A stretch of DNA of 64,000 bases, from assembly GCA_963832745.1 (NCBI GenBank), contig CAWHVC010000005.1, positions 416,001 through 480,000 on the forward strand, given 5' to 3'. The notes beneath the pieces were generated by a model. It ran no database searches. It worked only from the letters and a program-made list of their open reading frames with translations, and had not been told where the DNA came from. The position numbers were made by a program, and so were the translations under genes. Of the stretch, positions 1 through 64,000 are shown piece after piece; the stretch's first letter is position 1, and every line of letters begins with the position of its first letter. Source of the stretch: Candidatus Bathyarchaeota archaeon. GTDB taxonomy: Archaea > Thermoproteota > Bathyarchaeia > Bathyarchaeales > Bathycorpusculaceae.

Positions 1-880
1 AGTCACGCCACTCCTGTGCAGTATTGCAGGTAAGGATTGCTTTGATTATGGGAACCCCAAGTTTTTTGAGTACCCCAGAAGCTTCTGCACCGGAAAGGCA
101 GGTTGTGAATGAGAAAGAGAACAGGCTAACGACGACGTCAACTACGGGTTTGCCGCCTTTTCGGAAGTAGTTATCAATCACCCATTCAAGACCGTTAATG
201 CCAAGTTTCTGGTTTTTTGAACCACTAAAAAACACGGGCAACACGTTTGCGCCTTGACCTTCAATTTCGCGGATTGTATAATCGATGAAGCTTGTGTTTC
301 CGCCTTGCCAGTGACTTTGATGGAACCATAATCCCACAGTCACTTTGTTGGAGGCTACTTTCTTTTCTAAGTATTCAGCCAGCGTGGGGAGATAATCTTT
401 AAAGTCAGGGTGATAAATGCCTTCCCAAACCGGTTTAGAGGGAGCCTCGAAACGGTAGTCGGCACCAGTGAAACGGTTGGCAACACAATATAGCAAGTTT
501 TCAAAATTCTTTTTTCCACCATAGTTGAGGTAGAAAAAGATTTTTTGGCGATCTTCCGGTTCAATTGTAGAGTATTTGTTGTAGTCTTTAGCTCCAAAAA
601 ACGAGGAACACACTACAAGCGGAACCTTAACCTGTTTTAGCGTTTCAACCAGTTTATCCATTTCAGGCAAATCACCCATCAAGTGAACAATAACTAAATG
701 TGCGGTTTTTGAGAACTGGATAAAATCGTCCAAGACGCCGAAATCCCGAAAATCGCCGCCTGTACGAAGACACAACTCAATACTGCAGGGGGTTTTTTGG
801 TTTATTGTTTTAGCCGCTTCTATGGCTGGTACTGCGTCGGTTGGAATTGTTGTGACTAATGCTATTTTTGTAGGGTTCAT
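1..880 (-). CDS. cobN: Cobaltochelatase CobN-family large subunit, N-terminal part (runs off window start)
   Basis: Manually translated open frame from ATG at 880 (MNPTKIALVTTIPTD...YLNYGGKKNFENLL...WEGIYHPD...LKKLGVPIIKAI); motifs typical of the CobN N-terminus; co-oriented with a ChlD-like gene. Not in the ORF track because it is truncated. Confidence 0.85.
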   Translation of the reverse strand, partial: MNPTKIALVTTIPTDAVPAIEAAKTINQKTPCSIELCLRTGGDFRDFGVLDDFIQFSKTAHLVIVHLMGDLPEMDKLVETLKQVKVPLVVCSSFFGAKDYNKYSTIEPEDRQKIFFYLNYGGKKNFENLLYCVANRFTGADYRFEAPSKPVWEGIYHPDFKDYLPTLAEYLEKKVASNKVTVGLWFHQSHWQGGNTSFIDYTIREIEGQGANVLPVFFSGSKNQKLGINGLEWVIDNYFRKGGKPVVDVVVSLFSFSFTTCLSGAEASGVLKKLGVPIIKAILTCNTAQEWRD

Positions 881-895
881 TTCTGTTTTCTCCGT

Positions 896-1702
896 TTAAA
901 TTGTACTGATAAATGGTGACTGTTTAGGAATGGAGTCGGTTAAAATCGGGGTTATTTGGGGTTTACCGATAACTGAACTGGATACTTTTGCTTTGATTCC
1001 GTAAACTGCTTCAATATTTTCTTCAGTCAATACTTCTTCTGGGGTGCCTACTGCGTAAATGGCGCCTTTTTTAAGCATAAGCATTCGATCGGAAAAGCGG
1101 CTTGCTAAATTCAAGTCATGCAGGGTTACTATGACTGAGCGTTCTTTGCTTTGCGACAGACTTTTTAGTAAACAGAGGATTTCGAGTTGATGCTTAATAT
1201 CCAAGGAACTGGTGGGTTCGTCAAGCAGCATAAGTTTTGGTTGTTGGGCAAGCGCTCGTGCAATTATGACTTTTTGCTGTTCACCACCGCTAAGTTCATT
1301 AAAATGCCGCATTGCCAAATGACCGATGCCCAAAAAATCCAGCATGTTAACAACGATTTCGCTGTCTCGGTCGCTTACGCTCCAGTGAATGTAGGGTTTT
1401 CTACCCATCATGACAACGTCGAAAACGGTGAAGGGAAAAGTGCTCGATGAACTTTGGGGAACGTACCCCATGAGTTTAGATAATTCTTTGATGTTAAGTT
1501 GGTTAAGGTCTGTGTTGTCTATCGTGACGGTTTTTTGTTTGGTTTTCAGTATTCTGTTAATGCATTTGAGGAGGGTGCTTTTTCCTGAACCGTTGGGACC
1601 AACTATACTTAGCATTTCGCCGAGGCCAACTTCGAGCGTTATTTCTTTTAGGATTTGAACGTCAGTGTAGTTGAATGAAAGCTTGTTTATTGAGAGTTTC
1701 AT
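896..1702 (-). CDS. ABC transporter ATP-binding protein, iron-chelate/cobalamin (FecE/BtuD) family
   Basis: Walker A GPNGSGKST, LSGGEQQ signature, LLDEPT, HDLNLA. Confidence 0.93.
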   Translation of the reverse strand: MKLSINKLSFNYTDVQILKEITLEVGLGEMLSIVGPNGSGKSTLLKCINRILKTKQKTVTIDNTDLNQLNIKELSKLMGYVPQSSSSTFPFTVFDVVMMGRKPYIHWSVSDRDSEIVVNMLDFLGIGHLAMRHFNELSGGEQQKVIIARALAQQPKLMLLDEPTSSLDIKHQLEILCLLKSLSQSKERSVIVTLHDLNLASRFSDRMLMLKKGAIYAVGTPEEVLTEENIEAVYGIKAKVSSSVIGKPQITPILTDSIPKQSPFISTI

Positions 1703-2790
1703 TTGAAGCTTTGCCTCCGCTTGTTAACAAGCAAGTAAATGAAGAAGGGTACACCGAGCAAGGACGTTACAATGCCGACTGGAATTTCAGTTGGCATAAT
1801 GATTAATCGCCCAACAGTATCCGCCATCAGAAGGGTAAATGAACCAACAAGAATGCTGCAGGGAATTAGGTAACGGTGGTCATTGCCGATTAGCATTCTT
1901 GCAATATGAGGAGCAACTAAATCGACAAAACCAATCACGCCAGTGAAAGCGATTATGCTTGCAGTCGCAACTGTTTCGAGTATCATGTTTATGCTTAGAA
2001 CTCGTTTGGAGTTGACGCCTAAGCTTACAGCAACGTCTTCGCCCATGCTCATTATATTGATGTTCCATGACTGGAAAATCATGATAATTATTGTTACTGC
2101 AACGATTGGCAAGCAGATGAGTATGTTATCCCAGTTTGCAGTGTATAAGCCACCCATTAGCCAGAAAACTATGGCTTGCACGGCTTTTTCCTGAGGCGCA
2201 ACGTACTGAATCAAGGAAAGCAATGCAGAGAAGAGAAAACCAACCGCAACGCCTGCCAGAATCACGGTTTCTGAACTCATACCTCTAACCCGCGCGATAC
2301 AATAAACCACTATCATCGCTAGCATGCAGAAAATGAAAGCGTTACCGACAACAAGGTACCCGCCGACGGCAGATATTACGCCTACACCAAAGACCATGGC
2401 TAACGCGGCGCCGAACCCTGCAGCGGAAGAAATCCCTAAAACGTAAGAAGAAACAAGAGGATTGCGTAGAATGCCTTGCATTGTTGCTCCTGCAGCGGCT
2501 AAACCTGCTCCGGCAATTATTGCCAAGACTATTCTGGGCAACCGTATGGTCCAAATTATTGTTTGCTCCAGCGTTGAGCCGGGGTCAAGATGCAGGAACG
2601 GAAAAGTTTTTGCTGCAATTACACGCAAAGCTGCTTGAATGCTTGGCGAAGCAGCCCCTAGGCTAATAGACACGCAAGCTACAGCTATTAAAGCCAAAAA
2701 AATAGAGAAAATTACGAGTATTTTTCGTTTTTTACCTTTGCTATACTGCTTTTTTACCTCAAGCATTGTAGTATTAGCGGTTGTTGTCAT
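1699..2790 (-). CDS. ABC transporter permease, FecCD/BtuC family
   Basis: IRLPR, QGILRNPL, GEDVAVSLG, GVIGFVDLVAPHIAR, EIPVGIVTSLLGVPFF. Confidence 0.93.
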   Translation of the reverse strand: MTTTANTTMLEVKKQYSKGKKRKILVIFSIFLALIAVACVSISLGAASPSIQAALRVIAAKTFPFLHLDPGSTLEQTIIWTIRLPRIVLAIIAGAGLAAAGATMQGILRNPLVSSYVLGISSAAGFGAALAMVFGVGVISAVGGYLVVGNAFIFCMLAMIVVYCIARVRGMSSETVILAGVAVGFLFSALLSLIQYVAPQEKAVQAIVFWLMGGLYTANWDNILICLPIVAVTIIIMIFQSWNINIMSMGEDVAVSLGVNSKRVLSINMILETVATASIIAFTGVIGFVDLVAPHIARMLIGNDHRYLIPCSILVGSFTLLMADTVGRLIIMPTEIPVGIVTSLLGVPFFIYLLVNKRRQSFK

Positions 2791-4007
2791 GGATACGCAA
2801 ACGTCCCTTCAATTTGTGTTCCAAAAAATTTCTGATTCAATTCTTGGTTAACAGTTGCTGGGTCTATGTCAGAGAAGAGGCTTGGCTGCATCCATTTTGC
2901 CCAGTAAAGATAGCCAACTACACTTCTAACACCATTTCTAGCGCTAAAGTCACAGATGTAGACTCTACCGTTTTTGACTGCGTCGACATCTTGGAGGGTA
3001 GCTCTGCTCATTATATCATTTCTTGCTGCAATGAAATCGTTAGTGTCATGCGTTGTGCTGCTGATCAATGAAATGATTACTGAAGGGTTCTGTTCTACTA
3101 CGAATTCAGGACTAAGTATTGGTGAGAAAACGCTTTGGTTTTCTGCAATGTTGATTCCGCCGCCTTGATACACGGTTTGAGTTACAAATGTTTGATAAGG
3201 ATAGCCGTACCATTCAAGGAAAACTTTGGCTTGCTGTTCAGGTTCTAATGTGTAAATGCGGTCTTTTACGAGTTTATTGTAACTTTGTGCCCAATCAACG
3301 TATTGGGTTACTTGTTCTTGGTGTCCAACGATTGTGGTGAGGTTTTGCATTAAGCCGCAGGCAAAGTCAATTGTTGTCGGTGAAGCATAAAGCTCGTCTT
3401 TAGTCAGCTCAGAGGGGTTAACTGGTTCAGGACTAGTAGTGTCAACGATGTAAACTGGTATGCCTGAACCCTTTAGCTGTTCATAAGCAGTTGGATTGTA
3501 GGGCAACATTGAACTTGCAAAAATAACGTCAGGATTAAGCTCTATTGTGGCTTCAACGTTTGGTGCATAATCATTTTCACCAAGCGAGGTAACGTTTTGG
3601 ATTGAAGGGGGCATGGTGCAGCTGGTTGTGCGTCCAACAATCAGGTTTTGAACGCCCATTGAGCAGAGAATTTCTGTGATGCCGCTGTCTAGGCTAACGA
3701 TGCGTTTTATGGGCAAAGAAATTGTCATGGTATTTCCGGCGCCGTCAGTTACGGTTACGCTTGTTGGACTGGCTGTTGGGGTAAGTGTGGGTGTTGGGGT
3801 TGCTGTTGGTGTGGTGGTAGCGGTTGGATTGGTTGTTTCTGAAGGTGTCGGTGTTGAAGTTGCCGCTGGAGTGTTTGTTGAAGAAGTACTGGGGCCAGGA
3901 GTGGTAGCAGGGGAACCAGACAGGAAAAGGTTGTAAGTTCCGTAAACCAAAGCTGATGCAACAACTAGAATTAGAACGGTTGCGATGATTGTAGCTCTTT
4001 TATTCAT
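2787..4007 (-). CDS. ABC substrate-binding protein (TroA-like/BtuF family) with N-terminal anchor and Thr/Pro-rich linker
   Basis: VTVTDGAG...RIVSL...PNVE..IELNPDVI...AVKNGRVY; operon context. Confidence 0.9.
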   Translation of the reverse strand: MNKRATIIATVLILVVASALVYGTYNLFLSGSPATTPGPSTSSTNTPAATSTPTPSETTNPTATTTPTATPTPTLTPTASPTSVTVTDGAGNTMTISLPIKRIVSLDSGITEILCSMGVQNLIVGRTTSCTMPPSIQNVTSLGENDYAPNVEATIELNPDVIFASSMLPYNPTAYEQLKGSGIPVYIVDTTSPEPVNPSELTKDELYASPTTIDFACGLMQNLTTIVGHQEQVTQYVDWAQSYNKLVKDRIYTLEPEQQAKVFLEWYGYPYQTFVTQTVYQGGGINIAENQSVFSPILSPEFVVEQNPSVIISLISSTTHDTNDFIAARNDIMSRATLQDVDAVKNGRVYICDFSARNGVRSVVGYLYWAKWMQPSLFSDIDPATVNQELNQKFFGTQIEGTFAYP

Positions 4008-4026
4008 TTTTTCTTGTCACCTCTCA

Positions 4027-6042
4027 TTAATCATTTTTATTGTTGATTATCCCGGGACTGTGAAACAATTGATGTTTAACTGCAGAAGCGATGGGTGCAG
4101 CGCTTAATTCTTCCAAACGCAAGTATCGTCCACCCATTTCAGCAGATATCTGCTTGACTAAACCAAAAGGCAAGAAGCACTGTTCCGTATCCAAAGCAAT
4201 CGAAGGGATACTTGTGGAACCTATTTCACGTGCTACAGCTTTGGCTTCCTCTACAGGATCGCCGCCGTACAAGTTGACGTTCGCACGTCCATCAGAAACC
4301 AGAACCAGAAGAGGAACCGCTTCACGGTCTCGACGCATGCAATCTTTAATGGTTTCCATGCCGAGTTTTAACCCGTGAGCCATCGGCGTACGTCCACCTG
4401 TAGGCAGCTGAGTTAGGCATTTCTGGGCTAAATCTACACTATTAGTAGGAGGTAAAACTAGCTCGGCGGTGTTTTTACGGAAAACAATCATGCCTACGCG
4501 GTCTCGCCGTTGATACGCATCAAGCAAAAGAGACAAAACAGCGCCTTTAGTAGCAACCATGCGTTCCTCAGCAGCCATTGAACCACTGCCGTCAACAACA
4601 AAAACGATTAAATTGCCCATTTTTGTTTCGCGGATTTTTTCCCGCAAATCGTAATTTTCGATGATCAAAGTATTGTTACTTGTGGATTCTTGTTTTCGCC
4701 TGTTCTGGAAGGGCGCAGCTGCGCGCAGAGTAGCATCAAAAGCTAAATCGGAAACTTTTCCTTTTGGAACAGCACTATCAACATAACGCCCTTTTTTGTT
4801 GCCGCTTAACGTTTTGGAACGGCGTCCTGCACTGTTACGTTGCATTTCGTCAAGAACTGGAATGGCAAAAGGTTTTACTGTGTAGGGTTGGTCTGCTTGA
4901 AAAACCTGTTCTTTTCCTGCGGATTCCTGCTGCGGTGGCGAAGCTGAAGGGTTTTCTGTATTTTCATGCTCGGACTCTGGAGGTGACTGGTTTGGCTGCT
5001 TGTCTTGGCTCCATTTTTGAAGGCTGTCTTGAATTTGTTGCTGTTCAAGATTGGGTTCTTCAAAGGGTTGACGCCGGTGACGGTGGGGAAGCACAAGTTC
5101 AGCGGCTTCCTTAATATCGTCTTCAACTACTGTGGTGCGTCCATTGTAAGCGGCAAGGGTGCAGGCTGTTTTGTACATTGCTATATCTGCGCGGTGACCG
5201 TCAACGCCTAAATCAGTGCAGATTTGTGTAATCAAGTTTAGCAGGTCACTGCTCAAGGTTACTTTAGGCAAAAGAGCAGTAGCATCATGAATTTTTTGTC
5301 TAACTTGATTTTGATTATCAAACTGTGAAGCAGCAAAAGCTGAGGGGTCATTTTCGTATGCTACACGGCGCCTAATGATTTCTGCACGGGCTTCCTTGTA
5401 AGGAATGCCTTTAACTTCCACTGAAAGAGCGAAACGGTCAAGCAGTTGAGGTCTTAATTCGCCCTCTTCAGGGTTCATAGTGCCAATAAGAATAAATTGT
5501 GACGGATGGCTAAAGGATACGCCTTCTCTTTCGACATAGTTTACGCCCATTGCGGCGGCGTCAAGCAAAACGTCAACTAAATGGTCATCAAGCAGGTTAA
5601 CTTCGTCAATGTAGAGAATATTACGGTTAGCTTCTGCGAGGATACCGGGCTCGAAATGTTTTTGGCCAGTTTTGATGGCTTTCTCTATGTCGATTGTGCC
5701 GACGAGTCGGTCTTCGGTTGCGCCTACAGGCAACTCTACTACATTAACGGCTCGAGGGGTTACTGGAAGTTTTTTACCTTGTGCGGTTTTTGAGAGGCAG
5801 TCATCGCATAATTCTTTTGGCTTGTTTGGGTCGCAGTGGAATGGGCATCCGGAGACGGCGTCAACATTTGGGAGCAGGTTTGCTATGGCGCGGACGGTTA
5901 GGGATTTGCCGGTTCCTTTTTCGCCTCTGAGGAGTACTCCACCTATTTTTGGGTTGATTACGTTTAGGATTAGGGATAGTTTCATTTTTTCTTGGCCGAC
6001 GATAGCGCTGAAGGGGTAGATGGTTTTGTTTCGTGGGTTCAC
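4027..6042 (-). CDS. Chelatase ChlD/BchD-like subunit (AAA+ ChlI-like domain, acidic linker, vWA domain)
   Basis: [41 protein letters not shown]; vWA DGSGSM, TGGRTP, SDGRAN. Confidence 0.92.
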
Positions 6043-6205
6043 TCTGCTTCCCTCTTAATGGTTGGTTTATTTCAATACTGAAGATATAAACCTTGGTTTA
6101 AATTGAATTAATCCCAAGTTGATAAACTCTGGTTGAGCAAAACATCTAACAGAGTTAACAACCCCAAAAACAAAACAAAAACCAAAAAGAAGACCAAATA
6201 AGCCC

Positions 6206-7423
6206 TTATTGGAAAATCTTCTGAACGCGATAAATTTGCCACCCTACAGGAAAAGTAATCGTTCTAACCAGTTTCCCTTCAGGCGTAACCTCAACAATTA
6301 CGGCGCCAGAATTATCAAAGTCCCAAGGCTGATTCTGATCAAACTGGTGAGTAGGCGTTCCAAAGCAACCCATAAAATTGCCGTTTGGCAGAATTATTGT
6401 GGAACCAAGGTAGGGGGTCCAGTAGCTTTTTGGCGCTGTCCAGCTCCATGTTGTTTTGGCAGTCATATCGGTTTCATTAACACTAACAAGTATCATGCGA
6501 GATTGACAATTGTCAGGGTTAGTTATGTTGTCAAAGTCGTTGTCAAACATGGAGAAAACGTTTGGCGCAACCTGTGCGAGGTCATGACTATGGTACCATA
6601 GGCTGATTGGTGAGCTGCCGTTTTCATCTAAGAGAGTAAAATTGCCGAATTGTCCGCACGCCCAAATTATGCTACCATCCGACTGGTTGATTTTGTAGAA
6701 TGTGTTTGTGTGACGCAGGTTTAAGTAGATTATACTGTTATTGTAGTCCCAATCTAATGCGTTAGCATGCGTGAAATCTATTACTGTTTGGGAACCCACT
6801 GTTACTGTTAGGTTAAAAGGATCAGCTTCAGTTAAGGGTATATTATTATAGGTATCCCAAATCCAAAGGACGCCTCCTGTTGCGTTTACCAATTCAATCT
6901 TGTCATACAAGTAAGTGTTGTTGCCAACGGTTCGAATGTAGGGTTGAAGCGTCATGAAAGTGTTGTTAACAGGATTATAAGCGATATCATGATGGCTCTG
7001 AACATCAGGGAAGTTTGTAGTCTGATTGACAAGATAATTCCAAAAATGTGTTGCAGCCAAAGGATCATTCCCTATCGTAGTTGTGGGTTCGCCTTGAAAA
7101 AGCAAAGTATTAGCTGCTAAATTTTTTATGGCCCAATAATTTTGGCCGCTGGTTTGTCGCCAGTAGAAAAGTTTGCCTTCAGTGTTCATTATAACAAGGG
7201 TACTGCCATACGTGACGTCGAGATTGTTTGGGTCAAGATGCATTGCGCCAAAAGTTATGTTTCCCTGCCAAGCAGCGTCTTTGTCATACGTCTTTATGGT
7301 AAAGGGCAAATCAGGTTGAACAATTTTAGAGTTATTTTGAATCACTAAAAAGAAAACAGCAGTAGCTAAGACAATTATCGCTATAACAAGAAAAGCCAAA
7401 ACTGCCCTTGTTGTTTTAGGCAA
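6206..7423 (-). CDS. Aryl-sulfate sulfotransferase (ASST)-like membrane-anchored protein
   Basis: HHDI, DFTHANAL, WYHSHDL, MFDN, YRV motifs; N-terminal TM helix. Confidence 0.75.
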   Translation of the reverse strand: MPKTTRAVLAFLVIAIIVLATAVFFLVIQNNSKIVQPDLPFTIKTYDKDAAWQGNITFGAMHLDPNNLDVTYGSTLVIMNTEGKLFYWRQTSGQNYWAIKNLAANTLLFQGEPTTTIGNDPLAATHFWNYLVNQTTNFPDVQSHHDIAYNPVNNTFMTLQPYIRTVGNNTYLYDKIELVNATGGVLWIWDTYNNIPLTEADPFNLTVTVGSQTVIDFTHANALDWDYNNSIIYLNLRHTNTFYKINQSDGSIIWACGQFGNFTLLDENGSSPISLWYHSHDLAQVAPNVFSMFDNDFDNITNPDNCQSRMILVSVNETDMTAKTTWSWTAPKSYWTPYLGSTIILPNGNFMGCFGTPTHQFDQNQPWDFDNSGAVIVEVTPEGKLVRTITFPVGWQIYRVQKIFQ

Positions 7424-7465
7424 AAAAATCGCAACAATAAGATATTGTTAGGGGAGGATTTAAGT

Positions 7466-8389
7466 TTAATTTGCATGCAGTTGAAGGTATTTTTGTTTTG
7501 AGAATTTCTTTAATAGTAGCACTGTTAAGGTTCCAAGAAATATTGGTACAGCAATCCAAGACGAGAATTCTGGAATTTCAGGGTTATAGGTGGTTACTTT
7601 AAAGCTTGAACCGTTATCTGTAAGATTTGAAACGTAGGCTAACTGGGTGGAATTATCGCTGGTATGCAATCCTTGGAACATTAGTAATTGAGCAAACGGG
7701 TAACTGTTTATTGGTCCTGTCTGATTGTTGATTGTTGCTGTGCAGTTAGTGTAAGTTAAGCTGCTTATGTTTGCCAGTGTTGCAAGACTCTGGTTCACTG
7801 TGGGTCGTTCAAATATCCATTCCGCAGAATTTTGAGAGGAAGGATAAATTATTGTTCCCTGAAACTGTTCAGTACCATTAGAAACGGTTACCTGCCACAA
7901 GCCAGTATTTGGATTAATAAGAGCTAATGAAGCTGTAATGTTAGCGCCCGGCACAACAGTAAGCGCATCTAATGTAACGGCATCGTTAGGCAAAACTTCA
8001 TACCATAAATCATAAACTGCTTGACCATTTATTGAATCCTGTTCACTTCCCACTTGGATAAGTGAACGGTCAAAAAATCCGCCAACGCCAATCCAAATTG
8101 CAGAGAAAGAATCGTTTTCTGAAACAGTCACCTGCGGAATAGTCCAAGAAGCATTGATTTGAGTCACAGTTTGTGATGGATTTAAAAGATCAGAAGCAGC
8201 AATGTATCCAGCCCAGTTTGAATCATTCTCAATTATTGGCTGATTAGAAATTACAGGCGAATTTGAACAATAAACAGGAGTTGCAGCATAATTTTGGTTT
8301 ATTACGCCGTAAACTGCAAGAATAGCCAAAAATAATATGCCTATGAGAAATAATGACTGAAGTTTGGTCGTTTTACTCAAATCAATCAC
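7466..8389 (-). CDS. Glutamic endopeptidase, family G1 (peptidase A4), with PEF-CTERM-like sorting signal
   Basis: SNWAGY, WIGVGG, LIQVGSEQD, SAEWIFERP; C-terminal IPEF, TM helix and basic tail. Confidence 0.85.
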   Translation of the reverse strand: MIDLSKTTKLQSLFLIGILFLAILAVYGVINQNYAATPVYCSNSPVISNQPIIENDSNWAGYIAASDLLNPSQTVTQINASWTIPQVTVSENDSFSAIWIGVGGFFDRSLIQVGSEQDSINGQAVYDLWYEVLPNDAVTLDALTVVPGANITASLALINPNTGLWQVTVSNGTEQFQGTIIYPSSQNSAEWIFERPTVNQSLATLANISSLTYTNCTATINNQTGPINSYPFAQLLMFQGLHTSDNSTQLAYVSNLTDNGSSFKVTTYNPEIPEFSSWIAVPIFLGTLTVLLLKKFSKQKYLQLHAN

Positions 8390-8484
8390 CTTTTAGAATA
8401 GAGCCTTCAGCAATACTGCTTTTGAAGACTTAAATGAACTTATGTGACTGTAACAAAACTACCAAAAATCATCAAAAAGGTAAA

Positions 8485-8814
8485 TTATAAGTGTGGTTTA
8501 TCGCATTCTTGCTTAAGGTTTATGTCTTTTATGCGTTTGTTTATTACTTTTTTGATTTGCGGGTCGTCTTCTTTTTTGTCTGCTTCAGTTAGTAACCGTT
8601 TTGCTAAGATGAGGCTTTTTGGACCAAAGGTTTTTGCGAATTTACTTGAACGTTTTTCCAGAAGCCGGAAGTATCGGGGTAGGACACAGACGAAGTTTAA
8701 GGGGTATTGACTGGATTTGTCTAGGTCTACGACGACTAGTTGGATGTCGGAGCCTGTTTGTTGGTTCCCTTTTTTTATAGCGCACAATTTTAGTTTCACG
8801 TTGTACCCCCACAT
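8485..8814 (-). CDS. Hypothetical protein
   Basis: 109-aa ORF with plausible composition, divergent from lhr. Confidence 0.6.
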   Translation of the reverse strand: MWGYNVKLKLCAIKKGNQQTGSDIQLVVVDLDKSSQYPLNFVCVLPRYFRLLEKRSSKFAKTFGPKSLILAKRLLTEADKKEDDPQIKKVINKRIKDINLKQECDKPHL

Positions 8815-9080
8815 TTCAACCGCTAATTTGTTGTCAAGATTATACTAACTCTTGGTTCAACAATTCCCACATCTTCATAGCTAGGAACGCAACCATATAT
8901 AATTATCCATCAAAAACACCAGAAAAACCCAAAACATAAAAATCTCCAAGAAATGAAAAATCATCAAAGAAAAAACAGCCAAAAAGACAATAATAAGCAA
9001 AAGCAAAAACAAGGTTTTTCAGGCTTAATCTCGACCTTTCTAAGCTAAAAAGTTAAAACCACACAATTCTATGCAACAAT

Positions 9081-11969
9081 ATGGCAAACCCAAGCGCAAC
9101 TTCAGTTTTCACCCTCCTTGCATCGCCAATCCAAGATGCCTTAGCCAAGCTTGGGTTTACAGAACCAACCTTGCCACAAACCAAAGCATTTCCAGCAGTT
9201 CTTAATAACGAAAACGTGCTGCTGGTTGCGCCGACGGGGAGCGGAAAAACAGAGGCGGTCATGTTGCCCGTTCTTTCAAAGCTTGTCGAGTTAAAAGAAA
9301 AACCCTTAGGAATTGCCGTAATTTATATTACTCCTCTGCGTGCGTTAAACCGTGATATGCTTAGGCGTTTGACTTTTTGGGCAGAAGAACTGGGCATAAC
9401 AACGCAAGTTCGCCATGGTGACACTGAACTAAAAACTCGGCGGCAGCAAGCCAAAAAACCACCCCAGATGTTGGTCACCACTCCCGAAACTTTACAGGCG
9501 ATTTTGCCGGGGGCACAGATGAGGCGACACCTCAAAACTGTTCAATACGTGATTGTGGATGAAGTGCATGATTTGGCTTCAAGCAAACGTGGAGCTCAAC
9601 TCTGCTTGGCATTGGAACGCCTACGTGAGGTTACTCAGAGGGATTTTCAGCGAATCGGCTTGTCCGCAACCGTTGGAAACCCCGAGGAAATCGCCAAATA
9701 CATCGCTGGAACCAACCGAAAAATCAACATAATCCAAGCGTCACCAGAAAAAAGTTACCACTACAATGTGGAGAATCCGTCGCCTGTGGAAGCCGATTAT
9801 GATGTTGCAGGAAAACTAGACACTTTACCCGAGGCGGCTGCACGGATTCGGCGTATGCTTGAGTTGATTGATTCTCACCAGTCAACCTTACTTTTTGTTA
9901 ACAGCCGCACCCTTGCTGAAGCGTTAGGGCACAAGTTTATGCTGTTACATCGTGACGACATTGCTGTCCACCATGGCTCCATTTCCAAAGAGGAACGGAT
10001 TGCCATTGAGGACGCTTTTAAGGCTGGCGAGTTGAAGGCAATTATTTGCACTAGTACATTGGAGTTAGGCATTGATGTTGGCAGCGTAGACTTGGTTATT
10101 CAGTACATGTCTCCAAGGCAAGTTAGCAGTCTTATTCAACGTGTTGGTAGAAGCGGTCACAGCCTTTCCAAAGCTTCAGAGGGCACCATTATCACCGTTT
10201 ACCCAGACGACACGTTAGAAGCTTTAGCCAGCGTCAAAAACGCAAAACAAGGCTTAATCGAGCCAGTCTTGATGCATGAAAAAGCCCTTGACGTGCTGGC
10301 GCATCAAATCTGCGGTTGCTTGATGGATGAGCAGCCTGTAACAGTCTCGGAGCTACTGCGGCTAATCCACCGTGCCCATCTTTACCGAAGCCTCCAGAAA
10401 AACGAGCTGCTTGACCTGCTACACTTTTTAGACAGCCTAAACCAATTAAGAATCAACGAAGACGACACGGTTTTGACCAAAACCCGAAAAACCCGCGAAT
10501 ACTACTACAACAACCTATCCATGATACCCGACGAACGCCGCTATCCAGTAATCAACATTTTGAGCGACCGCAAAATCGGCACTTTAGGCGACGAATTCAT
10601 GGCGTTGCACGCGCGGGTGGGCTTGAATTTTATTATGAAGGGCAAAGTGTGGCGTATTGTGCAGATAGAGGAAGAAACGGGAACGGTTCACGTGGTTCCT
10701 TCTGAGGACCCGATGGCGTCGGTGCCAGGTTGGGATGGAGAAATCTTGCCAGTACCGTTTGAGCTTGCACAACAGACCGGGGTTAATAGGCAAAAAATTG
10801 CTGATGCTCTAAAAATAACTGGCAATACGGAAGCGGCAGTGGAAGTTTTAGCCAAGGAATTAGGGTCAGACAAATTCAGCATGCAAACTGCCATCGCAGA
10901 AGTGGAAGAGCACATCAAGCAAGGTGCCCCACTGCCAACACAGGACCATATCGTGATTGAAGTTTACGACAAATACCTTGTTGTTCACGCCTGTTTTGGC
11001 GAATTGGTCAACAAGACATTGGGCGGCATCTTTGATACTGTGCTTTCGGAGCGGGAAGTTATTAGTGGCTGGTGGACTGACGGTTACCGCATCCTAATTG
11101 AGGGTCCACGCAAGTTTAACAAACTTGAAATCGCTGAGTTACCCCAAACCCTTTTCGGTCTAAACGACGAGCAAGTAGATTATGCGTTTGAGAAGTACTT
11201 GCAGGCCAAGTTCCCATTCGGTTATAAGATGAAGTTTGTTGCGGAACGCTTCGGCGTTTTGCCGCGCGGTAAAACGATGAGTTACCAACGCCAAGCCGAA
11301 CTCAAATCGCGTTTTGATAATACGCCGGTTTACCGTGAAACCATCAGGGAAGCCATGATGGAAAAAGTCGACCTTGAACGCGCCAAACAGGTAATGCGGG
11401 ACGTTAAAGAGGGCAAAATTAAGGTTTCAACCCTAATTGACTACGAAAATCCCACGCCACTTGCTTATCACATTCTATCCAAGTTTGCCGACGTAACCGA
11501 GCTGATGGCGCCCGAACGCGTAATCGTCAACAACATAGACAAACTCAAAATGGCAATAGACGCACGCGAAACCACGCTCATGTGCATGAAATGCGGTCAA
11601 TGGAGCACACACCAAAAAATCAAAGAACTGTCAGACCAGCCAGAATGCGGAAACTGCGGCTCAAACCTGCTTGCACCCCTGTATCGAAGCCAAGACGAAT
11701 CCCATTTACGAGATATGCTTCAGCGTAGGCGTGAAAGCAAAGAATTAACTCCGGAAGAGCTTAAAGAACTTAGCCAAGCACGTCGCAAAGCGGATTTGGT
11801 TTTGAGTTACGGCAAAGACGCGGTTAGAGCATTGCAGGTTAAAGGGGTAGGCCCAGAAACTGCCTCACGCATTCTAGGCAAAATGCATCCAGAAGAGAAC
11901 AAATTTTATTTGGACCTGCTAAAGGCTAAGATACAGTTTCTTCGTACAAGAGAATTCTGGGACAAATAA
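9081..11969 (+). CDS. lhr: Lhr-like SF2 DEAD/DEAH helicase with C-terminal Cys-rich zinc-ribbon
   Basis: APTGSGKT, TPLRALNRD, DEVH, LSAT, LELGIDVG, QRVGRSGH, SMIPDE; CMKC/CGNC. Confidence 0.92.
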   Translation: MANPSATSVFTLLASPIQDALAKLGFTEPTLPQTKAFPAVLNNENVLLVAPTGSGKTEAVMLPVLSKLVELKEKPLGIAVIYITPLRALNRDMLRRLTFWAEELGITTQVRHGDTELKTRRQQAKKPPQMLVTTPETLQAILPGAQMRRHLKTVQYVIVDEVHDLASSKRGAQLCLALERLREVTQRDFQRIGLSATVGNPEEIAKYIAGTNRKINIIQASPEKSYHYNVENPSPVEADYDVAGKLDTLPEAAARIRRMLELIDSHQSTLLFVNSRTLAEALGHKFMLLHRDDIAVHHGSISKEERIAIEDAFKAGELKAIICTSTLELGIDVGSVDLVIQYMSPRQVSSLIQRVGRSGHSLSKASEGTIITVYPDDTLEALASVKNAKQGLIEPVLMHEKALDVLAHQICGCLMDEQPVTVSELLRLIHRAHLYRSLQKNELLDLLHFLDSLNQLRINEDDTVLTKTRKTREYYYNNLSMIPDERRYPVINILSDRKIGTLGDEFMALHARVGLNFIMKGKVWRIVQIEEETGTVHVVPSEDPMASVPGWDGEILPVPFELAQQTGVNRQKIADALKITGNTEAAVEVLAKELGSDKFSMQTAIAEVEEHIKQGAPLPTQDHIVIEVYDKYLVVHACFGELVNKTLGGIFDTVLSEREVISGWWTDGYRILIEGPRKFNKLEIAELPQTLFGLNDEQVDYAFEKYLQAKFPFGYKMKFVAERFGVLPRGKTMSYQRQAELKSRFDNTPVYRETIREAMMEKVDLERAKQVMRDVKEGKIKVSTLIDYENPTPLAYHILSKFADVTELMAPERVIVNNIDKLKMAIDARETTLMCMKCGQWSTHQKIKELSDQPECGNCGSNLLAPLYRSQDESHLRDMLQRRRESKELTPEELKELSQARRKADLVLSYGKDAVRALQVKGVGPETASRILGKMHPEENKFYLDLLKAKIQFLRTREFWDK

Positions 11970-11976
11970 AGTCAGA

Positions 11977-12050
11977 ACCAACCCATTTGGATGCTATTAG
12001 AAACTCATTGCAGAAACCTATAGGGGTAGGTGCTATTGGAGTTTCTGCAA
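11977..12050 (+). repeat. Dispersed intergenic repeat, copy 1 (contains 10-bp inverted repeat TTGCAGAAAC/GTTTCTGCAA)
   Basis: ACCAACCCATTTGGATGCTATTAGAAACTCATTGCAGAAACCTATAGGGGTAGGT resembles copies at 22.3, 30.4 and 53.8 kb. Confidence 0.8.
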
Positions 12051-12084
12051 GTCAAAGTATGTTGAAAAAGGGAAAGTAAAGAGT

Positions 12085-14967
12085 TTATTCGATGTAAATT
12101 GCTGGTTGATACGGCATTGCCATCGGTGCACGGTTTTTGGGGTCAAAACGGTCTTTGTCGTCTTCACTGTAAACGCTGACTTCAGCTCCGAAACGGTCCT
12201 TAAGGAAACCCAAAGCGTCGGCAACAATCTGCTTCTCATCGACGGTTTGGATTTTAACCATGTTTGCTTTTCGGTTACTTGCCAGTTTTGTTGATGCTTT
12301 GATGATTTTGGGTACCAAGGCGGCGATGTCTTTCATGTGTGGTTTAAGTTCAGGGTCTGCGGCGAATTCTTTCATGAGTTCGGGAATTTTCGCTTCACCG
12401 GAAACGACTTTTTCGAGGACTTTTAAGTAGATTTGCCATTTCCAAGCTGCAGCAGCGTAGAAGACGAGGCGTTTGGGCGTGATTTTGGTTGCTTTGAGGA
12501 TGTTTTGTGTGTCGGTTAAGATGTCGGTGATTAGGTTTTCTTGCTCTTCAGCGGCAAAATCCAGTTTAGCTTCGTCAAACTCTGGCCATTTAGCTACACT
12601 AATAAAGCCAGTTTCGCCTGTTTGGCTCCAAAGTTCCTCACACATATAAGGAGCAAACGGGGTAAGCATCTTAATCCAAACCTTAACCGTCTCGACAAGC
12701 GCGGCTGCGTTTGCGTTGCCTTTCCTTTGAATGTACCATCGCAGGTCATTCCACACTTCGAAAAGCGCCGTTTGCAGCGCAGTGCGTGTTTTAAGTTCAT
12801 CAAGACTCTCGGTAACTTCACGGATGCGGTACTGCAGTTTGCTTTGCAGCCAACGTTCCAGCACAGTGTTTTCATCCTGTTTGGTGGTTGCGATGATGTT
12901 GCTTGCAAAACCATTTAGGGATTCAAACTTGGTTTTGAGGTCGCTTACGTTGTCTGCTCGCCAGTCTGGGTCATCCATGCCTTCAGCGCCAATCATGAGT
13001 CCACAGCGGGTGGCGTCTGCGCCGTATTTGTCGATGGCGCCTTTCATTGTGATGAAGTTGCCTTTGCTTTTGTGCATGCCTTGACCTTCAACCATGAGCA
13101 TGCCGTTTACGCCGATGCCTTTTGGCCAATGTTCTGGCGGGAACAGGGCGGCGTGGTGGAAGATGCAGAATGAGAGGTGGTTGGGTACGAGTTCTTTTGC
13201 AGAGTTTCTTAGGTCGAATGGGTACCAGTAAAGGAATTCGTTGCGCATTGAATCTAAAAGCTCAACGCTGATGCCGGTTGCGGTGCTAATTTGGTTTTTG
13301 TCGCCTTTGCCATAGTAAATGTAGTCAAAAACTTCTGGAACAAGCGCTTCTGGAGCGATCTTGTTTTGGTTAATGTGCTTGTTTATGGTGTAGAATGCCA
13401 TGTAAATGGTGGAGTCGCTTAAGGTTTCAATTATCCAGCCTTTACCCCAGGGCAACGGCGTTCCAAAACCGGTGGTTCTTGCGCAAGCCCATTCACGGAG
13501 CCAATCGATGGTGGTGTAGAAGCCTGTGCGGGCGCCTTCAGGGTAAATCCTCATTTGCGCCACCACTTCTTTGGCTTTCTCTTTCCACTGCGGGTCAGAA
13601 TAGTTTAGAAACCATTGGTCAGAAAGAATCTTGACAATGCACTGTGTCATGCATCGGCAAACCACTTGTTCAGGCAAATCATACATGCTGTCGGAAACGC
13701 CAAGTTTGTGGAAGTCAGCAATCAATAAATCTTTAACTTCACGGATTGATTTGCCAGCGTAGACGCCGCAGTTGGGTTTTAGTTTGCCGCTGTGGAATTC
13801 TTTCTTGTAAAGCTCTTTAGTGGCTTGATCCGCTTTGGGGTCATGCTGATCTTTGATTCCCATCTGCTCAACAATTTCAACAGCTGGATACTCTCCGAAC
13901 CCGTCAACTTTAATGATTGAAATCGGCTTAATCTGCAAAACCACTTGTGGGTCAACACCGAAATCGCGCATGACTTCGGGTTTCTGCTGCAAATCCTTCA
14001 ATGCCAACCAGTCGAAGGGTGCGTGAGCAGGAACGCTGTAAACGACACCTGTTGCCGTTTTGGGATCAACAAACCAGCCTGGCAGGATCGGGAACTTTTC
14101 GTGGGTAACTGGATTTTCAAATGTTTTGCCGATTAATTCTTTACCTTTGAAAACGCGGTGTATTGTGACGGTTTTTTGTTGCTCTTTTAGTTTTTCTGCG
14201 GCTTCTTGGCTGATTATCCAGTTTTCACTGTTAACCGTGGCTTCTACGTAGGTAGAGTCGGGGTTAATCCACAAGTTGGTTATGCCGTAAATGGTTTCTG
14301 GACGGAAAGTTGCTGCTGGCAAAACTGTGGTTTCATCAAGTTTGTACTTGATTATAGTGTATTCTTCAGGGGTTACGCCTTCACCGATTTGACGGTCATG
14401 GTCGCCGGTGGGGCTTTGGTCTTTTGGACACCAAACAACCGGATGAGTGCCCCGTGTAACGTAGCCTTTTTCTTTTAGGTTTTTGTATTGCCATTCAATA
14501 AATTTCTGAAAAGTCGGCCAAACCGTAGTGAATTCTCTGCGCCAGTCAACTGAGAATCCGATGCGTTTAGCGGCGATTTTGCCTTCACTTGTGTAATATT
14601 GAGCCATATATTTTGGGTCAACAAACTTTTGCAGTTGCTCTTCTGGGACGCCGTCTACTTCGCGCAGGACACGGATGAATTCTTGGTCGCCTCTTGCTAC
14701 ACGTTGACTTGCACCCAGCAGAGGTTGTCCAGTCCAATGCCATGCCCAAGGCCAAAGCACGTTGTAGCCTTGCATGCGTTTGAAGCGGGCGTAAGCGTCA
14801 ACTCTGCTGGCGGAGAAAGCGTGACCAACATGTAAGGGTCCGTTCATGTATGGGAACGGGAATGTTACCATTACTTTTTGTCTTGCCGGGTCTGGGTCTG
14901 CTTCGAATATGTGTGCGGCTTCCCATCGGGATAGCCATTTTTCCTCGACTTGCTTTGTTTGGCTCAT
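12085..14967 (-). CDS. leuS: Leucine--tRNA ligase (archaeal type)
   Basis: FPFPYMNGPLHVGH, ATFRPET, SVPAHAPFD editing domain, IETLSDSTIYMA, KMSKS variant GMHKS. Confidence 0.96.
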   Translation of the reverse strand: MSQTKQVEEKWLSRWEAAHIFEADPDPARQKVMVTFPFPYMNGPLHVGHAFSASRVDAYARFKRMQGYNVLWPWAWHWTGQPLLGASQRVARGDQEFIRVLREVDGVPEEQLQKFVDPKYMAQYYTSEGKIAAKRIGFSVDWRREFTTVWPTFQKFIEWQYKNLKEKGYVTRGTHPVVWCPKDQSPTGDHDRQIGEGVTPEEYTIIKYKLDETTVLPAATFRPETIYGITNLWINPDSTYVEATVNSENWIISQEAAEKLKEQQKTVTIHRVFKGKELIGKTFENPVTHEKFPILPGWFVDPKTATGVVYSVPAHAPFDWLALKDLQQKPEVMRDFGVDPQVVLQIKPISIIKVDGFGEYPAVEIVEQMGIKDQHDPKADQATKELYKKEFHSGKLKPNCGVYAGKSIREVKDLLIADFHKLGVSDSMYDLPEQVVCRCMTQCIVKILSDQWFLNYSDPQWKEKAKEVVAQMRIYPEGARTGFYTTIDWLREWACARTTGFGTPLPWGKGWIIETLSDSTIYMAFYTINKHINQNKIAPEALVPEVFDYIYYGKGDKNQISTATGISVELLDSMRNEFLYWYPFDLRNSAKELVPNHLSFCIFHHAALFPPEHWPKGIGVNGMLMVEGQGMHKSKGNFITMKGAIDKYGADATRCGLMIGAEGMDDPDWRADNVSDLKTKFESLNGFASNIIATTKQDENTVLERWLQSKLQYRIREVTESLDELKTRTALQTALFEVWNDLRWYIQRKGNANAAALVETVKVWIKMLTPFAPYMCEELWSQTGETGFISVAKWPEFDEAKLDFAAEEQENLITDILTDTQNILKATKITPKRLVFYAAAAWKWQIYLKVLEKVVSGEAKIPELMKEFAADPELKPHMKDIAALVPKIIKASTKLASNRKANMVKIQTVDEKQIVADALGFLKDRFGAEVSVYSEDDKDRFDPKNRAPMAMPYQPAIYIE

Positions 14968-15102
14968 GAAACCTGTTGAGTAAGAATTTAGCTATTAAGA
15001 CTTTTGCTTCCTAACCATTTTTGAATTATACAGAAAACGTAAAAGCAAGCGTATAGCGGTGGTTAAGAAAAAGTTAAATCAGGTTACCGCTAACGATACT
15101 TT

Positions 15103-16113
15103 ATGTCAAGGGAAAGCTTAGCGGAAAAACTAATAGCTACATTGAACCAGAAAAGCGAAAAAGCCATTGACGCAGCAAAACAGTTAATTTTAGAAGAAAA
15201 ATTTTGTGGGGAAAAAGTTAACCAGACTCTTGAACAGTACACTGCAAAGTGGAGTGATAGCACAAGACCGGGAACGTTGGCTTTAGCGTTTGAAGCCGTA
15301 GGGGGAAACCCGGGTGATGTGGTGCCTCTTCAGACTGCGTTAGTGCTTATTGACGCCACAATGGATGTTCATGACGACATTATTGATGGTTCAATCGCCA
15401 AAAAGAACGTTAGAACGGTTTATGGCAAACTTGGGAAAGAAGCCACTTTGCTTCTGGGCGACGCTTTTATGGTTAAAGGTTTTAGGCAACTAAATAAGGC
15501 CACCGAGAATTTATCGAAAGAAAAAAGACAACAAATTGTAGATGCAGTTAACAGTTTTCTTCTTGAAGTAGTTGACGCACACATCAGCGAAGCACAGTTA
15601 AAGACTAAGAAGTGGAATATAACTCCTGAAACGTACCTGCAAGTTTTAACTGGTAAAGCGGCTGATATTGATGGGCGCATGAAAGTTGGCGCTATTTTTG
15701 GTGGAGGGTCACCAGGTGAGGTTGAAGCTTTGGGCAAGCTTGGAAGAAACCTTGGGGTTTTGCTGGTGATTAGGGCAGAATATGTGGACATGTTTGAGAC
15801 TGATGAGTTATCAAACCGTGTTAAGAATGAATGTTTACCCTTGCCTGTACTCTATGCCATTCAAAACAGGACCGCGAAAGGAAAAATCAAAAAAATCTTG
15901 TTAAAAGAAAAAATTACTCAAAAGGATTGCGAAGCTGTTCTTGAAATTTTGGACAAATCGAAGGAAATGAAAAATCTTAAAGAATATTTAGCAAAAATTG
16001 CTTTTGAATCAAAAATATTGGCAGAAAGTATAAAGGGAATTCAAGCACGAAACGACTTAAACAATTTAATCGCTTCATTGCTTGAAAATCTTATAGTCCT
16101 CTTTAGATGGTAA
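15103..16113 (+). CDS. Polyprenyl synthetase-family protein with degenerate motifs
   Basis: First Asp-rich motif HDDIID present; RRG replaced by KKN; second Asp-rich motif replaced by IRAEYVD. Confidence 0.8.
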   Translation: MSRESLAEKLIATLNQKSEKAIDAAKQLILEEKFCGEKVNQTLEQYTAKWSDSTRPGTLALAFEAVGGNPGDVVPLQTALVLIDATMDVHDDIIDGSIAKKNVRTVYGKLGKEATLLLGDAFMVKGFRQLNKATENLSKEKRQQIVDAVNSFLLEVVDAHISEAQLKTKKWNITPETYLQVLTGKAADIDGRMKVGAIFGGGSPGEVEALGKLGRNLGVLLVIRAEYVDMFETDELSNRVKNECLPLPVLYAIQNRTAKGKIKKILLKEKITQKDCEAVLEILDKSKEMKNLKEYLAKIAFESKILAESIKGIQARNDLNNLIASLLENLIVLFRW

Positions 16114-16153
16114 AGCGGACTGGTTTCTTTCTCACTTGTTTAACTGCCTTCAT
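16103..16153 (-). CDS. Putative 16-aa basic peptide MKAVKQVRKKPVRFTI
   Basis: ATG at 16153, SD AGGTGA at 16164-16159, BRE/TATA CAAAG-CTTATATT ~35 nt upstream of the ATG. Confidence 0.6.
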   Translation of the reverse strand: MKAVKQVRKKPVRFTI

Positions 16154-16295
16154 CCCTTTCACCTGTATATCTGTAGAACGCAGACACAATATAAGCTTTG
16201 TTGTACTACAGACATACAAGTGATAAAAAGCATGCTAAAAATACGTATTTTAGATTCATAAGGTTATAGGGCATGTATGCAATAGCACTACTTAG

Positions 16296-17613
16296 ATGTG
16301 CAAAACAAAACTCACCGATTGGCCAGTACTTTTTCTGGTTGCGAACAGCATATCCTGGTTTAGCCTTACCATGCTTATTATCGGAGATTTTGCTGGAGCA
16401 TATTCAACAAATGAAACATTAACTATTGCAGCAGGCTATTTCGGTGGCCTAATAATATCGGCAACAATAGGCGCCACCATTTTACAAAACAAATTAAGAA
16501 ACAAAGGGTTTTTGGCCTCATGGATTCTCTTTGGTGTTGCAACGTGCATAATATTTTCCCAAGTGGGCTTCACGGACGTTTTAAACATTACTTTAGCCTC
16601 ACTAGTCCTCGGAGTATCAGTGGGTTTAGGAATACCAACATGTTTTTCATTCTTTGCAAATCAAACAAAAATTGAAAACAGGGGAAAAATAGGGGCAATA
16701 CTGTTCTTTCTCATCCAATTTTTCAGTGCCATAATAATTCTTTCACAAACTGACATGGGAATCAGCAATCAATTTTTAATACTTGCATTATGGCGATTGA
16801 TAGGCGCAGTAGGAATCATTAGTTACAAATCACCATTGAATCAACAAAAAGAACCGGCGACATCCATTAGGTCAATCATCAAAGAAAGACCCGTTCTCCT
16901 TTTCTTCCTGCCATGGTTCCTGTTTACCTTAGTGAATTTTATTGAGTCACCAGTAATTGAGACTTATTTTGGTCCAGAACTTTTCAATAGTTCAGTGATA
17001 GCAACCACTTTTATTAGCAGCATTTCAGCGTTCCTTGCCGGAACGCTCTGCGATATCAAAGGTCGAAAAATCACAGGCATAATAGGTTTCGTTCTTTTAG
17101 GCTTAGGTTACGCGTTTCTAAGTTTTCTTAACTGGTCCTGAGAAGATTATTGCACAATATCTGTACATTTTATGCGATGGATTAGCATGGGGCATTCTTT
17201 TTGTTACATTCATTTTTGTCGTGTGGGGAGACTTATCAGAAGGCAAAAACCGTGAAAAATATTATCTTGTGGGCAGCATGCCTTTCCTCTTTTCAGGCAT
17301 GATAGAAATGCTAATTCAACCAATTGCAAAGGACATTGCTATAGGCACAGCATTTTCTCTTGCCAGTTTCTTCTTGTTCTTAGCAATCGTCCCATTGCTT
17401 TATACAACTGAAACTTTGCCTGAAAAAGCCATGAAAGATAGGGACCTTAAGAGTTATCTTGAAAAAGCTCAAAAAGTTGCTGAAAAAGAAGCCGCCAAAA
17501 AACATCATAAAGAAAAATCTAAATCTCAGAAAAAAGAAGAAAAGGAAACTGCTGAGGAAGAGAATTTTAAAGAGTACGAAGAAGCTCAAAAATTGGCAGA
17601 ACAATACTATTAA
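16296..17613 (+). pseudogene. MFS transporter split by a single frameshift near 17125 (or a sequencing error)
   Basis: Multi-TM ORF (ENRGK, DIKGRK motifs) continues in another frame as ...CDGLAWGILFVTFIFVVWGDLSEG...ETLPEK. Confidence 0.8.
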
Positions 17614-17637
17614 GCACGCGTTACGTAATGGCTTGGC

Positions 17638-18768
17638 ATGTTCTTTCACGTGATACTCACCACGGACTGCAACCTTCAATGTAAATACTGCTTCGGCGAA
17701 TCCCTTGACGATTTTGACGAAGACTTCAGTGACGACTTAACAGTAGACTATTCATTGCCAAGAAAAATCACTTATAACATCAAAATGTTAAAAGAATTTT
17801 GCAGCAAAGACCCCGACTGTGTATTGACGTTTTATGGCGGCGAACCTTTGATGCAGATGGAGCCGCTTAAGCAAATCATGGACAATATTGAACCTAAAAT
17901 GTACATGATGCAAACCAACGGTTTACTTCTTGACAAACTTGAGTCCAAGTACGTTAACCGTTTCCACACCCTGCTTGTCTCAGTTGACGGCGAGGAAGTT
18001 TTAACTGATTATTACCGTGGAGCGGGCACTTTTCGCAAAGTCGTCGATAACCTAAAACTCATAAAACAAAACGGCTTCAAAGGCGAATTAATCGCCAGAG
18101 TCACAGTGATGGAGCAAACAGACATTTACAAACAAATCCGCTGGCTACTTGAAAACAAAGAGTTCCCATTCACTTCGTTACATTGGCAGCTTAACGCTGG
18201 TTTCTGGGGCAACGATTACCAAAGACGCAACTTCAAAGAGTGGTCAGAAACCAACTATATTCCAGGTGTTAGGGCGCTTGTCAAATTCTGGGTTGATACT
18301 ATGGAACAGAAAGGTCAGGTGCTAAAGCTTTACCCAATTTTAGGCGTAGCATACTCAATGCTGCATGATGAAAACGTGAATTTTCTGCGTTGCGGCGGCG
18401 GATGGGTAAATTATGCCATTCAAACAGACGGTTACATTTTGGCTTGTCCAACAATGTGGGGAATGACGCAGCATTACCTGGGACACATCGCTGATGCACA
18501 TCCGCTTAAGCTTGAGAAAGTGTTTGTTAATCAGCCGCCTTGCTCTGAATGTGAAATTCTAAACATGTGCGGTGGCAGATGCTACTACGCCAACGTAACG
18601 CAACGGTGGAGCGTGGATGCTTACAAGGAAGTCTGCAACACAGTCAAAGCCCTTGTTGATGATGTCTCAGTGGAGGTTCCACGCATAAAACAGTTAATAG
18701 CTCAAGAAAAAATCAGCTTAGCAGATTTTGACTTTATCAAATACAACGGCGCTGAAATCATTCCATAA
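17638..18768 (+). CDS. Radical SAM/SPASM protein, TIGR04084 (AF0577)-like
   Basis: CNLQCKYC, FYGGEPL, MQTNG, SPASM CGGG...ACP...CSECEILNMCGGRC, C-terminal EIIP. Confidence 0.88.
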   Translation: MFFHVILTTDCNLQCKYCFGESLDDFDEDFSDDLTVDYSLPRKITYNIKMLKEFCSKDPDCVLTFYGGEPLMQMEPLKQIMDNIEPKMYMMQTNGLLLDKLESKYVNRFHTLLVSVDGEEVLTDYYRGAGTFRKVVDNLKLIKQNGFKGELIARVTVMEQTDIYKQIRWLLENKEFPFTSLHWQLNAGFWGNDYQRRNFKEWSETNYIPGVRALVKFWVDTMEQKGQVLKLYPILGVAYSMLHDENVNFLRCGGGWVNYAIQTDGYILACPTMWGMTQHYLGHIADAHPLKLEKVFVNQPPCSECEILNMCGGRCYYANVTQRWSVDAYKEVCNTVKALVDDVSVEVPRIKQLIAQEKISLADFDFIKYNGAEIIP

Positions 18769-18817
18769 ATAACCCTTTTTTATGAATTGCAACCCATTTT
18801 TCGAGTTTTAGAAATAG

Positions 18818-21163
18818 TCAAGTTTGGGGTAGCTGGGGTTGTTCAGGATTAAGCGGAATTTTAACGGTCACAGTTGTTCCTTGTCCAAGTGTGCTGTCAA
18901 TCAAGAGCTTGCCGCCGTGAGCTTCCACGATACGTTTGCAGATGGGTATCCCGAAACCCATGCCCTTAGCTTTTGTTGTAAACAAGGGGTTACCCAGCTT
19001 CTGCAACGTTTCTTTAGTCATGCCCTCGCCGGAATCAGTGAAAGCTACAACCCAGTTTTTCCTAGTCTGTTTGCTGATTATTGTTAGGTTTCCTCCTTTT
19101 GGCATAGCATCAAAAGCGTTCTTGAGGATGTTTAAAAAGACGCGAAGCATTTTTGCCGAGTCAAATTTTACTGGAGCATCATTTGAGGCTTGATGGACAA
19201 CTTTGATGTTCTGCGGTACCTGAATTGTTGATAAAGTGTAAGTGAAGAATATTGACGGATTGTTCTCGGTTAAGTCTACCTTGACAGTTCTTGAGTATTC
19301 CAGCAGGTCGTTCACGATTTTGTTTGATTGATCTATGCAGTCATCGATTAAGTCAAGCATTTCCTTGGTTTTAGGGTTAGAATCATTTCTTGTTTTTCCC
19401 TTCAAATAGTATGTTGCAGCTTTCATGCCCGTTAATGGGTTACGCAAGTCATGACCCACCATCGCGGCTAATTCGCCGATGGCTGCGAGCCTTTCCGTTT
19501 TTACCAGTTTTTCTTGTGTTTCTTTAAGCTGCTTTGTTCTCGCCTCAACTAGCCGTTCCAGTTTTGTTGAATGTTGGCTTTCCAGTCGCCTTTTTTCGGT
19601 TACATCTACAGCTAACTCTAACGCAGACATAATCTTGCCGTTTTCATCTTTAATCGGGGTTACAATAAGTTCTGTGCATCTTTGTTCGCCCTTCTTGTTG
19701 ATGAAGTAGTAATCGTGACGATTTACTGATTCGAGGTTATCAAAAATCTTTTGAACACCACAGCCATCACATACGCCTTGTTCATTGTTAAATATTGTAT
19801 AGCAAAGCTGATTTTGGATAGACTCATTCCGTAATCCCCGCATAAGCTTGTTAGCCCATAATATCCGGTAATCTCTACTAATGATGGCAAGGCCTGCATC
19901 AATGTTTTCTGTAATTGTTTCAAGAAGGTCACGTTCCTGTTTTAGGGACTCTTCCATTTTTTTACGGTTAGAAACGTCATGAACGACACCTGCAACGTAT
20001 TTTTTGTCTTTAAGCTGAAGACTAGTTGCTGACAATTCAGCTGGGAAAAAGGTTTTGTCTTTTCTAACAGCGGTAACTTCGAGAGCTTTGTTACTTTTCT
20101 GTTTGTTTTTAGCAAGTTTCTTAAGGCAAAACTTGTGATCTTCCCGGTTTTCGGCTGGAATAACTAAGTCACTTAACCTTTTTCCAATTGCCTCTTGTAT
20201 GGGGTAACCAAACATTTTTTCAGCTGATGGATTCCAATAAACAATTTTATCGTCTTCGTCAACTAAAATTAATGCATCAATCGCTGTTGTGGCTATGGCG
20301 CGGAATTTTTCTTCACTTGCGATTAAATCGTCTTCAAGCTTTTTACGTTCAGAAATATTTTTAGTGTTAACCACAAACCCAATTATTTTCCCGTTTCTAT
20401 TTACTGGGTTTGAATTAATTTCTGCAGGGAACTCTTGGCCAGCTTTATTTGTTAAGGTGTATATTTCTGTTTTAAGAATGCCAGTTTTAATAATTTTTTC
20501 TAAGGCATACTTAACCCGTTTTTGTTCTCTTTCCGGTACGTGCTTGAAAATATTCAGGTTAATTGCTTCGTCTCTAGATGAGTAACCAAAAAGTTTCATG
20601 GCGCCCATATTATAATCTAACAATCGACCATCAGGTGTAATAAATGATATAGCATCAGGCGATGATTCGAAAATAGTCCGCATCTTTTCAGCGCTTTCTT
20701 GGATTTCACGTACTTTTTCGTTAACTAAAGAGGCAAGTCTTTGAGAGTCTTCCTTTAATTTTTGCTCAACAAGTATCCTGTTAGTTATATCTCTAAGAAT
20801 GATTAAAACAGATGATTGATAACCGAAGAAATTAATTTTTTTAGCGTTTAACTCAAAGTATCTTTTCGTATTATCTGCAGATTTTATACTTATCTCGTAC
20901 GGGGGAACTTCAATATCTAAAAGTCTTTTTTCCAGATTTTCTTTTACTAAAGCTAAATCTTCAATCATCAAATTATCAGTTACAAAAGAGCTTTTACCAG
21001 TCCATTCATCATTTCGGTGGCCTGTAACTTTTTCGAATGCATGATTTATCAGCAAATAGTTGCCTTTTTCGTCAATTATTGCTGCTGGGTCGGCGATAAA
21101 GTTTAGCAACAAGAGAAAGTTATCTATTGCATGTTCAGCGTTTGTATCCTGCATGCTTTTCAC
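18818..21163 (-). CDS. Multi-PAS sensor histidine kinase
   Basis: Four PAS-like repeats; MVGHDLRNPL H-box; N, D/G1 (DSGEGM), F and G2 boxes. Confidence 0.92.
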   Translation of the reverse strand: MKSMQDTNAEHAIDNFLLLLNFIADPAAIIDEKGNYLLINHAFEKVTGHRNDEWTGKSSFVTDNLMIEDLALVKENLEKRLLDIEVPPYEISIKSADNTKRYFELNAKKINFFGYQSSVLIILRDITNRILVEQKLKEDSQRLASLVNEKVREIQESAEKMRTIFESSPDAISFITPDGRLLDYNMGAMKLFGYSSRDEAINLNIFKHVPEREQKRVKYALEKIIKTGILKTEIYTLTNKAGQEFPAEINSNPVNRNGKIIGFVVNTKNISERKKLEDDLIASEEKFRAIATTAIDALILVDEDDKIVYWNPSAEKMFGYPIQEAIGKRLSDLVIPAENREDHKFCLKKLAKNKQKSNKALEVTAVRKDKTFFPAELSATSLQLKDKKYVAGVVHDVSNRKKMEESLKQERDLLETITENIDAGLAIISRDYRILWANKLMRGLRNESIQNQLCYTIFNNEQGVCDGCGVQKIFDNLESVNRHDYYFINKKGEQRCTELIVTPIKDENGKIMSALELAVDVTEKRRLESQHSTKLERLVEARTKQLKETQEKLVKTERLAAIGELAAMVGHDLRNPLTGMKAATYYLKGKTRNDSNPKTKEMLDLIDDCIDQSNKIVNDLLEYSRTVKVDLTENNPSIFFTYTLSTIQVPQNIKVVHQASNDAPVKFDSAKMLRVFLNILKNAFDAMPKGGNLTIISKQTRKNWVVAFTDSGEGMTKETLQKLGNPLFTTKAKGMGFGIPICKRIVEAHGGKLLIDSTLGQGTTVTVKIPLNPEQPQLPQT

Positions 21164-21285
21164 CGATATTTACCCAAGGAAGTTCAAGTATGCTAACTCG
21201 GTGATACTAAAAGGGTTTTATGAAAGCATAATACACATTACCAATTTAGTCCGCAAGAGCAGACGGCGGGTTAAAGGTAAGGTTA

Positions 21286-21612
21286 TCAAAGTTTTTTGTA
21301 AACCACATCGCGTTCGCGGGCTTGTTGCGACAGTTTTAACCCGATGCTTTGTCCAGCTTGAGCTCGCGAAATGCTTTTTCGGTCTATCTGTATTGAATCG
21401 ACCGTTTGGTCGAAATCTGTTAATGGCCCCTTGATTGATATTCGGTCTCCCACGGATAAAGGCAGTTTCAAATCGACAACTGCTAAGTTGATTTTTGTGG
21501 AAAAATGCGCTACACTTCCAATTTCAATAACGTCCTCTTCCATTTTTGACCCATCAGCCTCTGGCATATTCCTACAGTTGATTAAGAATAAAAGATTTAC
21601 CACACTTATCAA
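21286..21612 (-). CDS. Translation elongation factor-like beta-barrel protein (peptidase U32 C-terminal-like); true start probably internal
   Basis: IGSVAHFSTKINLAVV...LSVGDRISIKG..TDFDQTVDSIQID...AQAGQSIGLK. Confidence 0.8.
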   Translation of the reverse strand: MISVVNLLFLINCRNMPEADGSKMEEDVIEIGSVAHFSTKINLAVVDLKLPLSVGDRISIKGPLTDFDQTVDSIQIDRKSISRAQAGQSIGLKLSQQARERDVVYKKL

Positions 21613-21750
21613 ACAGGAAAAGGCTTTTTTTAGTTTGATTCAAAAAATTAAACTGTATAACAGTTTCACAAAAAATGTGCAGAAAGATGAAAAACCATAA
21701 CAACCTGGTAAAACGAATGATTTAGCATATGCAGCATATGCTCCAGAAAT

Positions 21751-21940
21751 TTACCAACCTGCTGTCGCGTCGTCTCCTGTTTGTTCCAAGGCTTTCTTGT
21801 CTTCCTCACTTACATCAGGAGGAACATCAACTCGGTGACCTCCTTCCTCAAAGATTTCCCGCTTCTTTTTCTTGCGTTCAATTGTAATTTGCCCTTTCTT
21901 AGTCTCGTCAGATAAACCCGGCACCCCCAGAGAAAGTAAT
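21751..21940 (-). CDS. Small charged hypothetical protein (start uncertain)
   Basis: Coding-like frame ...SDETKKGQITIERKKKKREIFEEGG...DDATAGW. Confidence 0.5.
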
Positions 21941-21965
21941 AACAAAGCAAAAATGGAGGAGGAAC

Positions 21966-22178
21966 TTATTTTTTGAGTGTAACACGCACGGACCATTCAA
22001 GCTTATCAATTAATTCGGAAGCATCTTCGTTAATAGCGTTATTTTTCAGGTAATCAGCAAGTGCATCTTCTACTTTGTTCCAGACGTTCTCAGTATCCAA
22101 CTCCTCCACAAGTGTTCGTCCAACATTTTCGCAGATTTCTGTTCCCTGCCTATCACTAATATTTACGGTTTCCAACAT
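21966..22178 (-). CDS. Hypothetical protein
   Basis: 70-aa ORF preceded by GAGGTGA SD. Confidence 0.7.
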   Translation of the reverse strand: MLETVNISDRQGTEICENVGRTLVEELDTENVWNKVEDALADYLKNNAINEDASELIDKLEWSVRVTLKK

Positions 22179-22264
22179 TTTTCACCTCATCAAATAGCAG
22201 AAAAGCTCCATAATTAATCTGCGTGACTGTAAAGCATCAGCAACAAAATTTTGTTTTTAGCTTG

Positions 22265-22337
22265 ATTTTTAGCCGTTAGGACCTGCACTTCTTAGGTTTA
22301 TGCAATGAGTTTCTAATAGGATCCAAATAGACTGGTG
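22265..22337 (-). repeat. Dispersed intergenic repeat, copy 2
   Basis: Reverse complement CACCAGTCTATTTGGATCCTATTAGAAACTCATTGCATAAACCTA; 34/36 nt identical to the copy-1 core. Confidence 0.8.
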
Positions 22338-22384
22338 ATTTCTCTGCAGATTAGGAAGAGTTGAATAGATGCTTTCTTTGCAGC

Positions 22385-22990
22385 TTATTCGTGGGTTTTA
22401 TTGTTTTTGAGCATTTTTATGCTAATGATGATTACCCAGATGGAGCCGGTTAAGCCTGAAATGGTTTCTGGGATGGCTACGTTGGGAACATAGTGTATGG
22501 TGTAGTAGAGAATCCATGGTGCCGCAGCAACGAAAGAGGCAACCAATGTGAAGACTGCTAATCCAACCTTGCGCCTCAGATACAATGCCGCGGTTATAAC
22601 CCAAAAAGCAATCGGCAAAGTAACAAAAAACAACACTGAAACAATGTAATGTATGGGACGAAAACTTTCGTTAAATATGCCAATCGCCATCAACCAAATG
22701 GTTGCAACTGCAAAAACCATAGCTCCAGCTCTTCCAACATTGGAGCCTTTGAAATAACTAAATAAGCCCATGACGGCAAAAAGGAATCCTAACAAGCCCG
22801 CCGTGAAAAGGCCTGAGTTGAAAACGGGACCAGTTATGCCAGCTACGACGCCTAAATCGCTTAAAGCGTTATTGACCCAGCTAAATTCTGCGTAAGAAAT
22901 AATCGCTATACCAATGCAAGTGAATGCAACTATAGGTACCGCTAAACCGCAGGCTGCACCTATTTTCTTCAAGACTATCTGAGTTGACAT
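22385..22990 (-). CDS. DUF998-family membrane protein
   Basis: FSWVNNALSDLG, FNSGL, IGIFNE..IH..VS..FF, AIPE. Confidence 0.85.
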   Translation of the reverse strand: MSTQIVLKKIGAACGLAVPIVAFTCIGIAIISYAEFSWVNNALSDLGVVAGITGPVFNSGLFTAGLLGFLFAVMGLFSYFKGSNVGRAGAMVFAVATIWLMAIGIFNESFRPIHYIVSVLFFVTLPIAFWVITAALYLRRKVGLAVFTLVASFVAAAPWILYYTIHYVPNVAIPETISGLTGSIWVIIISIKMLKNNKTHE

Positions 22991-23173
22991 GAAGGTTCCT
23001 TGTTTGTGGTATCAGCGTTTAGGGTTTTAAGCGTTTGCGTTTATTCTCAAGCCAAACCTCAACGCACCAGTTTCTTTTTGTATTATTTTATAGATTATTT
23101 TTTCACTTTTTTGTGGTTAATTTTAAATTACGCGATAATAACTTAAAGAGGAATTGAGAGGGGAAAATATTCA

Positions 23174-26100
23174 ATGGCAAAAGAAGCGAATAGCCTACGT
23201 CGGTTTGGAGTCGACCTTGTAGGAGCAATTCCGTGGGGAACCCATCTTTGCCAGTTTTACGTTTCAAAACAGGATTTAATCGATATTTTAGTTCCATATT
23301 TTGCTGAAGGCTTACGAAGTAACGAGTTTTGTATGTGGGTTACTTCTTTGCCGCTTGAGGTTGAAGAAGCAAAAACGGCTCTCAAAGAGCGAGTTCCCGA
23401 TTTAGAAGATTACATCAAAAAAGGGCAAATCGAAATAATCAGTTATGACCACTGGTACTTGATAGATAGCCAGTTTGGTTCAAAGCAAATCTTGCAAAAC
23501 TGGGTAAATAAAGAAAAAACTGCAATCGAACAGGGTTTTGAAGGGTTACGGTTATCTGGAAACACGTTTTGGGTTGAGCATGATTTATGGGAAAGCTTTA
23601 CCGATTACGAACATGACGTCAACTCAGTACTAAAACAGCATAAAATTATTGCGTTGTGCACTTACGGCTTAAACCACTGCACAGGAACAGACGTTTTAGA
23701 TGTTTTACGTAACCACATAGGCACTTTAGTTAAGCATAATGAAAGATGGTTAATGCTTGAAGATGCCTCAAGACGCAAAGCGGTAAACGGTGCCCTAAAA
23801 GTTAGCAAACAAAAATACAGTACATTATTTCAAAACATGGCAAGCGGTTTTGCGTACCACAAAGTAATCTACGACTCTAACGGTAAGCCGATTGATTATG
23901 TTTTTCTTGAAATTAATGATACTTTTGAAAAAATGACAGGGCTTAGACGGGAAAAAATTATAGGCAGACCCGTAACTGATGTTCTTTTGGGAATCCAAAA
24001 TGACCCTGCTGATTGGATAGGAAAATACGGAAATGTAGCTTCCACTGGTTGCACTGCAAAGTTTGAAGACTACAATCAAGCTTTAGACAAATGGTTTTCG
24101 GTTTCAGCTTTTAGTCCAGAAAAAGGCTATTTTATTGCTACATTTGAGGATATTACTAACCACAAAAAAGCTGAAGAAGCGATAAAAGAAAATGAGGCAA
24201 GACTCAAAAAATTAAACCGCACCTTAAGAGCCATTAGCAACAGCAACCAAGCCATCATGCGAGCCACCGATGAAGAATCATTCATGAAGGAAGCTTGTAG
24301 AATTGTAGTTGAAGATTGCGGCTACAAGATGGTTTGGGTAGGCCTTGCATTAGAAGACACAGCAAAAAATGTTAAGCCCGTTGCTTTTTCAGGTTTTGAT
24401 AAAACCTACTTAGATTCTTTAAAGATTACTTGGGCAGACACTGAACGCGGACAAGGCCCCACGGGAAGAGCTGTCCGAACTGGTCAACCCCAGTTTTGTC
24501 AAAGCATGGCAAACGATGTACTATTCAAGCCTTGGCGTGAAGAAGCCCTAAAACGTGGGTACGCCTCATCCGCCGCTTTACCCTTGAAAATAGGCGGCAA
24601 AGTAATTGGCGTATTAACATTATACTCAACAGAACCCACAGTATGCTCCGATGAAGAAATTAAGCTTCTTACCGAGCTGGCAAGTGACTTTTCACAAGGA
24701 ATGAAAATTCTGCGTATCCGCAAAGAAAAAGAACAAGCCGAAATTGATATTCAACGACAAGCGGCGCTTCTTGATTTAAGTCCCGATGCCATTTTTGTCC
24801 GCAAGTTAGATGGCACAATTACTTTCTGGAGCAAAGGCGCGGAAAAGAGCTACGGTTGGACAAAAGAAGAAGCGATAGGGCAAAACTCGCATTCTATCCT
24901 TAAAACCAAATTTCCGCAACCATATGATGAAATAATTGCTCAAGTTAAACATACTGGAAAATGGTCAGGTGAACTTTTACACACTGCCAAAGATGGCAGG
25001 CAATTAACGCTTCAAAGTTTTTGGCAAGCAATATTTGACCTTAACGGGGAAATCGCTGAACTCTTAGAATCTAACTTGGACATTACTGAACGTAAACAGT
25101 TTGAGCAGGCACTTGAAAGAGCCAAAGTCGATTGGGAACGCACTTTTAACAGTGTACCTGACCTGATTGCTATTCTTGATGATAAACATAGGATTGTACG
25201 TGCTAACAAAGCTATGGCGCAAGTGTTAGGAACAGACCCAGAAAACTGTGCTGGACTTAACTGCTTTGAATGTGTACATGGTCAAGACGCTCCTCCCTCG
25301 TTCTGTCCACATACATTGGCAATGATGGATGGACAAGAACACACAGCGGAAGTGCATGAAAAACGACTCGGTGGCGACTTTATCGTTAGTGCTACACCAC
25401 TTAAAGATGAACACGGTCACATACTTGGTTCAGTGCATGTTGCCCGCAACATTACGTTACGTAAACAGATGGAAGATAAGCTTGAAGAATACTCAAAAGA
25501 GCTTGAACATTTAGTTGAGGAACGGACTAAACAGCTTAGGGATTCTGAACGGTTAGCAACTATTGGTGCTACAGCAGGTATGGTTGGGCATGATATTCGT
25601 AATCCTCTGCAGGCTATTGCTAGCAGTTTGTATTTGGCAAAAACTGATTTAGACGCACTTTCAGAGGGTAAAGACAAAGAAGCCATAGTGGAGAGTCTAA
25701 CAGAGATTGAAAAGAACGTTGATTACATTAACAAAATAGTAGTTGACCTTCAAGATTTCGCTAAACCTCTTAAACCCCTTCTTGCGAGCATTGACTTGTC
25801 TATGATTGTTCAAGATGTTATAAAAAGCCGTGTGTTTCCAGAAAACATCATCGTTACTACTTCGGTGGATTCTCAAGCGAACTGTTTTGTCGCTGACGCA
25901 ACATATGTTCGACGTATACTAAGCAACCTTGTAAATAATGCTATGCAAGCAATGTCTAACGGTGGAAACTTAACCATAAGAGCTACCTGTGAAAAAGGTA
26001 ACGTTGTAATTAATGTGCAAGACACGGGCATGGGTATTCCTGAAGAGGCAAAAGGCAAACTATTCACACCCCTGTTTACAACAAAATCAAAGGGTCAAGG

Positions 26101-26215
26101 ATTCGGTTTGGCTGTTGTTAAACGGATGTCTGAAGCGCTGGGAGGCTACGTGTCTTTTGAAAGTCAGGCAGGCAAAGGAACAAACTTCACGGTACGGTTG
26201 CCCATCAAACATTAA
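23174..26215 (+). CDS. MEDS-PAS-GAF-PAS-PAS sensor histidine kinase
   Basis: MEDS (WGTHLCQFY...GLRLSGN), GAF (GQGPTGRAVRTG...PWREEAL.RGY.S), MVGHDIRNPL, DTGMGI, GQGFGL. Confidence 0.92.
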   Translation: MAKEANSLRRFGVDLVGAIPWGTHLCQFYVSKQDLIDILVPYFAEGLRSNEFCMWVTSLPLEVEEAKTALKERVPDLEDYIKKGQIEIISYDHWYLIDSQFGSKQILQNWVNKEKTAIEQGFEGLRLSGNTFWVEHDLWESFTDYEHDVNSVLKQHKIIALCTYGLNHCTGTDVLDVLRNHIGTLVKHNERWLMLEDASRRKAVNGALKVSKQKYSTLFQNMASGFAYHKVIYDSNGKPIDYVFLEINDTFEKMTGLRREKIIGRPVTDVLLGIQNDPADWIGKYGNVASTGCTAKFEDYNQALDKWFSVSAFSPEKGYFIATFEDITNHKKAEEAIKENEARLKKLNRTLRAISNSNQAIMRATDEESFMKEACRIVVEDCGYKMVWVGLALEDTAKNVKPVAFSGFDKTYLDSLKITWADTERGQGPTGRAVRTGQPQFCQSMANDVLFKPWREEALKRGYASSAALPLKIGGKVIGVLTLYSTEPTVCSDEEIKLLTELASDFSQGMKILRIRKEKEQAEIDIQRQAALLDLSPDAIFVRKLDGTITFWSKGAEKSYGWTKEEAIGQNSHSILKTKFPQPYDEIIAQVKHTGKWSGELLHTAKDGRQLTLQSFWQAIFDLNGEIAELLESNLDITERKQFEQALERAKVDWERTFNSVPDLIAILDDKHRIVRANKAMAQVLGTDPENCAGLNCFECVHGQDAPPSFCPHTLAMMDGQEHTAEVHEKRLGGDFIVSATPLKDEHGHILGSVHVARNITLRKQMEDKLEEYSKELEHLVEERTKQLRDSERLATIGATAGMVGHDIRNPLQAIASSLYLAKTDLDALSEGKDKEAIVESLTEIEKNVDYINKIVVDLQDFAKPLKPLLASIDLSMIVQDVIKSRVFPENIIVTTSVDSQANCFVADATYVRRILSNLVNNAMQAMSNGGNLTIRATCEKGNVVINVQDTGMGIPEEAKGKLFTPLFTTKSKGQGFGLAVVKRMSEALGGYVSFESQAGKGTNFTVRLPIKH

Positions 26216-26322
26216 CTGCTCTTTTTTCACGTTACAGTAGCGCTAAGCAACCCATAACAAAAGCGGATGTTACTGGGTCGCTACAGTCACATATTGTTAT
26301 TTTTCCAAACGCAAACAAGTAC

Positions 26323-27333
26323 ATGGAAAATATGCCAGACATAATTACAGTAAAAAATTTGAAAATGACTTACGGCGACGGAACAAAAGCCGTAGACGAT
26401 ATTTCTTTTAACGTTAATCAAGGTGAATTTTTCGGTTTTTTAGGTCCAAACGGCGCTGGAAAAAGCACAACCATCAAAATCTTGACTACTCTTCTAAGAA
26501 AAACTGGGGGCACCGTCTTTATTGCTGGGCATAATCTTGAAATTGGTTCCTCTGAAATTCGAAAAATCATTGGTGTTCAAAGTCAAGATACAACTGTTGA
26601 TGGCGACTTGTCTGGCCGAGAAAACTTGATGCTTCAAGGTCATTTTCAGCAAATGCATGGTGACGCGTTAAAGACGCGTGTTGCTGAGTTGCTTAAACTT
26701 GTAGAGTTGGAGTCGGCTGCTGATAGGCGTGCAAGAAATTATTCGGGTGGCATGAAGAAACGACTGGATTTAGCCACTGCCCTTGTGCATAGGCCTAAAC
26801 TGCTGTTTTTGGATGAACCCACAACGGGGTTGGATCCGCAGTCACGTTTGGCTATTTGGAGTTACCTGCAACGGTTAAACAAGGAGGAGGATACAACCAT
26901 TTTTTTGACAACTCAGTATTTGGAAGAAGCTGACAGGCTTTGTGAACGTTTAGCAATTATTGATTTTGGAAAAATCGTTACCACTGGTTCCCCGGTTGCG
27001 CTCAAACGGGAAATTGGCGCGGATTCGATAAAATTGTCGATTGAAAACTGTGAACGTGATAAGCCCAAAGCCAAAGAATTACTTAATAGTCTTGAAGGCG
27101 TAACCAGCGTGATTGATTCTGGTCCAGAAGAATGCTTAACTGTTTATGCTAAAAACGCTGGACCCTTAGTCGCCGATATAGTACGTGCTTTTGACAGCAG
27201 TAACATTAAGCTTTTGTCAGTGACGTTTTCTTCACCCAGTCTTGATGACGTGTTTCTGCAGCATACGGGCAGAACGATACGTGCTGAAGACCTTGTAAAG
27301 GCGCCAAGCAGAATGCTGGGAGGGCGGCGATAA
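26323..27333 (+). CDS. ABC exporter ATP-binding protein (DrrA-like)
   Basis: GPNGAGKST, YSGGMKKRL, FLDEPTTGLDPQSR, PSLDDVF. Confidence 0.92.
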   Translation: MENMPDIITVKNLKMTYGDGTKAVDDISFNVNQGEFFGFLGPNGAGKSTTIKILTTLLRKTGGTVFIAGHNLEIGSSEIRKIIGVQSQDTTVDGDLSGRENLMLQGHFQQMHGDALKTRVAELLKLVELESAADRRARNYSGGMKKRLDLATALVHRPKLLFLDEPTTGLDPQSRLAIWSYLQRLNKEEDTTIFLTTQYLEEADRLCERLAIIDFGKIVTTGSPVALKREIGADSIKLSIENCERDKPKAKELLNSLEGVTSVIDSGPEECLTVYAKNAGPLVADIVRAFDSSNIKLLSVTFSSPSLDDVFLQHTGRTIRAEDLVKAPSRMLGGRR

Positions 27334-28107
27334 ATGACAATGCTTTCGGATACACGTTACCTGTTTGTTCGGTCACTGAAAAAACTTGTTCGGAACCCTA
27401 TTTTGCTGTTTTTTTCTCTGTTTCAACCCATTATTTTTCTGGTGCTTTTTACGCAGCTTTTTTCGGAACTGGCAAATTTTCCAGGGTTTCTACCGCCGGG
27501 CGTGAGTTATTTAGAGTTTGCAACCGCTGGCATTATTCTTCAGAACGCTTTTGGCAGTTCACTTCAGTCGGGCACTTCCATCGTGTTGGATATTGATTCA
27601 GGTTTCTTGCAGAAAATGCTTGTCACTCCTGTTCAGCGTCCAGCGATTCTGTTAGGCCGCTTAACCAGTGACGCTTTTCGGGTTGTTGTTCAATCAGCCA
27701 TAATTCTGGTTCTTTCTTACCTGCTAGGTGGCTATGTTGTTACAGGCATTGCAGGTGTACTTTTAATCTTTTTTACAATAGCGTTTTTTGGGCTTGCATG
27801 GTCGGGGATTTCATTGGCGATAGGTTTGCGGACGCGTAGTTCTGAAACAGTTTTTGCTATCGGCGGCTTCATAACTTTTCCGTTGCTGTTTTTGAGCACT
27901 GCTTTGGTTCCGTCTGCCTCGTTGCCCAGTTGGATTAATACGATTTCACAGTTTAACCCGATTAGTTACGCGGTTAATGCTATTCGGGCGCTTATGATTA
28001 CGGGGTTTGATTGGCCAACAATTCTTGCTGCTTGGGGAGTAATTGCCTTGATAGCGGTTGTTACGTTGGGGGCAACGTTGTATCAGTTTAGAAAAGTAGT
28101 GCGTTAA
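27334..28107 (+). CDS. ABC-2 exporter permease (DrrB-like)
   Basis: Six TM segments, LVTPV.R..ILLG, NPISYAV. Confidence 0.9.
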   Translation: MTMLSDTRYLFVRSLKKLVRNPILLFFSLFQPIIFLVLFTQLFSELANFPGFLPPGVSYLEFATAGIILQNAFGSSLQSGTSIVLDIDSGFLQKMLVTPVQRPAILLGRLTSDAFRVVVQSAIILVLSYLLGGYVVTGIAGVLLIFFTIAFFGLAWSGISLAIGLRTRSSETVFAIGGFITFPLLFLSTALVPSASLPSWINTISQFNPISYAVNAIRALMITGFDWPTILAAWGVIALIAVVTLGATLYQFRKVVR

Positions 28108-28113
28108 AAAATT

Positions 28114-28698
28114 TTAAACTGTAACGTTTAGGTTCTGTACGGCTAAGTAGATTTCGTTCCAGTTGTAAACTCGTTTAGTCAAGTTTCTTACGTTTAATGT
28201 CCGGTTCCATGGTTGGTCGTAAAGCAGCACGTTCTTGACTTTGTGTGTCCATTCTAAAGCGTCTACAAGTGAGTCTTCGACAATCAAGTCAAGCGGGTCA
28301 ACGTTTGCGCGATATTTTTCGCCGACATTTAGCATGTGGAGTTGCGTGTAAGGTATGCCTTTTTCTTTTAGCCATGATTGTGTAATGTCTCGTAGGTATT
28401 CATAGCGGCCTGTTAAAAGGAGAATGTTGTGTCCTTCGCGGCTGAGTTTTTCAAGGGTTTCTTTTGCGCCAGCGTTAAGTGGTAAATCTTTTTTTAGTGT
28501 TTGGTTTACGAGTTGGTTGCCTTCGTCTTTGGTTATGCCTAAAACAATGTTTAAGTCGAAAGTGTAAATGTCAGTGGTTTTCAGGTTTACGCCGTAGTTT
28601 TCTTTGATGACGTCAAGAAGTGGCTGTGTAAAGTTGGCGATAACGCCGTCTATATCAAAGCCTAAATTCAAATGCACTTTTCCCCTTGTTCGCTTCAA
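28114..28698 (-). CDS. HAD-superfamily 5'(3')-deoxyribonucleotidase (NT5C-like)
   Basis: FDIDGVIA, LTGR, IVEDS, YDQPWN. Confidence 0.8.
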   Translation of the reverse strand: MKRTRGKVHLNLGFDIDGVIANFTQPLLDVIKENYGVNLKTTDIYTFDLNIVLGITKDEGNQLVNQTLKKDLPLNAGAKETLEKLSREGHNILLLTGRYEYLRDITQSWLKEKGIPYTQLHMLNVGEKYRANVDPLDLIVEDSLVDALEWTHKVKNVLLYDQPWNRTLNVRNLTKRVYNWNEIYLAVQNLNVTV

Positions 28699-28796
28699 CT
28701 AGATAGTAACCGTGACTTTAAAGTTAAACTGTAAAACAGTCAACTATTGGATATAGATTTTTTGTTACTTTTGGCCCCAAACGGTTGCTGAATATG

Positions 28797-29417
28797 TTAA
28801 AGCATTCTTAACAAGTCAGCCTTAGTAATAATTCCAATGATTGAACCTTTTTTTGAGACTAGTACAGCAGGATACGTCTGTAAAAGGCTAGTTATCAACG
28901 TTAAGGGTGCATCTTCGTTGATTTGTGGAAAGGCTTCCTCCATGATGTCTCCCGTAGACTTTCTGGAAACTTCTTTAAGGTCTTTGCCTGCAAGAATCTG
29001 CCGCAAAATAGTTTTTTCCGATATGCTGCCTACGGATTGTTTGCCTTCAAACACTGGAACCTGAGAGTAACCGTGCTCTTTCATAAGGTTGACAACTTTG
29101 GATATGGGTTCATGCCGTTGAATACTGACTACGTCGTTTTGGACGATTTTTTCTGCTTGAACCTTATTTTTGAATTCCAGCTTTTCAAGTACCGTAAAGA
29201 TGGTTTTTGCTTTAGTGTATGATGGGTCGATGGCGCCTGCTTCCAGTTTGGCAATTAAGGATTGGCTTACACTCGCCATTTTTGCGAGTTCAGACTGCTT
29301 TAAACCCAGTTGACGTCGACGTTTCGCTATGTCTTCAAGCGGGGGAAACATGGCAAAAATATGAGCTTTAACATTGTTATATCTTTTTTGAGAAATGCGC
29401 AGTAAATTTTTCTGCAA
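28797..29417 (-). CDS. HTH-Xre plus CBS-pair transcriptional regulator (likely start MFPPLE at 29351)
   Basis: QSELAKMASVSQSLIAKLEAG..DPSY; CBS motifs YSQVPV and GIITKADLL. Confidence 0.88.
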   Translation of the reverse strand: MQKNLLRISQKRYNNVKAHIFAMFPPLEDIAKRRRQLGLKQSELAKMASVSQSLIAKLEAGAIDPSYTKAKTIFTVLEKLEFKNKVQAEKIVQNDVVSIQRHEPISKVVNLMKEHGYSQVPVFEGKQSVGSISEKTILRQILAGKDLKEVSRKSTGDIMEEAFPQINEDAPLTLITSLLQTYPAVLVSKKGSIIGIITKADLLRML

Positions 29418-29464
29418 TTGACTTTGAAAGGTTATAGAAGAGCTTAAATGGCAAGTTTGACCGC

Positions 29465-29662
29465 TCAGTACTCAGATATGCCGAAAAAAGCGATTTCTTC
29501 AAACGCGATAGATTTCATTCTGTCGCCCGATGAAATTGCTTCTGAACTTGAAAAAATTTCTAAAAACCCCCAATTGCTGAACATGATTTTTGCAGCGTTG
29601 TAAGCCCAGAGCAGGGTTGTGTAGACCCAGAGTGTCAGGAATAGGGCTTTCTTTTTTCTCAA
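29465..29662 (-). CDS. Small membrane hypothetical protein
   Basis: Basic N-terminus followed by a hydrophobic segment. Confidence 0.4.
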   Translation of the reverse strand: MRKKKALFLTLWVYTTLLWAYNAAKIMFSNWGFLEIFSSSEAISSGDRMKSIAFEEIAFFGISEY

Positions 29663-29834
29663 GGGCCAATTACTTACCTGTTTAATGGTTTTTTAGGTTT
29701 AAAGTTGCTTTTGGGTCCACTTGTCTGTTATCCATTAAAACGCCTGTAAATTTCAAAATTTACATAGTGTAATTTAAAAAAATTAATATTTAAAACTTTA
29801 AAAATAACAATGTTAAATCAGCTATCGAACAAAA

Positions 29835-30338
29835 ATGAATCTCTTGAGAAGCAAAGAATTCTGGGCTGCCTTATCCATTGTCATCGTCACTGTTATTTTG
29901 ATGGCGACGATTTTACTGGACCTATTTAGCATAGGTTTCCGCTTGGGACCTTTCAGAGCAAATCATTGGCTTGTATGGATAGGAACCCTCTACATTGCAA
30001 TCGCAGTACCCACACTAGCTATTCTAAAAAAACGGCGACCACAGAAGTACCTGACGCTTTTCAGAATTCACGTTTTCGGAAACCTATTTGCATTCCTGCT
30101 GATTTCCCTGCATTTCGCTAGCCAAATCGGTCGACCAGCAACCGCCTATCCAGAGTTGGGAACAGGATTAGCCCTCTACATCGTCATGATTTTGCTTGTT
30201 GCAACCGGCTTCAACCACCGCTTCCAAATAATACCCCAAATAAAATCCACAACAAGACGTTTCATGCATGTTGCATTAGCCTTTTCATTTTACATTATAA
30301 TAGTTGTTCACATCTTGCATGGACTGGGAATAATTTAA
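29835..30338 (+). CDS. Membrane protein with His-containing TM helices (cytochrome b-like)
   Basis: Five TM helices; HWL, RIHVF, SLHFA, MHV, VVHILH. Confidence 0.65.
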   Translation: MNLLRSKEFWAALSIVIVTVILMATILLDLFSIGFRLGPFRANHWLVWIGTLYIAIAVPTLAILKKRRPQKYLTLFRIHVFGNLFAFLLISLHFASQIGRPATAYPELGTGLALYIVMILLVATGFNHRFQIIPQIKSTTRRFMHVALAFSFYIIIVVHILHGLGII

Positions 30339-30380
30339 CCTAAACCAGTTGGCATCTACAAGTTGCTAAATACCCTTGCT

Positions 30381-30438
30381 CACCAGTCTATTTCTAAACC
30401 GCAGAAACTTAAGAGCATGGTCTGTACTGGCTAAAAAA
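30381..30438 (+). repeat. Dispersed intergenic repeat, copy 4 (internally deleted)
   Basis: CACCAGTCTATTT (13/13 with copy 2)...GCAGAAACTTAAGA...GGTC...GGCTAAAAA. Confidence 0.6.
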
Positions 30439-30492
30439 ACAGTTCAAAAGTACGGTTAAAAAACATTAAAACCCTGAAATGTTAGATTGGAA

Positions 30493-30570
30493 TGGTGGGC
30501 CGAGCCGGATTTGAACCGGCGACCTTTCGATTATCAGTCGAACGCTCCAGCCGTGCTGAGCTACCGGCCC
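30493..30570 (-). tRNA. tRNA-Ile(GAT), CCA encoded
   Basis: GGGCCGGTAGCTCAG...TTCGA-CT-GAT-AA-TCGAA...GGTTCAAATCC...CGGCCCACCA; upstream TATA CTTATAAA. Confidence 0.96.
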
Positions 30571-31193
30571 ACTTTTTTGTGCGTGTCTGAAGTAAATATT
30601 AGTGTAGGTTTATAAGAATAACGGATAACGTTTTTTTCGTTTACCATGCTTTTATTTAGATAACGCTTTTTTCTTTAGTAGTTGTTGCTGAAAAAAGCCT
30701 TTGGCCAATAAACGTTTATTATCTAAAGAATTGGAGAACCTAAGAAAAGGCGACACTAGCTGCAATCAGTAAAACGCCGACAATAAAGAGAAAATTTTTT
30801 CACAAGTCTATAACTCCACTTGTGATTCTATCGTTAATTCTTGTTACAGTATGCAGGCTCGCTATATCGATGCTAATAGGGATTCTGGTACAGTCTTTAA
30901 GCCAAGAGTGTTAGCTATTTAAGGGTGCTTTTTTAAGTGCTTAACTGCTCGTGTGTAATTGTTTAATACTTTAGTTTTGTATAGATTAGAATTCTTATTG
31001 CTTGACTCTTCCATAGCGAAGATTTCTCTTCTTTTAGGTGCATTTAGCACTATCGCTTTATTGGCGATAAGCCTGGCGTCTCAAAAGCTTTCATAAAAGA
31101 GAAAACGGCGCCAACTAAATTTACTCGCGACTCTGTTAGCAGTTTTTAATTTTTGTTTCTTTGTGTGGATGTGGGGCTCTAAGTTTTTACACA

Positions 31194-31385
31194 CTACACT
31201 GGGGACTTTGGAACTGGTTGCTTTTTTGGTTTGGGCTGTTTTTCTGCTGTGGTTTGAGTGTGGGGAAAATATTTGCGTCTCACTGTAACGTGAAATCCAT
31301 GTTGGGATGTGGCAGTGTGGGTGTGGGATATGTTTGGTGTGGATGGGTAAACGGGCGGCAGACCTCTTTTTTCAACTAAATCCAT
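31194..31385 (-). CDS. Small hypothetical protein
   Basis: 63-aa ATG-started ORF; no recognised family. Confidence 0.3.
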   Translation of the reverse strand: MDLVEKRGLPPVYPSTPNISHTHTATSQHGFHVTVRRKYFPHTQTTAEKQPKPKKQPVPKSPV

Positions 31386-31615
31386 CGTGTCCGTGCAATA
31401 GGATTAGAGAGGCAAACTCGTCAGATACGTTTTGGGTTTTTCGCAGAGCAAGCAATAATTGTTTACTTTATTTCTACACGTGAAAAAACATACAAACGAC
31501 AAACGGTAAAGGCAAATAGGCAAACAAGAAACCATGCTTCACCTTGAAGATGGATTTAATAGGGATTACCATAAATCTTTATGTGCCACACCATTATTGT
31601 CTTTTCAGGAATCAG

Positions 31616-31635
31616 GGGCTCGTAGCCTAGCACGG
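31616..31635 (+). repeat. attL-like 20-bp direct repeat identical to the first 20 nt of tRNA-Arg(TCG)
   Basis: GGGCTCGTAGCCTAGCACGG identical to 37129-37148. Confidence 0.92.
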
Positions 31636-31820
31636 CATAACGTCGAAGTGGTGACATCACCTTCAAGTTTTCTCTCAGCGAAACGCAGCTTCCCTTTTTT
31701 CGCGGGTGAAGCCGCCTAGTCCTCTAAAACATTATTCTTTACAAAGTCGTTTGGTTCCTTTTTGGTTTAAGACTCAAAGAGTCTAACTTCCAATGGGTTG
31801 AAATCTAAGAAAACTTAAAC

Positions 31821-32330
31821 TTATGATGCAGTGGCTCTCCAGCCGATTTTTTTCTCATTATCAAGAACTGACTCTGACTTGATAAATTTGACAAGTTCAA
31901 TCTTACCATTTTCCAGGTATATACACCAAACTTCTTTGATCCAATGACTGCAAAAATCGTTAAATAGCATCGACCAAACTCTTCCAATAGGAGTATCACC
32001 GCACTCAATTGCTATCTTCAGTGTCTTAGAACTGACATCAATGAAGTAATTTTCAAATGCAATATCCGCTGCCCCTAATTTACAAAGTAGAACGCTGCCC
32101 AACTTCTTCAGGGCGCGATGTGTCTCATTTTCACTTCCAGACTTATTCGGCAAGTCAACAAAAGATAATTCTTCTTTGATCTCTACCATTTCTATTTCTA
32201 TACCTGCTTCTCTAAACTTTTTGAAGTCCTCTTCATCAGCTAGGTATGGAAAGTTTGTGTAAAGTACCAGACATGACCCCCCAGACTTGTATTAATAATA
32301 TGACCTCTTATGCCTCTTTTGCTTTTCCAT
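31821..32330 (-). pseudogene. PD-(D/E)xK-like nuclease-fold hypothetical; the upstream ATG at 32330 is followed by an in-frame TAA (32294-32292)
   Basis: ETHRALK...E...IDV...IAIECGDT; frame is continuous apart from one stop. Confidence 0.4.
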
Positions 32331-32407
32331 GTAGTGCTTTTTAATGGCTATTCCATCGGGCGATTAGTTTGCATTCCGTTGGCAACATCGCTAATTCTGC
32401 TAGATGC

Positions 32408-33313
32408 TTAAAACTTAACTGATTCATTTTTCTTCTCTCTTAGGTTTAGCTTGACTATACCCTTTTCACTTACCTCGCACTTGGCTCGTTCAATAGCTAT
32501 TAATTCCACAAATTTTAGTGGATAAAGACGATCTAACCCTAATCTGATGAAAAGTGCTCCATTGTCACTATAAGATCTCGCTTGCCAACTTATAGTTTGT
32601 TTGTTGAAGACAAAAGTCTCTTTAGGAAAACCACCTAATGGTGAAACTATTCCTAATTTGTATTTTCCAACATTGAGAACTGCTTCAATAGCGGGTGATT
32701 TTGGCTGGGTATTATTCCACTCAAGTTTCATATCCTTTGAGCCCCGATGGAAATATAAGAAGTCAGGTATGGTGGGAAAAATAAGGTCAGGCAAGGCTCC
32801 TGTTTCTGCCGCTTTTTCAATGGCTTCAACAATCTTTTCACTTGTGAACATTCCAGTAACAGTCGGAATTTGTGTTTTAGCGGAAACTTCCTTTCCAATA
32901 ATACTTCGTTCTGCTAGGGCTATTTCATGACCAAGATCTCTAAAGAGAAAATCATTGCAGTATTGAGTTTGCCCTGGCTTAAACCACTCAATTGGAAGAC
33001 GCATGCTGTATCCTAAAGTCAGAAGGTTAGGTTCCTCTTGCTTTGTAATAACTTTTGTTTTGCATATGTCGGGAATAATCGTTTCATTTTGGAAAGTCTG
33101 ACTTATTAGAGAAATGCCTTCGTTGATTTGTTTCTCGTCTAGAGTCGCTGTCCCGAGTTTTGGAAGAACGTCTTCAACATCCTCAATTTCAGTTCCTCTG
33201 CCTCTTTTGTGAAATCTTGCCAAATCAATCGACAAATTTTCGCAATCTTTCTCGATTATTCGGCAATTCTGCAGAAAAACAGGGGGTACCAGGAGAGTAT
33301 CAGGTTTTTCCAA
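32408..33313 (-). CDS. Hypothetical protein, possibly HK97-fold (capsid/encapsulin-like)
   Basis: LGYSMRLPIEW...LGHEIALAERSII...EKIVEAI...PDLIF...IVSP..FPKETFVF...AIERAKCEV...IVKL pattern. Confidence 0.5.
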   Translation of the reverse strand: MEKPDTLLVPPVFLQNCRIIEKDCENLSIDLARFHKRGRGTEIEDVEDVLPKLGTATLDEKQINEGISLISQTFQNETIIPDICKTKVITKQEEPNLLTLGYSMRLPIEWFKPGQTQYCNDFLFRDLGHEIALAERSIIGKEVSAKTQIPTVTGMFTSEKIVEAIEKAAETGALPDLIFPTIPDFLYFHRGSKDMKLEWNNTQPKSPAIEAVLNVGKYKLGIVSPLGGFPKETFVFNKQTISWQARSYSDNGALFIRLGLDRLYPLKFVELIAIERAKCEVSEKGIVKLNLREKKNESVKF

Positions 33314-33436
33314 TTCTTCCTTGAATTTCTTCTGATTTTTGTTAGTTTTTAAACAATGTTTTTATTATAGTTTTAAATGATAGTATTATATCCTAAAATA
33401 AGAGATATATAGTATAATAGATTAAGGGAAAGAATA

Positions 33437-34513
33437 ATGGAAAAAATTGAAGCCCCAACTCATCGCATACTCGATACAATCTCTGCATTTTTAGGGGAAC
33501 CTTTGTCAATCAATCAATTGACTGAAAAAATTAAAGAGAAGTATGGAACCGCCCATTATTCTAATACTTATAAAAAAATTAAGGAATTAGAAACTATTGG
33601 CGCGCTAACTATTGATTCGTACGGAAATTCTTGCATAATTAAGCCCAACTTTGATAATGAAATAATAATTGACTTGCTTTCCCAGATTGAAATAGAAAGA
33701 AAAATATGTTTTCTAAAAGAAAAAAATGAGTTCTCAAACATCTTTTCAACTCTAAGAAAGCAAATTGACGATATCTGTTCTATAAAGTCAATTAGTTCTA
33801 TTGATTCTGAAAAAAACTCTGAGCTTAACAGGCTGGAATTACTTTTCTTAACAAGAGATCCTAAGGATCACAGGGAACATAGGGCTACAACTTGTGAGCT
33901 TTATAAGAGGACAAAAGAAATTCAAGAACAATATAATCTGCGGATAGATAGTTTAATCCTTAATGAAAGCGACTTTTCCTTTTTCATAAGCTCAAAAGAA
34001 ATCAACCCATTAAGAGAAGTCATCAGAAGAGAGATAACAATTTTCTGCCCACAAGCTTATTGGAGTAAAATTAAAGAGATATCTGAAAAATCTGAAATAT
34101 TGAGCATAAAAACAGAAACCACGCCCTATAACATTTTGGAAGATGATCTTACCTATAATCTAAATCGCTTTGGGTATAAGGAATTTGGCACTAAAATGTC
34201 TCAGGGGAAAAAATACTGTATTGAATATATCATAATCAGTTTGCTGCAGTCAAATGAAATTCGGCGATTGGAAGCAATTCCGATAATTCTATCAAAGAAT
34301 TCCTTCAAACCTAATTTGTTAACGTTCTTAGCCCAAAAATACAATGCATCAGCCAAACTTTTAGGGATACTGAGAACTTTACGAAATATAAGATCAAGTG
34401 ACATCATTGAAGAAACGTTCAACTTTATTGAAGCTTTGACTGATACGGAAGAAGCGTTAATTGATGAAGAGAGTACAATTAGAAATTTGAGGTTATACAA
34501 TGTCCTCCACTGA
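33437..34513 (+). CDS. wHTH-containing protein, putative antitoxin/regulator partner of the downstream nucleotidyltransferase
   Basis: N-terminal LSINQLTEKI...YSNTYKKIKELE..G wHTH; overlaps the next gene. Confidence 0.7.
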   Translation: MEKIEAPTHRILDTISAFLGEPLSINQLTEKIKEKYGTAHYSNTYKKIKELETIGALTIDSYGNSCIIKPNFDNEIIIDLLSQIEIERKICFLKEKNEFSNIFSTLRKQIDDICSIKSISSIDSEKNSELNRLELLFLTRDPKDHREHRATTCELYKRTKEIQEQYNLRIDSLILNESDFSFFISSKEINPLREVIRREITIFCPQAYWSKIKEISEKSEILSIKTETTPYNILEDDLTYNLNRFGYKEFGTKMSQGKKYCIEYIIISLLQSNEIRRLEAIPIILSKNSFKPNLLTFLAQKYNASAKLLGILRTLRNIRSSDIIEETFNFIEALTDTEEALIDEESTIRNLRLYNVLH

Positions 34514-35042
34514 GTTGAATAAACAGGTCTTGTTTAACCTCTTGAAATATTTTGACCAAGAGGCTAAGCAGAAAATAACTTTGATAGCAGTTGGAGGAAC
34601 AGCAATGACACTTCTGGATTTGAAGGTCTCCACAATGGACATCGATTTTACGCTTCCAAGCAACGATAAAGCCGAATTTGATAGAGTTAGAAACGTAGTA
34701 CCTCATGGTTTCAAAATAGATGTGTATACTGATGGGGATGTTTTCTGCAATAGATTGCCAAACGATTATCTTGAGAGGAGCACAGAAATAGCTAACTTCA
34801 ATAAGATATCTCTAAGAGCGCTGTATCCTGTTGACATAGTGGTTACAAAAATAGGAAGACTAAACCCAAGAGACATACAAGACATCGAATCCTGTATCAG
34901 CCGATGCAAAATCAAGAAAGAAGACATACTGAAGCGAGCATCAGAGATGATATATGTCGGTCGAGAAGAAGATTATAAATATCATCTTCAGTGGACCACA
35001 CAAAAGTTCTATACAGGATCTTCTAAGACGAACACTAAATGA
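34500..35042 (+). CDS. DUF6036/AbiEii-like nucleotidyltransferase
   Basis: LIAVGGTAM...STMDIDF, DIVVTKIGR...RDIQDI. Confidence 0.8.
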   Translation: MSSTELNKQVLFNLLKYFDQEAKQKITLIAVGGTAMTLLDLKVSTMDIDFTLPSNDKAEFDRVRNVVPHGFKIDVYTDGDVFCNRLPNDYLERSTEIANFNKISLRALYPVDIVVTKIGRLNPRDIQDIESCISRCKIKKEDILKRASEMIYVGREEDYKYHLQWTTQKFYTGSSKTNTK

Positions 35043-35169
35043 CTTCTAGAATAAAATCCCTGATGTCAAATATGCTATCAGGGAGTATAGCAATTTTTTT
35101 CTGTGCTATATGTTAAAGCATAAATGGTTACTCTATAGAATTGTAGAAAAATAGGAGGGGTACTCCAAC

Positions 35170-35290
35170 GTGAAGGCTGACTTGATTCGTCGACGTCGTC
35201 GCATGCTTACGCTTTTAGGGTTAGGTAACAGCCTACAGTCCGTAGTTTCGGCGCTTTCTAAAGAGTTCAATTGTAAGGAAGTCACCCTAC
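35170..35290 (+). pseudogene. Truncated HTH fragment (possible terminase small-subunit-like N-terminus)
   Basis: SD GGAGGGG then MKADLIRRRRRMLTLLGLGNSLQSVVSALSKEFNCKEVTL, after which it runs into a convergent ORF. Confidence 0.35.
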
Positions 35291-35557
35291 GTCTGTGCAG
35301 ATATCTATTGTTTCTCGATGGTGGAGTAGACCGCATTTGGGGCATATTTTATGTTTGGTTTTGTTTAGTGCTTGGAGTTGTAGGTATTGGCTGTCTAGCA
35401 TGTAGACTTCACCAAGTGGTTGGTGTCTGTATCCATAGATGGGTACGGGTGTTAGTATGGGTAGGAGTTCTTTGTCGGATAGGATGCTGAAGATTTTTGT
35501 TAGCAGTTCAGCGGCTTCCTCGCGGTTTAAGCCTAAGACTCTTTGTGACCAAATCAT
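35282..35557 (-). CDS. Small zinc-finger protein
   Basis: C-terminal CPKCGLLH...C. Confidence 0.5.
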   Translation of the reverse strand: MIWSQRVLGLNREEAAELLTKIFSILSDKELLPILTPVPIYGYRHQPLGEVYMLDSQYLQLQALNKTKHKICPKCGLLHHRETIDICTDVG

Positions 35558-35579
35558 CAGTCGGCTTCTGGGCCGTAAT

Positions 35580-35636
35580 AACGTTACCGTTAGCAGAGGT
35601 TTTAGTCGATTTCACCCATCCGCTAACGTTAACGTT
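35580..35636. promoter_or_regulatory. 15-bp inverted repeat between divergent element genes
   Basis: AACGTTACCGTTAGC (35580-35594) / GCTAACGTTAACGTT (35622-35636), 14/15 complementary. Confidence 0.55.
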
Positions 35637-35645
35637 GGGGCGCCC

Positions 35646-37029
35646 CTAAATGATCCTCAACTAAACGCAAACATAACCACACCCAAGGATAGCCAAGATA
35701 CCCACAGAGAAACTGTTCAATGCCCAGACTGCAGCAGCTTTAAGGTGTTTAAAAACGGCTTTGCCATAGCGATTTTGGCGTAAAAATTCAGCGCTACCTT
35801 TGCCGGTCATGTGGCCGCCGATTCTCAGACCCAAACGACCTAAAACAGGCTAAACAAGCTGCTGAAACCAATCTTTTGACGGTGAACTTAAAAGTCACAG
35901 GTGCTAATATCGAAAATAGCCAAGTATGCGTCTTAAAGGAAGAGGCGAAAAACTTGACCCGTGAAACGTCTGAACAATTCAGCGTTTCGCAGAGAGAAAA
36001 ACAAAACAAACCTTACAGTGAATGCATCGTTAAAGCGGACATAGACCTAGTGATCGCAGACTACAGGCAGTACATCCAGAAAGAACATCTCGTAAGCGAC
36101 ATTGCCCTAAGCAAATACGTTTTCAGACTCAGATGGCTATGCCAAAAAAATTGGAGTTAACCTCTTTGACCCTGAAGACTTCAAACGCAAACTAGCATTT
36201 GATCCAGAACTAAGCACTAAATCCAATTGCAACAAAAACAGCATCTGCAAAGCATACATCAGCTTCATAAAAAAATACCTGCAGATGGAAAACGTTAGGA
36301 TACCTCGCTTTGAATACAAAACCCCAGAGTATAACCTGCCGCTGACTGAACACATGGAAATACTCTACGCGGCATTAAGCTTTCAAATGCAAGTCTTCTG
36401 CTTTGTACTAATGGCAACTGCTGCAAGACCCATCGAAGCTTTAAGAATCGAATGGAAAGACATCGACTTCGCAAGAAAAACAATCGCCATAAACAAACCA
36501 GCTAAACACGGGCGAACAAGAACTAGTCCAACTAAAAGGCCGATTCGTCAAAGTCATCGACATGCTCTCAGAACTGAAAAACCGACAACTCAACATCGCT
36601 ACCTGCCGAAACCGAAAACAAAGAAACCTAAACCTTGTCTTCACATACAGCGGCGTAGATACAGCTGGACAAAACTTTAGGCGAGCAAGAGAAGCAGCAG
36701 CTAAACGTTTAGGCATACCAGAACTAGAAAAAATTACCTTTTATAGCAACCGACACTGGCGAGCAGTGCTTGAACGATACCTAAAAGGCAACTCGGACGC
36801 AGTCGCAAACCTACTAGGCGAAAACTCGGACAAATACGTCAAAGTTTACGCTCCAATATCTGAGCGACTCTATGGCAGCGACAAAGAATGGGAACCCATC
36901 GAAATCTGTGAAACCGATCCCGACTACAGCGAAAAGATGAGCCGCTACGGCGCTGAAGGCTACCAAGAATACAACTACAACCGAACAACAGGCAGGCACT
37001 ATTTACGCAAGGAGAAAAACGCATGGTAA
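35646..37029 (+). pseudogene. Tyrosine recombinase/integrase with N-terminal zinc ribbon; three frameshifts (~35763, ~36147, ~36521)
   Basis: Reconstructed CPDCSS..FKNG...QRYLCRSCGRRF; box I TAARPIEALRIEWKDIDF; KHGRTR; box II YSNRHW; LLGE...VYA. Confidence 0.88.
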
Positions 37030-37128
37030 TGCAAGCGACAGTTTGTAGTGGTTCCAGCCAAAAAAACAAAATAACCCATATTAGTCAGATGCGGAAATGT
37101 AAGTATTCCATCCAGAAAGTATGTAGAA

Positions 37129-37204
37129 GGGCTCGTAGCCTAGCACGGATTAAGGTGTCGGCCTTCGGAGCCGGAGATCGTGGGTTCAAATCCCACCGGG
37201 CCCG
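37129..37204 (+). tRNA. tRNA-Arg(TCG)
   Basis: GGGCTCG acceptor/CGGGCCC, anticodon arm TCGGC-CT-TCG-GA-GCCGG, T-arm GTGGG-TTCAAAT-CCCAC. Confidence 0.95.
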
Positions 37205-38169
37205 CTCTCATATGTCCGAAAAGGTACTGACTTTTTTTCTGTTTTAGCTTCTGTTTTTCCGAGCGGACGCTCGATATACTTCTACACATACCTCGACAGT
37301 TCAAGATTGTAGAGACGGTGTTTTTGGGTGCAACGCTGTAGTGAGTCGACTTTGCCTCGCATGAAAACAATCAACCGCATAGCACTCTCCGCTGCATGTG
37401 AAAACTTTAGCTGATCCAGAGGCGCTAAATTTTGGCTGAACAACCGATATAAGTGTAACTTTGGGCATTTCAAAGTCCAAAATCAAATTTGATTTCACTA
37501 CCGTACCAACTGCGTCCCACCCATCCTCTAGGGCATTAAAGTCAAAATGTACCCTGCCATGATAGGGCGTCCGTGGCTGGAGCAAACAACATGTCGATTA
37601 CTATGTAAAAAAGATAGAAAAATAGGCCGAATACACAGATTAAAACGAAGTAACTTTGTCGATGACGAGTGTACCGAGAAAGGTGCAAAACGTTCTCAAA
37701 TCATGTGAAGACGTCCTCTTCAACAGCGGCGTCTTTCACTGCATGGTGTTTCTTCAATTTCCCAGTATTGCGAGAGGGTTCTACCCACTGGCTGATTTTA
37801 GGCGGATATAGATGAGTATTGGATGGCACTTTTGGGGTTGGAACAAGGTGTCAAAATGAGGTATACGATGACTTCTTGGATTGTTCATGTGGAAACGTTG
37901 GATGGTCGTAGTCCTGGGGAACTGGTGACGATGGGGTAGAATTTGGCTTTACCGGGTTGCTAATGGCGTACCCAATAAGTATGGTTGTGTGTTGGGTGAG
38001 GGGAGATTAACAAGGTCATGAATTGGAGTTTGATGACCCAGCGGCGAAATTTTGATCAACAATAAGGGCTTAACCAAATTGTAAAACTGATTTAAGCGTA
38101 ATTTAAAAAAATTTTAAATAGTTAATTATCAGAACTCTGCCTCAGGTTGGTTCCACGCTAAACTATAAT

Positions 38170-38966
38170 CACGAAACGACGCAATCATTGCTGAAAATTG
38201 GTTTACAAAATAATTTTAGACTAAAATTTACTTGGCGAGTCTACAGGTGGCAAACTTGACCTAAAGGTTATTTCAAGCATATCCAAAATTGCAAAAGAAG
38301 AATGTTTATCGTTCGTTACCAACTTTGCAGAAATAGGTCTAATTACCAAATGGATTTGTTTTCCAGAATTATTTGAGGCAACTCCCCTAAAAAAGGGAGA
38401 ACGCAATTGTTAAGACTTAAAAAAAAAAAATGATCAGAATCAAGAGAAGAATCAGACGTTTTTTTAAAAAAATTCGATGAAAAAATAAACAATTATGGAA
38501 AAAACTTTGGCGAATATACAATTAAATTTCTTTCTAAAAGTAATTCTGCTGACGCGAATTTTACTAGGGATACTCAAAATTCTGTCTGATTTACAGCTAC
38601 ATACTAAATTTCGTTCATTTAGCAAATAATTTAAAGTATGAATTAATATGGCGAGAAATGTACTTGGCGCTCAAGAGAGGCGTAAAATACAAAATGCTTC
38701 TTGATCTACCAAAAAATAAACCCTTGTTAAAAGACGTGTCTTTTAATCTTAAATACCCCGCTAAAATAATTGGTCACTAGAATTTCGAATATCGATATAC
38801 AGCATTAATTCCTGGAGCAATATTTGCTTTGTATGATGAAAAGCATTCAGCAATATGGTCTATTTCGGAGCAGTTTTATTTAGAGCCTGTGATCTTGACG
38901 AATTATCCTTCGTTAATTAACTTGACTAAGGTCACTTTCTTTTCGCTTTGGGAAAATCACAGATGA
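38170..38966 (+). pseudogene. TrmB-family regulator pseudogene (multiple stops and frameshifts)
   Basis: Fragments LLKIGL...KIYLA...KLDLKVISSISKIAK...VYRSL...GLITKWICFPELFEATPLKKG...IFALYDEK...LW parallel the 61109 and 62131 proteins. Confidence 0.7.
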
Positions 38967-39048
38967 CTTAATAGATTCATAAAAAAGGTCAAGGTATTTT
39001 TTCTTTTTTTGGGCCAATTTTAGTCCAGACATATTGAACTGTTTTTAG

Positions 39049-39079
39049 TGGTGGAACCCACCATCTACGCTCTTATATT
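39049..39079 (+). promoter_or_regulatory. Palindrome TGGTGG-AAC-CCACCA directly upstream of a TATA box (CTTATATT)
   Basis: Perfect 6-3-6 inverted repeat ~9 nt before the TATA of the beta-propeller gene. Confidence 0.5.
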
Positions 39080-39126
39080 AACCAAAAAAGCGCCTTGAAA
39101 GAGCATTCAAAAAATGGAGTTAACAT

Positions 39127-41661
39127 ATGAAAAAACATATATTATCCAAGTATGCCAAAACCAATTTCTTAGCAATTGCAATAATTCTGGTACTATCTAC
39201 ATCCTCAATGCTATCAATCATACCCTCCGTATCAGCGTATACTTCTGTACCCGACCGAGAAACCGGCACAACTGTTGGCATAAGTCCTACACACGTTGGC
39301 AAAGGACAACAAGTTATAATTCAAATCTTAACATACCCAGCACCAGCAGGACCAACAAACTATGCCCAAGACGTAACCGCAGGACTACTAGGCGGCTTTA
39401 GCAACATCACAGTATCAATCACCAAACCAGACGGTTCCACAGACACTTTCATGCCAGTTGACGAGACACTAAAAGCGGCAGGTGTAAACGTTCCAGGTCA
39501 AGCAGAAATTGTTGGCGCATTAATGTTCTATTATTACCCAGATCAAGTAGGTAACTACAGTGTAACGGCAAGTTTTCCAGGTAAAACATACACAACCGAC
39601 AACTCCTACAAAAGCCTCAACCTAAGCGTCTACTACAAACCCTCAAACACCAAACAAGCCACAACCTTCTCAGTACAAGAAGAACCAGTACTAGGAGGCA
39701 TACTCAACGGTTATCCATGGTCACCCTTGCCAGATAATTACTGGGAAAACCCCGTGCAAACAGACAACCGCGAATGGGCAGCAATTTCAGGCGACTGGGT
39801 ACAAGGCAACATTCTGGTTCAACAATACATCAGCTCATACAACGAATACAGCACAGCACCAAAAACAGACCACATACTCTGGGCTAACGAAGTAAGCATA
39901 GGCGGCATAATCGGCGGCGAATGGGGCAGTCTACCCTATGGCGGAGGAGGAGGAGACGCAAACATAATCTTGGAAGGAAAAATCTATCAAGCAAGCAGCA
40001 AAACCGGATACTTTGACTGCATTGACCAACTTACAGGCAAAACCTTATGGACAGCCCCAGGCAACCCAACACTTGCACACCGTTTAGACCCATTCTTCCA
40101 AACCGCTGCTCAAGCAAATGAAGGAGCAGTCAGCGTAGCCTTATGGCAAGCTTCAGGATCAAGCTGGAAAAAGTATGACCCATACGATGGCGATTTACTT
40201 CAGACAATCAATAACGCGCCCACAGACCTTGACACCGTTGCATTCAGTGATGGAAGCCCATACGTGATTATCACACAAAGCCCAGGAATAAACATGGGAG
40301 GTACAAACCCAGCTTTTAACAACACACGACCCTTAGGCTATGACTACACATACCTAATCAAGTGGGACATGAGCAAAGTCATTAACAACGACTGGAAAAC
40401 AGGCATAGTCTGGAATGTTTCAACAATAGATCCAACATTAGACATCTACAAAGGAGAGGTCAATGTTGGTGACAACGGCTTTTACGGTGTACGCGCTTTC
40501 CCCTTTGTCGGAGCTAACGTCATAATTGTAAGAACTCATAATGCAATGCAAATAATGGAAGGTTACGATTACACAACAGGCGAACGCCTATGGAGAAACA
40601 ACAACACAGTACTAGACATTGGAGTTAACGATGCAGACGGCGGAATAAACGGGCCACTAATAATGATTGACGGCGCCACTTCAGAATTTGTTGCTTACAA
40701 CGTTAAAACTGGCCAAGAGCAATGGCGGGCTTCTATGGGTGAAAAACCGTGGAGCATGATTCCAGACTACTGCTACGCCATCCATAATGATACATTCTAC
40801 ACTGGTAGCTATGACGGACATGTTTACGCATATAGCCTAGACGATGGCAAACTGGTTTGGCAAAGTGACTATTATGGAGATGAAGATGAATCACTGTACG
40901 GCACGCAACCATTCAACGGACGCATGGTTGGAGCAAACGGCATACTATACATTTCCACCGACACCGTTTACCAACTAATGCCAAGAACAAGATTCCACGC
41001 CTTAGTCGCAATAAACGAAACCACCGGCGAATTTCTCTGGAAACTGCCAATCGGCGCAAAACCCCGTTCAATAGCCAACGGTTACCTTGTGGCTACTGAT
41101 GGCGAAAACGGCATACAATACTGTATCGGCAAAGGCAAAACAGCAACATCCATAACGGCACCGACAACAGCGGTTGCTGCAGGAACAAGCGTACTAATTC
41201 AAGGAACAGTTCTTGATATGTCACCCGGAAACCCGGGCACTCCAGCAGTTTCAGATGCTGACATGAGCGAATGGATGGATTACCTGTATGGACAAAACGC
41301 AACAATGATAAATAGCCCGCCATCACCTGACGGAGTTCCAGTGAGGTTCCTTGCAATTGGTTCAGACGACAACCCTGTGTTGATTGGAACAGCAATGTCT
41401 GATTCAAGTGGTCAATACAGCTTCAAATGGACACCAACATCACCTGACATATACAAGATAACTGCAACCTTTGACGGCAGTGATTCATACTGGGGTTCAT
41501 GGGCAGAAACAGGATTAGCAATCGAAGCCGCGCCAGCAGGCACACCAACACAGACAGCATTAACAATGCCTCCATACGAAATGTACACTTTAGGTATGGG
41601 TATCGCCATCCTAATTGCAATAGCAGTCGTCGGCGTACTAATGCTTAGAAAAAGACCATAA
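39127..41661 (+). CDS. Secreted, C-terminally anchored PQQ-binding-like beta-propeller protein
   Basis: Signal peptide, Ig-like domains, repeated TG..LW propeller motifs (TGKTLW, TGERLW, TGQEQW, DGKLVW, TGEFLW), C-terminal TM + RKRP. Confidence 0.88.
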   Translation: MKKHILSKYAKTNFLAIAIILVLSTSSMLSIIPSVSAYTSVPDRETGTTVGISPTHVGKGQQVIIQILTYPAPAGPTNYAQDVTAGLLGGFSNITVSITKPDGSTDTFMPVDETLKAAGVNVPGQAEIVGALMFYYYPDQVGNYSVTASFPGKTYTTDNSYKSLNLSVYYKPSNTKQATTFSVQEEPVLGGILNGYPWSPLPDNYWENPVQTDNREWAAISGDWVQGNILVQQYISSYNEYSTAPKTDHILWANEVSIGGIIGGEWGSLPYGGGGGDANIILEGKIYQASSKTGYFDCIDQLTGKTLWTAPGNPTLAHRLDPFFQTAAQANEGAVSVALWQASGSSWKKYDPYDGDLLQTINNAPTDLDTVAFSDGSPYVIITQSPGINMGGTNPAFNNTRPLGYDYTYLIKWDMSKVINNDWKTGIVWNVSTIDPTLDIYKGEVNVGDNGFYGVRAFPFVGANVIIVRTHNAMQIMEGYDYTTGERLWRNNNTVLDIGVNDADGGINGPLIMIDGATSEFVAYNVKTGQEQWRASMGEKPWSMIPDYCYAIHNDTFYTGSYDGHVYAYSLDDGKLVWQSDYYGDEDESLYGTQPFNGRMVGANGILYISTDTVYQLMPRTRFHALVAINETTGEFLWKLPIGAKPRSIANGYLVATDGENGIQYCIGKGKTATSITAPTTAVAAGTSVLIQGTVLDMSPGNPGTPAVSDADMSEWMDYLYGQNATMINSPPSPDGVPVRFLAIGSDDNPVLIGTAMSDSSGQYSFKWTPTSPDIYKITATFDGSDSYWGSWAETGLAIEAAPAGTPTQTALTMPPYEMYTLGMGIAILIAIAVVGVLMLRKRP

Positions 41662-41666
41662 ACTCC

Positions 41667-41691
41667 AATCTTTTCCTTTTTATTTTTTTTA
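41667..41691 (+). terminator. Oligo-T archaeal terminator
   Basis: CTTTTCCTTTTTATTTTTTT immediately after the stop codon. Confidence 0.55.
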
Positions 41692-41822
41692 ACCAAAAAA
41701 TTATTGTTCGAGAAATTGGCGTTTTTTGATGGATTGATATTGAAGGAAGAATGAATCAATGCTTGTCATGTTTGCAATATTATCGTGTTTAGGCTCTCAA
41801 GCCATTAATGTAGGGTGTTGGT

Positions 41823-42488
41823 ATGCCTTTGCTTATCGGTGGAGTTGCTATGGCTGCTGGAATGTCACGCAACTTTAACGTTTACACGCCAGATGAACTT
41901 TCGGTCTTTGCTGAAAAGATGGCTAACGCGCCAGTCTATATCGAACACGTTACCGCAGAAAACGCAGCTGGAAAAGTAACCAAATGCAACTACGATGCGG
42001 CTAGCCGAAGTTTGCTCTATGAGGCAGAGATTTACGACCAAGCCATAGCAGACAAAGTACGAAACGGCCTAATCCAACACGTTAGCGTCGGTGCAGATTA
42101 TAACTCACTTGACGTCATCGATGCTAAGGTGCCTCATGGGCTTTTTAATCCAGAGTTATCCCTTGTTGCAGTCCCTGGTATCCCAGAAACCAACATAAAG
42201 GTATTAGAAAAAGTCGAAGACAAGCAACTAAAAGAGAAACTAACCCAAACAGAAGGCAAGCTGTCTGAAGTAGAAAAAACAATCGAAAACCTGCGCAAAC
42301 AAGTGCCCGGCGGCGACCTACTCAAAAATTCGCCTAAAATGATGCAGGTAACAGAACATGTCACCGTTCTTGAAGGCCTCCTTCCGCCACTTGTTGTTGA
42401 ATGGTCAAGTATGGGCATGCAAAGACAAGCCCAAGCCGTTCGCGCCGCACTCTTTAAGGCAAAAGAGCGGCTAGCCGGAGGCCCATAG
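41823..42488 (+). CDS. Viral prohead (capsid maturation) protease with coiled-coil scaffold tail
   Basis: GVAM..G.SRN...Y..EL, PVYIEH, HVSVG, ELSLVAVPG. Confidence 0.8.
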   Translation: MPLLIGGVAMAAGMSRNFNVYTPDELSVFAEKMANAPVYIEHVTAENAAGKVTKCNYDAASRSLLYEAEIYDQAIADKVRNGLIQHVSVGADYNSLDVIDAKVPHGLFNPELSLVAVPGIPETNIKVLEKVEDKQLKEKLTQTEGKLSEVEKTIENLRKQVPGGDLLKNSPKMMQVTEHVTVLEGLLPPLVVEWSSMGMQRQAQAVRAALFKAKERLAGGP

Positions 42489-42563
42489 TTTATGCTCACT
42501 TTTTGGGGCTAGTAAGCCAAGGACGAACTTGGCCCAACGCAAACAAGTTTTGGATTAAACTAA

Positions 42564-42820
42564 ATGACTGATAAAACAGACAAGCCTTGGATGGCTGCAG
42601 GAGAAACCGACGATCCAAACGCTATCATCGAGTCTTTTGAAGCTGCCAGAGGTGACCTCTGCACCGAACTAAACGTCGGACGCTATACCTACGCAAGGAC
42701 GGCGCCATAGGCTACTCACACCCAAACGGCACCCACGACGATGTCTTTTGGAGCGTTGCGCTTGCGGTATTTGCGACGGTGCAGATGGAGCCTGAACCCT
42801 TCTTAGCAGTCCTACACTAA
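42564..42820 (+). pseudogene. Deletion-fused viral remnants: head-gene N-terminus joined to a terminase large-subunit C-terminus
   Basis: MTDKTDKPWMAAGETDDPNAIIESFEAA then, after a frameshift, LRKDGAIGYSHPNGTHDDVFWSVALAVFA (HDD..ALA nuclease end). Confidence 0.6.
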
Positions 42821-43058
42821 CAGGTGGCGATCCGAAAGCCTCAGGTTTGGTCTTGTTAAAATCAGACATAATCGCGCTGGAACAACTAAAAGTCAAAGCT
42901 CAGATTTCACATAAAACCGTTGAATGGGTCTTAAATTCTCCACAACCTATAGGGAAGTTACGCTTTGACTTCCAATACCTGATTAGAGGTTTTTCTGTTA
43001 GACCGTTAACTACCAAAGCTTTTAGAGGGATAGCAAGCAATAGAGAGGTGACCCTCCA

Positions 43059-43196
43059 ATGAGTGCTAACGATTGGAAAACCGATAAATGCGTTAAGAAT
43101 TGGTTTGAGCTTATCGGTAATGAAAGAACAATCAAAAACTATAGCAATGACTTTCCCAAGGGTTCTGTCAAGTCTGCATCGGATGGGTATAAATGA
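43059..43196 (+). pseudogene. Truncated integrase-like N-terminal fragment
   Basis: SD GAGGTGA; MSANDWKTDKCVKNWFELIGNERTIKNYSNDFPK then an early stop. Confidence 0.4.
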
Positions 43197-43424
43197 ATCC
43201 CTTCTGTAAAAAATCATCGGATGTCGGGCGGGCTATCGGATTTCTGAACAAATTGATGTGCCTTCCTAAATTTTTGCTCTTAAATTAAGTAAAATAGAAA
43301 AATCCTGTTTTACTTAACCCTGATTATGCTATTTTTATTATTTTTTCGATAATATGTCACCTAAAAATATTGGCGATAGTGAGCTTATGCCTTTGCATAT
43401 TTGTTGTGTTATTAGCGGTTCTTA

Positions 43425-44090
43425 CTAATCATTACGTTTTAAACGTAAAACAGCCTCAATGATTGGTTGCAACATAAGAAAGCTAAATCCAATAAGTATG
43501 TAAGTCAATTTAGTTGTAATCTCATTAAATTTCCAATTAAAAGTATCTTGACTCCCTGTTATTTGCATAACTGGAAGGTCAGGTTCATCGTCATTCGGAT
43601 TTCCCGGTATTTCTACTGCACCACTAAACAAATCCTTCTTGGGAAGCAAAAAAGTGTAAACGTCTGAATCTACATGCCAAATAAGCGTTGCTGAACCTAC
43701 ATATGTTCCATCAGAAGCTTTTTTTAAGAAAATATAACCAGGTTGTTCTCTTATTGCAGAAGAATATTGAGGGCTAGATGAATCAAAAACTGACTTAAAA
43801 AAGCCTAATCTATCATAATAATCTAAAAGATTACTTGTGTTTACATGTGTTATGCATACCGATATTGTTATTGGATTTTCGGCGCTGAATGAACCCTTTG
43901 CTGATACATTATAGTCTATGTATGCTCTTAAGGGTGGTATGTCTCTGTTTGGTGATTTGAAATTTCTATTTTCTCCATATGGTGAATAGTAAATGTTTTC
44001 GGTACTTACAAAAAATATTGCGTAAATTATTGTAAATAGCCATATAATGAGGAGAGCGCTAGCAATGATTTGCCTTGAATCTTTTTTCAG
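43425..44090 (-). pseudogene. Membrane-anchored hypothetical protein with one frameshift (~43728)
   Basis: GGTGA SD + CTG start; N-terminal TM, continues in a second frame to a C-terminal TM. Confidence 0.55.
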
Positions 44091-44563
44091 GCTATGTTCA
44101 CCAATTTTTTACCTATTGGTATGTTTTTCTTTTTATGCTTTGCTTTAGAAAAATTTTTAATAAAATCGTTTTCAAATGGTGGGTTTGGTTAGGAGTGCCT
44201 GTGATGCGGTTGGCTTCTCCATTCTAGATGGTTTACAGGCTTCAATCGTTGAGAAGGAACAGACTTACCCCAAAAATTAGTTTCGACTACCACCGAGTAT
44301 TTCCTTTGTAATCATGTTCTTTTATTATGCTTGTGAAAATTAGAGTATTGTCAGCCGTTTGCCTACAGTACCTACAACGAAATAATCGCTGAAAACCATC
44401 CTCTCTGCATTCCTCACATATAATGAATACAAGTCTATCAGCATCGTTTATTCTGACTTTGCGACTACCTTTGTATTACGAAATTGCAAAAAACCGATAA
44501 GGCGCAGATGCTTTTGGTTGATTCTGAAATTTTTTATATTTGATCCGCTGATATGAGTCATGT

Positions 44564-45862
44564 TTGAGGGACAATAGATTGATTTTATTTTCAAGGTCTG
44601 CGTTAACAAAAATGATTGTGCTTTTAATTATGTCCATCATAGTCTGTGCAAGTTTGGTTTGTGTATATCTCCTGACAAAGCAATCTGATATTTTTCCCTC
44701 TATTTCCGATTCATCTTCCGAAACTCCAGTTGAGCTCCAAACTTGGGAAAAAGCATACTTTGGCTTCTCAGGTAACGATGTGACTAATGGGCTGTCTAAT
44801 CGTAGAGATGGTCGAGGCTATAGCATTATCCAATCTTCTGATGGTGGCTACGCAATGACTGGTTACGCAACTACTGATACAAGTTCAATGTGGGATATCT
44901 TATTAGTAAAAGTTGATTCCGAAGGAAACCTCCAATGGGAAAAAACTTATGGTTGCCCAAATGATGACTTCGGCTATTCTCTGATTCAATCGTCAGATAG
45001 CTGTTACGTTATAGCTGGATGGACAAATTCGCTCCGAGGGGTTGGCGGTCAAGTATATTTGATTAAAACTGATGCACAGGGAAACTTACTTTGGAATAAA
45101 ACTTATAATGGTCTTGTTGGAAATTCTATAGTAGAATCCTCAGACCACGGCTATGTAGTTGCCGGTTATACCTACTTACAAGAGACTGGCTATACAATTT
45201 ATCTTGTTAAAACTGATTCAAGCGGAAATGTTCAATGGACAAAAACGATAAAAGAAAATAACCTCAATGTTTTTGCTAATTGTATAATAAAATCATCAAA
45301 GGATGACAGCTATATTGTTGCGGGTTATACAAGCAATTCAACTCAAAAGGCATTGAATCCTTATTTAGCTAAGATTGATGGTTATGGAAACATTACGTGG
45401 AGTAAAAGATACACTGAAGCAGGTCACTTCCTCCTAAACTCTGTTGTTGAATCATCATCTGGTGATGGATATGTCTTGACGGGCGATTCTTCTTTAATCA
45501 AAACTGATGAGTTTGGAAAATTGTTATGGAACAAATCTTTGGGAAATGCCACTGAAATTCACGGGCACTCTATTGTTAGATCATCTGATGGTGGCTATCT
45601 CATAGCTGGCTACGCGACTGCACCACCTTTAGGACCCGTTAGTATTTATGGCGTCTACATGGTTAAGACTGATGAATCTGGGAATATCTTGTGGACAAAA
45701 ACATACGGGGGATGGGGGTATGATTTTTGTTATTCTGTAGTAAAAGCATTTGATGGCGGTTATGCTGCCGTCGGTTACACAACGTCTGACCCATACAGCA
45801 AAGGTGGCGAATCTTATGTTTATGTCGTTAAAACCGATGCGTCAGGTAACGTTCAATCTTAA
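44564..45862 (+). CDS. Membrane-anchored beta-propeller repeat protein
   Basis: About 7 repeats of W.KTYG....GYS..QSSDGGY..AG.T....YL.KTD..GN. Confidence 0.85.
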   Translation: MRDNRLILFSRSALTKMIVLLIMSIIVCASLVCVYLLTKQSDIFPSISDSSSETPVELQTWEKAYFGFSGNDVTNGLSNRRDGRGYSIIQSSDGGYAMTGYATTDTSSMWDILLVKVDSEGNLQWEKTYGCPNDDFGYSLIQSSDSCYVIAGWTNSLRGVGGQVYLIKTDAQGNLLWNKTYNGLVGNSIVESSDHGYVVAGYTYLQETGYTIYLVKTDSSGNVQWTKTIKENNLNVFANCIIKSSKDDSYIVAGYTSNSTQKALNPYLAKIDGYGNITWSKRYTEAGHFLLNSVVESSSGDGYVLTGDSSLIKTDEFGKLLWNKSLGNATEIHGHSIVRSSDGGYLIAGYATAPPLGPVSIYGVYMVKTDESGNILWTKTYGGWGYDFCYSVVKAFDGGYAAVGYTTSDPYSKGGESYVYVVKTDASGNVQS

Positions 45863-45939
45863 GGTATGTAATGAAGACCTAAGTTGAAGAGGTTTGAGTA
45901 TTCTTTATAGAGCATCATTTATTTTCCTATCAATTTCTT

Positions 45940-46233
45940 TTAAGTCACTGCTACTTTAGTGCGGTAATAATAGTCAACTATCCAGGTCTCGAAGCCTTTC
46001 TTACCTTTGTAGTCAGGGTCTTTGTGCCATATGCTTCTGTCTCTTGATTTCTTGATGAGTCCATAAGTACACATGCGCTCTAACACATCATACACACTTT
46101 TCTGTTCATCAACAGGTATTTTCGCTACTTCAATGAGTTGTTTAATTGAGAATGTCTCAGGTATGTCATCAAATTCATTAACTATTCTCTTGTCAATTAC
46201 TATCCTAAATGACTTATCACCGTTCTTTGTCAT
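45940..46233 (-). CDS. Small hypothetical, wHTH-like
   Basis: FSIKQLIEVA...VYDVLERMCTYGLIKK. Confidence 0.55.
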   Translation of the reverse strand: MTKNGDKSFRIVIDKRIVNEFDDIPETFSIKQLIEVAKIPVDEQKSVYDVLERMCTYGLIKKSRDRSIWHKDPDYKGKKGFETWIVDYYYRTKVAVT

Positions 46234-46689
46234 CTTTAATCTCCGACCCCGTGTCTACTCCATCGATTCTTAAGTTCATCGGTGAATTACCTCTACTAGA
46301 AGAGAGTTATCCATAGAAGCTCAAATATTCAGGTAGTTAAGAGTGGAAATATACCGATGAAACTATGAAAGAATGGATTTTTTGTTGTTTAGGCTTGGTG
46401 GCTGGGTGCATGTTAATTGAAAATAAGCGTTGTCGGGTTGTCGGAAAAATTCTGATGTAAGTTTGGATTATTTTGACGCGCACTTACTTTTTTCATTGTA
46501 TTTTCTATGTCTTGAGTCATTAGTTCATACTTAACTTGTGATTTTGATTCCGTTAGTGCCCGAGATAGTAGTCTTGTTACTGTTCTTCAATGAGGGTTTT
46601 TTAAATAGTATTATTTATTACAAAAATGCAAGCAAGAGTTACAAACGAGTCATCATATTAAAAGACTGGATGTTACTAAGCACTTTTTT

Positions 46690-46998
46690 ATGGCTTCAGG
46701 AAAAGGAATAGTGGGTCTAATAGTAACATTGGTTAGCATTTTCAGTCTCTTAGGTTACTTGTCGTATGCCACTGATATGATGCAGGGAGCTTCACGCTTA
46801 TCTCAAGGAGACCAAAACGCTCTCAACGATATGGCTAAGACTACAGTTGACTATGCAGTGGACGAATTATATTGGGGTTTAGGAATAGCTGTGGCAATAG
46901 CTATTTGCTCGGCTCTGGGTTTAGGTTTCTTGGTTAAAATCAAGGAAATTTTAGGTCCAACCTTAGAAGTTATTATTGAGGTGTCATTACCTACTTGA
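46690..46998 (+). CDS. Small two-TM hypothetical protein
   Basis: Two hydrophobic segments. Confidence 0.55.
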   Translation: MASGKGIVGLIVTLVSIFSLLGYLSYATDMMQGASRLSQGDQNALNDMAKTTVDYAVDELYWGLGIAVAIAICSALGLGFLVKIKEILGPTLEVIIEVSLPT

Positions 46999-47604
46999 CC
47001 AGAACACAACAATAGGAGCTTACCCGTATCCTATCCGTAAAATAACTAAAAACCAAAAATAAAGTGTAAGAGGTCTTCATAGTACGAACCTTTCTTTGTG
47101 TCATCATGATATCTGAAGGTCAAACTTTTTGTTCCAAAAGGACTTACTGGAAAACATCGCTATTTTGATTGCTAGTTTTATATTAGAATTATCGACTTTT
47201 GTTGCTTAGTATTTAGGAATTTTAAGGATTATTTTCTTCATTTCGAGAGGTTGGTCTCTTGTTCTATGCCACTTATGAGTCCACTTCCACTCTGTTGGTC
47301 TGGGGCAATGATTACCGCAAGATGTACAACAATCAGTTCTTATTTGCTCTAAGAGATTATCTAACTCAAAGCCGAAATATGAAACGCTCTTCTTTTCGCA
47401 GAACAGTATCTTCATACCTGTGGATAGTAATCCAACTGGTTCGAATATTGGAGACCATGAGGACCATACGGTGAACTATGTGAACCGCTTAGAAGAGAAC
47501 AATTGCCTAAAAACCGAAAGCGGTTTAACTGTAAAAACCCTAAATCAAAAAATAAATTCAGATATTAAGCGGTCACAGTGTATTTTCCCTATAGGGGGCT
47601 AACT

Positions 47605-47623
47605 AATCCCTCTGGGCGCGCTC
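47605..47623 (+). repeat. Degenerate attR-like copy of the tRNA-Arg 3' end
   Basis: AATCCCTCTGGGCGCGCTC vs AATCCCACCGGGCCCGCTC (37189-37207), 16/19. Confidence 0.55.
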
Positions 47624-47721
47624 CAACCAGTTCCAGTTTTCATCAATAGATTGTCATTTTTCTATATAGAATCAACAAACTATCAAGACATCATTAATTG
47701 GCAACGCAACCCAAATGACTT

Positions 47722-47943
47722 TTGGAGAGCAATGCAAAAATGAACAGAAACAAAACATTAACGTTTACTTGCCCAGGCTGCAAGGAAACATTCGAGTTTG
47801 ACCAAGTCGGCGAATACGAATTTGTCCCCTGCCCTATATGCGGCGCCAACTTTATGACTATCAAAAAAGACCACACTCTGATGTTGCAAGCCTTCAGGTT
47901 CACCCTGACCACTCCAATCGAAAACCCAGCAATAATAGCCTAA
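47722..47943 (+). CDS. LysW-like zinc-ribbon protein lacking the EDWGE tail
   Basis: CPGC...FVPCPICG. Confidence 0.7.
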   Translation: MESNAKMNRNKTLTFTCPGCKETFEFDQVGEYEFVPCPICGANFMTIKKDHTLMLQAFRFTLTTPIENPAIIA

Positions 47944-47956
47944 AGGTGACCCGCCC

Positions 47957-48112
47957 TTGAAGGTAAAATGTGTAAGTTGCGAAAACAAATTCGACGTGCA
48001 CCCAGAAATTTTTGACAACTATGAAGTAGTCTTCTGCCCCATCTGCGGTCTCGATCATCAAGTCGTCAAACAACAAAGGCAAGTACACGTAAAAGCATTA
48101 CAAATCGCTTAA
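47957..48112 (+). CDS. Second LysW-like zinc-ribbon microprotein (51 aa), lacking EDWGE
   Basis: SD AGGTGA + TTG; MKVKCVSCENKFDVHPEIFDNYEVVFCPICGLDHQVVKQQRQVHVKALQIA (missing from the ORF track). Confidence 0.72.
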   Translation: MKVKCVSCENKFDVHPEIFDNYEVVFCPICGLDHQVVKQQRQVHVKALQIA

Positions 48113-48511
48113 AATCATCCTTCAATTTTTTGTGCCATTATCTTCATAGACCATAACCATTCCAGGTTACATTTTTGCGGCCTGCAAAACCGACAAACGC
48201 AGCCATTGCCAAACATGCATTAAAAAACCCTGCTGACCCAGTCTTTCATACCAAAGAATAAATTTCAAACAAACCCTAATTTAGCCTTGTTTTCTTTGCC
48301 AACTGGACTTCGCAAAGCCCAAAAAGGTTTTTGCAACATTTAGCAAGTACTCTTCTCAAAAATCCTTTTTTTAGATTAAGCTATTGATGGGGGAATTGAA
48401 TAACGCTACAAAGGCAATAAAACTGCAAGCATGTTTTGTGGTTAATACACAAGAAGAGAGTTAGAGGGTGAACTGAAAATAGACTTCACATCGGCATTTG
48501 CACCATTAATA

Positions 48512-49990
48512 ATGCTACTTACAGGCATAATCATAGGAACAATCATCAAGTTTACACCCCTAAAAAAGCAAAACAAAGCAGTAGCCACAGCCACCCTTGT
48601 AATTGCCACAATTTTTGCAAGCTACTTCCTATTACTATTCTATTTTAATGAACTTACTTCTAACAGTTATTTCCAAAATTTCGCATCCACGTTAAATTCG
48701 ACAGTGATTGCAGACTTTTTTGCGGGTTCAGCCAGTTTGGCGGCGGCAGTTTTACTAATTGGCCTTTTCGAAGTATGCTTAATTGCTAGTTTTGCCATTG
48801 AAGAAACTGTCGACGACTATTTTAGAAAACGAAAAAATGTAAAAGAAATGTTGGCTGAAACTTTTGAAGAAGCTCCAGTAGAACCCTGTCAAATTATTCA
48901 AAGCCCCGAAACAGTAGCAGAGGCGCAACCGATAAACGCTGTTTCACAAGAAGAAACCATAGCTGCCAAAGCGCAGGGACTAAAGAAGGATGAGCAAAGC
49001 ATAATGGAGCTTTTCCTTTACGAAAAAATCGCCCAAATCACACCTAACCTTAACGCTATGCAGCCAGAAGGCTACAGTTTTGAAGGCTTACCCCAGCTGG
49101 ATTGGGACATAAAACGTATAAGACAAACCCTTGACGCGTTAGTCCGCAAAGGCTTTTTGAAGTCTGAACTTGTAGACAAAGTAATAACCTGCACTGCATG
49201 CGGTTCAGCAAACGTACGAATAAAAAAATTATGCCCCGAATGTAACTCGTTACGGTTAAGAAAAGAAGTGCTTATCGAGCATTTAACTTGTGGCACTATT
49301 GATCGGCAGACAGCGTTTGAAACTTCAAACGGCGACTTAGTTTGTCCTAAATGTAACGTTAAAATGAAAATCATAGAGGAAGATTACCGGTTGCTGCCGT
49401 CGTCTTATGTATGCTTGAACTGTAACGTTAGAAGTAGTGAACCGCTTTTAGCGGCTAAATGTGACAACTGCAGCACAACCGCTGAACTTGACGAAGAACC
49501 AGAAGTTTACCTCTACAAATACACTGCTACTTCAGAAATGCCGCTTCAAGACATGCAACAAATTAAGCCTATAGAGGTCTGCACTAAATTTTTCAGGGCT
49601 TTAGGTTACAAGGTTATTGCACCTGCCTACGTGAACGGCAAGTCTGGAACTAAACATCTTTTTGACATGCTGGTTCTAGGCAAAGTCGGCGTGGTTGGAG
49701 CAGGTAACCAAATGCCGCAAAAAGAAGCTGTTTGCGCATGCAAGGGTCATGAGAATACGGTGATTGAGCTTTTAATTGCTAACAAAAAAGTAGATTTAGA
49801 GGAAATTACCCGAATCTATGGTATGATTAATGATGTTGACTGTGAAGCTTTGATTTTTGTTATTCCGGGTATGACTGAGAATGCACGCAATTATGCTTTA
49901 GCGTATAAGATGAAGATTTGTGAGGGCAAAACTATAGAGGAAGCGTTGGTTAACTGGGTTATTCCTAAGGCTCTTGATACAACTGCCTAA
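48512..49990 (+). CDS. Membrane protein with TackOD1 multi-Cys domain and C-terminal restriction-endonuclease-like domain
   Basis: Three N-terminal TMs; CTAC/CPEC/EHLTCG/CPKC/CLNC/CDNC; GKSGTKHLFD. Confidence 0.8.
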   Translation: MLLTGIIIGTIIKFTPLKKQNKAVATATLVIATIFASYFLLLFYFNELTSNSYFQNFASTLNSTVIADFFAGSASLAAAVLLIGLFEVCLIASFAIEETVDDYFRKRKNVKEMLAETFEEAPVEPCQIIQSPETVAEAQPINAVSQEETIAAKAQGLKKDEQSIMELFLYEKIAQITPNLNAMQPEGYSFEGLPQLDWDIKRIRQTLDALVRKGFLKSELVDKVITCTACGSANVRIKKLCPECNSLRLRKEVLIEHLTCGTIDRQTAFETSNGDLVCPKCNVKMKIIEEDYRLLPSSYVCLNCNVRSSEPLLAAKCDNCSTTAELDEEPEVYLYKYTATSEMPLQDMQQIKPIEVCTKFFRALGYKVIAPAYVNGKSGTKHLFDMLVLGKVGVVGAGNQMPQKEAVCACKGHENTVIELLIANKKVDLEEITRIYGMINDVDCEALIFVIPGMTENARNYALAYKMKICEGKTIEEALVNWVIPKALDTTA

Positions 49991-50104
49991 ATTAGGCTAA
50001 ACGGTTGTGCCTCTTTTCATAAACTGTAATACAATTGTAACACAGGCGATAATGCTTTTATTCAAACAGCCAACAATTCAACCAAAACACAGGACTAAAC
50101 TAAC

Positions 50105-50731
50105 ATGAACAGCCCCCGAAAAACAACCAACGCAAAACAAGCATCCATAATGGCCATGACCGCAGCACTCTACGCAGTATTCTTTGCAGTTTCATACTCA
50201 ATAGCAATGCCAAACTTTGCGCTACTCTACCTCCCAATCATATTACTAGGCGTTTTCCCGATATGGTTCGGCTGGAGCGGCTTAGTAGGCAGCATGATAG
50301 GCGCATACATCGGCGGCGTCTTCGTCGAAGGCTTACCATTGCACTTTGCATTTGCCGAATCAATCTGTGCACTAATCATCTTCGGCTTAAATTGGCTACT
50401 AATTCCAAAATTTGCAACAGAAGCAAAAACAGCAAAAAGTATGATAACCCTTGCATTAATCTACGCTGCAACACTTCTAGCCGGCACAAGCTACATTGTT
50501 TGGCAGTTATCATACTTTGGCGTGTTCCCAGTTGAAGTTGCCCTTCTTGTCTTGCCACCAACCTACGCGTTAAACCTGCCAATAGTAATCATTATCTGCA
50601 TTGCACTTTTACGTGCGATAACTCCAAGAATAAAAAACTGGGGAATCTACACAGGCAGCTTTAGCGAGTGGCTTCAAAACAGAAAAACTAAGCCGACAGC
50701 AAAAACAGCCCCAAATCAGCAAACAAATTAA
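50105..50731 (+). CDS. QueT/ECF S-component-like membrane protein
   Basis: AMTAALYAV N-terminal helix similar to the QueT at 55760; about 6 TMs. Confidence 0.6.
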   Translation: MNSPRKTTNAKQASIMAMTAALYAVFFAVSYSIAMPNFALLYLPIILLGVFPIWFGWSGLVGSMIGAYIGGVFVEGLPLHFAFAESICALIIFGLNWLLIPKFATEAKTAKSMITLALIYAATLLAGTSYIVWQLSYFGVFPVEVALLVLPPTYALNLPIVIIICIALLRAITPRIKNWGIYTGSFSEWLQNRKTKPTAKTAPNQQTN

Positions 50732-51281
50732 CAAACCACCTAATTTTACCATTTTTTCTTATAAAAGCCGAATCATCAATTTCGAAACCACGTTTCTTAC
50801 AGTAACTTTCGAAGTCGGCTATCCCCAGAAAATGCAAGTTAGGCGTATCATACCATTCGTAAGGCAAAGCGTTAGTTACTGGTACACGTCCTTTAAAGAA
50901 AATCTGTAACCGAGCAGACAGGTCTACAAAGTTAGGAAACCCCACAATAACTTTTCTGCCCACTCGGAGGGCTTCTTTTAGGGCAAAATCTGGTTTTTTT
51001 ACTTGCTGAAACGTCTGATTCAAAATAACGTAATCAAAACTTTTGTCAGCATACTCGGATAAGCCAGTGTCGATGTCTTGCTGGAAAACGTTAAGCCCCT
51101 CTGCAACGCATTTTTGTACTGCTTGGTCGCTAAGTTCTATGCCTTGAGCATGGACAACTTTTTCGTTGACGAGTTGGCTTAAGAGTTCACCGTCGCCGCA
51201 GCCTAAATCAAGAACAGATGCTCCGCTGTTTATCCAGTCCTTGATAATTTGGTGTTCCAGTCTCCTGTTTTTTTGACTCAT
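50688..51281 (-). CDS. metW: Methionine biosynthesis protein MetW
   Basis: [34 protein letters not shown]. Confidence 0.93.
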
Positions 51282-52390
51282 AGATGGGTGCCTCCGTTTC
51301 CGTTTGCTTTTTCTACGCCATAAAGAAAAATTGAAATTAGTTCGGTTTCCCGTTCAATTTCGAGCAAAAATGCGTCATGCCCGTATGTGCTGGTGATTTC
51401 ACAGTAGCTTGCTTCTACGCCGGCAAGTTTACAGGCTTTCACGATTTCCTGGGACTGATACGCTGGGTACAACCAGTCTGATTTGAAGCTTAAGACGAGC
51501 ACTTTGGCTTTCAAGCCCCTAAAAACTTCGCTGACATTGTTTCCGTTAAGCAAATTAAAGTAATCAATTGCCTTAGTGAGGTATAGGTAGCTGTTGGCGT
51601 CGAAACGTTTTACGAAGCTGTCCCCGCGGTGACGCAGGTAACCTTCGACTTCAAAGTCTGCACCAAACCTGAAAGGATTCTTTTCAGTCTTAGTTTTTCT
51701 GCCGAACTTTTCAGCCATTGACGTGTCACTCATGTAAGTGATGTGACCAATCATTCTTGCTACTGCTAAGCCTTTGGCGGGGGGTGCTGCTTCATAGTAG
51801 TTGCCGTTTCGCCAGTCAGGGTCAGCCATTACAGCTTGGCGTCCAACTTCGTTGAAGGCGATTTGTTGAGGCGAATGTTTTAATGCCGTGGCTATGGGCA
51901 CTGCTGAACGGATTCGGTGTGGATAGCAAGCCATCCATTGTAGAACTTGCATGCCGCCCATTGAGCCCCCGATTACAGCAAGCAGTTTGTCGATTTCTAA
52001 ATGGTCAATCAGGTGGCGTTGGGCGTGGACTATGTCGCTGATTGTTATTGTTGGAAAGCTTAGACCATACGGTTTGCCAGTCTCCGGGTTGACTGACGAT
52101 GGCCCGGTTGAGCCTTTACATCCACCAAGCACGTTGCTGCAGATTACAAAGTACCTGTCTGTGTCTATGCCTTTGCCGGGACCAACGAGGTCACTCCACC
52201 ATCCGCCTTCGCCTGCCACGTGAGAGTCACCTGAAAAAGCATGCAAGATTAGGATGGCGTTGGATTTTTCAGCATTTAGTTTACCATAGGTTTCATACGC
52301 AAGAGTGATTGGCCCGAGTTTTTCGCCGGATTCTAAGGTAAACTCGTCTGGCGGTTTGGCAAAACTGTAGCGCCTGGTTTGGTTAGTCAT
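51278..52390 (-). CDS. metX: Homoserine O-acetyltransferase
   Basis: [39 protein letters not shown]. Confidence 0.95.
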
Positions 52391-52420
52391 CGTTGTAGCG
52401 TCCTCCGTTAGAAAAGGGTG

Positions 52421-53719
52421 TTAGGGTTTTGCTGAGGCTTTTAATGCTTGGTCAAGGTCCTTGATGATGTCGTCTGGGTCTTCGATGCCGATGGAGAGGC
52501 GGATGTAGTCTTCGGTTACGCCTGTTGCTTCCTGCTCATCCCTGGTTAACTGCTGATGAGTGGTTGAGGCGGGGTGCACGATTAGGCTTTTTGTGTCACC
52601 AATGTTTGCCAAGTGCGAGAACAGCTTTACGGATTCGATTAGTTTGCGTCCTGCTTCTTTGCCGCCTTTGATGCCAAAACCGACTAGACCGCCATAGTTA
52701 CCTTGCAGGTACTTTTCTGCTGTTTTGTGGTTAGGGTTATCGGGTAAGCCAGGGTAAACCACCCAGTTGACGAGTGGGTGCTGTTTTAGGAACTGGGCAA
52801 CTTTAAAGGCGTTTTCGGAGTGTTTGCGTTGGCGTAGGGGCAGGGTTTCTAAGCCTTGCAGGAAAAGCCAAGAATGGAAAGGGCTTAACGATGGACCAAG
52901 GTCACGAAGCAATTGCACACGCGCCTTGAATACGAATGCGACGTTTCCAAGCCCAGGGAAATCGCCAAAGGTTTCCCAGTATTTGACTCCGTGATAGCTG
53001 GGGTCTGGCTCAGTGAAATCAGGGAATTTACCGTTGGTATAGTCGAATTTGCCGCTGTCAACGATTACGCCGCCGATGCTTGTGCCATGACCGCCAATGT
53101 ATTTGGTCGCTGAAGCCACGGTGATGTCTGCGCCATAATCTATTGGACGCACAATGCCAATACCGACAGTGTTATCTACCACAAACGGAATACCTGCTTC
53201 ATGGGCGATTTTTGCGAGTGATTCAAAGTCGGGTACGTCGAGTTTGGGGTTGCCGATTGTTTCTGCATAGATGGCGCGGGTTTTTGGGGTTATTGCTTTT
53301 TTGAATTCCGCGGGGTTTTGCGAATTTACAAAAACTGTTTTGCGTCCAAGCTTAGCAAAGGTGTAGTGTAGTAGGCTGTAGGTTCCGCCGTAGAGGTTGT
53401 TGGCTGCAACGATTTCGTCTCCTACATCAGTGATTGTTAATAATGCAAGGGAAATGGCTGCTTGTCCTGACGCAACAGCCAAAGCGCCAGTGCCGCCCTC
53501 AATGGCTGCAACGCGTTTCTCGAAAACATCATTTGTTGGGTTAGTCATTCTTGTGTAAATATTGCCCAATTCTTTTAGGGCGAACAGGTTTGCCGCTTGT
53601 TCAGTGCTTTTGAAGACGTATGAGGTTGTTTGGTAGATTGGGACGGCTCGTGAACCTGTTGTGGGGTCGGGCGCTTCTTGGCCGGCGTGTACGGCTAATG
53701 TGTCAAGTTTTTTTGCCAT
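52421..53719 (-). CDS. metY: O-acetylhomoserine aminocarboxypropyltransferase (sulfhydrylase)
   Basis: [43 protein letters not shown]; start MAKKLDT at 53719 preceded by AGGAG. Confidence 0.95.
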
Positions 53720-53824
53720 TTTGTTTTGCTCCTTGTGTTTGTTGAAGCGTTGATGGATAACGGCGTTATATTGGTTCTTGACAAAAATATTCCAAAAAGA
53801 ATAAAAGGCAAGTTTAGTTACGAG

Positions 53825-53880
53825 ACCTACCCCTATAGGTTTCTGCATACCATTTCTAACAGGCAGCAAATAGGTTGGTG
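53825..53880 (-). repeat. Dispersed intergenic repeat, copy 3
   Basis: Reverse complement 44/55 identical to copy 1, including a perfect TGCAGAAACCTATAGGGGTAGGT. Confidence 0.8.
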
Positions 53881-53940
53881 ACGAGCTACCCCCTCTACCG
53901 TTCCCGCATACAGTGGATATTAGGAACCAAATATACCGGC

Positions 53941-54597
53941 TTAGTTTTGTTGAGTGCCTGTTAAGTTAAGGGCAAACTTTACCATGTTTATGTCAGTTAA
54001 TGTATACTTGACGTTGATGCTTTCTTGTTCAGCGTTGATTAGTCCTGCCTTTTTTAGGTGATTCATCTGCCAAGTTAATGCTTGTGACGATATCCCCAAG
54101 CTTGCGGCGATGTCTCGGTGAAGCGTTGAAGGATTATGTGACAGAAATGCCAGAATTTGAGCTGCGGTTTGGTGTCTTGTAAGCGAAATTAGCGCCATCT
54201 CTTGCCCAGTGAAGACGCCTACTTGGAAGAAACGTTTGTTTTGACCATCATTGTAGCTTGTGATTAAGCCGTTGCGTTCAAGCACTTGAATTTGGTACTG
54301 CACGACGCCAACGGATAATTTTAAGCCGTCACATATTCCTCTGAAATGGATACCTGGAGTATTTTTGATGTAATTGTAAATTTCCAGTCGTGTTGGCTGA
54401 TCAAGTGGATGTGACGAATTGTTACATATGCCAGTTGCAGCTATAAGTGGAATTGAAGTAGTCAACCTTTCTAACTTGCCTGCATGTTGTACATCAAGTA
54501 ATGTTGGCGACATGTTTGAGGCGGAAGCTACTGAAGCAAAAGCAACAGACAAAGCCAGCGTTATAAGCAAAATGGTTAAGGCAGTTTTATGATTCAC
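53941..54597 (-). CDS. Double winged-helix regulator with signal-peptide-like N-terminus
   Basis: [19 protein letters not shown]...VQYQI..LE..G; second [22 protein letters not shown]. Confidence 0.82.
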
Positions 54598-54659
54598 TAT
54601 CTATCCCTGCAAACGTTTGGTTTACAGTTATTTATTATATTCTGTAAACGGGTGTACTA

Positions 54660-55097
54660 ATGGTAAAATCTTGTACCATAAACCCTTTCTTAAAGAAGCG
54701 CTTAATACAAAAGAGGAGAAAAAGCAATTTGTCTGAAACTCAGATCCAAAAGAAAAAACGCAAAAAACAACAACTCACATTGCTACAACAAGTAGAGGAA
54801 GAAACGGCAGTTCAAAACGCACAAGAAGTCATGGAAGCACTTGACGAACTGAAAAAACAGGGAAAACTTGCTGAAATCCAAGTTTGCCTTAAATGCAAAA
54901 GTCCCCGCATTGGAAGGGCAAAAAGTACAAGTGGAGACATGTGGGGGAACATGGGAATGCAACCGCCAAGCTATGAATGTCCAGACTGCGGCTGTCAAGA
55001 ACGCATCGTAATAAAAGCAACCAACAAGCCATTGACGGTAAAAGAAGTTGAGTTAATTAGGGAAGCCATGGATGAAGAAAACGAGGTGACAGAATAA
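54660..55097 (+). CDS. Hypothetical zinc-finger protein (start probably ~54728)
   Basis: CLKC...CPDCG. Confidence 0.7.
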   Translation: MVKSCTINPFLKKRLIQKRRKSNLSETQIQKKKRKKQQLTLLQQVEEETAVQNAQEVMEALDELKKQGKLAEIQVCLKCKSPRIGRAKSTSGDMWGNMGMQPPSYECPDCGCQERIVIKATNKPLTVKEVELIREAMDEENEVTE

Positions 55098-55116
55098 TCG
55101 CCCTTTTGGTTTCCGA

Positions 55117-55788
55117 TTAAACCTCGTATTGTGTTGGGTCTGTTATTCCTGCTTCCTTGAAGGCTTTTTTGCGGTTCACACAGGATTCGCATCTTCCGCA
55201 GTGTTTTTCACCGTCAAGGTAGCATGACCAAGTCAACTCTAAGGGTACACCAAATTCTGCGCCAGCTTGAAGTACCTCAGATTTTTTCTTGCCGCTAAAG
55301 GGTGCTAAAATTGTAATTTCTTGGTCAGTTCCTAGTTGAGCGGCTTTTTCAAAGGCTTGATAGAATTCACGTCGACAGTCTGGATAGAAAGGTTCGTCTG
55401 AACCATGTGCGCCATAAAAAATTTTGTTTGCGCCAACGGTGACTGCATAGGCTACGGCTGCAGATAGGAAAATGGCGTTACGGAAGGGTACGATTATTGG
55501 TGCAGTGAATTCGCTGGTTAAGGGGATGTCTCGGTTTATAAGTGCGGCTGTTCCGCTAAAGATGTCTTTTAATGCTGAAAGGTCGATGATTTTTGTGTTG
55601 GTGCCGAGTTTTTCTGCGATTTTTTGGGCTGCTTGAGTTTCTTTGACGGCGATTTGTCCGTACTTGAAGGTGATTGGGTAGATTTGGTAACCTTGAGTTT
55701 TTGCCCAGTAAGCAACCACGGCGGAGTCTGGTCCACCACTAAGAACAACTATGCATTTTTTAGTTTCGTTCATACAGTTTTGCCTCAC
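55117..55788 (-). CDS. queC: 7-cyano-7-deazaguanine (preQ0) synthase
   Basis: LSGGPDS, YGQ, VPFRN, YPDCR, TWSCY...CGRCESC..R. Confidence 0.95.
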   Translation of the reverse strand: MRQNCMNETKKCIVVLSGGPDSAVVAYWAKTQGYQIYPITFKYGQIAVKETQAAQKIAEKLGTNTKIIDLSALKDIFSGTAALINRDIPLTSEFTAPIIVPFRNAIFLSAAVAYAVTVGANKIFYGAHGSDEPFYPDCRREFYQAFEKAAQLGTDQEITILAPFSGKKKSEVLQAGAEFGVPLELTWSCYLDGEKHCGRCESCVNRKKAFKEAGITDPTQYEV

Positions 55789-56293
55789 TATTTTTTGTTT
55801 CTAACCCTATCCAATGTTGGATACCTGCTTTCTTTAGCAGTTTAAACAGTGGCCAACCGATTAGCACGCTTGCAACAATGTTTCCAAGGGCAATGTACAC
55901 TATAGTTTCAAGAAGTGGGTAACCGTACAGGAAAGACAGCATCCACCCCACGGTTGTACCAAGAACGGCTGAGTAAGCGATGCAGGTTCCGATAACTGTG
56001 TAGTCATTGTTGGTTTTTTTGTAAATGTAGTATACTGCAAACGCCATCACAAAAGAGGGTATGGTGTTTAGCAAATCGATAAGGCCAGCTGGTGAAAAAA
56101 GGTTGGCGATAAAGACTCCCAAGGTGTGCCCCATGACGCCTGCAATTCCGAGCAGTGGCACTGCGGCAACAAGTGAGTCTGCTACTCGGACTTGAAGGGG
56201 TCCATAGGATAATCCTGGAAGAAAAAGTACTAACGCAGCATAAAGTGCGGCGTATACCGATATTAAAGCTAATGTTTTGGTTTTGTTTTGCAA
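55760..56293 (-). CDS. queT: QueT-family 7-deazapurine transporter
   Basis: AALYAAL, LSYGPLQVRVAD, GHTLG..IAN; overlaps queC. Confidence 0.85.
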   Translation of the reverse strand: MQNKTKTLALISVYAALYAALVLFLPGLSYGPLQVRVADSLVAAVPLLGIAGVMGHTLGVFIANLFSPAGLIDLLNTIPSFVMAFAVYYIYKKTNNDYTVIGTCIAYSAVLGTTVGWMLSFLYGYPLLETIVYIALGNIVASVLIGWPLFKLLKKAGIQHWIGLETKNSEAKLYERN

Positions 56294-56362
56294 TCGAAAT
56301 CCTCCCTACCCCGGGTTTTATACTTGGCGGAACGGGTGGGAGATTACTCACCCGCCAATTGC
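56294..56362 (-). promoter_or_regulatory. Structured 5' leader of queT-queC (candidate riboswitch, SD-sequestering pseudoknot)
   Basis: Stem TTGGCGG/CCGCCAA; loop AATCTCCCACCC complementary to GGGTAGGGAGGATT, which contains the SD; TATA TTTTTATG ~25 nt upstream. Confidence 0.6.
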
Positions 56363-56582
56363 AGACAGAAATCGTTGGGTTTCATAAAAAGGTTTGCCGG
56401 GGAAGTCGAGATTGGAATATTTCGGTTTCGGAAATACCACTTATAACTAAATTCGGTCATATTAAGAATCAAGAAGCGGCTTAGATAGAAAGGGGCTAAG
56501 CGGCAAAAGAGAAAGGGGAAGAAAAAGCTCGAGGGAGAGGGGAAGGCTTCCAAGAGGGAAGGAGAAAAGGAGAAGGCAAAAC

Positions 56583-56681
56583 ATGAAATGCCCATCGTGT
56601 GACTCAAAAATCAGTGTAGACATGAAAACCAAAGAATGCAGTTGCCACCAATGTGGCTGGCATAAAACTTTTGGCAAGTAA
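56583..56681 (+). CDS. 32-aa one-domain zinc-finger microprotein
   Basis: MKCPSCDSKISVDMKTKECSCHQCGWHKTFGK; preceded by GGAG-rich sequence. Confidence 0.65.
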   Translation: MKCPSCDSKISVDMKTKECSCHQCGWHKTFGK

Positions 56682-56722
56682 GTCTACCCTTTTGGATTTT
56701 TTAATTAAATTTTTAAGTATCT

Positions 56723-57175
56723 TTGCGTTCACTGCTTTTGGTGAATATTTTGCAGTTTGAAGATTGCGTAAAATTTGCAAACGAGAACCCCTCAAGTTAT
56801 ATAGCTACTACGGAAGGCGACCAGCCAAGAGTACGCGGCATGCTAATGTGGTATGCAGACAAAACAGGCTTCTACTATAACACTGGAGCAGAAAAAGACC
56901 TCTACAAGCAACTCCAAGTTAACCCAAAAGTTGAGCTCTGCTTTTTTGACCCTAAAAGCCAAAATCTGCGTATGATGCGGGTTACTGGAAAAGTAGAGTT
57001 AGTAAGCGACCTTGCTGTTAAAAAGCGGCTTATCGAGGAGAGACCGTTTCTTAAACAGATGGGTTTAACCGCTGAAAGCCCCAGCCTAATTGTGTTACAT
57101 GTACCTAAAGGTGAAGCTTACTTCTGGACCATGGACACAAACATGCAGCCAAAAAATAAGATAACGTTTGGCTAA
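56723..57175 (+). CDS. Pyridoxamine 5'-phosphate oxidase-like FMN-binding protein (start probably ~56742-56749)
   Basis: IATTEGDQPRVR, FYYNTG..K.LYKQL..NPKVELCF, RVTGKV. Confidence 0.85.
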   Translation: MRSLLLVNILQFEDCVKFANENPSSYIATTEGDQPRVRGMLMWYADKTGFYYNTGAEKDLYKQLQVNPKVELCFFDPKSQNLRMMRVTGKVELVSDLAVKKRLIEERPFLKQMGLTAESPSLIVLHVPKGEAYFWTMDTNMQPKNKITFG

Positions 57176-57693
57176 AACGTTTCTTGATGCACAAACTCGC
57201 TAACCTGTCTTCTTGGACGTTGAGCTGGCGATTCAGCAGGATACCCCACTGGAATCATCACAACTGGACGCATATCCTGAGGTGCATTAACCACTTTTTT
57301 AACATCATCTTCCTTGAAGGCACCAATCCAGCATGTGCCTAAGCCCAAACTACACGCGGTTAACAAGATGTTTTCGGTTACTGCTGCTGTGTCCTGAATG
57401 CAGTATAGGCTGCGTCCACGCTCAGCGTAGCTTTCCTGTGCTTTTTTGAGATCTGCACAAACAACAAAAACTATTGATGCTGTTTGCAGTTGTTTTTGAC
57501 CATAAGCCGCCTTGGACAAACGCTGTTTTTGCGCCTCTTGCCTGACAATAACCAGTTGGTACGATTGGGCGTTTCCAGCTGTAGGCGCCATGCGGGCGGC
57601 GTCAACAAGTTTTTCAACCATTTCTTCTGAGATAGCTTGGTTTGTGAATTGACGTATGCTTCTTCGGTTTTTAATCGCTTCAAAAAGTTCCAA
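57172..57693 (-). CDS. Nitroreductase family protein
   Basis: IKNRRSIRQF, APTAGNAQ, ENILL.A..LGLGTCWIGAF, PVGYP. Confidence 0.92.
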   Translation of the reverse strand: MELFEAIKNRRSIRQFTNQAISEEMVEKLVDAARMAPTAGNAQSYQLVIVRQEAQKQRLSKAAYGQKQLQTASIVFVVCADLKKAQESYAERGRSLYCIQDTAAVTENILLTACSLGLGTCWIGAFKEDDVKKVVNAPQDMRPVVMIPVGYPAESPAQRPRRQVSEFVHQETF

Positions 57694-57760
57694 CTTTTAA
57701 AACCCCTATTTTTATTGTATAGTTCGCCCGTAAAAGACTTATCTTCATACTGCACTTATT

Positions 57761-57837
57761 CATGCTTGGATGATGAGCCTAGAGTCACTGAGCAAAAAGC
57801 TGTGATATTGACTCGACGGGCGAACTGACAAAGCATG
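57761..57837 (+). ncRNA. C/D box sRNA
   Basis: C box ATGATGA 57770-76, D' CTGA 57788-91, C' GTGATAT 57802-08, D CTGA 57825-28; terminal stem CATGCTT/AAGCATG. Confidence 0.75.
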
Positions 57838-57941
57838 CTGTTTGCGAGTTGGTAGCGGAAAATTTATCAGTGCAGCAGACATGAACAAGAGAGCTTAAAC
57901 ACGCAAAAATTGCGACGCCAGACAATCGAGGTGAAACATAT

Positions 57942-58226
57942 ATGGTTGAAATGAAAATTGACGCTAACGAAATCAAAGGCAAAAACGGTATGGTTCAAAA
58001 ATACGCTGACTTCCTTAAAGAAAAAACCAGCGCAGACGTAAGCACCGACTCAAACACTATCACAGTCAAAGGTGAAGGACCAGCAGTAGCTAAAAAATAT
58101 CTACGCATCCTGACTAAAAAGTTCCTACACAAATACGAATTAATCGACACTTACCGTGTAATTGCTGATGAAGGCGAAAACGCTCTACAAATTAAAGAAC
58201 GCAAACTATACGAAGAAGAAGATTAA
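57942..58226 (+). CDS. rpl22e: Ribosomal protein eL22 (L22e)
   Basis: FLKEK...ITV...KKYLRILTKKFLHK..L.D..RVIA matches the eukaryotic L22e signature; SD GAGGTGA. Confidence 0.8.
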   Translation: MVEMKIDANEIKGKNGMVQKYADFLKEKTSADVSTDSNTITVKGEGPAVAKKYLRILTKKFLHKYELIDTYRVIADEGENALQIKERKLYEEED

Positions 58227-58282
58227 ACACTTCTTTACCCTTTTAATACATTTTATAAAATTGAAACATTTTCCACATACCA

Positions 58283-59314
58283 TTAAAGTAGTGTTTGGAA
58301 AAGGTTCAACGGATACGTTGGCAAGGCGGGTCCAAGAAAAATTTCAGTGTCCTCAACACCATTAATTTTACGCATGTTTTCTTTAAATTTAAAAAGCTCT
58401 TGAAATTCCTGCAGGCTCAAAATTAAAGCCAAATCGTAAGGTCCAATTAGCCGCGTTGCAGCAAGCATGTTTGGCATGCACAAGACTTGATTGTAGATTT
58501 CTTGCACCTTACTTTTGTTGGCAACTTTTACAAAAGCAAAAGCGTGCGCGTTGTAACCCAACTTTTTAAGGTTAACAGTTACCGTTGAAAGCGTTAACAC
58601 GGTTCCCCTCAAACGCCTGTATCGTTGAATCACGTTTTTAGTCGAAATCCCAGTTTGTTCAGCAATTTTACGAAAAGTAGTTCTTGAATGCTGGGATAAT
58701 ATTTTCGCTATTTTGCGGTCCAATTCGTCCATTTCAACAGGAAGTTTAGTAGCGGGCACATTGTGTGGGGTGCTGGTTTGCTTTTTTTCGACGCCGTTGT
58801 TAAAGTTGATTACCAAGTTTTCTGGGTGGTCTGTGTTTGCAACTTCAGCCCAAATCATGGCGTCAACCTGCTTGATTAACTCGTTAGACTCTAAATCCTC
58901 CAAGATAGCGGCAAGTTCCTGCATGTCAACTAATGCCACTTTTGCCCTGATGTTATATTTTCCATAAACCCTGATTACATATTGAATGTATGTTCTGCTT
59001 TCAAGAAAAGACAATACTTTTTTTTCATCTTCAATGTTTGACAAAATTCCTATGTCACTTATGCATTTGTAGCCTAAGCTCTGAGGATTAACCTGCATTA
59101 TTTCACCGTTGATTACCCCTATCCGCCATAGTTTTTTGTACCGCATTCTAACGGCACCGACGGTGATGTTGCAGATTTTGGACAAATCTGTAAAGCTTGT
59201 CCTTGATTCCTTTAAAAGCTGGCGCAGGATCTTTGCGTCAGTTTCATCTATTCTAAGCCTCTCAGTCAAATTAATTACCTTTAAATTGTATTTCTTTGGG
59301 GCTTTTTGGAACAA
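58283..59314 (-). CDS. Lrp/AsnC-family regulator with two tandem HTH-RAM units
   Basis: IDETDAKILRQL..SRTSFTDL; second MDELDRKIAKIL..SRTTFRKIA. Confidence 0.9.
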   Translation of the reverse strand: MFQKAPKKYNLKVINLTERLRIDETDAKILRQLLKESRTSFTDLSKICNITVGAVRMRYKKLWRIGVINGEIMQVNPQSLGYKCISDIGILSNIEDEKKVLSFLESRTYIQYVIRVYGKYNIRAKVALVDMQELAAILEDLESNELIKQVDAMIWAEVANTDHPENLVINFNNGVEKKQTSTPHNVPATKLPVEMDELDRKIAKILSQHSRTTFRKIAEQTGISTKNVIQRYRRLRGTVLTLSTVTVNLKKLGYNAHAFAFVKVANKSKVQEIYNQVLCMPNMLAATRLIGPYDLALILSLQEFQELFKFKENMRKINGVEDTEIFLGPALPTYPLNLFQTLL

Positions 59315-59515
59315 CTGATTATTGTTCCATTATTACTTTTTATTTAAACAACTATCTACTGTTACTGTTTTTAAAACTTGCTAAAAGGTTATATGGCGAT
59401 TATTAAAAAAGCGACAAAAACCCTTTTTTATGTACATGGTGTAGACAGAAAAGCAAGAAAAAATAAAATAATTATCAAATTAGCGAATATTTTATATTAA
59501 AAAAATAGATGCCGC

Positions 59516-60502
59516 TTAAAGAAGCGGATAAAAGACATTCAAAGGTTGCGCCTTAAACACTGGACTGATATAAGTGTCAACGCTTTCTATGTACTGAATT
59601 TTACGCATCTGGTCCATAAGATTAAACTCGTCATTAAAGTCTTCTAAAACATTGATAATCATCAAGTCATAAACTCCAATCAACCGGATAAGCACAATCG
59701 TGTTAGGCAATTTAAGAATCTGTGAATAAACCTCAGGCATCTTACTGCGATTAGACACTTTAATGAAATTATGCACCATAGCAGTATATCCAAGTTTAGT
59801 TAAATCCAAAGTGATGGTGGAAAGCCCCAGAAGATTCCCTTCAAGCTTTTTGAACCGTTGAATAGTGTTTTTAGTGGAAATACCCAACTGTTCAGCTATT
59901 TTCTTAAAAGGCATCCGTGAATTACCGGAAAGTATCTTGGCTATTTGACGGTCTCGCTCATCAAGAACTACTTCCTCATTGCTGATGGGAGGCATTTTTT
60001 TGAAGAGTATACTGTCTTCAGTAACGTTTGGCATAGGCTTGATAATTAGGTTTTCGCAGTGATCCATGTCGTTGGCGTTAGCCCAAATCATAGGGTCAAC
60101 ATGTTTAATGTAAATGTTTGATTCTAAGTCTTCGATTATTGTGGTTAAATCTTTGAGGTCTTTTAAGGCAACTTTTATTGCAATATTATATTTGCCGAAC
60201 ATTCCAAAGGTATGCATGATGTAAGGTCGAGTTTTTAAGAATTCAATTACGGTTTTCTCGTTTTCTATAGCAGTTAGGATGCCTATGTCGGCTATACACT
60301 TGTAACCTAAACTATTGGGGTTTACTTGCATTATTTGGCCGTTGATTATGCCGGCTTTTATCATGTTTTTGTAACGCATTCGGACGGCGCCGATAGTGAT
60401 TTTACATTCTTTAGCTATGTCTGTGAAACTTGTCCGTGAGTTCATTAGCAAAATTTTGAGTATTTTCGAGTCAATTTGGTCTATTTTTTTTCGAGGCTGC
60501 AT
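59516..60502 (-). CDS. Lrp/AsnC-family regulator with two tandem HTH-RAM units (paralog)
   Basis: Same architecture; shares GAVRMRYK, QVNP.SLGYKCI.DIGI. Confidence 0.9.
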   Translation of the reverse strand: MQPRKKIDQIDSKILKILLMNSRTSFTDIAKECKITIGAVRMRYKNMIKAGIINGQIMQVNPNSLGYKCIADIGILTAIENEKTVIEFLKTRPYIMHTFGMFGKYNIAIKVALKDLKDLTTIIEDLESNIYIKHVDPMIWANANDMDHCENLIIKPMPNVTEDSILFKKMPPISNEEVVLDERDRQIAKILSGNSRMPFKKIAEQLGISTKNTIQRFKKLEGNLLGLSTITLDLTKLGYTAMVHNFIKVSNRSKMPEVYSQILKLPNTIVLIRLIGVYDLMIINVLEDFNDEFNLMDQMRKIQYIESVDTYISPVFKAQPLNVFYPLL

Positions 60503-61108
60503 TAACCAACTCTTGACATACTCCTTTATTAATTTAACACTTTCTCAACCCATCATATCGGAAACACATTATACAATCAATAATCAATATTTTTCATAAA
60601 AAGTACCTGAGCAGCATTAACTTGAAAAAAATTAGGCCTAAGCTCTCACAACCCCCTTTTTGTAAAAAAAGAAATAGTTAAAAAAACAAAAAATAATTAA
60701 CAAAAACAAATCAAATAAAACATAACAACATAACAAATTCACCATAAATACTAACTCCGCCATTTTTCTGGATTGATAATGCAAGCACATACCATCTGAC
60801 CAAACCTAAAAGCCCGATTCACCAGCAACCAATCTAACCCAAATACTCATCAAAGTTTACTATGCAGCCTCAACAGTTCCCACCACATTGCAGCAGCAGT
60901 TAAGTCTACGCTTAGAAGACATCTACGATTTGGGAAAAAATACATATCTAACCTTTCTTTTTTGGGTTGCTGGAAACAGGCTGAATAGGCTCGAACGATA
61001 CTGCTTAAGCGATTGTAGTAGCGTACGTAAAATTGCAATCTCTCCTTAATTTACCAAGCCTCAGCAAACTCTTTCCAAAACCATCTTCAAATATTTTTTC
61101 TTATCAAC

Positions 61109-61936
61109 CTATAATGGTTGCTCAGACGCTTTTTTCCATAAATTTTCAAAATAAATTTTGCCCATCAAAATAATTGAATCATTACTTGACCACAACATTG
61201 GTGAACCAGATGGCCCCATATCAGGAGACGTTAATAGAAGCACTTCACGGTCATCATAAAGACTCATTAAAGCTGAAGACCCCGCCGGTATGTACTTGAA
61301 CTCTGAGCCGTTGTGATCCAGAATTTTTAGGGCTTCTTGATGTTCAGGAGGCAATTTTACGTTTTTTGGCGTCTCAACAATTAATCGATACTTCACGTTT
61401 CTGTCAACAGCTTTTTTTGTGTGAGTATTGAAATTGGATTTTAACAGGAACTTGTAGTGTTGCCATGAACTTATAACGTCAATGCTGACTTGTGCTTTTT
61501 GAATTAATTCTTTTCTTTTCTGCAGGGCTATTTCGGTTGCTGGAATCAAGAAAATGCTAGATTCTGCTTCAGGAAATTTTGTGTTAAAAGAGTGACTTTG
61601 TTCTACTTTATGAATCCATTTTTCTGTCTTTTCAGGGGCTTGTTTTGCTTTTTGTTCCGTCAGCAAAGAGATTGATTTCTTTAGTGGAATTGCCTCGAAA
61701 ATTTCTGGGTTTGTTAAGGTTTTTTTGATAATCTTTAATTTTTGAAAATCTGCTAATATACTTTTAACATCTGTGGAAGAAACGTTTGAGTGCTTAGCTA
61801 ATGTTTTAGCGTCTAAGCTTCCAAACTTGATTAACGTAAGGTAAACTCTTGCTTCGATAGGGCTGAAACCCAGTAGTCTCAAAGTTTCCTCGAGTAGCAC
61901 CATCATTTTTCTCCTATGCAGGAACAAAATAGTCAC
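61109..61936 (-). CDS. TrmB-family transcriptional regulator
   Basis: LRLLGFSPIEARVYLTL...FEAIP...MSLYDDREVLL...YFENLW. Confidence 0.88.
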   Translation of the reverse strand: MTILFLHRRKMMVLLEETLRLLGFSPIEARVYLTLIKFGSLDAKTLAKHSNVSSTDVKSILADFQKLKIIKKTLTNPEIFEAIPLKKSISLLTEQKAKQAPEKTEKWIHKVEQSHSFNTKFPEAESSIFLIPATEIALQKRKELIQKAQVSIDVISSWQHYKFLLKSNFNTHTKKAVDRNVKYRLIVETPKNVKLPPEHQEALKILDHNGSEFKYIPAGSSALMSLYDDREVLLLTSPDMGPSGSPMLWSSNDSIILMGKIYFENLWKKASEQPL

Positions 61937-62130
61937 GTTAAAAAGCTTTTAAGCCTTACTATAAACAGAATCAAGCCAACAACTTGTAAAATGTTTCTTT
62001 TACGATTAAATTTTAATCAAAACTAAAAACAGTTATTAATTAAAAGCAAGTGTACGGGAATGGACAAGGCTTTGATTTTTTGCTTTTATCCGCTATACTC
62101 GGATCTGGGAAATTAACTTTTTAAAATTTT

Positions 62131-62952
62131 TTAGGGTGGCTGAATGTACGCTGTTTTCCAAAGACTGTCAAAGTAACTGTTGCCAATTGAAACAATAGAA
62201 TCATTATTTGACCACAAAACTGGTGAGACAAACGGGCCCTCATTAGGAGACATCATTAAAAGCATTTCACGGTTATCATATAGGCTCATTATCGCCGAGG
62301 GTTCAGCCAATGTATATCTTAAAGTCGAGTTGTTTTTTTCCAAAATTTTCAGTGCCTCATGATGTTCACAGGGCAGTCTTGCTTTTTTTGGAGTTTCAAG
62401 AATTATCCTGTATTTTACGTTTCTTTTAATTGCGATTTTTGTCTGCTCATTAAAATTTGAGTTTAGCAAATACTTGTAATGTTGCCATGAGCTAATAACA
62501 TCAATTTTGAATTGAGCTTTCTGGATTAGTTCCTTTCGTTTTTCAAGTGCTGCCTTAGTGGCTGGAATTAGGAACAGGTTATTTTGAGTTTCTGGAAAGT
62601 TAGTGTTCAAATATTGTTTTTGTTGTAATTCCATGATGAGTATTTTGGTTTTTTTCTGGGTCTGTTTTACTTCTTTTACTTTATGCTCCATCAGTGTGGA
62701 GAGTGAATGTTTTATTGGAGTGGCCTCAAACATTACGGGATTTGTTATTATTTTTTGGGCTATTCCTAACTTTTGAAAGTTGTTCATGATTCTATAAATG
62801 TCTGGCCGGGCAACGTTTGAGTATTTTGCCAAGGTTTTAGCGCTTAATCTACCCGATTTAACCAGAGTTAGGTAGACGCGTGCTTGGATAGGACTGAATC
62901 CCAGTAGCTTTAAGGTTTGCTCTTTTTCCTGTGCCACTGTTGATTTCTCCAT
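62131..62952 (-). CDS. TrmB-family transcriptional regulator (tandem paralog)
   Basis: LKLLGFSPIQARVYLTL...VARPDIYR...FEATP...YFDSLW. Confidence 0.9.
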   Translation of the reverse strand: MEKSTVAQEKEQTLKLLGFSPIQARVYLTLVKSGRLSAKTLAKYSNVARPDIYRIMNNFQKLGIAQKIITNPVMFEATPIKHSLSTLMEHKVKEVKQTQKKTKILIMELQQKQYLNTNFPETQNNLFLIPATKAALEKRKELIQKAQFKIDVISSWQHYKYLLNSNFNEQTKIAIKRNVKYRIILETPKKARLPCEHHEALKILEKNNSTLRYTLAEPSAIMSLYDNREMLLMMSPNEGPFVSPVLWSNNDSIVSIGNSYFDSLWKTAYIQPP

Positions 62953-63076
62953 TTTGAACAGTTTTTATTTAGTTTTGAAATACTTTTAAGCTTTTCTTGT
63001 AAGTGGAGCAATCACTAACAACTTTTTATATAATTTTTTCAAACATTAAGAAGTCACACAATCAGGAGAAACAAAA

Positions 63077-64000
63077 ATGAACAAAACAATGATAAAAAAC
63101 AAAACCACCGCAATCTTCTTTGCAATTCTTATGATTACTTCGACAATATTACTTACAAATACACCCGCAAACGCTCAATCACAACCCACTCAACCAGTAA
63201 CAGGATCATTACCCAACGGAATCACCCCTGACGCGACAGCTAACGTCAGAGCATTTCTCAGTTTTAGACCAAATCCAGTCGGCGTTGGTCAAACAATCCT
63301 TATCAATATGTGGACTTCCGTAGCGGTCGGAGCTGGAAGAATGCATCATGACTACACATTAACAATCACAGACCCAAATGGTGCTCAGGAGATAAAAAAA
63401 TTTGATACTTACCCTAACGATGGAACTGCATGGTACGAAATGACAGTAGACACACCTGGAACATGGAAATTCAAGTTTGATTTCATTGGAACCTATTTCC
63501 CTGCGGGCTATTATATTGATGGCTACATGGTTAACGCTACCACGGGCGGCACAAACTATTCAGAATCCTGCTATTACCCTCCGGCATCAACTCAGGAACA
63601 AACACTTACTGTGCAAGAAGACATTGTTGCTTCTTGGCCTCCGGCACAGCTACCAACCGATTATTGGACAAGACCAGTATCCATGATGAACAGAGAATGG
63701 TGGCCAATTTTAGGCAATTACCCATGGCCATATGGAAACGATAACTATGACTACGCAGGTCCTTATGTTATTTCACCCAACACTGCACACGTTGCATGGA
63801 AAAGACAAGGCGGAATCTATGGCTTAATCGGCGGTGATTTAGGCACAATGTCTAGCTATCAGGGAGGCATCGGAGGAGTCGCTGCTGGGTCACCAACAAT
63901 TATCTATATGGGTCGAGGTTACCAGACATTTAGCAAACCTGGCGTAGGCTCATTAGCACAGTGTTATGATATACGTACAGGCGAGATATTCTACGAAATA
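63077..64000 (+). CDS. PQQ-like beta-propeller surface protein paralog, N-terminal part (runs off window end)
   Basis: Open frame MNKTMIKNKTTAIFFAILMITS...FRPNPVGVGQTIL...PTDYWTRPV...NREW...HVAWK, parallel to the 39127 protein. Confidence 0.85.
   Translation, partial: MNKTMIKNKTTAIFFAILMITSTILLTNTPANAQSQPTQPVTGSLPNGITPDATANVRAFLSFRPNPVGVGQTILINMWTSVAVGAGRMHHDYTLTITDPNGAQEIKKFDTYPNDGTAWYEMTVDTPGTWKFKFDFIGTYFPAGYYIDGYMVNATTGGTNYSESCYYPPASTQEQTLTVQEDIVASWPPAQLPTDYWTRPVSMMNREWWPILGNYPWPYGNDNYDYAGPYVISPNTAHVAWKRQGGIYGLIGGDLGTMSSYQGGIGGVAAGSPTIIYMGRGYQTFSKPGVGSLAQCYDIRTGEIFYEI

Follow-up and report, generated by a model that had tools for sequence, protein, structure and literature searches.

A convergent micro-ORF beside a synthase-like enzyme and an MFS transporter in Bathyarchaeia and Ca. 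Methanosuratincola: a candidate peptide prenylation and export module

In a stretch of 64,000 nt from a Candidatus Bathyarchaeota archaeon (hereafter the window), we examined a locus whose conserved core consists of three genes: a synthase-like enzyme, a micro-ORF and an MFS transporter. The three would form one functional module. The reading that we favour, with a probability of roughly 0.45, is that the module is a peptide prenylation and export system resembling ComQ/ComX or PalQ/PalX, which would have arisen independently in archaea. In a slightly more tentative form, this would be the first archaeal system for prenylation of ribosomal peptides, in which a descendant of GGPP synthase was turned into a peptide prenyltransferase independently of ComQ and PalQ, acting on leaderless substrates of 8-25 residues that are exported by the MFS transporter and controlled from a palindromic operator. 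What the sequences show is conservation, a coding signature, gene linkage, the residues kept and lost in the enzyme, and the palindrome; binding of the peptide, transfer of a prenyl group, export, regulation and any biological role (such as signal, membrane anchor or antimicrobial) are inferred from these.

Micro-ORF and its conservation

The micro-ORF (16103-16153, minus strand) comprises 16 codons, MKAVKQVRKKPVRFTI, followed by a stop codon, a length below that picked up by usual gene calling. It is convergent with the enzyme gene (15103-16113, plus strand) and shares 11 nt with the 3' end of the latter. Its ATG lies at 16153-16151 of the minus strand, 5 nt behind a Shine-Dalgarno-like AGGTGA (16159-16164, minus strand). 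The ORF, its Shine-Dalgarno site and a BRE/TATA element had been proposed in a first-pass annotation of this DNA, and all three were located in the window sequence. When the micro-ORF was aligned with that of a related locus (L003), three synonymous codon changes and three residue changes were found; alignment of two further relatives (L005 and L006) gave five synonymous codon changes and four mostly conservative replacements. Because codon changes between the aligned relatives are synonymous, this coding signature indicates that the micro-ORF is a real, translated gene.

The first-pass annotation also expected the small ORF to be conserved beside homologous synthases, and this was indeed the case: of 124 distinct homologs of the enzyme gene, 92 have a convergent micro-ORF directly past their stop codon by automated criteria. 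Other counts gave 9 out of 9 intact homolog genes and, by automated criteria, 68 out of 80 loci; in the Methanosuratincola family, the micro-ORF was present in 6/6 loci. The hosts belong to Bathyarchaeia and Ca. Methanosuratincola, with enzyme identity down to about 30%, and the micro-ORFs encode 8-25 aa (median 16). For comparison, chance alone would yield 0.04 Shine-Dalgarno-led ORFs of this kind (7-25 codons, P..R/K tail) per 160-nt single-strand segment of the source genome, and 0.0014 if the motif must strictly read P[VIMA]R. In almost all loci the enzyme gene and micro-ORF are convergent, overlapping or nearly abutting, and the distance between their stop codons is mostly 2-40 nt, also at loci where the surrounding genes differ. 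A site of GGTG/GAGG type stands ahead of the micro-ORF start in the 79 distinct upstream regions that were aligned. Four loci (L017, L077, L078 and L084) carry tandem duplicates, each copy with its own Shine-Dalgarno site, which would fit a product required in quantity.

At 32 of the 124 enzyme genes no micro-ORF was detected by the automated criteria. Inspection of the first set of loci revealed that some of the apparent negatives were start-codon or motif variants, while 10/64 were still without a micro-ORF, including all four loci of families f59/f66 and both loci of f32. A micro-ORF-like promoter and ORF were absent from 5/5 related genomes lacking the enzyme, as judged with a search pattern of limited sensitivity.

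Among the Bathyarchaeia genomes sampled, 115 of 401 gave a match to the module, as did 19 of 32 from the Methanosuratincola family; in family f1, to which a near-universal module can be ascribed, 82/103 genomes were positive. Its inheritance is vertical and spans two classes, covering much of one Bathyarchaeia order and the methanogen Ca. Methanosuratincola. Such vertical and, in f1, near-universal inheritance is more in keeping with a housekeeping function than with the usual kind of secondary-metabolite cluster.

The predicted product is a very short cationic peptide whose tail is mostly aromatic, often with Trp. Its layout is a Lys/Arg-rich start, a P-[V/I/M]-R core and a short variable tail of 2-9 residues. 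The core is present in 77 of 88 distinct peptides despite very divergent DNA, and K or R account for 509 of 1449 peptide residues (Cys for 4/1449). The tail is hypervariable across the 88 peptides: it contains Trp in 52 and any of F/W/Y in 72, and the C-terminal residue is Trp in 15 and Pro in 12. The first-pass annotation pointed to a Phe, third from the end, in the window peptide; in many relatives this position is occupied by Trp, for example exactly so in L100, whose enzyme is 54% identical to that of the window. Because 16/88 peptides are devoid of aromatic residues beyond the motif and the peptide of L004 lacks the Arg of the P-x-R core, no single acceptor residue is universal.

Promoter and candidate operator

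The micro-ORF promoter contains a BRE/TATA-like element, CAAAGCTTATATT (16188-16200, minus strand), which is conserved in loci L001-L009, and an A/T-rich box of TTATA type was found at equal distance in the 79 aligned upstream regions. The TATA box is flanked by the arms of an inverted repeat, a candidate operator (16159-16223; arms 16159-16179 and 16203-16223, 21 nt each and 86% complementary). Half-site boxes of TGTTCAACA / TGTTCTACA type are present on both sides of the TATA box in most of the 79 regions, and the pattern GTWSWACANNWATAC matches the module in 5/5 enzyme-bearing genomes. Because a strong promoter sits within a conserved palindrome, the peptide gene is probably controlled by a DNA-binding regulator.

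The synthase-like enzyme

The gene at 15103-16113 (plus strand) encodes a non-canonical trans-isoprenyl-diphosphate-synthase-like protein of 336 aa, which matches PF00348 with 71.6 bits (cut-off 27). It scores below the cut-off for all 14 NCBIfam families listed, the best equivalog being IdsA_Meth with 87.4 bits against a cut-off of 468. The AF2 model (pLDDT 95) has 1wy0 as its best Foldseek match (TM 0.82), and both sequence and fold place the enzyme closer to archaeal GGPPS (1WY0) than to Ord1.

With archaeal GGPPS (PF00348) the enzyme shares the fold, the first Asp-rich motif (HDDIID, residues 90-95), the Lys that binds diphosphate and, from the second motif, the final Asp; in contrast, other residues stand in place of the basic loop for IPP binding, of RRG and of GQxxD, and its NCBIfam scores fall far below the cut-offs. 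Here we take the GKRxRP-type loop, RRG and GQxxD to be the canonical synthase motifs with the IPP-site residues. Aligned to P. horikoshii GGPPS 1WY0, the window enzyme has DSTRPG at the basic loop and KKN at RRG, while GQxxD is absent, and these replacements are common to the whole enzyme family. In the family alignment of 37 sequences, H90, D91, D92, D95, E163, G218 and D229 are invariant, and K185, R224, E235 and R239 are conserved in at least 90% of sequences. The first-pass claim that the first DDxxD is kept while RRG and GQxxD are lost thus stands by the 1WY0 alignment, and its claim of a lost second DDxxD is true of the window's clade (AEYVD, residues 225-229) but does not extend to the family, most members of which have (D/E)(D/E)xxD with the last Asp (D229) invariant. 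A separate canonical synthase (PF00348, 218 bits) is encoded elsewhere in the same genome. Because the invariant acidic motifs are kept, the IPP-site motifs are replaced and a separate canonical synthase is present, the enzyme is, on the evidence of its residues, under selection for catalysis, though not for that of a chain-elongating synthase.

The MFS transporter and other neighbours

The MFS transporter gene (PF07690; 16296-17613, plus strand) is divergent from the micro-ORF, as the first-pass annotation had described, but a one-base frameshift breaks the window copy up into two ORFs, 16296-17141 and 17221-17613: its T-run 17123-17126 is one T longer than in L001 and L002. The two MFS matches share one reading frame in L001-L009, and L002 has a single ORF of 437 aa. 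Synteny with the MFS gene, suggested earlier as a check, held in 18 of 20 wider loci, where the gene adjoins the enzyme gene, and in 19/20 after a second query was added. In most lineages, the MFS gene has genes for a TrmB-like HTH protein and a MinD-like ATPase beside it.

In the Methanosuratincola family, a homolog of a protein encoded at L077 adjoins the enzyme gene (tblastn) in four of five further loci (L078, L079, L084 and L086); at L083, tblastn placed no such homolog beside the enzyme gene. The protein is assigned as Rce1/CPBP-like from the L077 sequence alone, by its similarity to PF02517 clusters (Atlas value 0.96) and a weak match to MrtJ of NCBIfam (E 0.0019).

Downstream of the MFS gene, after 25 nt, the window contains a TIGR04084 radical SAM/SPASM gene (17638-18768, plus strand; 307 bits, cut-off 225), followed on the minus strand by a kinase with profile matches to PAS, HisKA and HATPase; both neighbours agree with the first-pass annotation, and so does its caveat that they may be incidental. 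The TIGR04084 gene is adjacent in 9/9 loci of family f1 and in 0/11 loci of other families. Among five module-carrying genomes checked, it was not found in two (G136 and G268) and lies about 200-1100 kb from the module in three (G090, G407 and G414). It was also detected above cut-off in Sulfolobus acidocaldarius, one of 14 control genomes. We therefore judge the radical SAM gene to lie outside the conserved module. As for the kinase, it was matched at the locus only in L002 and L003 among L001-L011, the two nearest relatives of the window, so that a cognate histidine kinase and response regulator, as in ComQXPA loci, are not conserved here.

Comparison with known systems

In both the Bacillus ComQ/ComX and the Sphaerobacter StheQ/StheX systems, the enzyme has a helical trans-IDS fold with an intact first and an altered second motif, as does the archaeal enzyme. 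ComQ and StheQ perform no IPP elongation, and the archaeal enzyme, which lacks the IPP-site residues, is predicted to perform none either. In all three cases a small peptide gene lies beside the enzyme, with an aromatic residue a few positions from the C-terminus (in most of the archaeal peptides) and a hypervariable tail. Several differences are also apparent: the archaeal lineage is nearest to GGPPS 1WY0 and has Arg in place of Gln/Asn one turn before the second motif; its peptide and enzyme genes are convergent instead of co-directional; Trp is present in only 52/88 of its peptides; and the partner gene encodes an MFS transporter, whereas ComQ/ComX is accompanied by the ComP/ComA two-component pair. 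Moreover, the archaeal peptides (8-25 aa) have no separate leader and are shorter than ComX and StheX, which usually have about 55-70 aa. StheX numbering reaches at least residue 69 (StheQ preprint).

The literature describes ComQ, StheQ, PalQ, the P domain of ChrPC and Ord1 as Trp prenyltransferases of trans-IDS fold (PMC13290415; StheQ preprint; PalQ paper; census). The substrate is Trp within peptides for the first four and free tryptophan for Ord1 (PMC13290415). For ComQ, StheQ and PalQ, the sources consulted place the peptide gene within the locus of the enzyme (StheQ preprint; PalQ paper; census). ComQ-type enzymes are defined by an IDS fold in which the first motif is functional and the second departs from the canonical form (PMC13290415; StheQ preprint), and this combination of fold and motifs, shared by ComQ, PalQ and Ord1, is also found in the archaeal enzyme. 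In ComQ-type enzymes, a Gln/Asn that opens the pseudo-second motif or stands just ahead of it contacts indole and phosphate (PMC13290415; StheQ preprint). This residue is absent from the archaeal enzyme (Val in the window, variable in the family), and R224 stands directly ahead of the second motif in at least 90% of family sequences.

PalQ/PalX of Paenibacillus alvei offers a further likeness, as its trans-IDS-like enzyme acts on a terminal Trp, and 15/88 archaeal peptides end in Trp. The proposed PalX core, which ends in an Arg/Phe/Trp-rich stretch, also resembles the archaeal tails (PalQ paper). On the other hand, PalX carries a nitrile-hydratase-like leader and the PalQ locus a histidine kinase, from which the archaeal module differs (PalQ paper), and PalQ shares the Gln-centred network of Trp recognition (PMC13290415) that is not conserved in the archaeal enzyme.

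Models of module function

In the prenylation model, the enzyme would descend from archaeal GGPP synthase and would bind and ionise an allylic prenyl diphosphate by means of its first Asp-rich motif and Mg2+, while it would be unable to bind IPP any longer. With IPP binding lost and the prenyl diphosphate ionised, we propose that the prenyl group would therefore go to the peptide tail, the acceptor being an aromatic tail residue where the peptide has one. The lipidated peptide would then be exported by the MFS transporter. For this model we counted linkage beyond chance, the coding signature, the residue pattern of the enzyme, the precedent of ComQ, StheQ, PalQ, ChrPC and Ord1, aromatic tails, duplicated micro-ORFs, MFS adjacency and the L077-type Rce1/CPBP-like neighbour in Methanosuratincola-family loci; against it, the 16/88 peptides without an aromatic residue, the missing Arg in L004, the non-conserved ComQ-type Gln/Asn, the closer relation of the enzyme to GGPPS than to Ord1, the vertical and, in f1, near-universal inheritance and the 32/124 genes without a micro-ORF. 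The prenylated-peptide reading of the first-pass annotation is partly supported, by ORF conservation and MFS synteny; the ComQ-type Gln/Asn and a universal aromatic residue are absent.

Alternatively, the peptide might be an unmodified intracellular microprotein, a tiny subunit that binds, regulates or completes the enzyme or the MFS transporter without being a substrate. We consider this unlikely, although it has several points in its favour: the genes are tightly linked one to one and have been inherited vertically in two classes, there is no universal acceptor residue, and the P-x-R core and basic residues could pair with the invariant acidic E163 and E235 (the latter conserved in at least 90% of sequences in our alignment). 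However, tandem duplicates and a hypervariable tail are unusual for a stoichiometric subunit, as is the separate and very strong promoter that drives the peptide gene from the other strand. Known transporter-binding microproteins also carry a hydrophobic span, which the peptide does not have.

Less probable still is secretion of the unmodified peptide, either as a pheromone in the manner of SHP/XIP or as a cationic Trp/Arg-rich antimicrobial, with the enzyme working separately, for example on a lipid or terpenoid moved by the MFS transporter. The likeness is to SHP/XIP and indolicidin-like peptides. Streptococcal SHP (Rgg/SHP) and ComS-XIP (ComR) are encoded by ORFs of about 17-35 codons that go unannotated, the peptides being basic at the N-terminus and hydrophobic or aromatic at the C-terminus. 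Each system has an exporter of its own, and its HTH regulator works on a promoter with a palindrome. The archaeal peptides similarly combine a basic N-terminus (509/1449 residues being K or R) with a hydrophobic aromatic C-terminus, a palindromic promoter, an HTH gene adjacent in many lineages and an adjacent transporter gene. The streptococcal systems, however, are bacterial and have no modifying enzyme, an ABC exporter and RRNPP-type regulators, whereas the archaeal HTH protein is TrmB-like. Furthermore, unmodified secretion would leave the abutment of peptide and enzyme genes (stop codons mostly 2-40 nt apart) unexplained. The absence of promoter and ORF from 5/5 related enzyme-less genomes, as judged with a pattern of limited sensitivity, also speaks against it.

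It is very unlikely that the micro-ORF is mainly a cis-regulatory device, i.e. that transcription antisense to the 3' end of the enzyme gene is tuned by translation and the peptide itself has no function. The convergent, overlapping or nearly abutting layout in almost all loci and the strong promoter with its operator-like palindrome would suit such a device. So would the 12/88 peptides that end in Pro, as C-terminal Pro makes a poor context for translation termination. Selection is nevertheless evident at the amino-acid level, from the synonymous excess and from P-[V/I/M]-R in 77/88 peptides, and duplicated copies have a Shine-Dalgarno site each. Finally, maturation of the peptide as a RiPP precursor by the TIGR04084 enzyme, which its position 25 nt after the MFS gene, its adjacency in 9/9 f1 loci and a second-best NCBIfam match to the PapB ranthipeptide maturase family (94.9 bits) might have suggested, is hardly credible, being largely refuted by the distribution of the gene (0/11 adjacent outside f1, absence from G136 and G268, distances of 200-1100 kb in G090, G407 and G414, presence above cut-off in the control S. 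acidocaldarius) and disfavoured by the scarcity of Cys (4/1449 residues).

Conclusions

To our knowledge, hardly any peptide signals or lipopeptides have been described from archaea. Literature searches on peptide prenylation by trans-IDS-like enzymes yielded no archaeal case, and no report of a small, possibly lipid-tagged exported peptide of this kind was found for archaea. All characterised trans-IDS-like peptide prenyltransferases listed in a 2026 review are bacterial and Trp-specific (PMC13290415). The ComQXPA census has no loci outside Firmicutes, and the 2026 StheQ preprint extended ComQXPA-type loci only to Chloroflexi.

One enzyme and one synthetic 16-mer make a directly testable enzyme-substrate pair, and Ca. 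Methanosuratincola has cultured representatives. Should the enzyme accept Phe, Tyr or Arg besides Trp, the known chemistry of this enzyme class would be widened. If the prenylation model is true, the archaeal precursors of 8-25 residues would be among the shortest genes known, and the module would be a candidate source of a cell-cell signal or of a lipopeptide directed at membranes, in lineages that are dominant in anoxic sediments.

Gene order and conservation of the micro-ORF

The source genome belongs to Bathyarchaeia, with 'Bathy-6' MAGs as its closest public relatives, and comprises 3.02 Mb in 5 contigs, the window being C5:416001-480000. Next to a leucyl-tRNA synthetase-like ORF (12085-14967, minus strand) lies the gene for a 336-aa PF00348 protein, hereafter the enzyme (15103-16113, plus), which is met tail-to-tail by a 16-codon micro-ORF (16153-16103, minus). 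An MFS gene, split into two ORFs in the window (16296-17613, plus), a TIGR04084 radical SAM/SPASM gene (17638-18768, plus) and a PAS histidine kinase gene (18818-21163, minus) follow. The micro-ORF had been proposed in the first-pass annotation, and we found it exactly as described there, with AGGTGA placed 5 nt upstream of the ATG and with the BRE/TATA-like sequence CAAAGCTTATATT. In the window the enzyme ORF runs 6 codons beyond the end of its nearest relatives (which end ...ESL or ...EDL; region 16093-16113), and because of these extra codons the two genes overlap; in most loci, their stop codons are 2-40 nt apart. A search of the region with Rfam gave no family, only two chance-level miRNA matches (18-19 bits vs gathering scores of 101-211), and a scan for bacterial promoters and terminators, the scope of which excludes archaeal signals, found none.

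Relatives of the enzyme were fetched and the DNA directly past each stop codon was examined. A convergent, SD-led micro-ORF was present in 9/9 loci with an intact 3' end, at enzyme identities ranging from 82% to 37%, and the alignment showed that BRE/TATA and the surroundings of the SD were also kept across these loci. The same result was obtained for 29 more loci from a class-wide genome search and for 20 loci spanning 9.7-16 kb each. Scanning 185,579 species genomes yielded 80 loci, in which automated criteria recognized a family-like micro-ORF in 68 cases, seemingly unrelated matches in 2 and no micro-ORF in 10; two of these 10 did show it when loci of the same genomes were read (L095, equivalent to L003/L014, and L139, equivalent to L038/L060). 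When the automated misses of the first set were inspected by eye, the micro-ORF was found at 54 of 64 enzyme genes, the negatives being two genes that stand first in tandem enzyme pairs, L010 (with a broken enzyme gene), L074, both loci of genome family f32 and all four loci of families f59/f66. Once the sets were pooled and redundant enzyme sequences removed, a qualifying micro-ORF stood beside 92 of 124 evaluable enzyme genes, corresponding to 88 distinct peptides, with one clearly false match included. This rules out a chance ORF, expected 0.04 times per locus under a lax rule and 0.0014 times when P[VIMA]R is demanded, figures for which loci sharing descent do not count as independent trials.

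The micro-ORF is retained even where the flanking DNA can no longer be aligned. Synonymous and non-synonymous codons were counted by eye from the alignment of intact loci: the micro-ORFs of the window and L003 differ by three synonymous codons (for Val, Arg and Phe) and three residue changes, those of L005 and L006 by five synonymous differences and four residue changes, mostly conservative. This codon pattern supports translation, and on such comparative evidence we regard the micro-ORF as a conserved gene.

Several loci deviate from the usual arrangement. In L010, the enzyme and radical SAM genes each match in two frames and a longer degenerate ORF occupies the position of the micro-ORF; the module may be decaying here, or the assembly may be of low accuracy. 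On contigs G136:C31 and G077:C13 (loci L025/L055 and L072), tandem IDS-like paralogs occur, and the micro-ORF follows the second only. L017 (2489-2539 and 2798-2848), L077, L078 and L084 carry the micro-ORF in tandem copies that specify identical peptides and have separate SDs.

Features of the peptides

The 88 distinct peptides (1449 residues) are 8-25 aa long, with a median of 16. They are rich in basic residues, K and R together amounting to 509 of the 1449, and contain only 4 Cys. The motif P-[V/I/M/L/A/T]-R is found in 77 of the peptides and precedes a tail 2-9 residues long, most commonly 3-4. The tail contains Trp in 52/88 peptides, and Phe, Trp or Tyr in 72/88; 15 peptides end in Trp, 14 in Ile, 12 in Pro and 10 in Phe. 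In the window peptide, the Arg is followed by F-T-I, and in L100, the enzyme of which is 54% identical, Trp takes the position of this Phe.

The enzyme and its paralogs

In an alignment of 37 enzyme sequences, 26-67% identical to the window protein, H90, D91, D92, D95, E163, G218 and D229 (numbered as in the window protein) are invariant, and W50, K185, E190, R215, R224, E235 and R239 are kept in at least 90% of the sequences. Three elements of P. horikoshii GGPPS are replaced in the enzyme, namely the basic loop preceding helix 2, the RRG that follows the first motif, and the GQxxD. The second motif reads AEYVD in the window enzyme and (D/E)(D/E)xxD in most relatives. The AF2 model of the enzyme is confident (pLDDT 95, pTM 0.92); by fold it is closest to chain-elongating synthases (top match 1wy0, TM 0.82), and Ord1, a farnesyltransferase of free Trp, ranks 27-38 among the matches with a TM of about 0.71. 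A separate canonical synthase is encoded in the window genome (PF00348, 218 bits). The possibility of an inactive synthase subunit is ruled out by the invariance of catalytic-type residues in the alignment. From established knowledge of the family, we read the enzyme as a catalyst under selection that binds Mg-diphosphate and no longer uses IPP, for which prenyl transfer to another acceptor or a terpene-synthase-like reaction would be the remaining options.

A profile search of 1.84 billion representatives returned 678 proteins at E <= 1e-30; since the lower part of this list includes canonical synthases, the enzyme family amounts to at most a few hundred clusters at 50% identity. The five long matches consisted of IDS-like proteins, either tandem or extended, and an SQS_PSY-IDS fusion; none of the five was fused to an MFS, protease or peptide-binding domain.

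The window genome also contains a second degenerate IDS-like paralog (locus L013, G000:C4:120166-120993), which is 26-29% identical to the window enzyme and has kept DDxxD while lacking the second motif. No micro-ORF follows it, and the promoter/SD motif of the micro-ORF is single-copy in the 3.02-Mb genome, which together rule out a second copy in this genome.

Core and incidental neighbours

With the window MFS as query, the MFS gene adjoins the enzyme gene in 18/20 wider loci, or in 19/20 when the MFS of Ca. Methanosuratincola (family f44) is added as a query, and tblastn found it next to the enzyme gene in 5/6 f44 loci. The transporter is thus a core part of the module; the Atlas (a feature-based protein-cluster resource) and Pfam assign it to a generic, Bathyarchaeota-specific MFS family with no finer name. 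The window copy carries a frameshift, with one T too many in the T-run 17123-17126 when compared with L001 and L002, the two MFS matches falling into one frame in L001-L009 and into a single 437-aa ORF in L002. The gene may be a true pseudogene, or the extra T may stem from a homopolymer error in a long-read assembly.

The radical SAM gene and the kinase gene are not core, which bears out a caveat of the first-pass annotation that both might be incidental neighbours. The radical SAM gene adjoins in 9/9 loci of the Bathyarchaeia family f1 and in 0/11 loci of families f4, f5, f8, f14 and f32. As leucyl-tRNA synthetase also adjoins in 6 of the 9 f1 loci, the adjacency looks like synteny by descent. 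Among five module-bearing genomes, two (G136 and G268) had no TIGR04084 match at E <= 1e-20, and in the other three (G090, G407 and G414) the match was located about 200-1100 kb from the module; among 14 control genomes, Sulfolobus acidocaldarius alone had one above the cut-off. TIGR04084 is evidently independent of this module. TIGR04084 did not occur in the papers listed by a literature search, and the matches to AF0577 were unrelated titles. The PAS kinase was matched in L002 and L003 only.

Genes for a TrmB-like HTH protein and a MinD/ParA-like ATPase follow the MFS gene in seven Bathyarchaeia loci outside f1 (L009, L055, L061, L064, L066, L067 and L070) and in 6/6 f44 loci. In the window genome, homologs of this pair (38% and 37% identity) adjoin the second degenerate paralog on contig C4. 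In f44 only, a gene for a 329-aa membrane protein lies directly upstream of the enzyme gene (L077 7740-8729, minus strand; also L078, L079, L084 and L086). The protein falls into Rce1/CPBP clusters of the Atlas (score 0.96), matches NCBIfam MrtJ weakly (E 0.0019) and has no match in Pfam; from the feature-based and weak HMM matches, it is probably a CPBP/Rce1-like intramembrane protease. This gene pair recalls eukaryotic CaaX processing, i.e. prenylation followed by endoproteolysis. The two CPBP genes of the window genome are located 84 kb and 183 kb from the module.

Promoter and candidate operator

The TATA box of the micro-ORF is enclosed by an inverted repeat whose arms, 21 nt each, are 86% complementary (16159-16179 / 16203-16223). 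Aligning 79 distinct upstream regions by their start codons showed that the TATA box is flanked on either side by recurring boxes of the TGTTCAACA / TGTTCTACA type, downstream of which come AATAC and then the SD. A natural reading is that a dimeric regulator would cover the TATA box, for which the adjoining HTH protein would be the obvious candidate. The pattern GTWSWACANNWATAC matched the module in 5/5 enzyme-bearing genomes, and 4 matches occurred in 5 related enzyme-less genomes, none of them followed by a family-like ORF; as the pattern misses some true sites, this gives no more than modest evidence for co-occurrence. In genomes G038 and G157 (L183, L186, L187 and L190), several operator-like matches elsewhere share another conserved upstream stretch, ...TTAAGTATTATGTC..., suggestive of a separate repeated promoter or other element.

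Spread beyond Bathyarchaeia

A phylum-wide search took the module into a second class, detecting the enzyme family in 54/401 Thermoproteota genomes, including 19/32 of f44, among whose members the related-locus search identified M. verstraetei LCB70 and M. petrocarbonis LWZ-6. In all six f44 loci examined, the micro-ORFs are convergent, 13-16 codons long and share the core P-[V/I]-R-x-W (e.g. MKNYNPTPVRLWVPG), occurring in two tandem copies in 3 of the 6. Two short module-bearing contigs are labelled Caldiserica bacterium UBA646 and Candidatus Baldrarchaeota (L110 and L169), which may be due to mis-binning or transfer.

Relation to known prenyltransferase systems

As trans-IDS-like peptide prenyltransferases, the accessible part of a 2026 review (PMC13290415) names ComQ, the P domain of ChrPC and PalQ, with Ord1 acting on free Trp; according to the same text, every characterised member targets Trp, and a conserved Gln stands before the second motif. 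In StheQ, as far as the available portion of the StheQ/StheX preprint goes, the first motif provides one Mg site and substrate positioning falls to a pseudo-second motif, and the preprint itself claims to extend ComQ-like systems beyond Firmicutes. The PalQ locus consists of a kinase, an NHLP-type precursor and the enzyme (PalQ paper, accessible text), and the 2014 census, in its accessible part, places no ComQXPA locus outside Firmicutes. Our literature search with archaeal terms found no archaeal system of this kind.

The observation made in the first-pass annotation is confirmed, and its interpretation, that of a candidate peptide-modification/signalling locus at 15103-18768, is supported in part, by the conservation of the micro-ORF beside homologous synthases and by the MFS linkage. 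The main rival, according to which the peptide is an unmodified regulatory microprotein, appears rather unlikely to us. The best explanation of the sequence data is a predicted module of peptide prenyltransferase and exporter, to which we assign a probability of roughly 0.45. In outline, the archaeal module resembles the ComQ/StheQ/PalQ/Ord1-type systems, but two of their features, the Gln/Asn as well as a Trp in every peptide, are missing, and its enzyme is nearer to archaeal GGPPS. For these reasons, we regard it as an independent variant rather than a member of the ComQ family.

Follow-up and report, generated by a model that had tools for sequence, protein, structure and literature searches.

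The aptamer of the preQ1-I riboswitch comprises about 34 nt, with a second helix of few base pairs and a cytidine at the junction just ahead of P1's 3′ strand. The preQ1-II riboswitch is almost double preQ1-I in size and forms an HLout pseudoknot with four pairing regions, P1–P4, found in Bacillota only, and preQ1-III comprises about 100 nt and five pairing regions, with an expression platform far from the ligand pocket, as described in the sections drawn on here of a 2024 review of preQ1 riboswitches (PMC11625349). In this review (PMC11625349) archaea are mentioned 0 times, and the archaeal riboswitches given in the portion of a 2017 survey used here are only TPP, fluoride, FMN, Mg2+-I and guanidine-II (PMC5473149). 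In the literature searched we found no paper on the motif described below, and nothing in it uses the terms 'preQ0 riboswitch', 'archaeal riboswitch' or 'preQ1-IV'.

The DNA analyzed here, a stretch of 64,000 nucleotides from a Bathyarchaeota genome (the window), carries the genes queT and queC on its minus strand. A sequence-only reading had proposed that their leader folds into an H-type pseudoknot with an A-rich linker that sequesters the Shine–Dalgarno (SD) sequence, and this architecture is borne out by comparison, as both P1 and the pseudoknot helix covary over 96 leaders. On the strength of these sequence comparisons, the approximately 69-nt queT–queC 5′ leader is best explained as a new class of translational OFF riboswitch, specific to archaea, with preQ0 or a close 7-deazaguanine as the proposed ligand; we place the probability of this reading at about 0.68. 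The parts of the locus, in the order in which they are read on the minus strand, are as follows.

56383–56390, minus strand: TATA-like box TTTTTATG of the promoter, at −34 to −27 relative to P1, read from the sequence
Between the TATA-like box and P1, minus strand: a spacer of 20 nt followed by GCAAUU, read from the sequence
56360–56363, minus strand: predicted transcription start, 4–7 nt 5′ of P1, placed by the TATA spacing
56352–56356, minus strand: 5′ strand of P1, GGCGG; alignment columns 8–12 pair with 40–44 in 99.8% of cells
56344–56351, minus strand: loop L1, GUGAGUAA, from column counts over 96 distinct leaders
56333–56343, minus strand: 5′ strand of the pseudoknot helix, UCUCCCACCCG (anti-SD); columns 27–37 pair with 64–66, 70–71 and 73–78
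56331–56332, minus strand: L2, UU, at the junction of P1 and the pseudoknot; U38 in 95 and U39 in 96 of 96 leaders
56326–56330, minus strand: 3′ strand of P1, CCGCC, from pairing counts over 96 leaders
56314–56325, minus strand: L3, the A-rich linker AAGUAUAAAACC, with AAA (56317–56319) and CC (56314–56315) invariant
56301–56313, minus strand: 3′ strand of the pseudoknot helix, CGGGGUAGGGAGG, including the SD sequence GGAGG (56301–56305), from pairing counts
55760–56293, minus strand: queT, 177 aa, TTG start at 56291–56293, the regulated gene in the model (Pfam QueT, E = 8.6e-23)
55117–55788, minus strand: queC, 223 aa (Pfam QueC, E = 4.6e-63; NCBIfam TIGR00364, 196.7 bits, above the cut-off)

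Both downstream genes had been named from the sequence, and the profile matches listed above agree with that assignment. From P1 to the SD sequence the element covers 56301–56356, about 56 nt. In the window sequence P1 consists of 5 bp, GGCGG/CCGCC, and the P1 loop UCUCCCACCCG pairs with CGGG-GU-A-GGGAGG, which takes in the GGAGG of the SD sequence; 7 nt (AUUUCGA) separate GGAGG from the TTG start of queT. The 7-bp P1 originally suggested, UUGGCGG/CCGCCAA, thus retains its 5-bp core, whereas the UU/AA extension is a possible addition in the window. The 3′ end of queT overlaps queC by 29 nt, and the two genes are probably co-transcribed. A further pairing, between the 5′ end GCAAUUG and CGAUUGC across the start codon, may also form in the window and in its closest relatives.

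To place the start of the transcript we relied on the promoter. When 137 leaders were aligned on the first G of P1, a T-rich box at −34 to −28 and an A-rich stretch at −39 to −36 stood out, and little else. In archaea the centre of the TATA box lies about 26 nt 5′ of the transcription start; combined with the conserved spacing of the TATA box, this rule predicts a start 4–7 nt 5′ of P1, at 56360–56363, which fits the start near 56362 put forward earlier on the basis of a TATA box.

Searches with Rfam 15 over 901 nt of the window (55900–56800) returned 0 matches at E ≤ 10; the expectation that the sequence would match none of preQ1-I, preQ1-II and preQ1-III therefore holds even at this threshold. 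For the 96 nt at 56280–56375 the same collection gave three weak, unrelated matches on the opposite strand, far below their thresholds, and no preQ1 family, and at 17 orthologous loci it gave no riboswitch match. As no preQ1 model of Rfam matches, nothing ties the putative pocket to a known mode of 7-deazaguanine recognition.

QueT is present in 34 of the 41 related genomes, and the 220 nt 5′ of queT were extracted at 30 loci from related genomes. The comparison of related queT leaders for covariation, which the sequence-only reading had suggested, recovered the motif in 28 of the 30 in the form GGCGGGUGAGUG..CUCC(C)ACCCGUUCCGCC..AUAAA(A/C)CCCGG..GUAGG(G)AGG, and on 96 distinct leaders both helices covary. 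The motif-bearing leaders include loci of other families where the identity of QueT falls to 28–38%; since the motif is kept at such distances, the RNA is better conserved than the protein. When the 28 leaders were first aligned, 95.3% of the cells in P1 and the pseudoknot were paired, compared to 38–60% for slid partners. These 28 leaders were used to build a covariance model, R1, which contains P1 only and which very divergent copies would escape. We then selected from 138 distinct leaders the 96 that differ most (difflib similarity ratio ≤ 0.93) and aligned them to R1; because R1 does not contain the pseudoknot, the resulting alignment is not fitted to it.

In this alignment of 96 leaders, 94.4% of the 1550 cells of both helices pair, compared to 38.6–56.8% for slid partners, and double-sided changes occur at 11 of the 19 pairs (119 cells). 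The covariation score was reached by 0 of 500 shuffles, a figure that overstates independence, as the genomes are kin; kinship has no bearing on the slid controls or on the variety among the pair types. Within P1, pair 12:40 is G-C in 85 leaders and C-G in 11, and pair 8:44 is GC in 75, AU in 8, GU in 8, CG in 2 and UA in 2. Within the pseudoknot helix, pair 29:76 alternates between UA (61 leaders) and CG (25), pair 30:75 between CG (64) and UA (23), and pair 27:78 occurs in six pair types. The two strands of the pseudoknot also change length in a matched manner, CCUCCC/GGGAGG versus CCUCC/GGAGG, and the helix that holds the SD sequence is wholly replaced by UUCCGAC/GUCGGAA in two leaders (L199/L200) and reads CCUCGCA/UGCGAGG in an Asgard copy. 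The comparison of homologous leaders, not the window sequence alone, is decisive in indicating that P1 and the pseudoknot are more than chance.

Conservation of the unpaired letters follows another pattern. Among the unpaired positions, eight never differ across the 96 leaders (G13, U14, U39, A58, A59, A60, C62 and C63), and a further five hardly do (U38 in 95, G17 in 94, A56 in 93, G15 in 92 and A16 in 89 of the 96). All of these invariant and near-invariant bases flank the point where P1 and the pseudoknot helix meet. Variation is found in the bulges of the helix (columns 67–69 and 72), in L1 (6–14 nt) and in L3 (9–19 nt); the variable stretches of 6–14 and 9–19 nt contain no conserved hairpin. 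The element has two conserved helices only. Paired letters that vary freely beside unpaired letters that never vary are expected of a ligand pocket, and we infer that such a pocket lies at this junction.

Folding of single sequences contributed little to the assignment. The nested fold of the window leader has a minimum free energy of −24.2 kcal/mol (z = −1.06), with 29 of 200 shuffles as stable, and a 161-nt stretch gives a nested-fold z of +0.30; these values are uninformative because the folding program cannot model pseudoknots. Nearest-neighbour energies for the window are −8.1 kcal/mol for P1, −11.9 kcal/mol for the pseudoknot helix treated as a lone hairpin and −11.3 kcal/mol for an alternative hairpin, GGCGGGUG/CACCCGUU. 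Given its length, its G+C-rich composition and its energy of −11.9 kcal/mol, the pseudoknot helix might form without any ligand. The alternative hairpin, which had been proposed to exclude both helices and free the SD sequence, is formable, with pairing in 96.2% of cells; yet it shows 0 compensatory changes and is disrupted in 11 of the 96 leaders, where P1 covaries from G-C to C-G. This hairpin, the only evident competitor of the pseudoknot, is a possible ligand-free state.

To determine how widely the motif is distributed, R1 was applied to genomes at increasing taxonomic distance. The window's own 3.02-Mb genome gives one match, of 75.4 bits (E = 1.1e-21). Within the order, 118 of 151 genomes match, as do 85 of 105 high-quality genomes and 54 of 63 genera, and the motif is present in a single copy in nearly all. 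Matches were obtained in 30 of 151 genomes across the phylum, including families outside the window's class, in 25 of 151 genomes of an Asgard phylum (Promethearchaeota) and in 0 of 151 genomes of Thermoplasmatota. In addition, 185,579 species genomes were scanned with loose DNA patterns and the matching loci were rescored with R1, an approach whose counts are lower bounds. Rescoring yielded at least 78 full-length matches of at least 49 bits (16 + 34 + 28). Among the 78 full-length matches listed, all 62 that carry a taxon label are archaeal, and the other 16 (L152 and 15 of L269–L306) are given without a label; the taxa named are Bathyarchaeota/-ia, Nitrososphaerota/-ia, Methanomethylicota including Ca. 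Methanomethylicus mesodigestus, Promethearchaeota and 'archaeon'. Among the matches listed, Ca. Bathycorpusculum grumuli has the leader that comes nearest to the window's subgroup. One pattern match in Thermoplasmata (L228) was discarded as a copy of the motif, as it gave no R1 match on rescoring. Pattern matches in G+C-rich bacterial DNA reached at most 22.9 bits among the matches listed, were nearly all partial and were taken as chance.

The genes that follow the motif are highly uniform. A downstream ORF could be called for 136 of the 138 distinct leaders, and 126 of these 136 encode QueT as judged by phmmer; the link of the motif to 7-deazaguanine genes is almost exclusive. At two loci (L152 and L280) the downstream ORF encodes a radical-SAM protein for which the best NCBIfam models are those of QueE, below their cut-offs; at two others (L241 and L254) it encodes a membrane protein of 229–234 aa with no Pfam match, and the protein at L254 has no NCBIfam match and no BLASTP similarity to QueT (E = 0.92). 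The remaining ORFs are cut by contig ends or have no standard start codon. The first ORF is complete at 123 loci; in 84 of these it is followed by another ORF on that strand, which in 54 of the 84 encodes QueC. Asgard copies precede QueT in 11 of 12 cases, and the twelfth is cut off. At the 84 loci the second gene is either queC or unrelated, and the motif comes with no conserved regulator gene.

The gene content of the host suggests what the downstream genes may supply. The window's own genome, which is 99% complete, encodes the tRNA-guanine(15) transglycosylase TgtA (457 bits, above the cut-off) and one true QueC; neither QueD (PF01242) nor QueF (PF14489) was found in it. The best QueE-like ORF of this genome was rejected as a QueE, being NrdG, the activase of the anaerobic ribonucleotide reductase, which adjoins NrdD. 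Within the order, QueD is found in just 11 of 151 genomes, and in 8 of the 105 high-quality ones. Owing to this gap at QueD and QueE, archaea with the motif seem to rely on the import of 7-deazaguanine for their archaeosine, and from the retention and co-regulation of QueC it would follow that the import consists, at least in part, of a QueC substrate such as CDG. Salvage of preQ0 by archaea is stated in the part of PMC5699537 consulted here and is suggested in PMC5372724. Since no compound other than preQ0 is both downstream of QueE, QueT and QueC and a substrate of TgtA, it would be the most logical feedback signal.

We propose that the leader combines an aptamer with an expression platform in a single H-type pseudoknot, in which P1 comprises 5–6 bp and a second helix of 11–14 bp joins the P1 loop to the SD region. 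The order of strands is the 5′ strand of P1, L1, the anti-SD strand, UU, the 3′ strand of P1, the A-rich L3 and the SD strand. Among the predicted tertiary contacts, the A-rich linker is expected to run along P1, and G13, U14, U38, U39, AAA and CC would form an invariant unpaired ring at the junction of the helices. A 7-deazaguanine, most likely preQ0 as the end product of QueC and the substrate of TgtA, would bind at this junction of P1 and the pseudoknot. Binding is predicted to lock the pseudoknot, such that GGAGG is buried, the ribosome is excluded and translation of queT drops; judging from the overlap of the genes, translation of queC probably drops as well, by coupling.

The same kind of RNA might instead respond to another ligand, such as 7-carboxy- or 7-amido-7-deazaguanine (the imported QueC substrate), preQ1, archaeosine base or guanine, which we regard as unlikely. 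The pairing of queT with queC (54 of 84 loci), in genomes that yielded neither QueD nor QueE, suggests import of the QueC substrate rather than of preQ0, the junction has UU where preQ1-I has a cytidine just 5′ of the 3′ strand of P1, and the known preQ1 models give no match. An OFF switch set by the QueC substrate, however, would silence the very enzyme that consumes it, and preQ1 production is not expected in a genome in which no QueF was found. The two loci at which the motif precedes a QueE-like gene also fit feedback from a product made downstream of QueE.

Two further explanations dispense with a small molecule. The leader could be bound by a protein or another RNA (an autoregulator or a tRNA, for instance), and this partner would stabilise the pseudoknot or open it; the invariant unpaired nucleotides could equally be a contact surface for a protein, the stability of the helix suffices for it to form unaided, and few archaeal riboswitches are known from the portion of the 2017 survey used here (PMC5473149). 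We hold this explanation to be improbable, as no conserved regulator gene travels with the motif, the same core is found in the window's phylum and in an Asgard phylum, and both the architecture and the gene set parallel those of preQ1 riboswitches that bind small molecules, as these are described in the review sections cited above (PMC11625349). Lastly, the structure could be constitutive and tune translation or mRNA stability, or act as a thermosensor, with no metabolite being sensed. Sequestration of the SD sequence would by itself lower translation of a membrane protein, and the alternative fold with a free SD sequence is without covariation support; but a simple helix that masks the SD sequence needs no eight invariant unpaired positions (96 of 96 leaders) beside paired positions that vary freely, and the restriction to 7-deazaguanine genes would be left unexplained, which makes such a leader very improbable.

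In the two exceptions among the 30 leaders (L020 and L021), QueT is divergent (Pfam E = 1e-28 and 8e-24) and is preceded by a different element, GGUAGUUUCCGUAU.UAACCUACCUUAAAAAACC(C)GG. The same second leader type is carried by three genomes (G141, G094 and G126), which are three of the four genomes of one family (f1) without the main motif. It has no Rfam match and, judged by eye, may form a small H-type pseudoknot resembling preQ1-I. The complementary distribution of the two leader types fits two interchangeable sensors serving one pathway.

Taken further, the riboswitch reading would make the leader the fourth structural class of 7-deazaguanine riboswitch and the first class confined to archaea, one that senses preQ0 and not preQ1, is old, being shared by Bathyarchaeia, other lineages within their phylum and Asgard archaea, and governs salvage after de novo synthesis has mostly been lost; we consider the chances of this extended proposal to be evenly balanced. 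If it is correct, a community trade in 7-deazaguanines would be implied, possibly in the QueC substrate CDG, and the motif would represent a new 7-deazaguanine aptamer fold, present in single copy and hiding the SD sequence, across two archaeal phyla. It would also provide direct evidence for working translational riboswitches in archaea and serve as a marker for salvage of preQ0 or CDG in uncultured Bathyarchaeia and Asgard archaea. At about 70 nt, the RNA is short enough for immediate in vitro work.

As in riboswitches generally, the element is a conserved, covarying structured 5′ leader limited to the genes of one pathway. With preQ1-III (RF02680) it shares the position before queT and the use of SD/anti-SD pairing, as described in the review sections used here (PMC11625349), but it does not match the model and has two conserved helices instead of five pairing regions. 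The likeness to preQ1-II (the COG4708/queT motif, RF01054) extends to the position before queT, to an SD sequence held within the pseudoknot helix that adjoins the presumed pocket and to full occlusion of the SD sequence, again as far as these sections describe that class (PMC11625349). Unlike preQ1-II, the leader consists of two helices without an embedded hairpin, has an archaeal spread and gives no match to the model. Like preQ1-I (RF00522), it precedes genes for 7-deazaguanine transport and synthesis and is expected to follow a translational OFF logic. It differs from preQ1-I in that the model does not match, the leader element is approximately twice as long, the second helix comprises 11–14 bp as opposed to few, L1 is long with a conserved GUGAG, and the distribution, as far as searched, is restricted to archaea. 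Both it and preQ1-I are H-type pseudoknots in which P1 has about 5 bp, the 3′ linker is A-rich and a second helix involves the ribosome-binding region, in part as set out in the review sections (PMC11625349). By analogy, the leader would work like a preQ1 riboswitch while belonging to none of the three classes, and its nearest likeness is preQ1-I.

The window's own genome, 99% complete, encodes TgtA, QueC and QueT, and no QueD, QueF or QueE was found in it. An order-wide search detected QueD in only 11 of 151 genomes. Together, these absences suggest that 7-deazaguanine auxotrophy is widespread, and the retention of queC beside queT suggests salvage of a QueC substrate, e.g. CDG. The TgtA match in this genome is the following:

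G000:C5:301057-302028 (locus L307), TgtA match with one internal in-frame TAG.

The longest standard ORF at this locus comprises 469 amino acids and begins only at profile position 74. The in-frame TAG may mean that the gene is split, that the codon is read through or that it arose from a sequencing error.

The SD-hiding pseudoknot motif also precedes membrane proteins of 229–234 amino acids on two Bathyarchaeota contigs:

L254:4165-4866, membrane protein downstream of the motif.
L241:863-1549, membrane protein downstream of the motif.

Neither protein matched Pfam; the L254 protein, the one of the pair scanned against NCBIfam and compared with QueT, gave no NCBIfam match and no BLASTP similarity to QueT. 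Each is a candidate 7-deazaguanine transporter of an unrecognised type. At three further loci (L233, L133 and L186), the QueT-like reading frames that follow the motif have no ATG, GTG or TTG at the expected start, which could indicate unusual start codons or assembly errors.

In the window leader, the 5' end can form an additional pairing with the start-codon region of queT:

56356-56362 with 56290-56296, minus strand, GCAAUUG (leader 5' end) with CGAUUGC.

The CGAUUGC side spans the UUG start codon, the nested minimum free energy fold of the single sequence includes this pairing, and comparable AAUUG repeats are present in the closest relatives.

A second conserved leader, distinct from the main motif, lies upstream of divergent queT genes, including the two of the 30 orthologous queT leaders that have no main motif (L020 and L021):

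L020:1400-1500, second leader.
L021:1400-1500, second leader.
L340, L341 and L342, second leader.

Three of the four genomes of family f1 without the main motif are among its carriers. Its consensus, GGUAGUUUCCGUAU.UAACCUACCUUAAAAAACC(C)GG, has no match in Rfam and may represent a further archaeal riboswitch candidate. By eye, the leader looks like a small H-type pseudoknot resembling preQ1-I, made up of P1 (GGUAG/CUACC), P2 (CCG/CGG) and an A-rich tail.
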